From Somniosus microcephalus (taxonomy: Eukaryota): a stretch of DNA of 64,000 nt. The stretch is from NCBI GenBank assembly GCA_052327205.1, contig CM126205.1:201314001-201378000 (forward strand), written 5' to 3'. This document shows, in pieces, positions 1-64,000 of the stretch. The notes beneath the pieces are model-generated. The model saw nothing but the letters and a program-made list of their open reading frames with translations. It did not search any database and was not told the origin of the DNA. The stretch's first letter is position 1; each line of letters starts with the position of its first letter. The position numbers were made by a program, and so were the translations under genes.

Positions 1-185
1 CATGGCTCCACACTAAGGTAAGTAACAAAAGCTTGAAACTTACCTTTTGGATGGCAGCCTCCAACAGTCCCTTTAGTGACCACTGGTTTGGCTGCTGTGC
101 ACCTGCGATCAGTCTCCTCGAATTTCACAAAGGATCCTGAAACAGCGGTTAGACCCCTAATTTGCATAAGCCAAGCCACATGGAG

Positions 186-1246
186 TAGTGGATGTGGATT
201 TTCAAAAAGCATTTGATAAGGTGCCACACGAGAGTTTTTTACACAAAATTAGGGCTCATGGGATTGGGGGTAATATATTAGCATGGAGTGAGGATTGGTT
301 AACGGACAGAAAACAGAGAGCAGGAATAAACGGGTCATTTAGGACTGAGATGAAGAGAAATTTCTTCACTCAAAAGATTGTGAACCTTTGGAAAACTCTA
401 CCCCAAAGGGCTGTGGATGCTCAGTTGTTGAGTATATTCAAGACAAAGATCGCTAGATATGGGGATAGGTGAAGTTCAGGTAGAAGATTAGCCATAATCT
501 TACTGGCCCTGAATTTCCAATCGGAGGATTCCTGCGGGAGGGTGCCTCCGATCAGCAAAAAATCTACGAACCTACCTGCTGGTCCCAGAGATACGGAGGC
601 TTCTGATCCTGGGCCTCTCCTCTTGGAAATGTGCAGAGGCCTACGTATCCCAGGGACACATACGGTTCGTATGCACGGAGCTGTCAAAAGTACGGGGATG
701 ACTACAAAAATGCACAAACACACTGAAATCAATAAAGAAAAACCATTACAGATATAAAATTAATTAAAATGGCATTTCATTAATATGTTAAACAAAAATT
801 TAATTTTTTGAAAATGTTTTAATGGGGTTTAATATAAACTAACTTAATTGGACAAGGTTTCTAATTTATAAGCGAGTGATAAAATCTTATTTTTCTATTT
901 TTTTAAACTCTTATGCTGGTAAAAGTAGGCCATACGCCTGCTTTTACCAGCCGTAAGAATTCTATGGCCTTTCAGCGGGTGGCAGTTGAGCAAATAGCGC
1001 TACTCTCCACCCGCAGAGGCACTTTTCTTGGGCATGTGTTGGATCTGTCAAGAGAATTCTTGACAGATCGCAAGTTCTGGGTTTCAGCGCATGCACTCCG
1101 CATGCCTAAACCCGGAACCTGCGCGGCCCCTATGGCACGTACCCACCTCGTACGCACCCATGGGGTCGAAAAATATAGGCCAATGAATGGTGGAACAGGC
1201 TCAAAGAGCTGAACGCCTACTCCTGCTCCTATTTCTTATGTTCTTA
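186..1246 (+). mobile_element. Degraded, internally deleted CR1 LINE 3' fragment; its tail is split by a MITE
   Basis: RT motif [11 protein letters not shown] is fused directly to FRTEMKRNFFTQ. The CR1 tail (gccataatcttact|...|gaatggtggaacaggctc...ttatgttct) resumes at about 1183. Confidence 0.85.
505..1182. mobile_element. Non-autonomous DNA element (PIF/Harbinger-like MITE) inserted in a CR1 tail
   Basis: Ends ggccctgaattt...aaatataggcc. It interrupts an otherwise contiguous CR1 3' UTR, with a degenerate 3-bp duplication (act/aat). Confidence 0.7.
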
Positions 1247-1409
1247 AAATCAAGAAGCAATTTTTCACACAAAGTGTAGCGGAATCTGGAGCTCGCTTCC
1301 CCTAAAAGGCTCTGGAGGTTGGGTCAATTGAAATTTTCATGACTGAGACTGATAGATGTTTATTAGGTAAAGAAATCAAGGGATATGAAACAACAGCTGG
1401 TAAAAGGAC

Positions 1410-4175
1410 AAATGACAACAACGACGTGTATTTATATAGCACCTTTAACATAGTAAAATATCCCAATGCACTGCACAAGAGCGATTATTAGATACAAATT
1501 TGACACCAAGCCACATAAGGAGATATTAGGACAGATGACCGAAAGCTTGGACAAAAAGGTAGGTTTTAAGGAGGAGAGGTGGGGAGGTTTAGGGAGGGAG
1601 TTCCAGAGCTTAGGGCCCAGGCAGCTGAAGGCGTGGCCGCCAACAGTGGAGTGATTTAAATCAGGGATGCAAGAGAGGCCAGAAGTGGAGAGCGCAGAGA
1701 TCTCGAAGGCTTGCAGAGCTGGTGGAGGCTACAGAGATGGGATGGGGAGGGGCGAGGCCATGGAGGGATTTGAAAACAAGATGAGATTTTTAAAATTGAG
1801 GTATTGCTGGACTGGGAGTCAATGTAGGTCAGCGAGCACATGGGTGATGGGTGAACAGGACTTGGTTCGAGTTAGGATACGGGCAACAGAGTTTGGATGA
1901 ACTCAAGTTTATGTAGGATGGAGGCTGGCCAGGAGAGCATTGGAATAGTCAAGTTTAGAGGTAACGAAGGCATGGATGAGGGTTTCAGCAGATGATGAGC
2001 TGAGGCAGGGGCAGAGTCGGGCAATGTTACAGTGGTGGAAGTAAGTGGTCATGGTGATGGAGCAGATATGTAATCGGATATGTGGTCGGAAGCTCATCTC
2101 AGTGTCAAATAAGACACTAAGGTTGCGAGCAGTTTGGTTCAGCCTCAGACCAGTTGCCAGGGAGAGGAATGCAGTCAGTGGCAAGGGGATGGGGTTTGTT
2201 GCAGGGACCGAAGACAATGGCTTCGGTCTTCTCAATATTTGACTGGAGGAAATTTCTGCTCATCCACTACTAGATGTCGCATATGCAGTGTGCAAATCAA
2301 AGACAGTGGAGGGGTCAACAGAGCTGGTGGTGAGGTAGAGATGGGTGTCGTCAGCGTACATGTGGAACCTGACTTTGTGTTTGCAGATGATGTATCAGAG
2401 AGGCAGCATCTAGATGAGAACTAGGAGGGGGCCAAGGATAGATCCTTGGTAGACTCCAGAGGTAACGGTGTGGGAGCAGGAAGAGACACCACTGCAGGTG
2501 ATTCTCTGGCTGTGACCGAATAGATAAAAATGGAACCAGGAAAGGGTAGACCCACCCAGCTGGACGATGGAGGAGAGGGGTTGGAGGAGGATAGTGTGGT
2601 CAACCGTGCCAAAGGCTGCAGACATGTCGAGAAGGAGGAAAAGGAATAGTTTACCACGGTCAGTCACATAGGATGTCATCTGTGACTTTGATAAGGGTCG
2701 TTTCAGTACAGTGGCATGGGTGGAAATCCGATTGGAGGAATTTAAACATGGAGTTACAGGAAAGATGGGCACGGATTTGGGAGGCGTCAACATGTTCAAG
2801 GATTTTGGAGAGGAAAGGGAGTTTGGAGATGGGGCAGTTGTTTGCAAGGACAGAGGGGTCAAGGCTGGATTTTTTGAGAGGGGTGATGACAGCAGATTTG
2901 ATGGGGAGGGGGACAGTACCTGAGGAGAGGGAACCATTAACAATATCAGCTAATGGGAGCCAGGAAAGGAACATAGGTAGTCAGCAGTTTGGTGGGAATA
3001 GGGTAGAGTGAGCAGGAGGTGGGTCTCATGGACAAGATGCACTCGTAGAAGGCATGAGTGGAGATGAAGAGAAAGATGCAAGTTCAGGGCTAGGGCAGGG
3101 AAAGTTTGGCCTGGTGGGCTAGCGGAAGGGAGGGATGCGGCAAAGGCAGCTGAACGGATGGTCTCAGTTTTACTGACAGAGAAGTCCATAGCTCCTCGCA
3201 CTTGTTGAAAGTAAGGGTGGAGGAGGCAGGGGAGAGGGGTTGAAGAAGATGGTTTGTAGTGGAGAAGAGAAGCTGGGATTATCTTTGTATTCCAGGATGA
3301 TCCTGGAGTAGTGAGCAATTTCGGCAGAGGAGAGCAGGACCTGGTAGTGTTTTATATGGTCCAGCCAGAGCAGGCACATGAATGGTTAAACCAGTTATCT
3401 ACCATAGACGTTCAAGTCTACGACCCTTGGACTTAAGGAAGTGGAGATGAAGACTAGACAGTTGGGCATTTGAAAGTGCAGTTATAAGTGACTTGGGGAA
3501 GAGTTTTTCCCGGGTGGACACAGAAGGAAGTGGGGTTGGGAGGGGGAAGGGGGACGTGGGTGCAGAGCGATACAAGGAAGTAATCAGAGATAGCTTTATC
3601 TGTGACTGACACGATGGGAATGGCGAGGACACGTGAGATGTCGAGGTCGAGAGGGTGGGCGGGAATATGGGTAGGGGAGTTAATATGGAGGGAGAGATTT
3701 AGGGAGGATAGCGGGGCAGTGAACTCAGAGGAGTTGACACGGAAGTTGAAATCATCGAGAATGAGAAGTCGCTCGGTGCAGAGGCTGAGGGAGAAATGCA
3801 GTGAAGATATCTCGGCTTGGTGCTTGGATGGGCAGTAGAGAACAAAGATTTTAAATGAGGCGAGGGGGTGGAACAAGGTGAGATGCTCAAAGAAGGTGCC
3901 AGAGGAGTGGGGGTCAGACTAAGGGATAAGGGCTACACTGCCACCACAACGGTTTGGGTGGAACAAGTGGTGGAAGATGTCGCCAGGCAGGGAAGCTTCA
4001 GTAAGGGGGAAGGTGTCATCACCCCTCAGCCTGGTTTCCGTCAAAGCCATGATCTCGATGCAATCATGCACAATAAGCTCATGGATGGCAAGGGCCTTGT
4101 TCACAAGCGAATGGACATTCTGGAGGGAGATGCGGAGAGGGGCAGTGATAGCTGATCCGCTAGGAGTGTCCACAA
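1410..4175 (-). mobile_element. L2 LINE, degraded ORF2 (APE + RT) with 3' tail
   Basis: Minus-strand fragments LQNVHSLVNKALAIHELI...ALTET (APE), PISKLPFLSKILEH, LLDMSAAFGTVDH, ETLIHAFVTSKLDYSNALL. L2 tail near 1425-1480. Confidence 0.9.
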
Positions 4176-4180
4176 GCTAC

Positions 4181-4252
4181 AGATCAACCATGATCTAAAT
4201 GAATGATGGAACAAGCTTGAGGGGCTAAATGGCCTACTCCTGTTCCTGTGTT
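4181..4252 (+). mobile_element. Ultra-short CR1 3' tail
   Basis: agatcaaccatgatcta...gaggggctaaatggcctactcctgttcctgtg, the same stem-loop tail as the other CR1 copies. Confidence 0.8.
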
Positions 4253-5561
4253 TCAACGGTCCATAATTCTCCACAACGGCGTTATTGGCGACGAACACCC
4301 TAAGTTAGACCATTGTGTTCCCTGATCCTCCAGTGACAAATTTACGTCAAAATTTGCTGGTGAACTGATTTGAATACGCCTTTGTGAGCGTAGCAGCGAA
4401 TTAGAAGCAGTGCAGCCAATGGCCAATGTATTGATCCAGCCGATTTTATAGCTTGTAAATAATTCTGATTGCATCGAGTTTCCAAAAGTCCTGATTTATT
4501 AATATTCCGATAGATTACAGATTATGGTTTGTAAAGGTGCTTACTAGTGGCAGATTGTAATATTTACTTCTTCTCAAGTTTAGTTACCTAACTTACCTCA
4601 AAGATTTTTGAGGTTCGTTTAATTCTTTAAGGTAAAACCCATTTCGGGGCCATGTGTAACAGAACGTATAGATACACTAATGCTTATTATGATGGGAATG
4701 ATTACGATGCCAAATTATGCATCTCAATAAGGGTGCTTTGATCGATGACTTATCAGCTCCTAAACTGAACTCTATGCTCCTGCAGACAAAAGTGCTAACT
4801 GTGATTGGATTTAGGAGAATGGGTCTGGGGATTCTCTTCGGATTTATCTTGTGTGTACCGCATGGATAATGAGGCATAAAAAGCAGCTATCTTGAATAAA
4901 TAAATAAATCATGCTGCTGCCAGGGCTCCAGTGCCATTATTTTTCAGTCTAAGTGGCAGCGACGTGAACACTGGCTTAAATGCAGCAATTCACAATTGCC
5001 TCTGATTTTAATAGGGCAGAACAGCCCAAAAGTCCCCAGAAATTATGAAGTAATGATATAGATCAATCTTGCCACAATTTCCTGGAACTTAGTATAATGG
5101 CATATGCCATAGGTGCGACATCATTATTGCGCAGGTTTTCAGCAAATTTCGGATCTATATTTCAATGAGCACAATGCCAATTTCAGGCAGGTGCTCTGGG
5201 CGATGATAGGGCACTCTAACCAATATGGCATGCGGAGCACTTCCTGCACAGAATGAGCGCACGCACACCACACGCCACAGTGGGTCCTGCAGCACCCATT
5301 TTCCGCCCGTCAAAAGAGGCTCTTCGCAATCGAATTTCTAGGCCACAGTGGGATAATGTAAATTAGTTGTGCACGTGGAGTCAGTGAGAGTGATAATAAT
5401 GATGCACTGCGCAACTGACACTTCTCTCTCTTAAAAACAAAAATTGTTAAGCACTTCTTCATTATGCAGTGCCCATTTCAAATTATAACTTTACTATTAG
5501 TCACAAACATACATAGTCATAAAAAAGCTTCAATTCTGTTGAAGCCATAACAGTCACATAC

Positions 5562-5725
5562 CTTTTGCTGACTGACACTTTCTTTTCTTCAGTGTCTTCA
5601 GGTTTCTTACCAGGTGTCATCTTGTCTGCACTATCAAGGAGAGCGCTTAGTGCCACCCTTCTAAAAACATTCCCATGAGCCTCTTTGACGAATTGAACAA
5701 GTTGACGAATGTCGCAATAAAGCCC
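5562..5725 (-). CDS. UNC80: UNC80 coding exon (last confidently identified in window): GLYCDIRQLVQFVKEAHGNVFRRVALSALLDSADKMTPGKKPEDTEEKKVSVSK(R)
   Basis: Acceptor ttctttag, donor gtatgt, 164 nt, phase 0->2. Conserved EAHGNVFRRVALSALLDS motif. Confidence 0.94.
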
Positions 5726-6129
5726 CTAAAGAAAATGTATATAAACGCTTTCTATATCAATATGCTGAGGATTCACTATTGTAAAATGGACTGAATGCAG
5801 TCACCCATTTTTGTTTAGGTTTAGGATTATATTTGTTTGAAATAAAAATTACTAAACCCCTGTAAAGGGCTTGTGATACAAAAATGATTTAATCGTACTT
5901 GTTTTTAGTTAATGTTCAGTCATGATAGTTAAAAGTTCCATTCTGCTGGAAAAAATCTTATTATATCCTGTAACTATTTTTTTCCTGTGTACATAATATA
6001 TAAATAAAACCAAAGAACAAATGATCGATGCCACAGGTAAGTCATAAGGTTGCAATCTAATCATTTGGCTAAAATGACTGAACCCCCAATTTATTTTTCT
6101 AAAACACAAATGGAATTCGCTAACTTTTA

Positions 6130-6741
6130 GGGGAAATATTGGGGCGCTAATTTTAGTGCCCTGAAAAGGTTAGCGCCCCCGCGGCCGATTTTCCCAGGTA
6201 GCGCCGAGGGTGAGGAGGGGCGCTACTGGAAGCGCCCCGCGTCCCTCTTGGGGCGCTGCGAGCCAATATCGCACTGCGGAACTGCAGGCCTTCCTCCCCT
6301 TATTAAAGGGGCGGGGCCTGGCGCAGGGCATCCCGGCGCCCAGCTGGGCCACCAGAGGTCGGGAGTGCCGGCAAATGAGCCCGGTACTCAAGAGGAGTAC
6401 TGGGCTCACGGAGAGCAGTCGGCACCCCGCGAAGGGGGGGGCTTCACGGGGGCCGGGAACAGCAACGGGGGCAGGTGCTGGCAGGCGGCCAGCAACAAAA
6501 ATGGCCGCCCACCACCTCCCCTTTAACTAGCGCCGCCCCGACCGCAGGTAAGCCTCCCTGACCCCAGTGGACATAGCGTCCGGTGGTAAGTGGGGGGGGC
6601 GCCACCCAGTATTACAGCCGGGGCGCTGCGCATGGCAGCGCCACACGGCGCTAATGATTAGTGCGCAGCGCCCAGGCACCAGTTGATTTGTGCCACGTTA
6701 GGGCGCTAACAGGAGGCGCAAATCAACCGAATTTAGCCCCC
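6130..6741. mobile_element. GC-rich PIF/Harbinger-like MITE
   Basis: Imperfect TIRs ggggaaatattgg / ccgaatttagcccc, flanked by TTA on both sides. Forms a GC island in an AT-rich intron. Confidence 0.72.
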
Positions 6742-7107
6742 TTAAATTTTACCCTTTTCACCTGTTGCTTTCCATGTAGTGATAACCCCCTTTCTATCCG
6801 AGGAGATTATGCAACTGAAATCAGTTTAAGATTCAGAATAGGTATGGTTAAATAATTTTACTTTTGATACTCTAGGAGTTTTACCATACAACAGATTATG
6901 CTATAAATGAACAGTTCCTACATCAGTTCACTATACTTTCTCTTGATTCTCGGTAAACCAGTAAAAAGGTTAAGGACCTTGTTAATCTAATTTATAAGAA
7001 GAAGCTTCTCTTGGAACTTAATTTCCATGCAAATATTATTATAAAGGTGACATACCATGAAGACAATTATCAGTCACAACAAATTGGCTTCCAAAAGAGA
7101 TTCTTAC

Positions 7108-7256
7108 CAGATTCTCAGCACTGTGTAATTCATGTGTAGTGGATGCACATCGTGTGATCAGAGGCTTGAACATGCAGCTCACAATAATTGCTTCCATACT
7201 CCGTGCAACTGATTTACTGTCACCAGTGGTAAAATTATTTCCAAATCCAGCCTTGT
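7108..7256 (-). CDS. UNC80: UNC80 coding exon: (N)KAGFGNNFTTGDSKSVARSMEAIIVSCMFKPLITRCASTTHELHSAENL
   Basis: Acceptor catttag, donor gtaaga, 149 nt, phase 1->0. Confidence 0.95.
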
Positions 7257-7680
7257 CTAAATGTATAGAAAATACAAATGAATACTGTACTTACTAAGGC
7301 CCATGTTCACATCCTTCTGCTCTTTTTCACCAATTATGAACAATTTTCTTTCACCTGTCCTTAATCCTCTTAAACCTATCTTACTCCCACTGGTCTACAA
7401 ATCATTTACTATCCTTATTGTGAGGTGCTGGCTGCACATCAATTAACATGGTAATTTCCAAATAATAGCTGTTTTTTGTTATGAAGTTTCAATTGTTGTG
7501 ACTCAATAGCCAACTCCTAAATGTAGATTTTTTTACAATACCATTATTGAATTGTGCTTGCAGCTAATTGAAACAACTGTTTTTACCGCAGAAGATTAAC
7601 TTCTACGATTTTAACTCATTCCCACTCAATTTTTAAAAATTTTACTTCCCACACTATCCAATTTCCTCTCTTCCTTAAGT

Positions 7681-7830
7681 GTCAGCTGTGGCTCAGTGGG
7701 TAGCACTTCTGAGTCACGTGGTTGTGGGTTCAAGTCCCACTCCGGAGACTTGATCATGAAATATAGGCCGACACTTCAGTGCATTACTGAGAGAGTGTGC
7801 TGCACTGTCGGAGGTGCCACCTTTCTGAAG
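7681..7830 (+). mobile_element. tRNA-headed Deu-domain SINE (SacSINE1-like), 5' part
   Basis: A-box tggctcagtgg and B-box ggttcaagtccc, followed by gcactgtcggaggtgcc, which is shared with 39770-40130. Confidence 0.75.
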
Positions 7831-10800
7831 AGAAAAATAGCAATTTGGGCAAAATCAAGCAGTGTGTGTCAGGAAGGGAAAGAAAGTTTAACAAAGGTAA
7901 TAGGGCATTAGTGACTAAGGTTACATCAGGGAAAATAATATCTTAAAATTAAAGGCGCTATATCTGAATGCACAAAGCATTTACATAGATACATAGATAC
8001 ATAGAAGATAGGAGCAGGAGTAGGCCATTCGGCCCTTCGTGCCTGCTCCGCCATTTAATGAGATCATGGCTGATCCTTTAATTCAGTATCCCGTCCCCGC
8101 CTTCTCTCCGTAACCCTTAACCCCTTTTGCCCGTAGAAATATATCTAATTCCCTCTTAAATATATTTAATGAGCTGGCATACACTGCCCTCTGTGGCAAT
8201 GAGTTCCACAGGTTCACCACTCTCTGAGTGAAGAAATTCCCCCTCATCTCTGTCCTAAATGGTTTAGCCCTTATCCTTAAATTATGTCCTCTAGTTCTGT
8301 TCTCACCCGCCAAGGGAAACATTCCTTCTGCATCCAGTCTGTCTAGACCTGTCAGAATTTTATACACTTCTATGAGGTCCCCTCTCAATCTTCTAAACTC
8401 CAGTGTGTACATCCCTAAACTACATAGTCTCTCCTCATAGGTCATTCCCGCCATTCCTGGTATCAGCCTGGTGAATCGCCGCTGCACCCCCTCCATGGCA
8501 AGAACATCCTTCCTCAGATGAGGCGACCAAAACTGTACACAGTACTCGAGGTGTGGTCTCACCAGTGCCCTGTACAGCTGCAGCAAGGTATCCCTGTTCC
8601 TGTATTCTAACCCTTTTGCTATGAAGGCCAGCATACCGTTTGCCTTCTTGACCGCCTGTTGCACCTGCATGCTCGCCTTCAGTGACTGGTGTACAAGAAC
8701 ACCCAGGTCTCTCTGTACTTCCCCCTCTCCCAATCTATTGCCATTTAAATAATAATTTGCCCTCCCGTTCCTGCACCCAAGGTGGATAACTTCGCACTTG
8801 TCCACATTATAGTGCATCTGCCATTTATCCGCCCAATCGCCCAGTCTGTCCAAATCGCTCTGGAGCTTCCTGGTCTCTTCCTCTGAGCCCACCCCACCTC
8901 CTAGTTTAGTGTCGTCTGCAAATTTGGAAATGCTGCATCCGACTCCCTGATCCAGGTCATTAATGTAAATTGTGAACAGCTGGGGGCCCAGGACAGATCC
9001 CTGTGGTACCCCACTTGTTACTGCCTGCCATTCAGAAAATGAGCCGTTTATTCCAACTCTCTGTTTTCTATCTGACAGCCAGTTCCCTATCCACGCCAAA
9101 ACTTTCCCCTTTATCCCATGAGCCTCAATTTTCCATGCTAATCTTTTATGTGGGACCTTATCGAAGGCCTTTTGGAAGTCCAGGTACACCACACCACATC
9201 ACATTTGTAACAAGATAGATGAATTAATGGCACAAATAGAAATAAATGGGTTTCATCTCATAGCCATTACTGAGATGTAGTTGCAGGGCGACCAAGGTTG
9301 GGAACTAAATATTCCAGGCTACTTGATTTTTTAGAAAATATAAGCAAAATGGAAAAGCAGGGGGAGTAGCCCTGATAATAAAGGATAAGATAAAGACTGT
9401 AGTGAGAAAGGATCTTGGCCTAGATAATCAGGATGTAGAATCAGTATGGGTGGAGCTAAGAAATAGCAAAGGACAGAAAATACTGGTGGGAGTAGTTTAT
9501 AGGCCCCCTAACAGTAGTTAGTGTTGGACAGAGTATAAATCAGCAAATTAAAGGAGCATGTAACGAGGGTAATGCAATAATCCTGGGGGACTTTAATCGT
9601 CATATAGACTGGGCAAACCAAATTGGCAAAAGTAGTTTGGAGGACGAGTTCATAGAATGCATTTGAGACAGTTTTCTAGAACAATATGTCCAGGAACCAA
9701 CTAGGAAACAGGCTATTTTAGATCTAGTATTGTGTAATGAGACAGGGTTAATTAGTAATCTTATAGTAAAGGATGCTTTGGGGAAGAGCGATCATAATAT
9801 GATAGAATTTCATATTGAGTTTGAGAGTGTAGTGGTTAAGTCCGAAACTAGGGACTTATATTTAAACAAAGTCAATTACGGAGGTAAGAGGGGCGAGTTG
9901 GCCAAGGTAGATTGGGAAATTAGATTAAAAGGATGTGACGATAGATAAACAATGGTGAACATTTAATGAAATTAATCATAATTCTCAATTCATCCTTGAG
10001 TAATAAAAACTCCACTGGAAAAGTGGTCCAACCGTGGCTAACTAGAGAAGTAAAGGAGAGTATTAGATTAAAAGAGGCTTGCAATGTTGTCAAAAAGAGT
10101 AGCAAGTCTGAGGAATAGGAGGGTTTAGAAATTAGCAAAGGATGACCAAAAAATTGATAAAGAATGAGAGTAAACTAGCAAGAAATATAAAAACAGATTG
10201 CAAGAGCTTCTACAAGTATGTAAAAAGAAAGAGATTAGCAAAAGTAAGCATGGGTCCCTGAGAGGCAGAGACAGAAGAAATTATAATGGGGAATAAGGAA
10301 ATGGCAGAGACTTTAAACAAGTATTTTGTAGCTGTCTTCATCGTAAAAGACACAAAAAAGCAAAAATAGTGGGGAACCAAGGGTCTAATGAGAGTGAGGA
10401 ACTTAAAGTAATTAATATTAGTAAAGAAAAAGTACTGGTAAAATGAATAGGACTAAAAGCCGACAAATCCCCTGGACCTGATGGCCTACATCCTAGGGTT
10501 TTCAAAGAGGTGGCTGCAGAGATAGTGGATGTATTGGTTTTGATCTTCTAGAATTCCCTAGATTCTAGAACGGTCCTCGTGGATTGGAACATAGCAAATG
10601 TAATCCCGCTACTCAAGAAAGGAGGGAGAGAGAAACCAGGGAACTAAAAGCTAGTTAGCCTGACATCAGTAGTAGGAAAAATACTTGAATCTATTATTAG
10701 GGACGTGGTAAAAGGGCACTTAGAAAATCATAGGCAGAGTCATCATGGTTTTAGGAAAGGGAAATCGTGTTTGACAAATCTATTAGAGGTTTTTTTTAGG

Positions 10801-12058
10801 TATAACTAGGAGAGCAGATAAGGGGGAACCAGTGGATGTAGTACATTTGAATTTTCAGAAGGCATTCGATAAGGTGCCACACAGGAGGTTATTACACAAG
10901 ATTAGAACTCATGGGATTGGGAGTAATATTAGCTTGGATTGAGGATTGGTTAACGGACAGAAAACAGAGCATAGGAATAAATGGGTCATTTTTGGGTTGG
11001 CAGGTTGTAACTAGTGGGGTGCCACAAGGATCAGTGCTTGGGCCTCAGCTATTTACAATCTATTTCAAGGACTTAGATGAAGGGACCAAGTGTAATGTAT
11101 CCAGGTTTGCTGATGATACAAAGCTAGGTGGGAAAGTAAGCTGTGAGGAGGATGCAAAAAGGCTACAAAGGAAAAGAGACAGGTTAAGTGAGTGGGTAAG
11201 AAGGTGGCAGACAATCATGTGGGGAAATGTGAAATTATCACTTTGGTAGAAAAAATAGAAAAGCAGAATATTTTTTAAATGATGAGAGACTAGTAAATGT
11301 TGAAATGCAGAGGAATTTAGGTGTCCTTGTACATGAATCACAGAAAGCAAACATGAAGGTACAGCAAGCAATTAGAAAGGCAAATGGTATGTTAGCCTTT
11401 ATTGCAAAGGGGTTGGAGTATAAGGGTAAGGAAGTCTTGTTGCAATTATATAGGGTCTTGGTGAGACCACAGCTGGAGCACTGTGTACAGTTTTGGTCTC
11501 CTTAACTTATGAAGGACATACTTGCCAGAGAGAGGGTGCAACGAAGGTTTACTAGATTGATTCATGGGATGAGAGGGTTGTCCTATGAGGAGAGATGGAG
11601 TAGAATGGGCCTATATTCTCTGGGATTTAGAAGAATGAGAGGTGCTCTCATTGAAACGTATAAAATTCTTAGAAGGCTTCCAAAGATTCACAAACCTCTG
11701 AGTGAAGAAATTAGATGCCGAGAGCCTGTTTCCTCTGGTTGGAGAGTCTAGAACTAGGGGCCATAGTCTCAGGATAATGGGTCGGCCGTTTGGGACTGAG
11801 ATGAGAAAAAATGTCTTCACTCAGAGGTTTGTGAATCTTTGGAATTCTCTACCCTAGAGGGCTGCGGATGCTCAGTCATTGAGTATATTCAAGATACAGA
11901 CTGATAGATTTTTGGACACTAAGGAAATCAATGGATATGGGGATAGGGCAGGAAAGTGGAGTTGAGGTAGAAGATTAGCCATGATCTTACTGAATGGCGA
12001 AGCAGGCTCGAGTGGCCTTATGGCCAACTCCTGCTCCTATTTCTTTTGTTTTTATGTT
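7830..12058 (+). mobile_element. Old CR1 LINE (ORF2 APE-RT with stops and frameshifts) interrupted by a younger CR1
   Basis: APE and RT peptide fragments ([40 protein letters not shown]) and a CR1 tail ending about 12058. Confidence 0.92.
7983..9200 (-). mobile_element. Young 5'-truncated CR1 with an uninterrupted 369-aa RT C-terminal frame
   Basis: ORF 8083-9192. Tail with (tatgtatc)n repeats. Flanked by a cattt duplication in the host CR1. Confidence 0.95.
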
Positions 12059-12224
12059 CCTCCGCAGAAGCCATTCCCTAGTAGCTCAACAAAGTAGGTA
12101 ATTTTCCTATGTGAGCCTAGATGGTGAATATTTGTAGGCTGTTCAACTATGGGAGCACCACAGCCAAGTTCAATCCTGTATTCACCTGACATCCAAAGAC
12201 ATGCACTTTTCATAGATCCACAGT

Positions 12225-13262
12225 GGTGTACATCACAGAAGGAGACCATTCGGCCTGTCATGTTTGTGCCGGCTCCTTACTAAACCAATCCAAAACTAAT
12301 CCCACTCTCTTCCTCTGCTACAAATGTTTATCCAATTTTTCTTAAAAGATGCAATGGTTTCTGCCTCAACTACCCAATATAGAGCAGAAGCATTTACCTA
12401 GGACTAAGCATTTTAGGTGCCAACAACTCTGCATAAAGATTTTTTTTCTGACCCATCTCCTCACTCTCTTAGTGGCACTTTTAATTTGGTGACCCCATCA
12501 CTTACTCCCCAGCTGGAGGAATTTGTATTTCCCTTTGACATTTTAAAAACCTTTCTTAAATTTCCTCCTAGCCATCTCTGCTGCAATGGAAATAGTCCTA
12601 ATATTTCAAGTTGCTCTTCATAGCTATAATTTGCCATCCCTGAAATCATCTTGCTGGATGAAGACTCTATATGGCTCTATAATGCTGTTTCTTTTATGGG
12701 GCTCCCAAAACTGCACACAGTACACTAACTGTAGCTAAACCAATGTTTTGTGCAAATTTATTAATGTTTCTTTACTCTTGCCCCTATTTCTAAGATCCAA
12801 AATACTACGTATTAGCGTTTCTTTATGGCATTATCTGCAATCACATTTTCAGCAAATTATATACTTGAACCCCTAGATCTCTCTGTTCATCCACAACCTT
12901 CAGCTTCCTTCCATTGGGTGTATACTTCCTCGTCTTTCCTCCAAAAACCAAAAATGTATTAACTCACACTTATCCACACTAAATTGCAGCCGAAACCGGT
13001 TTGCCCTTTCCGCTAATCGTGACATCTTTTACAGTCCTCCCCAATGTTTGTCAAGCCCCCTACATTTGTTTCGTCAACATATTTTGAGTTTGTGCTCCCG
13101 ATACACAAGTTCAAATCATCATCTATATAGTGAGAACAAAAGTTGACATAGCATGGGCCGCTGGGATACACCATTTCCAACATTTTTCCAATGTGAACAT
13201 CTATTTACCGTATTTCTTTTTTTCCTGTCTGTCAAACAACTCTATTTCCATGTTGCTACACT
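12225..13262 (-). mobile_element. Ancient degraded CR1 fragment, flanked by pieces of a probable SINE (about 12060-12210 and 13262-13430)
   Basis: Peptide MISGMANYSYEEQLEILGLFPL; ggctcccaaaactgcacacagtac matches the CR1 YCVQFW region. Confidence 0.7.
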
Positions 13263-14765
13263 GGATAGCATTTAGGAGTAGAACCCCACATGGATTCTTC
13301 CCCTCCTTTATTCAATTGCACCGAGGCCGACTGGAATACTAATCACAGCTGCTCGGGGTGAAATCAGTTAATTCAGCACTGGGGTCTTCCTGGATGTTAT
13401 GGTTCAGTACCTCAATAGGCTGTGTACATTTACTAATTGGTTCAACAATGCAAAAGTTTCATCTTTAATTCAAATTGGCAGCAATACATGCAGCTCTCAT
13501 TTAGAAAACCCTCTCTCAAAAGCCTTTTCAAAGAAGCAATACACATCTCGCAATAACTGTCATTTTGAGTGGAAAAATATAAATTTAGGGAATCATTTAA
13601 CTAATACACAATGCTTCAATTTCAATGTTTCCAACACAAACACACCGACACAGATGACCCTTTTTAAAAATCTCAACTTATTTTAATTTAACTTTAAAAA
13701 ATGTTAAAGTCAGAACAATTTTAAACGACTTCAATGCTGTAGTCCCGAATAAGGCTTTGCAATCATAAGCCTACCCATGCAACATTTTTAAGTCACCTCC
13801 TATACTTATAATTAAAGGAATAAGTAAAATGTACTTACCTGTGGTAGGCCTCCCGATTGGAGCCACCAATTTTCCTGTTTCAAAGAGGCTGGGGCGCCTA
13901 AAGCGGATGTTGCAACCCCCAGCTGATCGGATCTGAATACCTAGTGCTATTAAAGATAAATTTTTGGAAAATAAATGGCTGTTAAAGAAACTAAAAAATG
14001 AACATGGAGAGGACATCCACATCTTGGGGATTCCTCAAAAAAATATTCCAGTGAGATTTTTTAATACCAGACAGGAAGCTTTAGATCCTTCATGCAAACT
14101 GTTGAGTTTTAGGGAAGGTTGGGACCACCTAGTTAGGTATTACATGTGAACTCTAGGTACCCCACCCTCTCTTTAACAGGAAAAATGGTAGCTGCAATTT
14201 TTAGGAAGTAAATGTTATTTATTCAGTCTTTTAGATGTAGAGATTGATTTAAAAATTAGGGGAAAGAACTATGATTTCAAGCATCAACTTCCAAGTTTAC
14301 AGAATCTTATCCTCACGTTTCCCTTTCAGTTTTGCAAATGTTGATGATGTAGTGGCTTGGTGCACCAATGTACCAGACCATGTTGTTTGTGATTCCTCAC
14401 ACAATGACTTCCCCATCTCAACGATGCCAACAGAGAAAAATGCAAGGAGGGCTCAGTACTTATCCATTAAATAGGAGCGAATTAGTAGACAACTCACCCT
14501 ACACTATTCATACAGATGTGCTACTGACCAACTCAAGGAGCTTAGAGAATAAAGCAGGGAGAACTTCTTAGAAAGAAGAAAAAAAAATGAAAGGGGAGGA
14601 ATACTGATTTTTACCGGATTGTAATAAAATCCAACTTAAAAACCAGATAGATAAAAGTAGCTATCTTGTAAATATTTGTATATAATCAAACCCTACTGAT
14701 TATATACTTAAGTGACTGCATATACAAAAAAGGAAACAGTTGATAGAAAGAGTTGCTGTACTTAC

Positions 14766-14913
14766 TGTCAGTAACTGGTTCCATGCAAAACCCTAGCAAA
14801 GCATGTAAGAAATCCACTACATTGTTCAGGGAATCCTTGTTCACATACTCCCGCAGAGTTTGACGAAACTGTACTTTGCTAAGTTTGTACAATCTAGTAA
14901 GGCAGTTCTGTGC
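14766..14913 (-). CDS. UNC80: UNC80 coding exon: AQNCLTRLYKLSKVQFRQTLREYVNKDSLNNVVDFLHALLGFCMEPVTD
   Basis: Acceptor cattttag, donor gtaagt, 148 nt, phase 0->1. Confidence 0.96.
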
Positions 14914-15457
14914 CTAAAATGATTAATACATTTTAAAATAAACAATGCTTAGTATTAGCTAACAATAATGTTGAACAAATTTGTATAAAATTGTTGCTAG
15001 CATCAGATATGCTTCAGTGAAAGATTAACAAAGCAATGTTTATTAATTCATGTGTATATTGTGCGAAGGAAACAATGATAAGACGATACACTTTAGTACA
15101 GTACTACTGCTAGATCACAGTTCCATAATATTGAAGAAATTAGTCCTATTTTTCTGTTCAAAAATGGCAGTGGATCAGCTTACGATTAGTTCAGTGGGGT
15201 TTGAGACATGGCAGGCCCAATATAAGGGGTTAATACTGGAGCTGAAATTATTTTCAACTGAGTTTAAAAGAAGTCTGCGATATGATTGAGTTATAATTTT
15301 GGGTAAATCTGAAAAATTGCCCTAATTATAATCAGGCTTATCTTGGGGTGAATTGAACAACCAGCAATGGTAAAAGACCATGGGGTCTTTTATCTGGTTT
15401 TTCATCTCTCCTGGGAGATCACATGGGTTCGGGTGGATGCAGAGTGATAGAAGATTT

Positions 15458-15555
15458 GAGGTTAGGATCAGATCAGCCATGATCTTATTGAATGGTGGAG
15501 CAGGCTCGAGGGGCCGATTGGCCTACTCCTGCTCCTATTTCTTATGTTCTTATGT
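15458..15555 (+). mobile_element. Ultra-short CR1 3' tail
   Basis: gatcagccatgatcttattgaatgg...ggcctactcctgctcctatttcttatgttcttatgt. Confidence 0.88.
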
Positions 15556-15682
15556 ACATTACTCCCCAAAAGTGTCTTAGCCTCCAAACATAGAATAGCT
15601 CCATTTACTCTGTGACATTTCTTGGTCACCTCTTCATCATTCTTAATCTTGCTGTTAGTATTCATAAACAGAAGCCGCTTAC

Positions 15683-15814
15683 TTGAAGGCGGAGACGATC
15701 TCCTGACAGCCCACGGTGGCCCTCACCACAGCCATATGCACATCCCAGTGACTTCACTATTTTGATGAGCATTGTTAGCGTAAGTTTATGAATGTCCCCT
15801 GGGATATCTTCATC
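15683..15814 (-). CDS. UNC80: UNC80 coding exon: DEDIPGDIHKLTLTMLIKIVKSLGCAYGCGEGHRGLSGDRLRLQ
   Basis: Acceptor tttacttag, donor gtaagc, 132 nt, phase 0->0. Conserved SLGCAYGCGEGHRG motif. Confidence 0.96.
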
Positions 15815-16439
15815 CTAAGTAAACAGAAATACAATTTAGCGCTTCATTGTAAGAGACTAGTTGCAAACACTTGCACAAAAAGCTGTATTGTGGAATGATT
15901 TCCTCCTGCAATATATCTGTTGGTGTTTGTGGAGGGAAGGACTAGGGCTCACATAGTATCAGGGTTTTTGTACTCAAGTATAAATGCTGGATTTGCTGAA
16001 TAATTTAGTATATTTCATAGCATATAAGCTGAAAAATTTCCAAAACATTCAAATAATTTTAACTGTTTAAAAGTTTGAAACAGATTTTTTCCCTTTTTCT
16101 CACACCCTCCTTGAAGGTAATGGCTTACACTGGGATATGGTTCCACAGATGCTGAATGCCCTCTGGTACCTCATCCAAGTGGTGATTGGACATAGACAGT
16201 GAGCATTGGTGGTCTATTTGACTGTGAAGGACATTATAGCTGAGCTTGATCCTGTCTTCACTCATCATACACATATACACACTATCCAGTAGGAGTCATC
16301 AGTAGTCAAAAGTGGCAATATTGACTGTTTGCCACCCTGGACTAAGGACACTCGTCAATTTCAGTACCCGACCACTTAAGAACAAATTTGCATCACATTT
16401 TTTAAATCTGTATTCTGGAGTCTCTTAAAACTATGACAA

Positions 16440-17318
16440 TTCTTACAACAAGTATTTATACAGCGCCTTTAACGTAGTAAAATGTCCCAAGGCACTTCAC
16501 AGGAGTGCTATTAAAGAAAATTTGACCGAGCACACAAGATGATAATTAGGGCAGGTGATCAAAAGCTTGGTCAAAGAGGTAGGTTTTGAGAAGCGTCTTC
16601 AAGGAGGAGAGAGGCAGAGTGGAGAAGAGGTTTAGGGAGGGAATTTCAGAGCTTAGGACCTTGGCCACTGAAGGCACGGGGACGAATGGTGGAGCAATTA
16701 AAATCAGACCCGCTCAAGAGGCCAGAATTAGAGGCGCGCAGATAGCTCGGAGGGTTGTGGGGCTGGAGGAGATTACACAGACGGAGGGGCGAGGCCATGG
16801 AGGGATCTGAAAACAAGGATGAGAATTTTAAAATTGAGGTGTTGCTTAACCAGGAGCCAAGGTAGGTCAGTGAGCACAGGGGTGATGGGTGAACGGGACT
16901 TGGTGCGAGTTAGGACAAGGGCAGTAGAGTTTTGGATGACCTCAAGTTTACGTAGAGTAGAACGTGGGAGGCCGGCCTGGAGTGCGTTGAATAGTCAAGT
17001 CTAGAAGTAACAAAGGCACGGATGAGGGTTTCAGCAGCAGATGAGCTGAGGTAGTGGCGGAGTCGGGCGATGTTAGAGGTGGGCGATGTTAGAGGTGGGC
17101 GATGTTAGAGGTGGGCGATGTTACGGAGGTGGAAATAGGCAGTCTTGGTAATGGCGCAGATATGTGGTCGGAAGCTCATTTCAGGGTCAAGTATGACACC
17201 AAGGTTGCGAACAGTCTGGTTCAGCCTCAGACAGATGCTAGGGAGAGGGATGGAGTCAGTGGCTAGGGAATAAAGTTTGTGGCAGGGACTGAAGACAATG
17301 GCTTTGGTCTTCCCAATA
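16440..17318 (-). mobile_element. L2 LINE 3' fragment
   Basis: Colinear with 1420-2240 (same L2 family). Contains a local 16-bp tandem expansion. Confidence 0.88.
17065..17130. repeat. Tandem repeat (gggcgatgttagaggt)x3 plus one ancestral-type copy
   Basis: Read directly. The motif is single-copy in the paralogous L2 at about 2020. Confidence 0.92.
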
Positions 17319-17531
17319 TAATACTAAACTGGATCAGTTGATAACCATGGCAATAGAGTCACTGTAAATCTCCCTCAGATTGTTCTTTTACACATCCTCG
17401 CATATAGTTATAATAAAAAGCAAAGTTGGTTCAATCAAAGTTAATGCTAAATTATGTATTTATTGTATTTCGTCAATGTTCCATTTTTTTTTTAGCTGAC
17501 TGGTTAACATATTTGCATTAACCAGTGCACT

Positions 17532-17795
17532 TAAAAATAGTGCAGAGGAATTTAACCCATATGTATTTATATTGGAAACGTTTTACAGAGGGTTTGTAAA
17601 ATCTATCTCGCTTATAGTTATGAAGCAAAATCTACACCCTTTTGGCTGGACAGCAATATGAAACTTGGGGAAAGCTAACAAAAAGGAAACAAACAGTGAC
17701 ATTTATAATATTCAAGAAACAGATTCTACAAGCCCTCTGTAAAATATTTCCAATATAAATAAATATGGGTTAAATTCCTCTCTGCACTATTTTTA
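17532..17795. repeat. Long inverted repeat / foldback MITE (~73-bp arms)
   Basis: Arm 17532-17604 (taaaaatagtgcagaggaatttaacccatat...gtaaaatct) is the approximate reverse complement of 17721-17795. Confidence 0.85.
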
Positions 17796-19026
17796 GAGGC
17801 ATGTAAAATGTAGATTTCAGCAGATTATCTAATTTAGACTGTGTGCAAAAGATTAGTAAGTATGAGAATAAAATTAACCAGCCTCAAGCAAGATGTGAGA
17901 TTTGAAGAATTTCTCTTTCCGACTGAGTTAGGGATACATGGAACAGACTCCCAAAATAAAGCTGTAATTGTATGTCAATTAATATCGTTAATGAAACAGC
18001 TGAATGATTATGTGGTGAAGGTGAAAAAGATGGTTACTACTTGAGAAAATCAAATGCTGTTGTGAACCAAGGTGCCTGTGCTGCTAGGACTATGGAAGTA
18101 TCACACCAAAGTAGACAACAGGTCTGGAGTGTAGAATGCAAGGTTACATAGGTATTCTGGAGTTTTAGTTCAGGGAAAGGATGACACTTTGCAGTGCTTT
18201 TCCTCAGGAGATTAAATAGGTTGGATGAAGTACATGATGGAGCAGAACGTATGTGCATTATGGAAGGAATTGGATTTATGGAACAAGAGGTCATTCCTCA
18301 TTAGATGCTTTCATGTTTTTGAAGACGGTTGGAGTGGGAGACTTTTTAAGCATGTCTTTCAGGATTCTTTACCTTACTGAATAGGTATTCCCTCAAGTTT
18401 GCTGTTATGTAGCTGTAATTATTTTGAATTAAAGGCAGGGCATGCTTTATAGAATGGAGAAGGGAGCATCAATTCGATCTGTAACATGGTGACATTATCA
18501 TGTCTTCAGCCACATTACATTTTTTGATTTTTCATTTTTTTGTTTGATTTTAGTTTTAATAAATACTAGGTAATTTGTTTCTAAATGTTGGAAGAAAAAC
18601 CATGCCAGTGGACCAACATGGTAATGCAAGAGTTTTGCAATAGGCTGTTCCAGGAATTAAGTCTGCCTTAAGTTTCCAAATAATGTGATAATGGTGCTGC
18701 TTTAATTAGCAAAAATGCACTGGACAGTGTCCCTTCAGTATAATTTCTTCAAAATAAGCTCTTTAAACAGAACAATTTTCCAAACGAAACATTTACTTTA
18801 CTTTTCATATCCTTTTTACATAGAGACACACTTAAAAATTAAAGTCCTAGCTATTCTTTATTTTAATGCGAACACTTGTACTGCAATCACCAATTACTGC
18901 TCTTTTTATCAAAAACTCCAAACTTGACAACTAAAAAGGATCTAACCCGATTAGTTTATCAATAAAGAAATGCTATATTTCACACACTTTTCACCGTTTG
19001 AAAGCTAAATGTAGGAAATAACAAAC

Positions 19027-19359
19027 CTGCTCTTGACTTTTGCTCTTTTTGTCTCCATCACCTCCTCCGCCTCCTCCTCCTCCACCTCCGTCACCATCTC
19101 CACCTCCACTTGCACTTCCATCCTCTGGTGCAGCTGCAAATGCACTGGATGATCCTCCTGGTGCTCCTCGCTGACTGGCTGCTTCTTTCTGCCATTTCTC
19201 ATCCATATTATTCTCCTTATTTTCTTCAATTTTGTAATTCTTATTCACCGATGGAACCACCTCCAGCTGCAGCAGGTAGTCAATGATGTTTAGCCCCACA
19301 TCACATATACGAGAACTAATATCATGGTTAAGCACCACAAACAAAGCTTTTAGAATTAC
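19027..19359 (-). CDS. UNC80: UNC80 coding exon containing the poly-Gly tract: VILKALFVVLNHDISSRICDV...GGGGGGGGGGDGDKKSKSQEQ
   Basis: Acceptor catttttag, donor gtttgt, 333 nt, phase 0->0. VLNHDISSRICDV motif and Gly-rich loop as in mammalian UNC80. Confidence 0.94.
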
Positions 19360-20213
19360 CTAAAAATGTAAAAAAAAAGTCCATTTACAAATACAATACC
19401 AAGAATTGTCACAGTACACATATTTGAATAGTTAAAATTATGTAAAGATCCTTAGTTCAAAGTAATCAGCATAGCTGTTGATGACGATCCTTTGACTAAT
19501 CTAAACAAATATATTTTGCCATCTCAAGATAGCTCTGCATTAAAAACAAAGCGCCCAGATTCAAACACAATCAGCCGAATCACAGCAAAAGATCGGAGAA
19601 TTTAAAATGTAAGTGAGTTACCAAAAAGACTTACACTCATGTTTTCTGCTGGTTCAAGATTCAGTTGGCCTGAATCTGAGCCTGCCCACAAAACTGGCCA
19701 TGTCCCTCGGTCGAAATTGCAAGATTGCGCTGGTTTGAGAAGGATCTTCAAATTGCGCACATTATCTTAGATGCATAGGTGCTAGTAGGCACATTTTAAA
19801 AGATTTTTATATCAAAAATATTTAATTTACTAAGAAACTGACTAGTGTACACCAATGAAACTGTAATGGTTCAGTATAGTTCTTTCAAGTCATTTTCAGT
19901 GATTTCAAATCAGGTTACTCACAGGTGGAGGACTGGACACCCTTACTAAAAATGCTTATTAATGTATTAATAAAACTGCATCAGGTTACCTCTCTTAAAT
20001 ACATCAAGGAATACTTGTTAATGGAAAGAAAAAAAAAACGATTATGTTCTATTATGCTGCCCAATTGTGCTGGTTCATGGAGGATTTTACGTTTTGATTA
20101 TGCAAATGAATTTTAGCAGAAACCTGACTGTAACCTAACCAGTGCAATTTCAAGTGCATTTTGGGCACAAGCGGTATTTTTTTTCCAAACCAATACAAAT
20201 TAAGTAAATTCTT

Positions 20214-20843
20214 TGTTAGACATCTTGGAGAGATGTACGTTGGACATCTTGGGGAGTTAAAAGTTAAAAGAACTTCTTTGTTAAACAGGATGACATTGAT
20301 GTGTCGTAAAAGGAATGCATTGTCAGGCTTTCTGATATAAACAGGATGACATTGAAGTGTTGAGGAGAAGGCATGGCTTGTCTTCTGCTATGTAAAGTGC
20401 TTGTGTAAAGGAATACGTGTTACTAATGACATCACCCATAAATGGTTTAGTTTTAGGGTAATAAAATACAGGAGCAAGTCCTTTTTGTTAAAAATAACAG
20501 TAGGTAAAGGAAGTTTTGTTTAAGGGAAGTGGTTCTGAGGTAAAGAATTGCAAACTGTTTACATAGATAGTCTGTTTTCAGAGGATTTGGGGAAATAGAT
20601 ACGACATTTTGATCATTTTCCTTTGATGTAGTCAATATATGGTGTATAAAGGAGTATGGTTTTCAACAGTTTGTCAGAGTGTACTCGAAAGATACAGAAA
20701 CCAAATATCCACTCTCTGTATACAGTTAAAGACCGATCACCTTTACCGTGTATCAATAAAGTCTGTTCCGTATACTCCACTACAAAGTCTCGTGCTTACT
20801 CAAAACATGTTGTGAAACAGAGGAGAAAGGAGGTTGCTTAACA
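20214..20843 (+). mobile_element. Solo LTR (630 bp)
   Basis: TGTTA...TAACA inverted ends, perfect 5-bp TSD ttctt (20209-13 / 20844-48), TATA-like gtataaa near 20645, AATAAA at 20755, duplicated taaacaggatgacattga in the U3-like part. Confidence 0.82.
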
Positions 20844-20883
20844 TTCTTCATCATGAGTAATGGTCAAGCATCTGCATTGTATC

Positions 20884-23800
20884 ATGGTAGCATAGTGGTA
20901 ATGTCACTGGGCGAGTAATTCAGAGGCCTGGACTAATGATCCAGAGACACGAGTTCAAATCCCACCCCAGCAGCTGGGGAATTTTAATTTAATTAAATAA
21001 ATCTGGAATAATTACTAGTGAAACTATCGGATTGTTGTAAAAATCCATCTGGTTCACTAATATCCTTTAGGGAAGGAAGTCTGCCGTCCTTACCTAGTTT
21101 GGCCTATATGTGACTCCAGATCCACAGCAATGTGGTTGACTCTGAAATGGCCTAGCAAGTCACTCAGTTGTAACTAACCACTATGAAACAAAATAATAAG
21201 AATGAAACCGAACGGACCACCTGGCATCGACCTCGGCACCGGAACACCCAGCCCAGTCAACTCTGCAAAGTTCTCCTCACCAACATCTGGGGACTTGTGC
21301 CAAAATTGGGAGAGCTGTCAATGTCCCAAACTCCACCATCACCATCCCTGGATATGTCCTGTCCCATCGGCAGGACAGACCCACCAGGGGTGGCGGCACA
21401 GTGGTATACAGTCGGGAGGGAGTGGCCCTGGGAGTCCTCAACATTGACTCCAGGCACCATGAAGTCTCATGGCTTCAGGTCAAGCATGGGCAAGGAAACC
21501 TCCTGCTGATCACCACCTACTGATTTCCGTCATCTGATGAATCAGTACCCCTCCATGTTGAATACCACTTGGAAGAAGCACAGAGTAGAAAGGGCACAGA
21601 ATGTACTCTGGGTGGGAGACTTCAATGTCCATCACCAAGAGTGGCTCAGTAGCACCACTACTGACTGAGCTGGCCAAGCCCTGAAGGACATAACTGCCAG
21701 TCTGGGCCTGCGACAGGTGGTGAGTGAACCAACATGAGGGAAAAACCTATTTGACCTCGTCCTCACCAATCTGTTGCAGATGCATCTGTTCATGACAGCA
21801 TTGGCAGCAGTGACCACCGCACAGTCATTGTGGAAACATAGAAGATAGGAGCAGGAGTAGGCCATTCGGCCCAACGAGCCTGCTCCGCCATTCAATGCGA
21901 TCATGGCTGATCATCCAAATTCAGTACCCGGTCCCTGCTTTCTCCCCATACCCCTTGATCCCTTTAGCCTTAAGAAATATATCCAACTCCTTCTTGAATA
22001 TATTTAATGTATTGGCCTCTACTGCCTTCTGTGGTAGAGAATTCCACAGGTTCACCACTCTCTGGGTGAAGAAATTCCTCCTCATTTCTGTCCTAAATGG
22101 CCTACCCCTTATCCTTAGACTGTGACCCCTGGTTCTGGACTCCCTGACCATCGGGAACATCCTTCCTGCATCTAGTCTGTCCAGTCCTGTCAGAACTTTA
22201 TAAGTTTCAATGAGATCCCCTCTCATTCTTCTAAACTCCAGCGAGTATAAGCCCAATCGACTCAATCTCTCCTCATACGTCATTCCTGCCATCCCAGGTA
22301 TCAGCCTGGCGAATCTTCGCTGAACTCCTTCCATTGCAAGAACATCCTTCCTCAGATAAGGCGACCAAAACTGCACACAATACTCAAGATGTGGAGACGG
22401 AGTCCCGACTTCACACTGAGGACACGCTCCATCGTGTTGTATGGCATTACCACCGTGCTAAATGGGATAGATTCAGAACAGATGTAGCAGATCAAAACTG
22501 GGCATCCATGAGGTGCTGTGGGCCATCAGCAGCAGCAGAATTGTATTCCACCACAATCTGTAAACTCATGGCCCAGCATATCCCTCACTCTACCATTACC
22601 ACCAAGCCAGGAGACCAACCCTGGTTCAATAAGGAGTATAGAAGAGCATGTCAGGAGCAGCACCAGACGTACCTAAAAATGAGGTGCCGACCTGGGGAAG
22701 CTGCAACACAGGACTACATGCATGCTAAAAAGCAGAAGCAGCATGCTATAGACAGGGCTAAGCGATCCCACAATCAAAGGATCAGATCAAAGCTCTGCAG
22801 TCCTGCCACATCTAGTCGTGAAAGGTGGTGGACCATTAAACAACTAACGGGAGATGGAGGCTCCAAGAATATCCCCATCCTCAATGATGGTGGAGTCCAG
22901 CACGTGAGTGCAAAAGACAAGGCTGAAGCGTTTGCAACCAACTTCAGCCAGAAGTGCCGAGTGGATGATCCATCTCGGCATACTCCCGAGGTGCCCACCA
23001 TCACAGAAGCCAGTCTTCAGCAAATTCAATTCACTCCACGCGATATCAAGAAATGGCTGAGCGCACTGGATACAGCAAACGCTATGGGCCCCGACAACAT
23101 CCTGGCTATCGTGCTGAAGACTTGTGCTCCAGAACTAGCCGTGCCGCGCCTCTAGCAAAGCTGTTCCAGTACAGCTACAACACTGGCATCTATCTGACAA
23201 TGTGGAAAACTGCCCAGGTATGTCCTGTCCACAAAAAGCAGGACAAATCCAACCCGGCCAATTACCGCCCCATCAGTCTACTCTCAATCATCAGCAAAGT
23301 GATGGAAGGTGTCATCGACAGTGCTATCAAGTGGCACTTACTCAGCAATAACTTGCTCACTGATGCCCAGTTTGGTTTCCGCCAAGACCACTCAGCTCCT
23401 GACCTTGTTACAGCCTTGGTCCAAACAAAGGAGCTGAATTCCAGAGGTGAGGTGAGAGTGACTGCCCTTGACATCAAGGCAGCATTTGACAGAGTCTGGC
23501 ATCAAGGAGCCCTAGTAAAACTGAAGTCAATGGGAATCAGGGGGAAAACGCTCCACTGGCTGGAGTCATACCTAGCACAAAGGAAGATGGTTGTGGTGGT
23601 TGAAGGTCAATCATCTCAGCCCCAGGACATCGCTGCAGGAGCCATCTTCAGCTACTTCATCAATGACGTTCCCTCCAACATAAGTTCAGAAATGGGGATG
23701 TTCGCTGAAGACAGCAGATTGTTCAGTGCCATTCACAACGCCTCAGATAATGAAGCAGTCCATGCCCGCATGCAACAAGACCTGGACGACGTTCAGGCTT

Positions 23801-24590
23801 GGGCTGATAAGTGGCAAGTAACATTTGCGGCAGAGAAGTGCCAGGCAATGACTATCTCCAACAAGCGAGTCTAACCACCTCCCCTTGCCATTCAATGGCA
23901 TTACCATTGCCGAATCCCCCACTATCAACATCCTGGGGGTCACCATTGACCAGAAACTTAACTGGACCAGCCACATAAATACTGTGGCTACAAGAACAGA
24001 TCAGAGGCTAGGTATTCTGCGGCAAGTGTCCCACCTCCTGACTCCCCAAAGCCTTTCCACCATCTACAAGGCACAAGTAAGGAATGTGATGGAATACTCT
24101 CCATTTGCCTGGATGAGTGCAGCTCCAACAACACTCAAGAAGCTCAACACCATCCAGGACAAAGCAGCCCGCTTGACTGGCACCCCATCCACCACCTTAA
24201 ACATTCACTCACTGCACCACCGACGTACCGTGGCTGCAGTGTGTACCATCTACATGATGCATTGCAGCAACTCGCCAAGGCTTCTTCGGCAGCACCTCCC
24301 AAACCCACGACCTCTTCCACCTAGCAGGACAAGGGCAGCAGGTGCATGGGAACACCACCACCTGCAAGTTCCCCTCCAAGTCACACATCATCCTGACTTA
24401 GAAGTATATTGCCGATTCTTCATCATCGCTGGGTCAAAATCCTGGAACTCCCTCCCTAACAGCACTGTGGGAGTACCATCACCACATGGCCTGCAGCAGT
24501 TCAAGAAGGTGGTTCACCACCACCTTCTCAAGGGCAACTAGGGATGGGCAATAAATGCTGGCCCAGATCGCATAAATGAATAAAAAAAGT
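20884..24590 (+). mobile_element. Single-ORF CR1-group LINE (L2/Crack/Daphne-like) with a tRNA-like 5' head; APE + RT, frameshifted
   Basis: A/B boxes at 20885-20963. APE motif TNIWGLVPKLGEL; RT motifs NYRPISLLSIISKVMEG and LDIKAAFDRVWH. Tail gggcaataaatgctggcc...aataaaaaaa. Confidence 0.85.
21835..22389 (-). mobile_element. Young CR1 3' fragment nested in the tRNA-headed LINE
   Basis: ORF 21921-22376 (RT C-terminus). tgtgga duplicated at 21829-34 and 22390-95. Confidence 0.92.
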
Positions 24591-25416
24591 TCCATTTGTA
24601 ATTCCTCAGAAAATGAAGCAGTTCACACCTGTATGCAGCAAGACCTGGACAACATCCAGGCTTGGGCTGATAAGTGGCAAGTAACATTTGCACACAAGTG
24701 CCAAGCAATGACCATAGATTCAGAAATTTATGGCACATAAGGAGGCCATTTGTCCCATCATGTCTTTGCCAACCGAAAAAGAGCTATCCAGCCTAATCTC
24801 ACTTTCCAGCCCTTGGTCTGTAGCCTTGTAGATCACGGCACTTCATGTGCATATCAAAGTACTTTTTAAATGCAATGAGGGTTTCTGCCTCTACCAGCCT
24901 TTCAGGCAATGAGTTCCAGACCCCCACCACCCTCTGGGTGAAAAAAGTTATCCTCAACTCCCCTCTAATCCTTCTACCAATTACTTTAAATCTATGCCCC
25001 CTGATTATTGACCTCTCTGCTAAGGAAATAGGTCCTTCCTATCCACTCGATCTAGGCCTCTCATAATTTTATACACCTCAATTAAGTCTCCCCTCAGCCT
25101 CCTCTATTCCAAAGAAAACCCCAGCCTATCCAATCTTTCCTCATAACTAAAATTCTCCAGTCCTGGCAACATGTGGTGACCAGAACTGTACGCAGTATTC
25201 TAGCTGTGGTCTAACTAGTGTTTTATGCAGTTCAAGCATAACCTCCCTGTTCTTATAGTCTATGCCTCCGCTAATAAACAAAAGTATCCCATATGCCTTC
25301 TTAACCACCTTATCTACTGTCCTGCTACTTTCAGGGATCATGTGGACATGCACTCCAAAATCCCACTGTTCCTCAACACTTCTCAGTATCCTACTATTTA
25401 TTGTGTATTCTCTTGG

Positions 25417-25780
25417 AACCATAGAAATTTACAGCACGGAAGGAGGCCATTTCGGCCCATCGTGTCTGCGCCGGCCAACAAAGAGCTATCCAGCCTAATC
25501 CCACTTCCCAGCTCTTGGTCCACAGCCCTGCAGGTTAGAGCATCCCAAGTGCACATCCAAGTACTTTTTAAATGTGGTTAGGGTTTCTGCCTCCACCACC
25601 CTTTCAGGCAGTGAGTTCCAGACCCCCACAACCCTCTGGGTGAAGACATTTCCCCTCAAATCCCCTCTAAACCTTCCACGAATTACTTTAAATCTGTGCC
25701 CCCCTAGCTTTTGACCCCTCTGCTAAGGGAAATAAGTCCTTTCTATCCACTTTATCTATGCCCCTCATAATTTTATACAC
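25417..25780 (-). mobile_element. CR1 3' fragment inserted in the same orientation into a related CR1
   Basis: A second copy of the tail/3' end (compare 24716-25080) interrupts attgtgtattctcttg|ctcgttagccctcc. Confidence 0.8.
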
Positions 25781-26482
25781 CTCGTTAGCCCTCCCCAAAT
25801 GCATTACATCACACTTCTCCGGATTGAATTCCATTTGCCACTTTTCTTCCCACCTGACCAGATCATTGATAACTTCCTGCAGTTGACAGCTTTGTTCTGC
25901 CCACCTGACCAGTCCATTGATAACTTCCTCCAGTCTACAGCTTTCTTCCTCACTATCAACCACACTGCCAATTATTGTATCATCTGCAAACTTCTTACTC
26001 ATGCCCTCTATACTGAAGTCTAAATCACTGATATATATCACAAAAGACAAGGGACCTAGTACCGAGCCCTGTGGAACCCCACTGAAAACAGCATTCCAGT
26101 CACAAAAACACTCATCAACCATTACTCTTTGCTTCCTGCCACTGAGCCAATTTTGTATCCAACTTGCCACTTTCCCTTGGATCCCATGGGATCTTTTCTG
26201 ACCAGTTTGCCATGTGGGACCTTGTCAAAAGCCTTGCTAAAATCCATGTAGACTACATCAAATGCACTACCCTCATCAACCCTCCGAGTTACCTCCTCAA
26301 AAAAGTCAATCAAGTTAGTCAGACACGACCTTCCCTTAACAAATCCATGCCGACTGTCCTTGATTAATCTGTGCCTTTCTAAATGACGATTAATACTGTC
26401 CCTCAGAATTGTTTCCAATAATTTGTCCGCCACCGAGGTTAGGCTGACTGGTTTGTAATTACTCAAGACTATTCCTTTCTCC

Positions 26483-26772
26483 GCGGCGGCGGACCGAGGA
26501 TAAAAGCGGCGGCAGCAGCAGGTAGGCCCTACAGCAGCGGCGGAGCGAGGATAAAAGCGGCGGCAGCAGCAGGTAGGCCCCACAGCGGCGGCGGACCTGG
26601 GTGAAGCGGCGGCGGCGGAGTGAGGCTAAAAGCGGTGGCAGCAGCAGGTAGGCCCCACAGCGGCGGCCGACCTGGGTGAGGCGGCGGCGTGAGGTTAAAA
26701 GCGGCGGCAGCAGCAGGTAGGCCCCACAGCAGTGGCGGAGCGAGGATAAAAGCAGCGGCAGCAGCAGGTAGG
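26483..26772 (+). repeat. GC-rich tandem array in the CR1 5' UTR (5 units of ~50-75 bp)
   Basis: Five occurrences of a gcagcagcaggtaggc core, with two unit types in the order A-A-B-B-A. Confidence 0.9.
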
Positions 26773-29700
26773 CTTACCAATCTCAGAGCGGGAGACAGAG
26801 AAATAAAAAGTAATCGAAGTGTGAGATCACCAGAAAGCAGGTAAGTGATTGGTTGGTGAGTATTTCTCTCCTTTTTTCCCAAACTTAAATTTTGTGGTTT
26901 ATAGGGTGTCCGTGGTGTTGCGGGGACGGCTGGTAAACCAGGGCCCTTAAGTATATCATTTAAGTGAAGTGAAATTGGTGGGATTGATTTGATTTAATTT
27001 AATTTGAATTAATTAAAGGGTAAGTCATGACAGGAGAGCTCGGCCCCATGGTATGCTCCTCCTGTGCTATGTGGGAACTCAGGGACACTTCCTGTGTCCC
27101 TGACGACCATGTGTGCGGGAAGTGTATCCAGCTGCAGCTACTGACAGACCGCATTGCGGCGCTGCAACTGCGAGTGGATACATACAGGAGCATTCGCGAT
27201 GCTGAGGAGGTCGTGGATAACACGTTTAGGGAGTTGGTCACACCGCAGGTAAAGTCTGCACAGGCAGGAAGAAAATGGGTGACCACCAGGCAGAGTAGTA
27301 GGCGCAGGGGTCCCCTGTGGCTATCCCCCTCTCAAACAGATATACCGCTTTGGATATTGGTGAGGGAGATGGCTTATCAGAGGAAGGCAGCAGCAGCCAA
27401 CTTCCTGGCACCGTGGGTGGTTCTGCTGCACAGGACGGGAGGAAAAAGAGTGGGAGAGCTATAGTAATAGGGGATTCTATTGTAAGGGGAATAGATAGGC
27501 ATTTCTGCATCCGCAAACGAGACTCCAGGATGGTATGTTGCCTCCCTGGTGCAAGGGTCAAGGATGTCTCAGAACGGCTGCAGAACATTTTGGAAGGGGA
27601 GGGTGAACAGCCAGTTGTCGTGGTGCATATAGGTACCAACGATATAGGTAAAAAACAAGATGAGGTCCTAAAAGCTGAATATAGGGAGTTAGGAGGTAAA
27701 TTGAAAAAATAGGACCTCAAAGGTAGTAATCTCAGGATTGCTACCAGTGCTACGTGCTAGTCAGAGTAGAAATAGAAGGATATTTCAGATGAATACGTGG
27801 CTAGAGGAATGGTGCAAGGGGGAGGGGTTCAAATTCCTGGGACATTGGAACCGGTTCTGGGGGAGGTGGGACCAGTACAAAAACGGACGGTTTGCACCTG
27901 GGCAGGACCGGGACCGATGTCCTAGGGGGAGTGTTTGCTAGTGCTCTGGGGGAGGGTTTAAACTAAAATGGCAGGGGGTTGGGAACCTGAAGAGGGAGAC
28001 AGAGGAAAGGGAAACAAGGATAGAAGCAAAAGAAAGGAAGAAGAAAAACAAAGGTGGCAGTCAGAGAAATCAAGGGTTTAAATCAAACATGACCACGGTA
28101 AATAATAATTCTAAAAAGGTGTAAGAGTGTTAAAAAAACAAGCCTGAAGGCCTTGTGTCTTAATGCGAGGAGCATTTGTAATAAGGTGGATGAATTAGCT
28201 GCGCAAATAGAGGTAAACGGATGTGATATGATTGGGATTACGGAAACATGGCTCCAGGGTGACCAAGACTGGGAACTCAACAACCAGGGGTATTCAATAT
28301 TCAGGAAAGATAGGCAAAAAAAAGGTGGGGTAGCATTGCTGGTTAAAGAGGAGATTAACACAATTGAAAGGAAGGATATTAGCTCTGATGATGTGGAATC
28401 TGTATGGGTAGAACTGAGAAATACCAAGGGGCAGAAAACATTAGTGGGAGTGGTATACAGACCTCCAAACAGTAATGCGGAGGTTGGGGATGGCATTAAA
28501 CGGGAATTTAGAGATGCGTGCAATAAGGGCACAGCAGTTATCATGGGTGACTTTAATCTACATATAGATTGGGCTAACCAAATTAGTAACAATACTGTGG
28601 AGGAGGAATTCCTGGAGTGTATACGAGATGGTTTCCTGGACGAATATGTCGAGGAACCAACTAGAGATCAGGCCATCTTAGGCTGGGTATTATGTAATGA
28701 GAAAGGATTAATTAGCAATCTTGTTGTGCAAGGCCCCTTGGGTCAGAGCAATCATAATATGATAGAATTCTTCATTAAGATGGAGAGTGAAGTAGTTGAC
28801 TCAGAGACTAGGGTCCTGAATTTAAATAAAGGAAACTACGATGGTATGAGGCACGAGTTGGGAAGGATTGATTGGGGAATGTTACTCAAAGGGTTGACGG
28901 TGGATAGGCAATGGCAAACATTCAAAGATCGCATGGATGAACTACAGAATTTGTTCATCCCTGTTTGGCATAAAAATAAAACAAAAAAGGTGACTCAACC
29001 GTGGCTAACAAGGGAAATTAGGGATAGCATAAGATCCAAGGAGAAGACATTATAAATTGGCCAGAAAAAGCAGTAAACCTGAGGACTGGGAGCAGTTTGG
29101 GATTCAGCAAAGGAGGACAAAGGGTTTAATTAAGAGGGGGAAAATAGAGTATGAGAGTAAGCTTGCAGGGAACATAAAAACTGACTGTAAAAGCTTTTAT
29201 AGATATGTGATGAAGAGAAAAAGATTGGTGAAGTCAAGCGTAGGTCCCTTGCAGTCAGAATCAGGGGAATTTATAATGGGGAACAAAGAAATGGCAAACC
29301 AATTAAATACATACTTTGGTTCTGTCTTCACAAAGGAGGACACAAATAACCTCCCAGAGATGTCGGGGAACATAGGGTCTAATGAGAGGGAGGAACTGAA
29401 AGAAATCAGTATTTGTAGGGACATGGTGTTGGGGAAATTGACGGGATTGAAGGCCGATAAATCCCCAGGGCCTGATAATCTACATCCTAGGGTACTTAAG
29501 GAAGTGGCCCTAGAAATAGTAGATGCATTGCTGGTCATCTTCCAAAAATCGATAGACTCTGGAACAGTTCCCATGGATTGGAGGGTAGCTAATGTTACCC
29601 CACTATTCAAAAAAGGTGGTAGAGAGAAAACGGGGAATTACAGACCGGTAAGCCTGACATCGGTAGTGGGGAAAATGCTAGAGTCCATTATAAAAGATGT

Positions 29701-30061
29701 AATAGCAGAGCACTTGGAAAACAGTGACAGGATCGGACAAAGTCAACATGGATTTACAAAAGGTAAATTGTGCTTGACTAACCTACTGGAATTTTTTGAG
29801 GATGTAACTGGTAGAATAGATAAGGGAGAACCAGTGGATGTGGTGCATTTGGACTTTCAGAAGGCTTTCGATAAGGTCCCGCATAAGAGATTAGCGTGTA
29901 AAGTTAAGGCACATGGGATTGGGGGCAAGGTACTGACTTGGATTAAGAACTGGTTGGCAGACAGGAAGCAAAGAGTTGGAATAAACGGCTCTTTTTCCGA
30001 GTGGCAGGCAGTGACTAGTCAGGTACCGCAGGGATCGGTCCTAGGACCCCAGCTATTCACA

Positions 30062-30080
30062 ATATATATATATATATATA
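30062..30080. repeat. (AT)n microsatellite expansion inside the CR1 RT
   Basis: 19 nt here versus 9 nt (atatatatt) in the paralog at about 62828; a +10 nt frameshift. Confidence 0.9.
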
Positions 30081-33041
30081 AATGATCTAGACAAGGGAAC
30101 TAGATGTAATATCTCCAAGTTTGCAGACGACACAAAGCTGGGTGGGCGTGTGTGCTGTGAGGAGGATGCCAAGAAACTCCAGTATGATTTGGACAGGGTG
30201 GGTGATTGGGCAGAAGCGTGGCAGATGCAGTATAATGTGGATAAATGCGAGGTTATCCACTTTGGTGGCAAAAACAGGAAGGCAGATTATTATCTGAACC
30301 GCAATAGATTGGGAGAGGGAGAAGTGCAACGAGACCTGGGTGTCCTTGTGCACCAGTCGCTGAAGGTAAGCATGCAGGTGCAGCAGGAGGTTAAGAAGGC
30401 AAATGGTATGTTGGCCTTCGTAGCGAAAGGGTTCGAGTACAAGAACAAGGATGTCTTGCTGCAGTTGTACAGGGCCTTGGTGAGACCACACCTTGAGTAT
30501 TGTTTGCAGTTTTGGTCGCCTTATCTGAGGAAGGATGTTCTTGCCATGGAGGGAGTGCAGCCAAGATTCACCAGACTTATACCTGGGATGGCAGGAATGA
30601 CGTATGAGGAGAGATTGGGTCGATTGGGCTTATACTCGCTGGAGTTTAGAAGAATGAGAGGGGATCTCATTGAAACTTATAAAATTCTAACAGGACTGGA
30701 CAGACTAGATGCAGGAAGGATGTTCCCGATGGCCGGGGAGTCCAGAACCAGGGGTCACAGTCTAAGGATAAGGGGTAAGCCATTTAGGACAGAGATGAGG
30801 AGGAATTGCTTCACCTAGAGAGTGGTGAACCTGTGGAATTCTCTACCACAGAAGGCAGTGGAGGCCAATTCATTAAATATATTCAAGAAGGAGTTGGATA
30901 CATTTCTTAAGGCTAAAGGGATCAAGCAATATGGGGAGAAGGCAGGGACAGGGTACTGAAATTGGATGATCATCCATGATCTCATTGAATGGCAGAGCAG
31001 GCTTGAGAGGCCGAATGGCCTACTCCTGCTCCTATCTTCTATGTCTATGTTTCTATGTTTCCCTTTTTAAACAATGGTACAATGTCAGCTGTCCTCCAGT
31101 CCTCCGGCACCACAAGTGTAGCCAGAGAGGATTGGAAAATGATGGTCAGAGCCTCTGCTAGTTCCTCTTCTGCTTCTCTCAACAGCCTGGGTACATTTTA
31201 TCAGAGCCTGGCGATTTATGTATTTTCAAAGATGCTAAACCCTTAATATTTTCTCTCTATTTTTAAACTCATCTACTATTTCACACTCCTCCTCAACTAC
31301 AATGTCCGAATTGTCCCTCTCTTTTGTGATCTTCAACAAGAGAGAATCTAACCACCTTCCATTGACATGATCAGCCATGATCTTATTGAATGGCAGAGCA
31401 GGCTCGAGGGGCCGTATGGCCTACTCCTGTTCTTATGTCATTACATTGCATTACCATCATCCAACCCCCACCATCAACATCCTGGGGGTCACCATTGATC
31501 AGAAACTTAACTGCACCAGTCACATAAATAATATGGCTACAAGAGCATGTCAGAGGCTGGGTATTCGACAGCGAGTGACTCAACTCCTGACTCCCCAAAG
31601 CCTTTCTATCATCTACAAGGCACAAGTCAGGAGTGTGATGGAATACCCTCCACAATACTCTACTTGCCTGGATGAGTGCAGCTCCAACAACACTCCAGAA
31701 GCTTGACAGCATCCAGGACAAAGCAGCCCACTTGATTGGCATCCCATACACCACCTTATACATTCACTCCCTCCACCACCAGCGCAACATTACTGCAGTG
31801 TGTATCATCTACAAGATGCACTGTAGCAACTCACCAAGGCTTCTTCAACAGCACCTCCAAACTTGCGCCCTCGACCACATAGCAGGACAAGGCAGCAGGC
31901 GCATGGAAACACCACCAACTCCAAGTTCCCCTCCAAGTCACACACCATTTTGACTTGGAAATATAATCGCCGATCCTTCATCATCTCTGGATCAAAATCC
32001 TGGAACTCCCTACCTAACAGCACTGTGGGAGTACCTTTACCACACGACCAGCAGCGGTTTAAAAAGATGGCTCACCACCACCTTCTCAAGGGCAATTGGA
32101 GATGGGCAATAAATGCTGGACTTGCCAGTGACACCCATATCCTGTGAATAGGTGAACAAATTTTTTTTTTTAAACTCAAGAATGATTTAAATCATCACAT
32201 CTGCTATATTGGCCATCATTGACAACATACAGCTGCATGTATGTTAGTAAAAGGAAATCTTTTGCTCCAGTTTAGTTTTAGCAGCAGCTGTTTGTGTGTA
32301 TATCAACTAGGTCTCATTGTGCCCCATGTCATTGATTCGTGGTGATGGTCACATTACAGTATTAATGATTGCTGCTTCAGTACAGAATACTCGTCAACAA
32401 ATAATTTGCAGCTGATTGGAATTCTCTGCTGAATAAGAATTATTCTCTGCTGAGTAAGAATTATAACAATCTATATAACCTGTAATCGGTGACGGTGTTC
32501 ACGTTTTGCATAAAATTAATGATACACATCTTGCAACTCGAAGTTTCCTGTACCATATAAAAAAAGCTTAAAAACCTATTAATTATATGAATGGCAGAAA
32601 AAAATATTTGGCTACATAATAGCAATACTTCTTGCTTCTCTAAAATTTTGTAATGTATTTTGAAGTCTGCCCTTAATTTACATTAAGTGCACAGTGACTA
32701 CAACTGGTTGATTTTGAGTGTAAAAAAGCAATTTAAAATATAGTTGCAGTTTGCTCCTGTTAATTGAAAGTGAATTATCCAGTCATACAAATTAAGCAAT
32801 TTTAGTAAAACAGCACAGATGGCATTTTCTATATGATTTCAATTTGAATTAAGAGAATTTGATGCAAGCAACTTCAAATTAAGAGTCGACTGTAGATAAT
32901 CAGAAATTAGATACCATTGCTTTAAATATCACTATGGTTGTCCTGAATGATTGAAATTTTAAATCAGCATAATCTGAATTCTTCAGGTCTCACTGCATTT
33001 CCCAAAGCTATATTACATTCTGTTTTATGACAAAGATTTAC

Positions 33042-33310
33042 CCCTAGATCAAGCATCCCATTTTTCTTGATAAAATTGTTAGTTCCTTCCATGTTTTCTG
33101 TTTCCTCAAGGCTGCTGTAGTTTATACAGGAATCAGTCAGACTGCGGGGCAGGTTGGCACATGCCAGTGGTTCATGGGGCAGTTCAGGTATAGTCACTTG
33201 GTTACATAGTTTTCGCATGTGTTCACTGAAGAAATCGGAATATCCCACATTGAAGGAGGCTACTGTGGTATTGAAAGTGGCTACAGTGATTGTGGAAATC
33301 TGTGATCTCA
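33042..33310 (-). CDS. UNC80: UNC80 coding exon: (V)RSQISTITVATFNTTVASFNVGYSDFF...KNGMLDLG
   Basis: Acceptor tattttgcag, donor gtaaat, 269 nt, phase 1->0. Confidence 0.96.
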
Positions 33311-33395
33311 CTGCAAAATATAAAATTAGTTAAAGGTTTCGCTTCATGACTTTAAATTCAATTGTTAATATTTCAGACTTAAAACATAATATAAT

Positions 33396-34458
33396 GACTC
33401 AGAACTTCCTGGAACAGCGCAAACGGCAATGTTACCACCAATTACGCCATTTCGTGCCCCAATCTTTTCATGCAAATTTACTCCAAAGTTTTCTGGGAAG
33501 CTCATTTGAATAGACTACAGCCAGCATAATGGCAAATCAGGGACCTCAGAAGCAGCACAGCCAATGGCTTACCCCATCTGCATCAATTAAGCAGATCAAT
33601 ATTGGTATGACTTGGGTAATAGCATTCTGAATTTCAAATCCTTTCATTATGCTGAACTTGAACACATGCAGAAAATTGTTTGATATATACGCACTCAGCG
33701 GCTCTATTCAGTTTCAGGAACATTACAGATGTTACAGTTACAGATTTTTAAAAACTATTTATTTAGAAGATGACATTAGTAATTTAAGTTACCTACAAAG
33801 GCTCAGATTAAACAAACGGGGCAAAATTGGACTTAATTTCGCCTGTTTCTTAGAGTGAAAGAGGGGTAAAAATGTCCAATTTCACAAGACTGTGTCCCGC
33901 AGCCAGCTCAGATTAATCCAGAGGAATCCGGCAAGCTGCTTCAGGAGGCCCAACAGGTGCCAGCAACTTGCCAGAATTATTTAGATAAGGTACGAGGCCC
34001 AATTTCAGACGAGCCTCGGGGCTCTGGCTTCTGCTGCACACTTATGAGCGCACTGAAAACAGGCCTAAACTAATTTTTCCCCCATGCTCACTTTCATAAT
34101 GGCATATGTAGGCATTTCAGTGCCTTACAATTGCACATGATATACACTTAACCTAAATTCATTCACCTGCATCACAATTTTTCAGCCAAAGTGTCTGCAG
34201 TGAGAAAACTAGTGTAAATCCAGGAAATACATGATCGCCATGGAGGTGACTGGGGTCAGAGCTCTGATAATCAACTTTTCACGGTTTTGGCGAGGATGTT
34301 GTTGAAGAGGTGCAAAAGTCCCAAGAAATTATGGTGCGGCGTAAATAAAGGTGTAACTCACTTATACTAACATTTTATGAGATTTTTTCAGTGGAAAACA
34401 CACCCAGTGCCACAGATGTAGCATTACAATGACGCAAGTCTCCAGAAAATTCTGGGCC
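33396..34458. mobile_element. Harbinger-like MITE, with a second MITE nested at about 33818-34083
   Basis: TIRs gactcagaacttcctgga / tccagaaaattctgggcc. Inner ends ggggcaaaattgg...taatttttcccc. Confidence 0.65.
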
Positions 34459-34893
34459 ATTTAATATGTTATGAATATGTAATGCATAATAGTTTATAAT
34501 TTTTCCAATTAAATTAGTAATGTTTTGTTTATTTTACTCACTTTTTAGCTCCCACTAGGCCATGCACCATTCCCTAACAAAGAGGCAGGCATGTGATTTA
34601 ATTAAAAGTGTATGCCATTATCACTCTTAAGGTGTTTCATGAACAGCCTGGATTCACACTGCCCTGTGGCTTCCACAAATGGCACAGCTATGGTTAGCAC
34701 CCATCAGTTAAGCACACTAGTGTACAGAATTGAGTTTCACCATTGAAAGGTGCAGCAAGTTAGTACATTAATGAGGACATTTTGAATCTTGATTCAAGTT
34801 GATGAAACAACTTATTTTCTCAGTCTCATTTAAAAAGGGCATTTTTGTAAAAGGTATTTCAATACTTTTCCTAGTGGAACCATTTTGCACAAG

Positions 34894-35378
34894 GGGGTAG
34901 AGTTTCTGCTCGGTTGTGCTGGTTTCTTCGGCGCAATTCGCCCAAAATCAGTGTTACCCGGGCAAAAGATCACGGAATTTCAAACACAAGTTAAATTCAG
35001 CGCAAATCAAGTTTCCGTGATCTTTTGCACTAGTTTAAAAACATCGTATTAGAAGCTGGCCCCACACACAAAACTGGCTACTCCCCAGGATGCATTAATC
35101 ACTAGTGTGTGTTTCACAGAATCACAGAAACCCCACAGTGCAGATAGAGGCCATTTCCTCTAATTGTGCTTGCTTGCAGGCCTTCGAGGAGGCTCTAAAA
35201 ATTAAGCTGGTTCTTCTGGGTGCAAGGGCTCTAATAGGCATGTTTTAAAAGCTTTTGAAAGTTTTTTTAAAATTTACTAAGAAAGTTACTTTTTGTGATA
35301 TACCCATTTTCAACTGTATTAATTAAACTGCACCAAGTTACCAGTCGCCGATTGTGCCCAAAGCAGAAATTCTACCCC
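34894..35378. mobile_element. MITE (Harbinger-like), ~35 bp from a UNC80 splice donor
   Basis: TIRs ggggtagagtttctgct / agcagaaattctacccc. Internal similarity to about 19550-20190 (cacaaaactggc, atttactaagaaa). Confidence 0.75.
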
Positions 35379-35412
35379 GGGTGTCTGCAGCTTTAACCAC
35401 CGTACATCTTAC

Positions 35413-35553
35413 CTTCTTTAACTGTGTTGTCTCCATGACTGTTAGAGTGATCAGGTATGTCACTCAGCAAGGTGTGATGGGAATGGGAATGTTTAGCACT
35501 CAGGCTTTCCATTTCTGTTGCTGTATCTGAACTCCCCCGTCGGGTGAATTTTC
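35413..35553 (-). CDS. UNC80: UNC80 coding exon: (G)KFTRRGSSDTATEMESLSAKHSHSHHTLLSDIPDHSNSHGDNTVKE
   Basis: Acceptor tctttcacag, donor gtaaga, 141 nt, phase 1->1. Confidence 0.96.
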
Positions 35554-35761
35554 CTGTGAAAGAAGAACATTTTGTAAAAATGCATCCATAAAAATCCTCC
35601 GAGAAACACAGATACAAATGCCAGTGAAAACAAAAATATAACATATATAAAACTGTATGCCACAGAGGTTCAACCTTATGATTCCATATTTGCTGAATTC
35701 CTTAACAGAGTTAAGTCTTGAAATTACACTGTGCACAGATTATTGTTTGGACACTTAAAGT

Positions 35762-36551
35762 GGGCTGGATTTTCATTGAGGAGGCGGGACAACAACTTTC
35801 GGGTAGTCCCGCCTCCATCGAGTTGTAGCCAACCCACGCGATTTTGACTTGATTGACCTTATTGAACCCACCCAGCGGGCTCAGCAGACCAATTAAGGGC
35901 CACCTGGCAACAGGTGACGTCACAGATTGATATTTCAAAGGATTGTCAAGACCTTTGGACAGATGAAATATCAGCGTTCGACAGATGTTTGAAACTGTCA
36001 AACACTGACAATCTGTACTCCAAGTTAATTCCTTTCTCTGAGGATGATTTAGAGATCTCTCCGGAACAGAAAGCTGAATGCTGCAATTTTTGACAGATCG
36101 CGGCCATTCTGCTTTCTGTGCCGGGGAGATGAGGGACTCCTGAGACCTGAAGGAAGGAAGGCTGTAAAGCTAAGTAAAACTTCTTTAAACACACCAAACA
36201 CACTTACCTCTGCACTCATGCACCCATCACTCACCTGAACACCGGACATCTCGACCCCGCCAGCCCGACGGTCCGCCTCGCTAACTTGGCATGGTTTAGA
36301 GCCGTCGGGGATCCCACACTTCAAGAATGAAAATAGGGATTAGGCTAAACACTGCCTGTTAACAGGCAGTTCATTGGCACTAATCCCCTTCCAGCCTCAG
36401 GGAGGCGGGTCCCAGCGCAGGTTGGGTACCCGCCTCCTTTGAAACTGGCATGGAGGGGGGTTGGGGGCGGGATGGGTTCGTGCCCCCCCCCCACCCCGAT
36501 TTCGGGATTTTAACCCCCACACGCCTCCAAGGCCCAATGAAAATCCTGCCC
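35762..36551. mobile_element. GC-rich MITE (Harbinger-like)
   Basis: TIRs gggctggattttca / tgaaaatcctgccc (13/14 match). Confidence 0.78.
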
Positions 36552-37049
36552 TTAATGCTTTTGTAATAAATTCATTAGTTTACTATTAAATTATTTTTCC
36601 AAACACGTTAATGCCTCTGTTAAATTAGCAGTCTAAGCAATTTAATGACCCCATTAGGCATTATTTTACCAATATTTGCAGTGTAATTTTAAGGCTTTAG
36701 CATGTTGAGGAGAGACACCAAGCACAGCTCAAGCCCTTCCCAATCGTCAGGAAAGGGAAATTGAAGGGTTAGTTAATTGGTGTTCTTACGCACCTGGTGT
36801 TAGCTCAGTACTGAGATGATGAAAGGTATGGGAGTTTGACTGTTCTCAGTCAACAAATGGTGCATAGTACAGAGGAGGGCAAATCATTTAAATGTAGATA
36901 AATGGCAAAGGGCTAGTAAAGGCAAGTAAAACTCCCAATATGACCATTAAAAAACATTTTGTGGGAGGAAACAGAAATGCACAAGAACCATACACGTGAC
37001 AGCAAGATTAAGTTAGGTTAAGCAACTACATTTAATATTCTTGGCTCAC

Positions 37050-37266
37050 CTAGTATTGTAGCTTGCCAGCCCCCTCTCTCCAAACCACGCCTTTCTTCTC
37101 CAGTTCCAGAAAAGCTCCCAAATGAGAATGTGCTTCGAGTCGGTGACACATCTAAATGATCTTCATGAAGAAGAAATGGCATTCCCATACGTCGCTGCCT
37201 CTTTTTACCCGGGTGATGGAATGGGATTGAACCTTTGCGTTCACGCTCCTCTTTGCGACTCTTGAA
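37050..37266 (-). CDS. UNC80: UNC80 coding exon: FKSRKEERERKGSIPFHHPGKKR...GGWQATIL(G)
   Basis: 217 nt, phase 0->1, donor gtgagc. Overlaps ORF 37018-37275. Confidence 0.96.
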
Positions 37267-37741
37267 CTTGTACACCAGTAAGGTAATAATTTTTATTATT
37301 AAATAATATATTTGACGTGAGTCATATTAACAGTTAGGCGGCAGCAGCTTAAGTTTCTGAGCTAATGACCGAGATTTTCCGATTGACATTACTTTAACAT
37401 TGGCATAAATTCATTTATTTAGTTTAGTTACTGCCAGAATTAAAATAACTATGATCAAAAAATCTAGGCTGACGCCTCCATAAGCAAATATTAAACCAAT
37501 AAAAAGAAATCCCAATACTCCTGTAATTTAAATTAATGCCGACTCGAGCCCAATTTGTGTAGCTATTGGCACTCGACAGTACTGGCAATTGTTTCTTATA
37601 CGTTGATGGTGTATTACAGAGACGGGAACATAAGAGTAAATACCAATGATATGTGTAAGTGGAATATTGATTAAACCAGTAATATTGCTTTTAAAATTTA
37701 TTTTTTGTCTGGCCTAATAAATATTTATGAAAGATTATCAC

Positions 37742-37876
37742 CTTTTTGAAGATGTTCATTCCTAGATCAGTAGAAAGGTCTGGAACAGCCGGTCGTCTTA
37801 GGTTTGTCACGGACACCTTAGAAAATGTCTCAGAACTGAGGGATTTTTCCTCTTCATTGCACTTCATAGTAAGATC
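37742..37876 (-). CDS. UNC80: UNC80 coding exon: DLTMKCNEEEKSLSSETFSKVSVTNLRRPAVPDLSTDLGMNIFKK
   Basis: Acceptor ctttgcaag, donor gtgata, 135 nt, phase 0->0. Near-identical to vertebrate UNC80. Confidence 0.95.
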
Positions 37877-38019
37877 CTTGCAAAGACAGTGTAAACAATA
37901 AATGGGTCAAAATAAAATATTTCAGAAAAAATCTTTGATTTTTTAATTATTTATTTATTCACAAACACGGAGTGAAATTGGCCTTGGGTGGTAGCACAAA
38001 ACGAGTGACATCAAATCAA

Positions 38020-39502
38020 CAGCCAGTGGCTGAAGAGCTCCTCCCAGAGTCACAATGCGGATTCTGCCCACTAAGGGCCAAAATGGACAATTACAAGAGA
38101 AATGCAGGGAACAGCACCAACCGCTGTACATGGCCTTCTTTGATCTCACAAAGGCCTTCGACGCCGTCAACCGTGAGGGATTATGGAGTGTCCTCCTCAA
38201 ATTCGGTTGCCCTCAAAAGTTTGTCACCATCCTCCGCCTGCTTCACGACGACATGCAAGCCGTGATCCTGACCAACGGTTCCACCACAGTCCCAATTCAC
38301 GTACGAACCGGAGTCAAACACAAGGCTGTGTCATCGCACCAACGCTCTTCTCGATTTTCCTTGCTGCAATACTCCATCTCACCCTCAGTAAGCTCCCCAC
38401 TGGAGTGGAGCTAATTTACAGAACAAACGGGAAACTGTTCAACCTCTGTCGCCTCCAGTCCAGATCCAAGGTCGTCCCATCCTCTGTCATCGAATTACAG
38501 TATGCAGACGACGCTTGCGTCGGCGCTCACTCGGAGGTCGAATTCCAAACCATTCTCAACACCTTCACCGAGGCATACGAGAGCATGGGCCTTACACTAA
38601 ACATCCGTAAGACAAAGGTCCTCTACCAACCTGCCCCCGCCACACAGTACTGCCCCCCGATTATCAAAATCCACGACAAGGCCTTGGACAACGTGGACCA
38701 CTTTCCATACCTCGGGAGCCTACTTTCAACAAGGGCAGACGTCGACGATGAAATCCAACACCGCCTTCAGTGTGCCAGTGCAGCCTTCGGTCGCCTGAGG
38801 AAGAGTGTGTTTGAAGACCAGGACCTCAAACCCGGCACTAAGCTCATGGTCTACAGAGCAGCAGTGATAACTGCCCTGCTGTATGCCTCAGAGACATGGA
38901 CCATGTACAGCAGGCACCTCAAAGCACTAGAGAGGTACCACCAATGCTGCCACCGCAAGATCCTGCAAATCCATTGGCAGGATAAGCGCACCAACGTCAG
39001 TGTTCTTGCATAGGCCAACATCCCCAGCATCGAAGCTTTGACCATGCTCAATCAGCTCCGATGGACGGGTCACATTGTCCACATGCCCGATGCGAGACTC
39101 CCAAAACAAGCGCTCTACTCGGAGCTCTGGCAAGGCAAGAGAGCCCCAAGTGGGCAGAGGAAATGCTTCAAGGACACCCTCAAAGCCTCCTTGAAAAAGT
39201 GTAACATCCCCATCAACACCTGGGAATCCCTGGCCCAAGACCACACAAAGTGGAGGAGAAGCATCCAGGAAGGCGAACACCTCGAGTCTCTTCGCCGGGA
39301 GCAAGCGGAAGCCAAGCGCAAACAGCGGAAGGAGTGCACGTTAACCCAAGCACCCCACCCACCCACCCCTTCAACCACCGTCTGCCCCACCTGTGACAGA
39401 GACTGTAGGTCCCGCATTGGTCATCAGTCACCTGCGAACTCATTTTTAATGTGGAAGCAAGTCATCCTCGGTTCCGAGGGACTGCCTAAGAAGACTAAGA
39501 AG
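38020..39502 (+). mobile_element. RTE-clade LINE (BovB/Expander-like), 5'-truncated and frameshifted
   Basis: LQEKCREQHQPLYMAFFDLTKAFDAVNREGLW, ELQYADD, FPYLGS, C-terminal CPTCDRDCRSRIG zinc finger, (ctaagaag)n tail. Confidence 0.92.
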
Positions 39503-39759
39503 GTATATTACAACTGGCCTTAGCATCTCTGGATTAGGTGCGGGGTAAAAAACAAAAATCGGGCAGGGCTTCCACTCCAGATTGCTATCCAGGAACCTCT
39601 ACTGATAATACAATGTATGGGCCTGGATGAGGATTGAATCCAGTTCGGCAGTGATGCGCCGCCCACATGCTCAAATGATACTCAGGGCAGGACCCTCCAC
39701 TGAAAGGTCCTCAGTGTAACTCAAGAGGACATGAACAGGAAGTCATTCCAGTTCCAGAT

Positions 39760-40130
39760 CCTCTGGGCTGACACTCCAGCGCAGTACTGAGGGAGCACTA
39801 CACTGTCGGAGGTGCGGTTTTTCAGATTAAACGTTAAACTGAGGCCCTATCTGCCCCGAGTTGGACGTAAAAGATCCCACGGCACTATTCGAAGAAGAGC
39901 AGGGGAGTTCTCCCCGATGTCCTGGCCATTATTTATCCCACAACCAACATCACAAAAAAATAGATGATTTGGTCATTATCACATTGCTGTTTGTGAGACC
40001 TTGCTGTGCCCGAATTGGCTGCAGTGTTTTACATTACAACAGTGACTACACTTCAAAATACTTCATTGGCTGTAAAGCGCGGAGGTTGTGAAAGGCGCTA
40101 TATAAATGCAAGTTCTTTCTCTTTTATTTG
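39760..40130 (+). mobile_element. Deu-domain SINE body (SacSINE1/AmnSINE-like) with an L2-type tail
   Basis: Deu-type core gacgtaaaagatcccacggcactattcgaagaagagcaggggagttctcccc. Tail gaaaggcgctatataaatgcaagttctttc is complementary to the L2 ends at 1425 and 16450. Confidence 0.8.
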
Positions 40131-41202
40131 TACTCGAGCAACACTGGGCATTAGGAATGCCTGTGCACTGCTGGTGTCCAGTGTTGCTATGGCATACGGA
40201 GAGGGGATTTCAATTTTAATTGGCTGTATGGAGTTGAATTCCTTGCAGAATGATGAATTCCAACTCCTCAGAAACCTCCTCTTCAGCTGTCCCAGAAGCA
40301 GCTAACTCCATGGGCTGTGAAAGGCCTGCTCCAGTCATTTTTCATCCACCCCCCTCACCTTGACAGGTTCCCCGATGGAGATGGGAATCCCAGCAGCAGC
40401 CTGCCTAAACAATATGGTGATTACTCTTACCCCAGAAAATTCGCTGGAGTCAGAGGTGGGCCACTGGGGTAAATGGAACTCCCGGCTGCTGAGGAAATGC
40501 CAGGATTCCACCAATATAGAAAATTCTGGACTTAATTGTGACTTAAAACATGAAATAAGGTTAAGGTGCTGATGGGTTGCCAGTACTGTAGAACCACACA
40601 GTTATGAGCTGTTGCCTTCAGGTGAGCACAGGACTAAAAAGTGGAGAAAATTTGTGGGGGAAAATGTAAAATCAATTATTGCTCACACATATGAACTTTT
40701 AGGATTGGGAGCTATGCACAATATATTGTCGTGCAATTGCCCTAAAAAAAGGGGGGGAAATAGGTCTCCTGTACACCTGGTGGGGTGCCCTACCCAATCC
40801 AGCAAGCCTTCTTCTAAAATCATAGATAAAACTGGGCCTGATCCAAGAAATACTAATTTGGATGCTAAATGAAATTTAAACTTGTGCTGGATATCACTTC
40901 TGGTCATGCATGAATACTACATGTTGCACAAGAGATGAATTCTAACTGGTTGCCTGTGGTAAACCAATGTGTGTGTATATGTGCTATGGTTATCCTTGTA
41001 AATATTTAATTCAACATCAACCAGACATGTTAACTATTTTGCCACTATCTGACAACTTGAGATGTTCATCTATCTTTTTAACTCAGTAATATTAACTTCG
41101 TGTCATTTTATTTTACAAACTAATTTTTTTTTGTAAACAAATCCACTTTGACATAGAAGTGAATAATTAGAAAGCACAGACCTGAATTTGATCTTTTCAT
41201 AC

Positions 41203-41464
41203 CTGTGTTTTATGGGTGTTAACCAGAGAAGGAGCTGCTGCTACCATGGAACTACTGCGTGGTCTGGGTAAGTGGCTTATCTCAGGTTCAGAGGGCCTAT
41301 CAGGCTTTTCCTCCAGAATCTGTCGAAGTCTTTGTAAATAATACATCAATGCCCAGTGAATACCTTCTTCAGACCAGTGGGGCTGCAGCAGACAGCGCAA
41401 TACTGCAACATCAAAATAGGTGGCATACCGAGACTTTTGACTCAGTGGTATGGTTATTGAAGTT
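41203..41464 (-). CDS. UNC80: UNC80 coding exon: TSITIPLSQKSRYATYFDVAVLRCLLQPHWSEEG...SLVNTHKTQ
   Basis: Acceptor ctgttacag, donor gtatga, 262 nt, phase 2->0. Contains the conserved UNC80 motif ATYFDVAVLRCLLQPHWSEEG. Confidence 0.96.
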
Positions 41465-42369
41465 CTGTAACAGATATAGTTTGTATGTTATCAAACTGAG
41501 AAAAGGTGAGAAAAAAATGTTTAGAACCATATTCAAAATAAATACCACGTTAATGCGTACGTCTCTGGAACTTCATCCAAGTCCAAAGAGTAGAACAATT
41601 ATTTTATAACCTACTGTAACTCCAGCTGCACTTTCTATAATGATTTTCTTGGGCACCAGGATGTAGTATTATAAAGTAGAAACAAGGTGCACAGAGGACT
41701 GGGAAAGACAGTTAGAGTTAGAAATAATACAGAATTAGGTAGGATCATAGAAAATACAAAGATGTCTAAGTTAGGTTTGGAGTGCATGTGTGTAAATGCA
41801 CGAAGTGTGGTTAATAAGGTTGATGAGGTGCAGGTGAAAATAGCCCTGTGGTGATAACAGAGACCCGCCTCAAAAAAGAGGATTAGGTGCTTAATATTCC
41901 TGGGTACAAGGTATTCTGGAAAGATAGGACAGGAAAAAAAAGGAGGGGTAGCAGTTTTGATTAAGGAAAATATTAGTGCTAGAAAGTGAGAATGTCCTTG
42001 AAGAGTCAAAGACAGAATCTACTTGGTTGGAGTTACAAAACAATATAGAGGAGCTATTACGCTACTTGGTGTATTTTACAGACCACCAAATAGCAGGAAG
42101 GAGATAGAGGAGCAGATTTTCAGGGAAATTACTGAGGAGTGCATGAACTATAGAGAAGTGAAAATGGGAGACTTTAATTACCCCAATATTGAATGGGGCA
42201 GTGATTGTGTTAATGCCAGAGGGGGAGAGGAATTTCTGAAGTGTGTTCAGGAGAACTTTGTTGATCAATATGTTTCATAAGAACATAAGAAATAGGAGCA
42301 GGAGTAGGCCAATCGGCCCCTCGAGCCTGCTCCGCCATTCAATAAGATCATGGCTGATCTGATCCTAAC

Positions 42370-44930
42370 CGTCAATCCACTATCACAGAACCATCTCCTG
42401 AATCTAACAGAATTAGACACACGAAATAGGATCAGGCTACACGGCCCCTGGGCCCGCTCCGCTACCCACAGGGCCATGACCGATCCGAACCTAGACTCAT
42501 GTCCAAATTCCTGCCCGCTCCCCGTAACCCTTAATTCCCTTTACTTCTAGGAAACTGTCTATTTATGTTTTAAATTTATGTAATGATGTAGCTTCTATAG
42601 CTTTTTGGGGCAGCATATTCCATGGACCTACCACCCTCTGAGTGAAGTAGTTCCTCCTCATCTCAGTTTTGAAAGAGCAGCCCCTTATTCTAAGACTATG
42701 CCCCCTAGTTCTAGTTTCACCCATCATCAGGAACATCCTCCCCGCATCCACCCGATCCAACCCCTTCACAATCTTATATGTTTCAATAAGATCGCCTCTC
42801 ATTCTTCTGAACTCCAATGAGTAGAGTCCCAATCTACTCAACCTCTCCTCATATGTCCACCCCCTCATCCCCGGGATTAACCGAGTGAACCTTCTTTGTG
42901 CGGACTCGAGAGCAAGTATGTCCTTTCTTAAGTATGGACACCAAAACTGTACGCAGTATTCCAGGTGCGGTCTCACCAATACCTTGTACAACTGAAGCAA
43001 TACCTCCCTATTTTTATATTCTATCCCCCTAGCAATGAAAGCCAACATTCCATTGGCCTTCTTAATCACTTGCTGTACCTGCATACTAACCTTTTGAGTT
43101 TCGTGCACCAGGACCCCCAGATCCCTTTGTACTTCAGTACTTTCCAGTTTCTTGCCATTAAGATAATAACTTGCTCTACGATTTTTCCTGCCAAAGTGCA
43201 TAACCTCACACTTTCCAGTATTGTATTCCATCTGCTAAATCTCTGCCCACTTACTTAGCCTGTCTATGTCCCCTTGCAGGTTTTTTATGTCCTCTTCACT
43301 CACTACTTTCCCTCCCATCTTAGGATCATCTGCAAACTTTGATATGTTACACTCGGTCCCCTCCTCCAAATTATTAATATAGATTGTAAAGAGTTGGGGA
43401 CCCAGCACTGACCCCTGCGGAACACCACTAGTTACTGATTGCCAGTCTGAGAATGAACCATTTATCCCAACTCTCTGCCTTCTGTTAGATAGCCAATCCT
43501 CTATCCATGCCAGAATATTATCCCCAATCCCGTGATTTTTTATCTGAAGCAATAATCTTTTGTGTGGCACCTTGTCAAATGCCTTTTGGAAGTCTAAATA
43601 CACTACGTCCACTGGTTCCCCTTTATCCACCCTATATGTTACTTCCTCAAAGAACTCCAGCAAATTTGTCAAACATGACTTCCCCTTCATAAAACCATGC
43701 TGACTTTGTCCTATTAAATTATGATTATCCAAATGTCCTGTTACTGTCTCCTTAATAATGGACTCCAAAATTTTACCTACCACAGATGTTAGGCTAACCG
43801 GTCTATAGTTTCCAGCCTTCTGTCTACTGCCCTTTTTAAATAAGGGTGTTACATTAGCAGTTTTCCAGTCTGCCGGGACCTTTGCTGAGTCCAGGGAGTT
43901 TTGGAAAATTATTACCAATGCATCCACAATCCCTACCGCCACTTCCCTCAAGACCCTAGGATGTAAGCCATCAGGTCCAGGTGATTTATCCGCCTAGAGT
44001 CCCATTATTTTACCGAGTACAACTTCCTTAGTGATTTTGATCGTGTTTAGCTCCTCCCCTCCTTTAGCCCCCTGTTTGTCCAGTGTTGGGATATTCTTAG
44101 TGTCTTCTACTATAAAGACTGACATAAAATATTCATTCAGTGTTTTTGCCATCTCCATATTTCCCACCATTAATTTCCCGGTCTCATCCTCTAAGGGACC
44201 AACATTTACCTTAGCCACCCTTTTTCTTTTTATATAACTATAAAAACTCTTACTATCTGTTTTTATATTTTTTGCTAATTTACTTTCATAATCTATCTTC
44301 CCTTTCTTAATCAATCTTTTTGTTATTTTTTGCTGTCTTTTAAAGTTTTCCCAATCCTCTATCCTCCCACTAGATTTGGCTACCTTATATGCCCTTGTTT
44401 TTAGTCGAATACTATCCTTAATTTCTTTACTTAGCCACGGATGGCTGTCTTTTCTTTTACACCCTTTTCTTCTCAGTGGAATATATATTTTTTGGAAGTT
44501 GTAAAATAACTCCTTAAATGTACACCACTGATTATGTATCGTCTTACCCTTTAATCTATTTTCCCAATCCACTTTACTCAATTCCGCTCTCATACCTTTA
44601 TAGTCTCCTTTATTCAAGCTTAGCATGCTTGTTTGAGATCCAACCTTCTCACCCTCTAATTGAATATGGAATTCAACCATGTTATGGTCACTCATTCCAA
44701 GGGGATCCTTTACTAGGACATTTTTAATTAATCCTGTCTCGTTACACAGGACCAGATCGAAGGTTGCTTGCCCCCTGGTCGGTTCAGTTACATACTGCTC
44801 AAGAAACCCATCCCTAATACACTCAATGAACTCATCCTCAAGGCAGCCCTGCCCAATTTGATTTGTCCAATTAATATGATAGTTAAAATCCCCCATAATT
44901 ATAGATGTTCCCTTATTACAAGCCTCAACT
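42370..44930 (-). mobile_element. CR1 LINE of a distinct subfamily (partial APE + RT, few stops) with a divergent 3' tail
   Basis: ORFs 43994-44896, 43235-43951 and 42563-43231. The tail at 42370-42540 differs from the common CR1 tail. An ultra-short common tail abuts it at 42277-42368. Confidence 0.92.
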
Positions 44931-45852
44931 ATTTCCTGCCCAACGAGGAAGGAGGCATTGCTGGATCTAGTCCTGGGGGAATGAAGTGGGTAAAGTAGAG
45001 AATATCACAGTGGGGGAGCATCTCGGGAATACTGATCATAAGGTTTAGATTAGTTGTAGAAAATAACAAGAAGCAATCTAGAATAAAAATACTTATCTGG
45101 AGAAGGGCTAATTTCAGTGTATTGAGGAGGGATCTGGCCCAGGTAACTTGGAACATAAGAACATAAGAAATAGGAGCAGGAGTAGGCCATTTGGCCCTTC
45201 AAGCCTGCTCTGCCATTCAATAAGATCATGGCTGATCTTCTACCTCATCTCCACTTTCCTGCACTATCCCCATATCCCTTGAATCAAAGACTGGCAGGCA
45301 AAAATGTAATCAAGCAACAGGTGGCCTTTAAAGAGATGGGTACAGTCTAAGTACATTCCCACAGTGGGAAAGGGAGGGCAACCAAAGCCAGAGCTCCCTG
45401 GATGATGAAGGAGTTAGAGAGTAAGGTGAAGCAGAAAAAAGGGGCATATGACAGATGTCAGCTTGATAATACAAGGGAGAATCAGGCTGAATATAAAAAG
45501 TAGAGAAGTGAAAAAGGAAATAAGAGGGGTAAAGAGACTGTACGAGAATAGATTGGCAGCTAACATAAAAGGTTTTCTATAGGTATATTAACAGTAAAAG
45601 GGTTGTCAGAGGAGTAGTGGGGCCGATTAGGAAATCTATTGGTGGAGGCAGAAGGCATGGCTGAGGTACTTTGCATCAGTGTTTACCAAGGAAGAAGACT
45701 TTGCTAAAGCTACGGTAAACAAGGAGTTTGTTGGGCTACTGGATGAGATAAACATAGATAAAAAGGAGGTGCTAGAAAGGCTGAAATACTTAGTGGATAA
45801 GTAACCCGGTCCAGAGAGGATGCATCCTAGTTTGTTAACGGAAGTAAGGGTA

Positions 45853-46208
45853 CATAGGATTACATTGGATATACGGCACAGAAACAGGCCATTCGGCCCA
45901 ACCAGTCCATGCCGGTGTTTATGCTCCACTCGAGCCTCCTCCCGTCATTCCTCAGCTAACTCTATCAGCATAACCCTCTATTCCCTTCTCCCTCATATGC
46001 TTGTCTAGCCTCCCCTTAAATGCATCTATACTTTTCGCTTCAACCACTCCCTGTGGTAGCGAGTTCAACATTCTCACCACTCTTTGGGTAAAGAAGTTTC
46101 TTCTGAATTCCCCATTAGATTTCTTGGTGATTATCTTATATTGATGGCCTGTAGTTATGCTCTACCCCACAAGTGGAAACATTCTCTCTGTATCCACTCT
46201 ACCAAAAC
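45853..46208 (-). mobile_element. CR1 3' fragment (another short tail lies at 45153-45280)
   Basis: ggcacagaaacaggccattcggcccaaccagtccatgcc tail and 3' RT end in antisense, interrupting the host CR1. Confidence 0.82.
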
Positions 46209-47100
46209 CTAGAAATTGCAGAAGTGCTGGTGACTATCTTACAATCCTCTTTAGATACAGGGGTAGTGCCAGAGGACTGGAGGATTACAAATGTTGCACC
46301 CTTATTCAAAAACAGGGAGAAGAATAAACCTGGCAATTGCAGCCTGTCAGTTTAACGTCGGTGGTGGGGAAGCTTTTAGAAACAATAATCCGGTAGAAAA
46401 TGAACAGCAACTTGAACTAAAAAGTCAAATTAAAAAGCATGGGCTAAAAGAGAGCCAGCGAGGATTTGTTACGGGCCAATCATGTTTGACTAGCTTGTGT
46501 GAGGTTTTTCATGAGATAACAGAGAGAGTGGATAAGGGCATTGCTGTTGATGTTGTGTATATGGACTTTATGTGATAAGCCTATTATGTGGTAGTTTGTT
46601 AGCAAAATTGATCCCCTTGGGATAAAAGGAGTAGAAGCAGCATGGATACAAAATTGGCTTAGGGATAGAAAACAGAGAGTTGCGGTGAATGGCGGTTTCT
46701 CGGACTGGAGGGACGTATACAGTGGTGGTCTTCAGGTTTCAGTACGAAGAAACTTGGAATTGGCGGTACAGGGCACAATTTCAAAATCTGGAGATGACAC
46801 AGAACTTGGAAGTGTAGCAAACAGTAAGGAAGATAGTAGTAGACTTCAAGGAGGACATAGACAGGCTGGTGGAACAGGCAGACATATGGCAGATGAAATT
46901 CAATGCAGAAAGTGTGAGGGGATACACTTTGGTAGGAAGAATGAGGAGAGACAATACAAGTTAAATGGTGCAATTTTAAAGGGGGTGCAGGAACAGAGAG
47001 ACCTGGGGTGTTAGTGCACAAATCTTTGAAGGTGAGAGGGCAGGTTAACAAAGCAGTTAATAAAGCATATGGGATACTGGGCTTTATAAATAGAGACGTT

Positions 47101-48698
47101 GGGGGGAATTTTTAATGGGGATCAGCGAGCAGTTCAGGTCATTATGACCTTGTTAACAGCCCATTAAAAAGTATTTTGAGCTCACCTTACCATTTTACGG
47201 CGTCGCCCACAGGGTCCACGCTGCTCGGGATCACGTCAGGTAAGGAGGTCGAGAGTTGTATGAGCATTCAATCATCTTTTTACTTAACAGCTGCAAATGT
47301 GCTATAAAAGCTCCCATCTCACAGCTGTTCACTTTCCAAGCTCAGAAGCTGTTGCCTACTGCATTTGTAAGACAGATTGAGCTTTATGCAGGTTGCAAGT
47401 GTTTGGAGCAAACTCTCTATCAAGTGTCACCTCATTGGAACAACCTCTCTCACCATTGACATCGCTTCTGTCATCTCAAGTTCACCTGCCATCTATTACA
47501 TCAGCATCGGTGCCCTTGAAACTATCTCACCTTGGTCCTCAGAATCCCACCATGATCAGCCCCAACACCAGCAGCACCAACACCACCACCAACCTTCTCC
47601 GCAATCAACGGATGCTGCACAAGACAGAGGGCATCAGCACCCGACCACATTGTTGTCCTGGAAGCCAGGGATGGCCTCACCATGGCCAAATTTACTTCAC
47701 TTGACACTGTACACCCTGGCTGCCACATGATGCGCCAGGTTGGCACCACCCCACACCAACACCATAAAGCATCCCTACAATGCCCAAGCCATTGCTTTCA
47801 CACTCATCACCATTGCGAGGAGGGGGGGGGGGTCCGTTATGTCTCACCATTCACTGCAACTCACAAATGCATTTCCAAAGGTGCACACAGATCTGTCCAA
47901 GAACATACAAAGTGTTGAAAATGAAGATTTCAATGTTTGACACCACATTAACAGAAACTTTACATGAACATCAGCTAAAACACACAAGTGCCTATCCTTG
48001 TGTGTTGCTAGTTGGTATGATTGGACTAGGATGAGGGTGAGTGTGAGGGGTGGCTAGTGAGATGGGGAAGTGATAATGTAGATAGAGGTGCAAGGTGAGT
48101 TGGTGTGAGTAAGGATGTGCAGGAGTAGAGTAGGGAAGGCAGAGTGATGGGGATGTGATGAGTGGCACAGCAGGGTGACTTTGAGTGTGGCTTTGTAGTA
48201 ATGTTTTGTGATCTACTGAGATCATTGAAAGGTTTGCACCACTGCTGCCTGGTCCTCCTTACGACATCCCAGCTTGTGCCCTGCTGTGCAATGTGCAACC
48301 AGGTTGCGCTGGTCTCCTGGGGAGGTCTCTTCCGCCCATTGGAAGGGAAGAGGATCTCCGTGTGCTGTGACTCCTTCCATAAGCATATGGAGGGAGTCAT
48401 GGGAGAGCCTTGGTGCAGCCGTGCACCTCTGTGCAGTGCTCGTCAGTGTTTGCAGCACCTCAATGCTGTAGAACACTGACAGCACAACTGGCAAAATAAA
48501 TTTGCGCATGCTCCCTTTAAGGAAACCGGCTAATGACACGTCATCAGACCCGCTTCCTTCAATTGGCCGGCAAATGCACTGGGCGAGCCCAATCAACGTA
48601 AAATCATTCTACAGAGCGGGCTGGAGCCAGCAGCGGGGTAAGCACCCGCCACCGATGTCACCCACCCTGGATCCACCGAGGTACGGGAAATTGCGGTC
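47101..48698. mobile_element. Harbinger deletion derivative with a Myb/SANT-like ORF remnant (-) and a probable transposase N-terminal remnant (+)
   Basis: Interrupts CR1 at aaatagagacgtt|atagagtag. Ends ggggggaattttt...gggaaattgcggtc. Minus-strand peptides APRLSHDSLHMLMEGV and ILFPSNGRKRPPQETSATWLHIAQQ...RRTRQQWCKPFNDL. Confidence 0.8.
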
Positions 48699-51577
48699 AT
48701 AGAGTAGGAAAGCCAGAAAGTTATGCTAAACCTATATAAAACACGAGTTCAGCCCCAACTGGAGTACTGTGTCCAATTCTGGGCACCACACTTTAGGAAG
48801 GATATTAAGGTTTTGGAGAGGGTACAGAAGAGATTTACTAAAATGGCTCCAGGGATGAGGGATTACAGTTACGTGGATAGACTAGAGAAGCTGGGGTGGT
48901 TCTCCCTAGAGCAAAGAAGGCTAAGAGGAGATTTGATAGACGTGTTTAAAATCATGAAGGGTTTGGATAGAGTAAATAAAGAGAAACTGTTTCTAGGGCC
49001 TGAATGGTCGATAACCAGAGGGCACAGATTTAAGGCAAGTGGCAAAAGAACCAGAGGCAACAGGAGGGAAACATATTTTATGCAACGAGTTGTTAGGATT
49101 TGGAATGCACTGCCTGATAGGGTGGTGGAAACAGCTTCATAGTAGTGTTCAAAATGGAATTGGATAAATACATGGAGAAAAAATTGCAGGGACATGGGGA
49201 AAGAGCAGGGGAGTGGGACTAGCTGAATTGCTCTTCGAAAAAGCTGGTCTCTTATCTTTATTCTTAACTTTTAGAAGGTATTAGTCTTTGAAAGAATGTT
49301 TTCAAAAAGTGATCTTAACATAAAATATGATCAAGAACACGAACAATTTTTAAATTGAAAAACTTCGCTTTCCGTTCTTGTATGATCATATTTAATTTTT
49401 GCTACTTATTTTCGTTTTTGCAAGAAGTGGATGTCACAATGGACAATACATGCCAGAATGCTAAATGAGGTCTAAGTGTGATGAAGTTGTTATGATTAAC
49501 GATTGATAAGTTTCTAGTGAATTAATCACAAACAGTAATAAAGACATAAGAAAATATGGAACAAAACCAGATTGTTCTTTCAGCTTTGGAATCTGAGTTT
49601 TAAAAAAACTCAGACAGATGGGAAGAAAATCTGCTTTTCCTGCTAGTTCAAAGTTAAATGATTTTGAGTCTCTACGCAGCTCCTAGTGGTTACAAACTTA
49701 CACCATAATTCAAAATAAATTAGCGATATCACTGAGTGGCAATAAGGATGCTTCATGGGAACTTAAAAATGAGTTTGCAGTGCTGCAGTATGGCGTGCTC
49801 TTCTAATACTGGCTGCAAGGCATATTGTTGATGCAAAGTTGAGAGAGGTTTACTCTAGGAGTATTGGGCGCCTTTATCAGTTCTGAGGGTGCTCGTCATG
49901 AACAGCAAAAATAAATGCACCAAGAATAGACCATTTGGCCTTTTGAGCCATCTCATTCTAACAAATCATATAGAATTTACATAGTTGTGAATTCCCCAGC
50001 TTACTTAATCTACCAAGGTATATTACAGGTAAAACTTCCAAGGCAAACACTGACATTTCTATCTGGTTTCAATAGGTAAAGCAAGGAAAATTGCTAAATA
50101 TTAATAAAACACTACAACCTACAATGTTCATTCATGAATATTTGTGTTTCAGAAAATGACATTTCCATTATTTCAACAAAAATATTTGATCATTGATGTC
50201 CATTGTTTACACTTACAACCTTCAATAGTGCGAAGTTGGTCACATTCTAAAAATATTTTCTACTCTCGCACCTCACTAGTCAAAGGTAAATGTCAGGCCT
50301 AGACATCATTGCTACATGGTACTATATGTTTTACTGAAAAAATCATTAAAGTCTTTAATTCTACCAGATATTGTATCAAGCATTGGTAGTTATTGTCCAT
50401 TTAGGGGCAAAAATGCATTTTCGTATTCTATTTCCATTACCTTTATTTGAATTATATTGTCATTATTGTGAATGAAAGCACCTTAGTTTGCCAATTATAA
50501 AAATGACTTAGAGTTCACTGCCTGTCTTACATTTTTAGTTTTTTTGTAATGGCTGTCAGGATAATAAATTATTCTACTGCTAAGGAATTAAGGATGCATT
50601 TACAATGAAATTCTAGCTCTCTGCTGCTGCAGTATTTAGTATGACATACGTTCAAGGATCAGACTGTCTGAACACAATACAGAAACCATAGCAACTAAAG
50701 AATTACGTTACAGGAAAGTCAGATTCGGATTGCAGTCATTGCACCTTTACATTATTGAACTGACATAATTATTACCAGGCTATCATGTTTACCATAATTA
50801 TCAGCTCCTTCTCTGAGCGCATTAAATAATTTTCTTTCTTACAAACATAATATAATAACATTTTAAATTGATAGTATCATTACCAGTTTTATAATCATGA
50901 TTAGTTGTTGTTTCATTCTGATTAATAATTAAATCAGTATTACATTACAATGCCCATGGTATTGAAATCAAATTTAACGTGAAATTTAATAGAAAGAGTT
51001 TAAATCACAATTGAAAATTTCCCCACACAAGCTTGCTACTTATGGGAGAAAAGGAGAGAAATTAGAGAGATGCAGATCAGGGTTAGGACAGGAGGGAGCA
51101 TGAAGGGAGGTTGGCTTGGTGGGAAAGGAGAAGCGGGAGAAGCAGCTGAATGGCTGATATCAATCATAATGAGGGCGCAGGGGTTTGGAGAGAACTGCTG
51201 GGTAGAGGACAGTGATGCCGGATAGTGCTTGACATGGTCCAGCTAGATCTGGTGATGGATGATTAAACCAGTTCTGCGCCTGATAGGCTCAAGTCTGCAC
51301 CCCTTGGACTTGAGGAAGCAAAGAGTGCAGGAGTTAATTTGCACTGGGACACATTCCTGTAGCACGAGATGAATGGATGTGCATGGATGGTGGCGGAGGT
51401 CACTAAGAGGACAACGATATGTATGATCTAATAGGTAAGAGTGGAACCAAGCAAAGGGAATCCTACTGAGTTGGACAGTAGAGGAAAGTCGTTGAAGGAG
51501 GATGGTTTGGTCTACTATGTCTAAGACTGCAGAGAGGTCCAGGAAGATAAGGAGCGATAATGTACAATGGTCATAAG

Positions 51578-51712
51578 CAATGTTCCCCCTTCGTTTTTTT
51601 TGGGGTGCGCAGCCCCTTCAAATACCGTGCATGCACGGTTTTTCGCGTTGAAAAGCCGGCAAGCCGGCTGCACGGGAGGTCCTGAGTGTTGCGCAGCTTA
51701 AAGGGAACATTG
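51578..51712. mobile_element. hAT-type MITE (135 bp)
   Basis: TIRs caatgttccc / gggaacattg. 8-bp TSD gtcataag / gtcatagg. Confidence 0.85.
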
Positions 51713-52564
51713 GTCATAGGCACTGTGCCAGTTCATTGGAAATATTTATTTAGCACTGCTTAAGCTGGAAAAATTTTGATTTCCATGGAAATGGTTGTGT
51801 TGGATGTTGCCAAAATTGTCGCCTTTACTCCAGATTTGGAATTACAAAGTAGCAAAAACAGAAAATTAAAACTGCAAGAAAAAAATGGAGGAAGGACAAA
51901 GATGAAAGTGAAGCGAGAGAGAAATAAATTTGGCTTCATTGTGTATAGGAGGTGGCCAGGGTCAGAAGCCAGGTATGAGACATGGACTATAGGGAAAAGT
52001 AGAATGGAAAACAACAGACTTGAAAGCCCAGAAAACAAATTGTCAACATAGAATTAAGCTTGAAATAGCATTTCAGACTGCTGCACCAGCTCAAGGCCTG
52101 CTAGAAGACCATGCCGTGCCACCATTGCAGTTGCCCAGCTGCATACTGTTTAGTGACCAGGGGAGTAAGCAAGACCACAACTTAAGGAGTGCCAACTGTA
52201 TATGCACCAGAGGAGCTAGGAGCTGAGCTCTTAGACAATTTGTTAGTGGTAGACCAAGAAGTATAGCAATGCAACACATTTCAAAACAAGTGATCGACCT
52301 AAACATCATAGTCCAACCTTCCTATTAATGTCACACAGATGAGAGAGACTCAAAGCCTTGTCACTTGGCAGTGTGACCAAGCACATTGTGAACCAATGGA
52401 GGATGGGGATCCACAGAAGATTAAAGTGCAGTAAAAGCTGCATCAACTCGGAGTACTAAACCTTTACTATTATTCTGTCAGGAATGCCACAGACCATCAA
52501 CTAGTTTTCACAAGAAAAGACAATACAATTACTTACTAACATTTAAGTAGAAAAAACACAATAC

Positions 52565-52695
52565 CTGGAGTTAGGCGTTCCTTTGTCCTGGGAGGCACCT
52601 GCTGCTTCAAATGAATTTCTTTGGTGGCAGCTCTGCATTCTGATTTCTGGAGGTACAGAGTCCAGCTGAACAGTTTCACAAACCACCTGAAAACC
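52565..52695 (-). CDS. UNC80: UNC80 coding exon: GFQVVCETVQLDSVPPEIRMQSCHQRNSFEAAGASQDKGTPNS(R)
   Basis: AG/GT ends, 131 nt, phase 0->2. Matches the human GLQVVCETFQSDS...NSFD segment. Confidence 0.88.
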
Positions 52696-53779
52696 CTTTG
52701 AATCATTAAAGCAAATGAATTAACTTTTGGGTGATTATGCTGGCATTTTCATACCCAATTCAAAGTAATGAGATTATATGGCACTCTTATTTTCAAGATA
52801 TATCACAATAACAGTAAACAATAATGAATAATGAATAATTTGCACTTATGTCACTAGCTAATTTACAGAGCTGCTAAAAGTGAAATGTAACATTTATTTC
52901 ATTTTCATACAAACTATTAAAAAAAACAGCACAATGGCACAGGATACCAGAGCTCCAACACGTTGTGCAGAATTGGTAAAATACAGGATTGCAGATTTAT
53001 ATCGAGTTCTTGAACTGAGCGGGATACTGAGTTGAAGGAAGGCATTTGAGAGCACCCCTTAGTGTATTGTACTTTTCCCTTCCACAAAGAAATCTGTGTG
53101 GAACTACTTCCAGTAATGAATGAATCCTGCCAGTAATTCAGTTTGTTTTTCCCAAAAGGAATCCTATATAATTTAGCCCCCAAGAACATGTGCCACACTC
53201 CTCTACTCAAGCGCCATCTATCAAGTCTTTATATTCTTTCAACAGCCCTATCCAACAATCTGTCAATACCAAGGAGAAATTAAAATAGCAATGGAGGTGA
53301 ATTTCCTTGAGGCTTCTCCTGTTCCAGCGCCGTGACTTTGGCGGGATTCCCACCAAACTTACGCCGGTGGAGTGGGAGAAGCCCCGAGGAAATTCAGCTC
53401 TAATATTTATTTTGTGCTATTTATATTGCAAATGTGCTTTAAGCCCTGGCCCTGCCTCCCTGCACACATTTGCCATGCTCAAAGAGCCTATTCAAATGAA
53501 GAAGAAGAGTGCACCTTGCAAAATTTGGAGAGGCCAGTTTTCCCGACTGCCGGAGCGGATGTATCCACGCCACAGGGAATTGCATTTGCTGATTACCCTG
53601 GACACTCAAAATCAGGGCTATATAGTTACTATATACATCAGCATTTTTGTTTCAATTTAGCAAAGTTGACAAATATACAAAAGCCACCAAGCACCAAATG
53701 TTTATGTGGTCAAATGCAATCCAAGTCAAATCATTTGTGTTTTTGTTTTAAATCAAGTAGTATCAAAAGATTGGGAGAG

Positions 53780-56712
53780 ACAGATAGCACTAAAGTAAGA
53801 AATAGTAAGGTATTAGGTGGGGTCAGAATAAGAGGGAACACAGGATGGTCGAAGATAGGTTTACAGTTGAATGTTTGTGAACACACTGAGTATAGTAAGC
53901 AAGGTTGGTGAGCTGCAGGCGCAAATAGCCACATGGGAATATGATGTTGTGACGATAGCAGAGACCTGGCTCAAAAAAGGGCAGGATTGGGTATTAAATA
54001 TTCCTGGATATAAGATGTTCAGGAATGAAAGGGAAGGAATGATAGGTGGTGGTGTGGCAGTATTGGTTAAGGAGAATGTTACAGTGCTGGAGAGAGAGGA
54101 TGTCCTGAAGGGGTCAAGGACCAAATCTATATGGCTAGAGTTAAGAAACAATAGAGGTGCCATTACACTACTAGGTGTATTCTATAGGCCACCAACTAGT
54201 GGGAAAAATTGGAGGAGCAAATTTGCAGAGAAATTACAGAGAGATGCAAGAACTATAGAGTAGTGATAATGGGGGACTTCAACTATCCTAATATAGACTG
54301 GGATAGTAATAGTGTAAAGGGCAGAGAGGGGAAAGAATTTCTGAAGTGTTCAGGAGAACTGTCTTGATCAGTATGTTTCCAGCCCAATGAAGCATTGCTG
54401 GATCTGGTTCTGGGGAATGAGGTAGGTCAAGTGGAGCAAGTGTCAGTAGGTGAACATTTAGGGAACAGTGATCATAGTATAAGGTTTAGATTAGCTATGG
54501 AAAAGGACAGGGAGCAATCTAGAGTCAAAATACTTAATTGGAGGAAGGTCAATTTCAGTGGGATGAGAACAGATCTGGCCTGGGTAAATTGGAATCAAAG
54601 ATTGGCAGGCTAAACTGTAGTGGAACAATGGGCTGCCTTTAAAGAGGAAATAGTTTGGGTACAGTTGAGGTACATTCTCACAAGGGGAAAGGTAGGGCAA
54701 CTAAAGTCAGAGCTCCCTGGATGACGAAAGAGAGAGAAAGATGAAGCAGAAAAAGGGGCGTATGATCGATGTCAGGTTGAGAATACATCTGAGAATCAAG
54801 TTAAATATAGAAAGTTCAGAGGAGAAGTGAAAAAGAAAATAAGAGGGGCAAAGAGAGGGTATGAGAATAGAATGGCAGCTAACATAAAGGTAATCCAAAA
54901 GTCTTCTACAGGCATATAAATAGTAAATGGGTAGTAAGAGGAGGGGTGGGGCTGATTAGGGACCCAAAAAAGAGACCTATGCATGGAGGCAGAGGGTATG
55001 GCTGAGGCACTAAATGAATACTTTGCATCTGTCTTCACCAAGGAAGAAGAAGCTGCCACCGGCATAGTGAAGGAGGAGGTAGAGGAGGTACTGGATGGGA
55101 TAAAAATTGATGAAGATGAGATACTAGAAAGGCTGGCTATACTTAAAGTAAATAAGTCAGCAGGAGTGGATGGGATGCATTCTAGGACGCCGAGGGAAGT
55201 AAAGGAAGAAATTGCGGAAGTACCGGCCATAATCTTCCAATCCTCCTTAGATACGGGGGTGGTGCCAGAGGACTGGAGAATTGCAAATGTTACACCCTTG
55301 TTCAAAAAAGGGTGTAAAGATAAACCCAGCAACTATAGGCCAGTCAGGGGAAGCTTTTAGAAACAATAATCAGGGACAAAATTAACAGCCACTTGGACAA
55401 GTGTGGATTAATTAAGGAAAGCCAGCACGGATTTGTTAAAGGCAAATCGTGTTTAACCAACTTGATCGAATTTTTTGATGAGGTAACAGAGGGGGTTGAT
55501 GAGGGCAATGCAGTTGACGTGGTGTACATGGATTTCTAAAAGGCGTTTGACGAAGTGCCACATAATAGGCTTGCCAGCAAAGTTGAAGCCCATGGAATAA
55601 AAGGGGCACTGGCAGCATGGATACAAAATTGGCTAAGTGACAGGAAACAGAGAGTAGTGGTGAACGGTTGTTTTTCGGACTGGAGGAAGGTATACAGTGC
55701 TATTCCCCAGGGGTCGGTTCTAGGACCATTGCTTTTCTTGATATATATTAATGACTTGGATGTGGGTGTACAGGGCACAATTTCAAAGTTTGCAGATGAC
55801 ACAAAACTTGAAACTATAGTGAACAGTGAGGAGGATAGTGATAGACTTCAAGAGGACATAAACAGGCTGGTGAAATGGGCAGACACGTGGCGGATGAAAT
55901 TTAACACAGAAAAATGCGAAATGATATTCTTTCTACCAAAATGTGAGGAGAAGAAATATAAACTAAAGGGTACAATCCTGAAGGGGGGTGCAAGAACAGA
56001 GAGACCTAGGGGTATATGTGCACAAATTGTTGACGGTAGCAAGGCAGGTTGAGAAAGCAGTTAAAAAAGCATACGGGATCCTGGGCTTCATGAATAGAGG
56101 TATAGAGTACAAAAGCATGGAAATTATGAGGAACCTGTATAAAACACTGGTTCGGCCTCAACTGGAGTATTGTGTCCAATTCTGGGCACTGCACATTAGG
56201 AAGGATGTGAAGGCCTTAGAGAGGGTGCAGAAAAGATTTACGAGAATGATTCCAGGGATGAGGGACTTCAGTTACTTGGATAGACTGGAGAAGCAGGGGT
56301 TGTTCTCCTTAGAGCAGAGAAGATTGAGGGGAGATTTGATAGAGGTATTCAAAATCATGAGGGCTCTGGACAGAGTAGATAGAAAGAAACTGTTCCTATT
56401 GGCAGAGGGGTCAAAAACCAGAGGTCACAGATTTAAGGTGAATGGCAAAAGAACCAAAGGCAACATAAGAAAAATCTTTTTTACGCAGTGAGTGTTTAGG
56501 ATCTGGAATGGACTGCCTGAAAGGGTGGTGGAGGCAGACTCAATCACGGCTTTCAAAAGGGAGTTGGATAAATACCTGAAGGAAAAAAAATTGCAGGACT
56601 ACGGGGAAAGGAAGGGGGGACTGGGACTAGCTGAGGTGCTCTTGCAGAGAGCCGGCATGGGCTCAACGGGCCGAATGGCCTTCTTCCGCGCTGTAACCAT
56701 TCTATGATTCTA
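53780..56712 (+). mobile_element. CR1 LINE, near-complete degraded ORF2 with tail
   Basis: APE (ETWLKKGQDW, GVFYRPP) and RT ([25 protein letters not shown]) fragments. Tail ending ttctatgattcta. Confidence 0.92.
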
Positions 56713-57049
56713 GGAGTATCTTTTTTGTGTGATGTGTTTGTATGGATATGGGAAATATGCTAACACAGCTTATGTAATAATACAGTCAAGCAGGTTAATA
56801 AAATTATCCAGAAAACTAAAGGAGCTACACAATTAAATACATTGATGGGATCCATGTTTGGCCCTTAATTCTAATAGATAGCCTGTCACTTCATAAAATT
56901 TTAAAAATAATATTCACTGAAATATCATGTTGTCTGAAATATATAACGGCCTGTGAATATCAATGCTTACATTAAAACAGCGGAAGAATTTCACACAAGC
57001 ACATTGTTTTCATATGCTAATATTGCATGTCATGATTTTAAGGACAGTG

Positions 57050-57283
57050 ATGGTGGGGAAGTCCAGAACAAGGGAGGATACCCTTAAAATCAGAGCCAGG
57101 CCATTTGGGGTGGTGTCAGGAAGCACTTCTTCACACAAAGGGTAGTGGAAATATGGAACTCTCTCTTTCCCAAAAAGCTGTTGAGGCTGGGTCAATTGAA
57201 AATTTCAAGATGGAGATTGATAGATTTTTGATAGATAACGATATTCAGGGATATGGACCCAAGGCAGGTAAATGGAGTTAAGA
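57050..57283 (+). mobile_element. CR1 3' fragment hosting the Penelope insertion (resumes at 59518-59580)
   Basis: ggggaagtccagaacaaggg...cacttcttcacacaaagggtagtgg...ggatatgg, continuing after the Penelope element as gatacagatt...gaatggtggaacaggctcgag. Confidence 0.8.
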
Positions 57284-57381
57284 CGATAGCAAAATACTGC
57301 AGATGCTGGAAATCCAAAATAACAACAGAAAAATGCTGGAAAAACTCAGCAGGCCAGGCAACATCCGTGGAGAGAAATTAG

Positions 57382-57417
57382 AGTCGACGTTTCGGGTCAA
57401 AACCCTTTATCAAGACT
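57382..57417 (-). ncRNA. Minimal type I hammerhead ribozyme motif (U3-A8 core variant), left arm
   Basis: The reverse complement reads AGUC UUGAUAA A GGGU UUUG ACCC GAAA CGUC GACU. Confidence 0.75.
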
Positions 57418-59420
57418 AAAGAGGCACAGGGAATGAAATAGATTAAGAGGCCGGGCTGGGAGAGAACAAAAGAGAAGAGACATTAAGAGGTATTCAAAAC
57501 GAGATGAGATGATGATAGGACTAGTGGAGACAAAAGACAGCTCTAGATTAGGTGTGAAATGCGCTGGCAGAATGGGAGACAGCTGCCATGTGGGAGAGAG
57601 AAAAAAAAAGGAATGGTGGTGTGGGGGGGGGCGGGAAAAACCAAAACAAAGGTGTGGATAAAAAATATAAGTAAAAATGTAATAGGGGCCGAGATTATGA
57701 TCTGAAATTGTTGAACTCGATATCGAGTCCGGAAGGCTGTAAAGTGCCTAATCGGAAGATGAGGTGCTGTTCCTCGAGTTTACGTTGAGCTTCCGTGGAA
57801 CAATGCAAGAGGCCAAGGACGGTGAGGTCCGAGGGGGAATGGAGCGGTGAATTAAAATGACAGGCGACCGGAAGCTCGGGGTCCCTACGGACTGAACGGA
57901 GGTGTTCCGCAAAGCGGTCACCCAATCTGCATTTGGTCTCCCCAATGTAGAGGAGACCGCATTGTGAGCAGCGAATACAGTATACTAGATTGCAAGAAGT
58001 ACAAGTAAATCGCTGTTTCACCTGGAAGGGGTGTTTGGGGCCCTGGACAGTGGGAAGTAGGGAGGTATAAGGGCAGGTGTTACATCTCCTGCGCTTGCAC
58101 GGGAAAGTGCCAGGGGAAGGGGTGCTGGGGGTGAAAGAGGAGTGGACTAGGGTGTCTCGGAGGGAGCGGTCCGTACGGAATGCTGAAAGGGGAGGGGAGG
58201 GGAAGATGCGTTTGGTGGTGGGATCACTTTGGAGGTAGCGGAAATGGCAGAGGATGATCCGTTGAATATGGAGGCTGGTGGGGTGAAAGGTGAGGACAAG
58301 GGGAACCCTATCGTGGTTGAGGGAGGGGCAGGGGTGAGGGCAGAAGTGCGGGAGATAGAACGGACACGGTCGAGGGCCGTGTCAACCACGGTAGAGGGGA
58401 ATCCTTGGTTGAGGAAAAAGGAAGACCTGTCGGAAGCACTGGTGTGGAAGGTGGCATCGTCGGAGCAGGTGCGGCGGAGACGGAGAAATTGGGAGAATGG
58501 AATAGAGTCCTTACAGGAGGTGGGGTGGGAGGATGTGTAGTCCAGGTAGCTGTGGGAGTCAGTGGGCTTGTAGTGAATATTGGTCAATAACCTATCCCCA
58601 GAGATGGAGACGGAGAAGTCGAGGAAGGGAAGGGAAGAGTCAGAGGTGGACCATGTGAAGGTGAGGGAAGGGTGGAAATTGGAGGCAAAGTGAATGAAAT
58701 TGTCTAGTTCAAGGCGAGAGCAGGAAACGGCACCGATACAGTCATCAATATATCGGAAAAGAGGTGAGGGACTGGAACAAAGAGTGTTCCACATATCCCT
58801 CGAAAAGGCAGGCATAGCTAGGACCCATGCGGGTACCCATAGCAACATCTTTGATTTGGAGGAAATGAGTGGAGTTAAAGGAGAAGTTGTTCAATGTGAG
58901 AACAAGTTCAGCCAGGCGGAGGAGGGTGGTGGTGGATGGGGACTGGTTGGGCCTCTGTTCAAGGAAGAAGCAGAGTGCCCTCAGGCTATCCTGGTGGGAG
59001 ATGGAGGTGTAGAGGGATTGTACGTCCATGGTGAAAAGGAAGCGGTTGGGGCCAGGAAACTGGAAACTGTTAAAGTGGCGGAGGGCGTCCAAAGAGTCGC
59101 GGATGTAGGTGGGAAGAGACTGGACAAGGGGAGAAAAGATAGAGTCGAGATAGGAAGATAAGTTCCGTGGGGCAGGAACAGGCTGAAACGATGGGTCTAC
59201 CAGGGCAGTCCTGTTTGTGGATCTTGGGAAGGAGGTTCTCTCTCCCACATGGCAGCTGTCTCCCATTCTGCCAGCGCATTTCACACCTAATCTAGAGCTG
59301 TCTTTTGTCTCCACTAGTCCTATCATCATCTCATCTCGTTTTGAATACCTCTTAATGTCTCTTCTCTTTTGTTCTCTCCCAGCCCGGCCTCTTAATCTAT
59401 TTCATTCCCTGTGCCTCTTT

Positions 59421-59456
59421 AGTCTTGATAAAGGGTTTTGACCCGAAACGTCGACT
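59421..59456 (+). ncRNA. Minimal type I hammerhead ribozyme motif (U3-A8 core variant), right arm
   Basis: agtc ttgataa a gggt tttg accc gaaa cgtc gact: stem I AGUC/GACU, stem II GGGU/ACCC, palindromic ACGU stem III, GUC cleavage triplet ending at 59452. Confidence 0.75.
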
Positions 59457-59650
59457 CTAATTTCTCTCCACGGATGTTGCCTGGCCTGCTGAGTTTTTCC
59501 AGCATTTTCTGTTGTTATAAATGGAGTTAAGATACAGATTAACGTAATCTAATTGAATGGTGGAACAGGCTCGAGAGGATGTACACTTGTTTTTATATGA
59601 TATAGATACGGGAAAGTATACAGAAATGAGTTAGCTAACTAAATACTCAC

Positions 59651-59715
59651 CGTTGTTCCAGATTTATCAGAATCACAAGATGTTCCTCTGTTGTTTAAGG
59701 GTGAAGTTCTCTTAG
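59651..59715 (-). CDS. UNC80: UNC80 coding exon (first in window): (A)KRTSPLNNRGTSCDSDKSGTT
   Basis: Acceptor ttttctttctag, donor gtgagt, 65 nt, phase 1->0. Resembles the human AKRSSPINSQSRTCES segment (from memory) and is phase-compatible with the next exon. Confidence 0.8.
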
Positions 59716-60053
59716 CTAGAAAGAAAAAGTCATAAGTCACCAGCAAACAAGAGTTTAGATTTTCCACTGTCAGCTGCCCATTTTAGCAATGTAAATTGGA
59801 CAGATGGCAGCGGAAACTGGGCAGGAATTCTGTTCTCCTGGAACTCTAGCCATTTTATGTCTCGTGTGTGGGGACTGGTGCTGTAGGAACTGCCACCTCA
59901 TAGGCGGATACTTCATTTAAGTATTCATTTGGGGTTAATGACATCCTGCACACCATTTCCTGATGTTTGGACATTCCTTTAAAATGAGCATCTAGCATTG
60001 CTAGGAAATCAGCGGCAACAATAGCCGATATAAAGGCCACAGGTAAACATATT

Positions 60054-61924
60054 GGGGTCAATTTTCTGGCAGCCGTCGGGCGGCTTTCCAGGCGGCCGAA
60101 AATCACCGAAAAAGCGGGTCGTGACCCCGCCCCCCCAGCCTGATTCCCCGCCCCGTCCGACTTTCGGACCGCCGTTTCTCTCCGACCCGCTTCAGTCCCG
60201 CCCGCCGCTGGCGGGACTGGCCGTCAGAACAGTAATGATCAATTATCACCTTGTTTAAGCCGATTTTAGGCTGCCCTTGCGACTTTCAGGGGTTCCCCAC
60301 GCAAAACACGCCTGCGGGGAACCCCGCTGATGAGACCTGGCGTGAAGCTTGCCGGCTTGCTTGCTGTCAGCTGCAGGTCAATCGGAGAAGCTGCGATTTA
60401 AAGGGACAGCACTTGTATGTTGAAGGACCTTGTTGTTGCAGGTTTGGGGCTACTTCTTCAAGGCTTAGGCAGAGCTGTGGAAGGTTGGAGCCTCGCACAC
60501 TTCTCCAATGCGATCTCCTGGGAAGCCCCTCTCGCCACCCTCACTCAGCGCTTCCTCAGCGGAGGCATCTACGAGAAGCATGGGACGCCTTTTTTTCCCC
60601 CTTCCTTTCTTGCCATTAGAGGATCTCCAGCAGAGGCGGCAGCAGCAGAACCAGGAACAGCAGGATGAGCACCACGAGCACCAGGCTGCTGCTCACTCAC
60701 CTGAAGCTGCACAGGCCAGAAGGGGCCAGCGCTTGGAGTGGCTTGAGAGCACCTTGCTGCACTTTAGGGGGCCATGGGGACCCGTTTCTGCACTGGCAGT
60801 CCAACTCAGAAGGACTTCCATGAAGCTCTGGTTTCTCTGTTCAACAGATGGCCAACGCTCCTCAAGAGATGTCATTCTCTTATGAGGACTCACCATGTTT
60901 TCCATACCCTGGCGAGTTATCTCCTCCATGGAGGTTGCTAACCTTTCCATGGTGATGCGTTCATGCACCAATGACTCCACAAAGGCTCTGCTCATGGTCA
61001 CCATGGACTCCTCCATTCGCTCCACACTTGCAGCGACCCTGGCGACAAAACCTGCCAGAGACTCCTGCATCTGTGCATGGAGATCCATTACCTCTTCTCT
61101 TGCGGATGGACCCAGAGGCAGAGGGTCGACATGCAGCGCAGCTGAGCTGGCAGAGTCCTGCGCCCTCCGACGAGGACTCTCCACTGCTGTCCCTGTCTCC
61201 AGAATCTGCTGAGGCTCACTTGTGAGCTGTGAAACACCAGGTGACAACACTACTCTATGTCCTGAAGGTCCCCCCGAGGTGTGGGTGTCTGCGCTGGTGC
61301 TGGGTTCGCTTACTTCTGCTGACGCTGCGCCCTCAGAGGTTGGAGCTTCCTCTGAGGAGTCTGGCTGCACAGCCTCTTCCTCCTCCACAGTGAGGACGGG
61401 GGCTCTGGATGGTACTGTGGGGGAGTTAAGGAAGGAGTTAGAGATGTAATGCCAAGGTTCTTCTGGTGACTCCCAGCGAGTTAGCATCTGCTGACACCTG
61501 CATCCATGCAGCATTGGTCTCAGTGGGAGGCCTCTTCCTCCCTGACCTAGGGAAGAGGACCTCCCTGTGGGCCCTAACCCCATCCAATAATGCCTGCAGT
61601 GAAGCCTCGTCGAATTTGAAGGCAGCTTGGCCTCTGCCGCTGGCAGCAGCTGGTGCAGGCTCCTCTGCCATTGTGCAAGAGTGGTTGAGAAGCCTGCAGA
61701 GGTGGAGAAGCTTGCTGGACACTTTGAAAGCACCACGAATGATGACATCATACTGTGGGGATTTCTGACTCGAATTGGACAATTAGCAAGGCTTCCCACA
61801 TGCTGGGAATTAATTGGCCACTTGAGGGAAAATTGCGTGGAGCTGGCTGACACTTTTTTATGTGTCAGAAACCCCACATTCGGGGAAACCCGACCATTTC
61901 CCACACAAGCTGAAAATCGGGGCC
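60054..61924. mobile_element. Harbinger deletion derivative with Myb/SANT + coiled-coil remnants (-) and a probable transposase N-terminus (+)
   Basis: TIRs ggggtcaattttc / gaaaatcggggcc, ATT TSD on both sides. Minus strand FKFDEASLQALLDGVRAHREVLFPRSGRKRP...AWMQVSADANSLGVTRRT; convergent plus-strand MGRLFFPLP...QRRQQQNQEQQ. Confidence 0.85.
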
Positions 61925-62604
61925 ATTGCATCTGCAATGTTTCAGTCACCTTTGACCCTTTTTGCTAATTAAAAGGTTGTGTGTTTTTGACACTTGAGTT
62001 CGCATTTGTGCCAATTGTTCCTTATTAAAACTGCAGTTTGGCTACACCTCCTTGCAATGCTGATAGAACCATGGTGTATCACAAAGGGCCACACTCCGTA
62101 CAAGCTCCTCATACAGCATCACCGCTACTTCAGCAGCCATCAAACAGAGGTCAGGTGCTGGCTGCCCCATCACTTGCTTGCAGACTTGTGCCTGCATCTT
62201 GGAATTTCTTTCCCTCCATTTTTGCCTTCTCCCTTTAACCTTGCCAAAACCTGCTAATGGGTTGAGATGCTTTGAGTCTTTCCAAAGGCTTTCAGAATTT
62301 TTATCCCCCTATTCAGACAGTCCCCTTCAATTGAACCCTTCCCTGTTAAATTTCAACTCGCACAAAATTTTCATCTCCCACCAGCTGTCCAATTCTGCAC
62401 CTGAATCTACTCAAATATGCTAATCTTGGAAAACTGGGTGCAAACAGCAAATTTCTGTGAGATTCAGGTCTAAACTGCATCCATAGCTCAAAATATAGGG
62501 TAGGATGTGAAAGAAATATCAAATTGTGCGATTATAGATCAAGCTATCACAAACAGCTGATACTAGTGCTTTTTTTTTTTAAAAAAGGCCTTAAAAATTG
62601 CACT

Positions 62605-63797
62605 TGTGGTGTATTTGGACTTTCAAAAGGCTTTCGATAAGGTCCCGCATAAGAGATTAGCATGTAAAATTAAGGCACATGGGATTGGGGGCAAGGTATT
62701 GACTTGGATAGAGAACTGGTTGGCAGACAGAAAGCAAAAAGTTGGAATAAACGGGTCTTTTTCCGAGTGGCAGGCAGTGACTAGTGGGGTACCGCAGGGA
62801 TCGGTTCTTGGACCCCAGCTATTCACAATATATATTAATGATCTAGACGAGGGAACTAGATGTAATATCTCCTAGTTTGCAGACGACACAAAGCTGGGTG
62901 GGCGTGTGTGCTGTGAGGAGGATGCCGAGAAACTCCAGTATGATTTGGACAGGTTGGGTGATTGGGCAGAAGCATGGCAGATGCAATATAACGTGGATAA
63001 ATGCGAGGTTATCCACTTTGGTGTCAAAAACAGGAAGGCAGATTATCTGAATGGCAACAAATTGGGAGAAGGGGAAGTGCAACGAGACCTGGGTGTCCTT
63101 GTGCACCAGTCGCTGAAGGTAAGCATGCAGGTGCAGCAGGCGGTTAAAGAAGGCAAATGGTATGTTGGCCTTCGTAGCGAGAGGGTTTGAGTACAGGAAC
63201 AAGGATGTCTTGCTGCAGCTGTACAGGGCCTTGGTGAGACCACATCTTGAGTATTGTGTGCAGTTTTGGTCGCCTTATCTGAGGAAGGATGTTCTTGCCA
63301 TGGAGGGAGTGCAGCGAAGATTCACCAGGTTGATACCTGGAATGGCAGGAATGACGTATGAGGAGAGATTGGGTCGATTGGGCTTATACTCGCTGGAGTT
63401 TAGCAGAATGAGAGGGGATCTCATTGAAACTTATAAAATTCTAACAAGACTAGACAGACTAGATGCAGGAAGGATGTTCCCGATGGTTGGGGAGCCCAGA
63501 ACCAGGGGTCACAGTCTAAGGATAGGGGTAAGCCATTTAGGACAGAGATGAGGAGGAATTTCTTCACCCAGAGAGTGGTGAACCTGTGGAATTCTCTACC
63601 ACGGAAGGCAGTAGAGGCCAATTCATTAAATATATTCAAGAAGGAGTTGGATATATTTCTTAAGGCTAAAGGGATCAAGGGATATGGAGAGAAGGCAGGA
63701 ACGGGGTACTGAATTTGGATGATCAGCCATGATCTCATTGAATGGCGGAGCAGGCTCAAGGGGCCGAATGGCCTGCTCCTATCTTCTATGTTTCGAT
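62605..63797 (+). mobile_element. Young 5'-truncated CR1 (same subfamily as 26483-31058 and 21835-22389)
   Basis: RT pieces 62606-62875, 62906-63190 and 63162-63551, nearly identical to 29840-31040. Possible tgcac TSD. Confidence 0.93.
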
Positions 63798-64000
63798 GCA
63801 CACAAATGCTTTATGCGTTCATATGAAATTCCTTTGTCTGTTATTTTAATGGAGGCAATAATCCTTCTATTTTAAATGGGGTCTCCCTTAAAGCAGCGGA
63901 CAAAGAAATTTTATGCAAACTTGTTAAGCCGCACAGTAGTATTTGCATCGTGTAATTTCAAGGCCAGAACGCCCCATTAACCTATACCATGTAAAGAGCT

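Follow-up and report, generated by a model that had tools for sequence, protein, structure and literature searches.

A minimal hammerhead motif with a U3–A8 core in a putative Neptune-type Penelope-like retrotransposon of Somniosus microcephalus and the probable history of its 3–8 pair

The window analysed here is a 64,000-nt stretch of Somniosus microcephalus DNA (assembly GCA_052327205.1, contig CM126205.1, forward-strand positions 201,314,001–201,378,000). It contains a Penelope-like insertion (57283–59518) that is flanked by 13-nt target-site duplications and in which a broken gene lies between two pseudo-LTRs (pLTRs) of opposite orientation, with a 273-nt inverted repeat (57330–57602/59236–59508) that is 100% complementary. 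The plus strand at 59421–59456 reads AGTC-TTGATAA-A-GGGT(TTTG)ACCC-GAAA-CG-TC-GACT, and the same letters recur on the minus strand at 57417–57382, so that the hammerhead motif which the first-pass annotation had described in both arms is present in both. The features of the insertion are as follows.

57270–57282, + strand: left copy of the target-site duplication, 13 nt (15 if extended)
57283–57697, − strand: 3′ pLTR, with a tail ∼36 nt longer; ends 103 nt past the predicted cut
57382–57417 (57417–57382), − strand: second, identical hammerhead motif, in the 3′ pLTR and sense to the reverse transcriptase (RT) gene
57698–59235, − strand: 5′-truncated gene for RT (YIDD, thumb), C-x4-C-x2-C linker and GIY-YIG
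59236–59518, + strand: inverted, 5′-truncated pLTR arm; ends 66 nt past the predicted cut
59400–59422, + strand: pyrimidine tract ending in TAG, overlapping stem I; candidate splice acceptor
59421–59456, + strand: minimal type I hammerhead motif with a U3–A8 core, in the inverted arm and antisense to the RT gene
59421–59424/59453–59456, + strand: hammerhead stem I, AGTC/GACT
59425–59431, + strand: hammerhead core TTGATAA (U3 = 59425, A8 = 59430)
59432, + strand: extra A of the hammerhead, between positions 9 and 10.1
59433–59436/59441–59444, + strand: hammerhead stem II, GGGT/ACCC, with a TTTG loop
59445–59448, + strand: hammerhead GAAA
59448–59451, + strand: palindromic ACGU of the hammerhead
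59452, + strand: position 17, a C (GTC site); predicted cut directly 3′ of it
59474–59476, + strand: ATG equivalent to the in-frame ATG that comes first in intact relatives; it lies 22 nt past the predicted cut
59519–59531, + strand: target-site duplication, right copy

The motif has the anatomy of a minimal type I hammerhead, with stems I and II arranged around N3-U-G-A-N-N8-A, GAAA and UH, and it lies within a pLTR that belongs to a Penelope-like element. Positions 15.1–16.1 form the palindrome ACGU with no stem III loop, which in sequence allows a dimer. The extra base A59432 accompanies a G59433–C59444 pair (10.1–11.1), and the extra A is present in 65 of 65 copies anchored by their open reading frame (ORF; see below). 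The 3–8 pair is of Watson–Crick type in the window copy (U3–A8) but not in its youngest relatives (U3·G8). A pattern search found the full 36-nt motif twice in the window against 0.01 matches expected by chance, and the minimum-energy fold of the 36-mer consists of stems I and II. The stability of the 36-mer was not above that of shuffled sequences (z = −0.68), an Rfam scan of window positions 55000–64000 with E up to 10 gave no match to a hammerhead family, and when two motifs were co-folded, the active dimer did not stand out in any 3–8 state. In view of the Rfam result and of a fold no better than shuffles, the case is built on motif anatomy, context and comparison. At position 17 the window copy has C (GUC, 59452) compared with U (GUU) in most of the AGTC-stem subfamily, and the copy looks transitional to later A7/C17 subfamilies.

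The gene fragment represents the last ∼525 codons of an intact relative (approximately residues 430–955) and is broken by three frame changes. It is 75–91% identical to the 955-aa protein of that relative (locus L290), which, counted from its first ATG, matches RVT_1 (E = 3.5e-4) and GIY-YIG (E = 1.3e-3); neither match reaches the Pfam curated cut-off. One ORF with RT plus a C-terminal GIY-YIG, as shown in L290, and tandem or inverted pLTRs with a 30–40 nt tail on one end are the features of endonuclease-bearing (EN+) Penelope-like elements. In the Penelope/Poseidon clade, RT and endonuclease are not joined by a zinc-finger-like linker; the C-x4-C-x2-C found here conforms instead to the C-x2-5-C-x2-C linker of Neptune/Nematis elements. 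By its sequence, the element is thus of Neptune type, not Penelope/Poseidon proper, a placement given by the linker motif only, and the earlier label 'Penelope' holds in the broad sense of a Penelope-like element and not in the narrow one. The RT, the cysteine linker, the C-terminal GIY-YIG, the inverted truncated 5′ copy and the one-end tail are all shared with the Neptune/Nematis EN+ elements described by Craig et al. (2021; PMC8557442), and the tail on one end is described both there and in PMC11167929.

Intact tandem elements carry two motifs ∼3.15 kb apart, and their first ATG lies 22 nt past the predicted cut; in the window copy only ∼15 codons remain after the equivalent ATG. Uninterrupted frames accompanied by U3·G8 motifs were observed at L290:994–3924 (−; 977 codons) and L291:1082–4135 (−; 1,018 codons). 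Since L290 is a complete tandem unit with an uninterrupted frame, the family may still be active. The window copy itself is probably inert, because the gene is no longer one continuous frame, the motifs sit on different strands and the arms of a read-through RNA would pair with one another. Its arms (57320–57602/59236–59518) show 0 mismatches in 283 nt and one T indel, and the two arms are therefore not independent evidence. In seven other U3–A8 insertions with the same loop the arms differ by 1.5–7.7%, and the window arms match although the gene has decayed. This identity could stem from conversion between the arms, from a defective template that was mobilised late, or from the assembly.

A pyrimidine tract followed by a CAG or TAG that ends inside stem I is found in every subfamily (59400–59422 in the window; L292:4078–4100), and splicing at this candidate acceptor would rewrite stem I. 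An analogous intron end is described for the Penelope element of D. virilis (PMC4209133). The element was compared with the raw reads of two RNA runs and with four contig sets. In the two RNA runs, read ends did not accumulate at the predicted cut site, ordinary RNA-seq of a repeat being a weak test of cleavage, and no splice joint at the candidate acceptor was present among the joints listed in the RNA reads. Reads came from both strands and carried both A8 and G8 (A8 in 422 of 1,532 reads of one run), a mixture that passive co-transcription of scattered copies explains. For the young element, no RNA data set was listed as carrying the sequence.

The distribution of the four 3–8 states was surveyed with one pattern, varied only at positions 3 and 8, by exact matching across the 6.45-Gb genome. 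C3–G8 gave 38,813 matches, U3·G8 15,227, U3–A8 10,362 and C3·A8 3,688, exact-match counts undercounting older copies more; reversed-pattern controls gave 0–1 matches. Subfamilies were counted as well, that of the window copy with positions 3, 7 and 8 unconstrained. Among the matches listed, 98 of 100 from the subfamily of the window copy (791 matches) are U3–A8 and the other two U3–C8, 97 of 100 from a second subfamily (552 matches) are U3–A8, and 99 of 100 from the youngest U3·G8 subfamilies (9,757 matches), which include intact frames of 950+ aa, are U3·G8. A small older U3·G8 subfamily with C7 or U7 has 370 exact matches; this early group shows its own pLTR features in most of 30 loci and has kept ancestral pLTR features. 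U3–A8 is thus an inherited subfamily trait and not decay, as the first-pass annotation had proposed for the source family, and the alternative which it had set against its own proposal, that UUGAUAA occurs in this copy only, falls away. The mismatch C3·A8 behaves differently. Its 3,688 copies have C7 in 91 of 100 among the matches listed and mostly old-family loops, and they look like products of CpG decay after insertion. A candidate small C3·A8 subfamily was rejected, with only 2 of 100 among the matches listed, which is the level of decay; C3·A8 never founds a subfamily. Hence single changes are as common as the double change in the case of U·G (15,227 against 10,362) and not in the case of C·A (3,688).

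Several further occurrences of the U3·G8 state were observed. A short U3·G8 fragment is repeated in a local tandem array (L101–L107; G000 C1, ∼5.87–5.90 Mb), with some units 1,494 nt apart. DNA contigs under two other organism labels contain young-type U3·G8 sequence (runs X12, X14 and X2), and under a more distant organism label in the same runs a loose end reads U3–A8 with C7. The 3–8 stages may be datable across species.

To order the states, copies were gathered through an ORF anchor 1.1 kb away from the motif, which gave 11,302 matches; 90 of 100 were taken among the matches listed. The motif could be located in 73 of 100 anchor-bearing elements, at the expected distance in 65, and 62 of these were labelled. 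In a tree of the 62 copies built from the ORF only, C3–G8 copies are basal (median end branches 0.026–0.043, n = 18), a U3–A8 grade that includes the window copy occupies the middle (0.022–0.032, n = 15), and a young U3·G8 clade lies at the tip inside the U3–A8 grade (bootstrap 100, median 0.0055, n = 25). A second tree was computed with the whole ribozyme removed for 100 of 106 copies, four local duplicates and two odd-length rows having been dropped. Its main steps, with SH-aLRT values of 98–100, form a ladder from C3–G8 through C3–G8 with early U3·G8, U3–A8 (C7/U7) and U3–A8 (A7) to late U3·G8; a few rows fall off the ladder and seven state changes occur overall. In AU tests on 49 well-covered rows of the 100, with groups that were defined after the first tree had been seen, a single U3–A8 clade was rejected (p = 0.002), as was a single U3·G8 clade (p = 3e-64). 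Within-group ORF distances are 4.7–5.8% for the U3–A8 groups and 3.4%, 1.0% and 0.6% for the late U3·G8 groups. The roots were placed at the midpoint or at the most divergent C3–G8 subfamily and are backed by the age estimates. On this basis the trees indicate that 3–8 went from C–G to U·G, on to U–A, the stage of the window copy, and then returned to U·G. A reading in which the abundant U3·G8 class is the intermediate was discarded, since the trees make that class derived; a separate small class takes its place. The tree and the ORF-anchored copies also show that the change of position 17 from U to C preceded the return to U·G.

Conservation of the motif was evaluated on the 65 ORF-anchored copies, a first column count having been partly fixed by the selecting pattern. 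Each of the 11 core columns reaches 95% conservation or more, compared with 49 of 277 upstream pLTR columns that reach 90% or more, and the earlier suggestion of selection on the motif is borne out in the form of purifying selection. Three pairs vary: 3–8 (UG 27, CG 19, UA 17, CA 2), 2.1–1.1 (UA 42, CG 12, UG 10, other 1) and 10.1–11.1 (GC 42, GU 13, AU 8, other 2). Save for one or two stray copies, each takes Watson–Crick or G·U forms alone, and the core is otherwise fixed. In 17 hand-picked representatives all 136 of 136 cells are paired, with double-sided changes at the three pairs; a shuffle test on this set is inflated by relatedness. At the C7pG8 site, mutation favours G8A as the first step, yet it becomes a subfamily trait only after U3. 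From these comparisons, the hammerhead fold with a pairable 3–8, rather than the Watson–Crick pair as such, is likely to be kept by selection, and an exact 3–8 pair is likely to be dispensable. The statistical weight is modest because the walk is that of one lineage: it has three steps at 3–8, four or five steps over the three pairs start from Watson–Crick, and the chance of every one of these going to G·U is ∼1/16 to 1/32 (a rough estimate that considers neutral independent transitions only). Downstream of the core, 48 of 70 columns are also invariant, in a count from pattern-selected copies in which invariance is partly built in; constraint on the core might also come from protein binding, from splicing or from the start codon nearby.

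The closest published parallels are the hammerheads of Penelope-like elements surveyed by Cervera and De la Peña (2014; PMC4209133), which are likewise of type I, lack a real stem III, have a palindromic 15.2–16.2, carry an extra base at 9/10.1 and lie in pLTRs. U3–A8 is described there in the Cercyon elements of Schistosoma mansoni, with ∼1,300 hits and the same UUGAUAA core. The supplement has S. mansoni rows UUGAUAAA and UUGAAAAA, the first of these strings being shared by the window motif, and one Saccoglossus row, UUGAAGAA, that is U3·G8 and is not discussed in the accompanying text sections available. These relatives cut weakly and as dimers (PMC4209133). In the available parts of that paper no shark is named and no subfamily history is given, whereas in the shark genome the states are time-ordered in one lineage with U3·G8 the youngest. 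U3–A8 covariation in several natural hammerheads had been reported by Perreault et al. (2011; PMC3088659), where it is cited as active in vitro; the natural core variants in the accessible portion of that report include no U3·G8 class and no evolutionary series. Counting against a 3–8 pair that passes freely through U·G, activity in a type III hammerhead was rescued only by a G3–C8 swap (PMC9901934); tolerance at 3–8 depends on context. The U3–A8 motif alone is therefore an already known variant (2011/2014), including in Penelope-like elements, as the first-pass annotation had in part stated. Within the literature covered on 3–8 variants, shark Penelope hammerheads and wobble intermediates, which lay mostly outside the subscription journals, the series C–G, U·G, U–A, U·G was not encountered, and the available parts of bioRxiv 10.64898/2026.07.22.740005, PMC6155905, PMC6257768 and PMC3884650 hold nothing on a 3–8 series; the ordered allelic series around the motif appears to be unreported.

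The Poseidon element PAc of Anolis carolinensis (Frangieh et al., 2024; PMC11167929) bears most directly on function. Its hammerhead is protein-assisted and needs 3–8 pairing to cut, its catalytic mutants were unimpaired in insertion in vitro, and no RNA-seq reads are reported to end at its cut site. PAc resembles the shark element in the position of the hammerhead at the pLTR/ORF junction, in two reverse-transcription starts that give a 30–40 nt tail and in AT-rich targets. It is C3–G8, belongs to the Penelope/Poseidon clade and has its start codon upstream of the cut site, whereas the Neptune-type element has a cysteine linker and its first ATG 22 nt downstream of the cut.

We regard the motif, with moderate confidence, as the minimal hammerhead that belongs to a Neptune-type Penelope-like retrotransposon, with U3–A8 as one inherited stage of a walk through C–G, U·G, U–A and U·G. 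Selection is likely to act on a fold that cleaves itself weakly and in which a 3–8 wobble, and not a C·A mismatch, is tolerated. By analogy with the published relatives, a tandem transcript would bring two motifs together through the self-complementary ACGU, the protein of the element would probably help the motifs to pair, and the paired motifs would cut after position 17. The element would need the fold and at most partial cleavage, leaving 3–8 free to cross and to settle on U·G. The arms of the window insertion run 66 and 103 nt beyond the predicted cut site. New insertions thus contain an intact junction, which means that the copied RNA was uncut or had been re-joined there; only partial cleavage would then be needed, and this would explain the tolerance of U·G. 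C17 is expected to cut faster than U17. We tentatively add, as a possibility that goes further than the evidence compels, that a natural hammerhead changes its 3–8 catalytic tertiary pair as helices change theirs, by way of U·G, that the lineage of this vertebrate retrotransposon with the latest activity depends on a U3·G8 core that still cuts when dimerised or protein-bound, and that weak cutting is itself selected, since reverse transcription needs an uncut junction, the 3–8 changes being balanced by the change at position 17 (U17 to C17 before the return to U·G).

A different account of the same conservation, which we consider somewhat improbable though worth serious attention, is that the fold persists because it serves the protein, the start of reverse transcription, splicing or translation as a signal for binding or folding, with cleavage dispensable at least since U3 arose and 3–8 drifting by transitions. 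The youngest intact subfamilies are U3·G8, a state expected to be weak from the mutagenesis of another hammerhead; catalytic mutations in PAc did not block insertion in vitro (PMC11167929), Naiad and most Chlamys elements thrive without hammerheads (PMC8557442), and the two RNA runs, for what so weak a test is worth, gave no read-end pile-up at the predicted cut. Pure drift is harder to reconcile with the behaviour of the C7pG8 site, at which A8 is frequent in dead copies (the 3,688 C3·A8 matches) and a subfamily trait only after U3, or with the fixation of the unpaired catalytic residues G5, A6, A9 and G12–A14 and the restriction of position 17 to C or U, as catalysis demands.

The original proposal, that the 3–8 Watson–Crick pair is essential and that U3–A8 is a compensatory double change preserving full self-cleavage, now seems to us quite unlikely. 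It accords with the fixation of U3–A8 in its subfamilies, with the natural U3–A8 covariation described as active in vitro (PMC3088659) and with the fact that no subfamily was founded by C3·A8. It is largely refuted by U3·G8, which precedes and follows U3–A8, defines both an older and the youngest subfamilies and forms the larger and younger class (15,227 against 10,362 matches); the pair has not been preserved in the sense that the proposal intended. That positions 3 and 8 changed by decay or chance in the window copy alone has almost nothing left to recommend it: the gene of this copy is broken, and decay most often produces C-to-T and G-to-A, but the 10,362 genomic U3–A8 matches and the near-fixation of U3–A8 in the window subfamily (98 of 100 among the matches listed) refute it.

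It is the lineage rather than the window copy that deserves attention. It provides an ordered natural series of the catalytic core pair of a ribozyme, in which tens of thousands of copies mark the states that are compatible with retrotransposition. The series bears on whether Penelope-like elements need hammerhead cutting, a function that it makes directly testable, and on the way in which compensatory changes pass through a pair that is tertiary and catalytic. A practical consequence is that search descriptors demanding C3–G8 or U3–A8 would miss the youngest class in this genome, with its 15,227 matches.

Other repeats surround the insertion. Inspection of ORF translations by eye indicates two decayed LINE-like elements (endonuclease/RT) on the plus strand, at 53870–56690 and 62570–63780. 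On the minus strand, a 423-codon open frame lies in a GC-rich repeat at 60693–61964; its product may be akin to the Myb/SANT-like protein of Harbinger-type DNA transposons.
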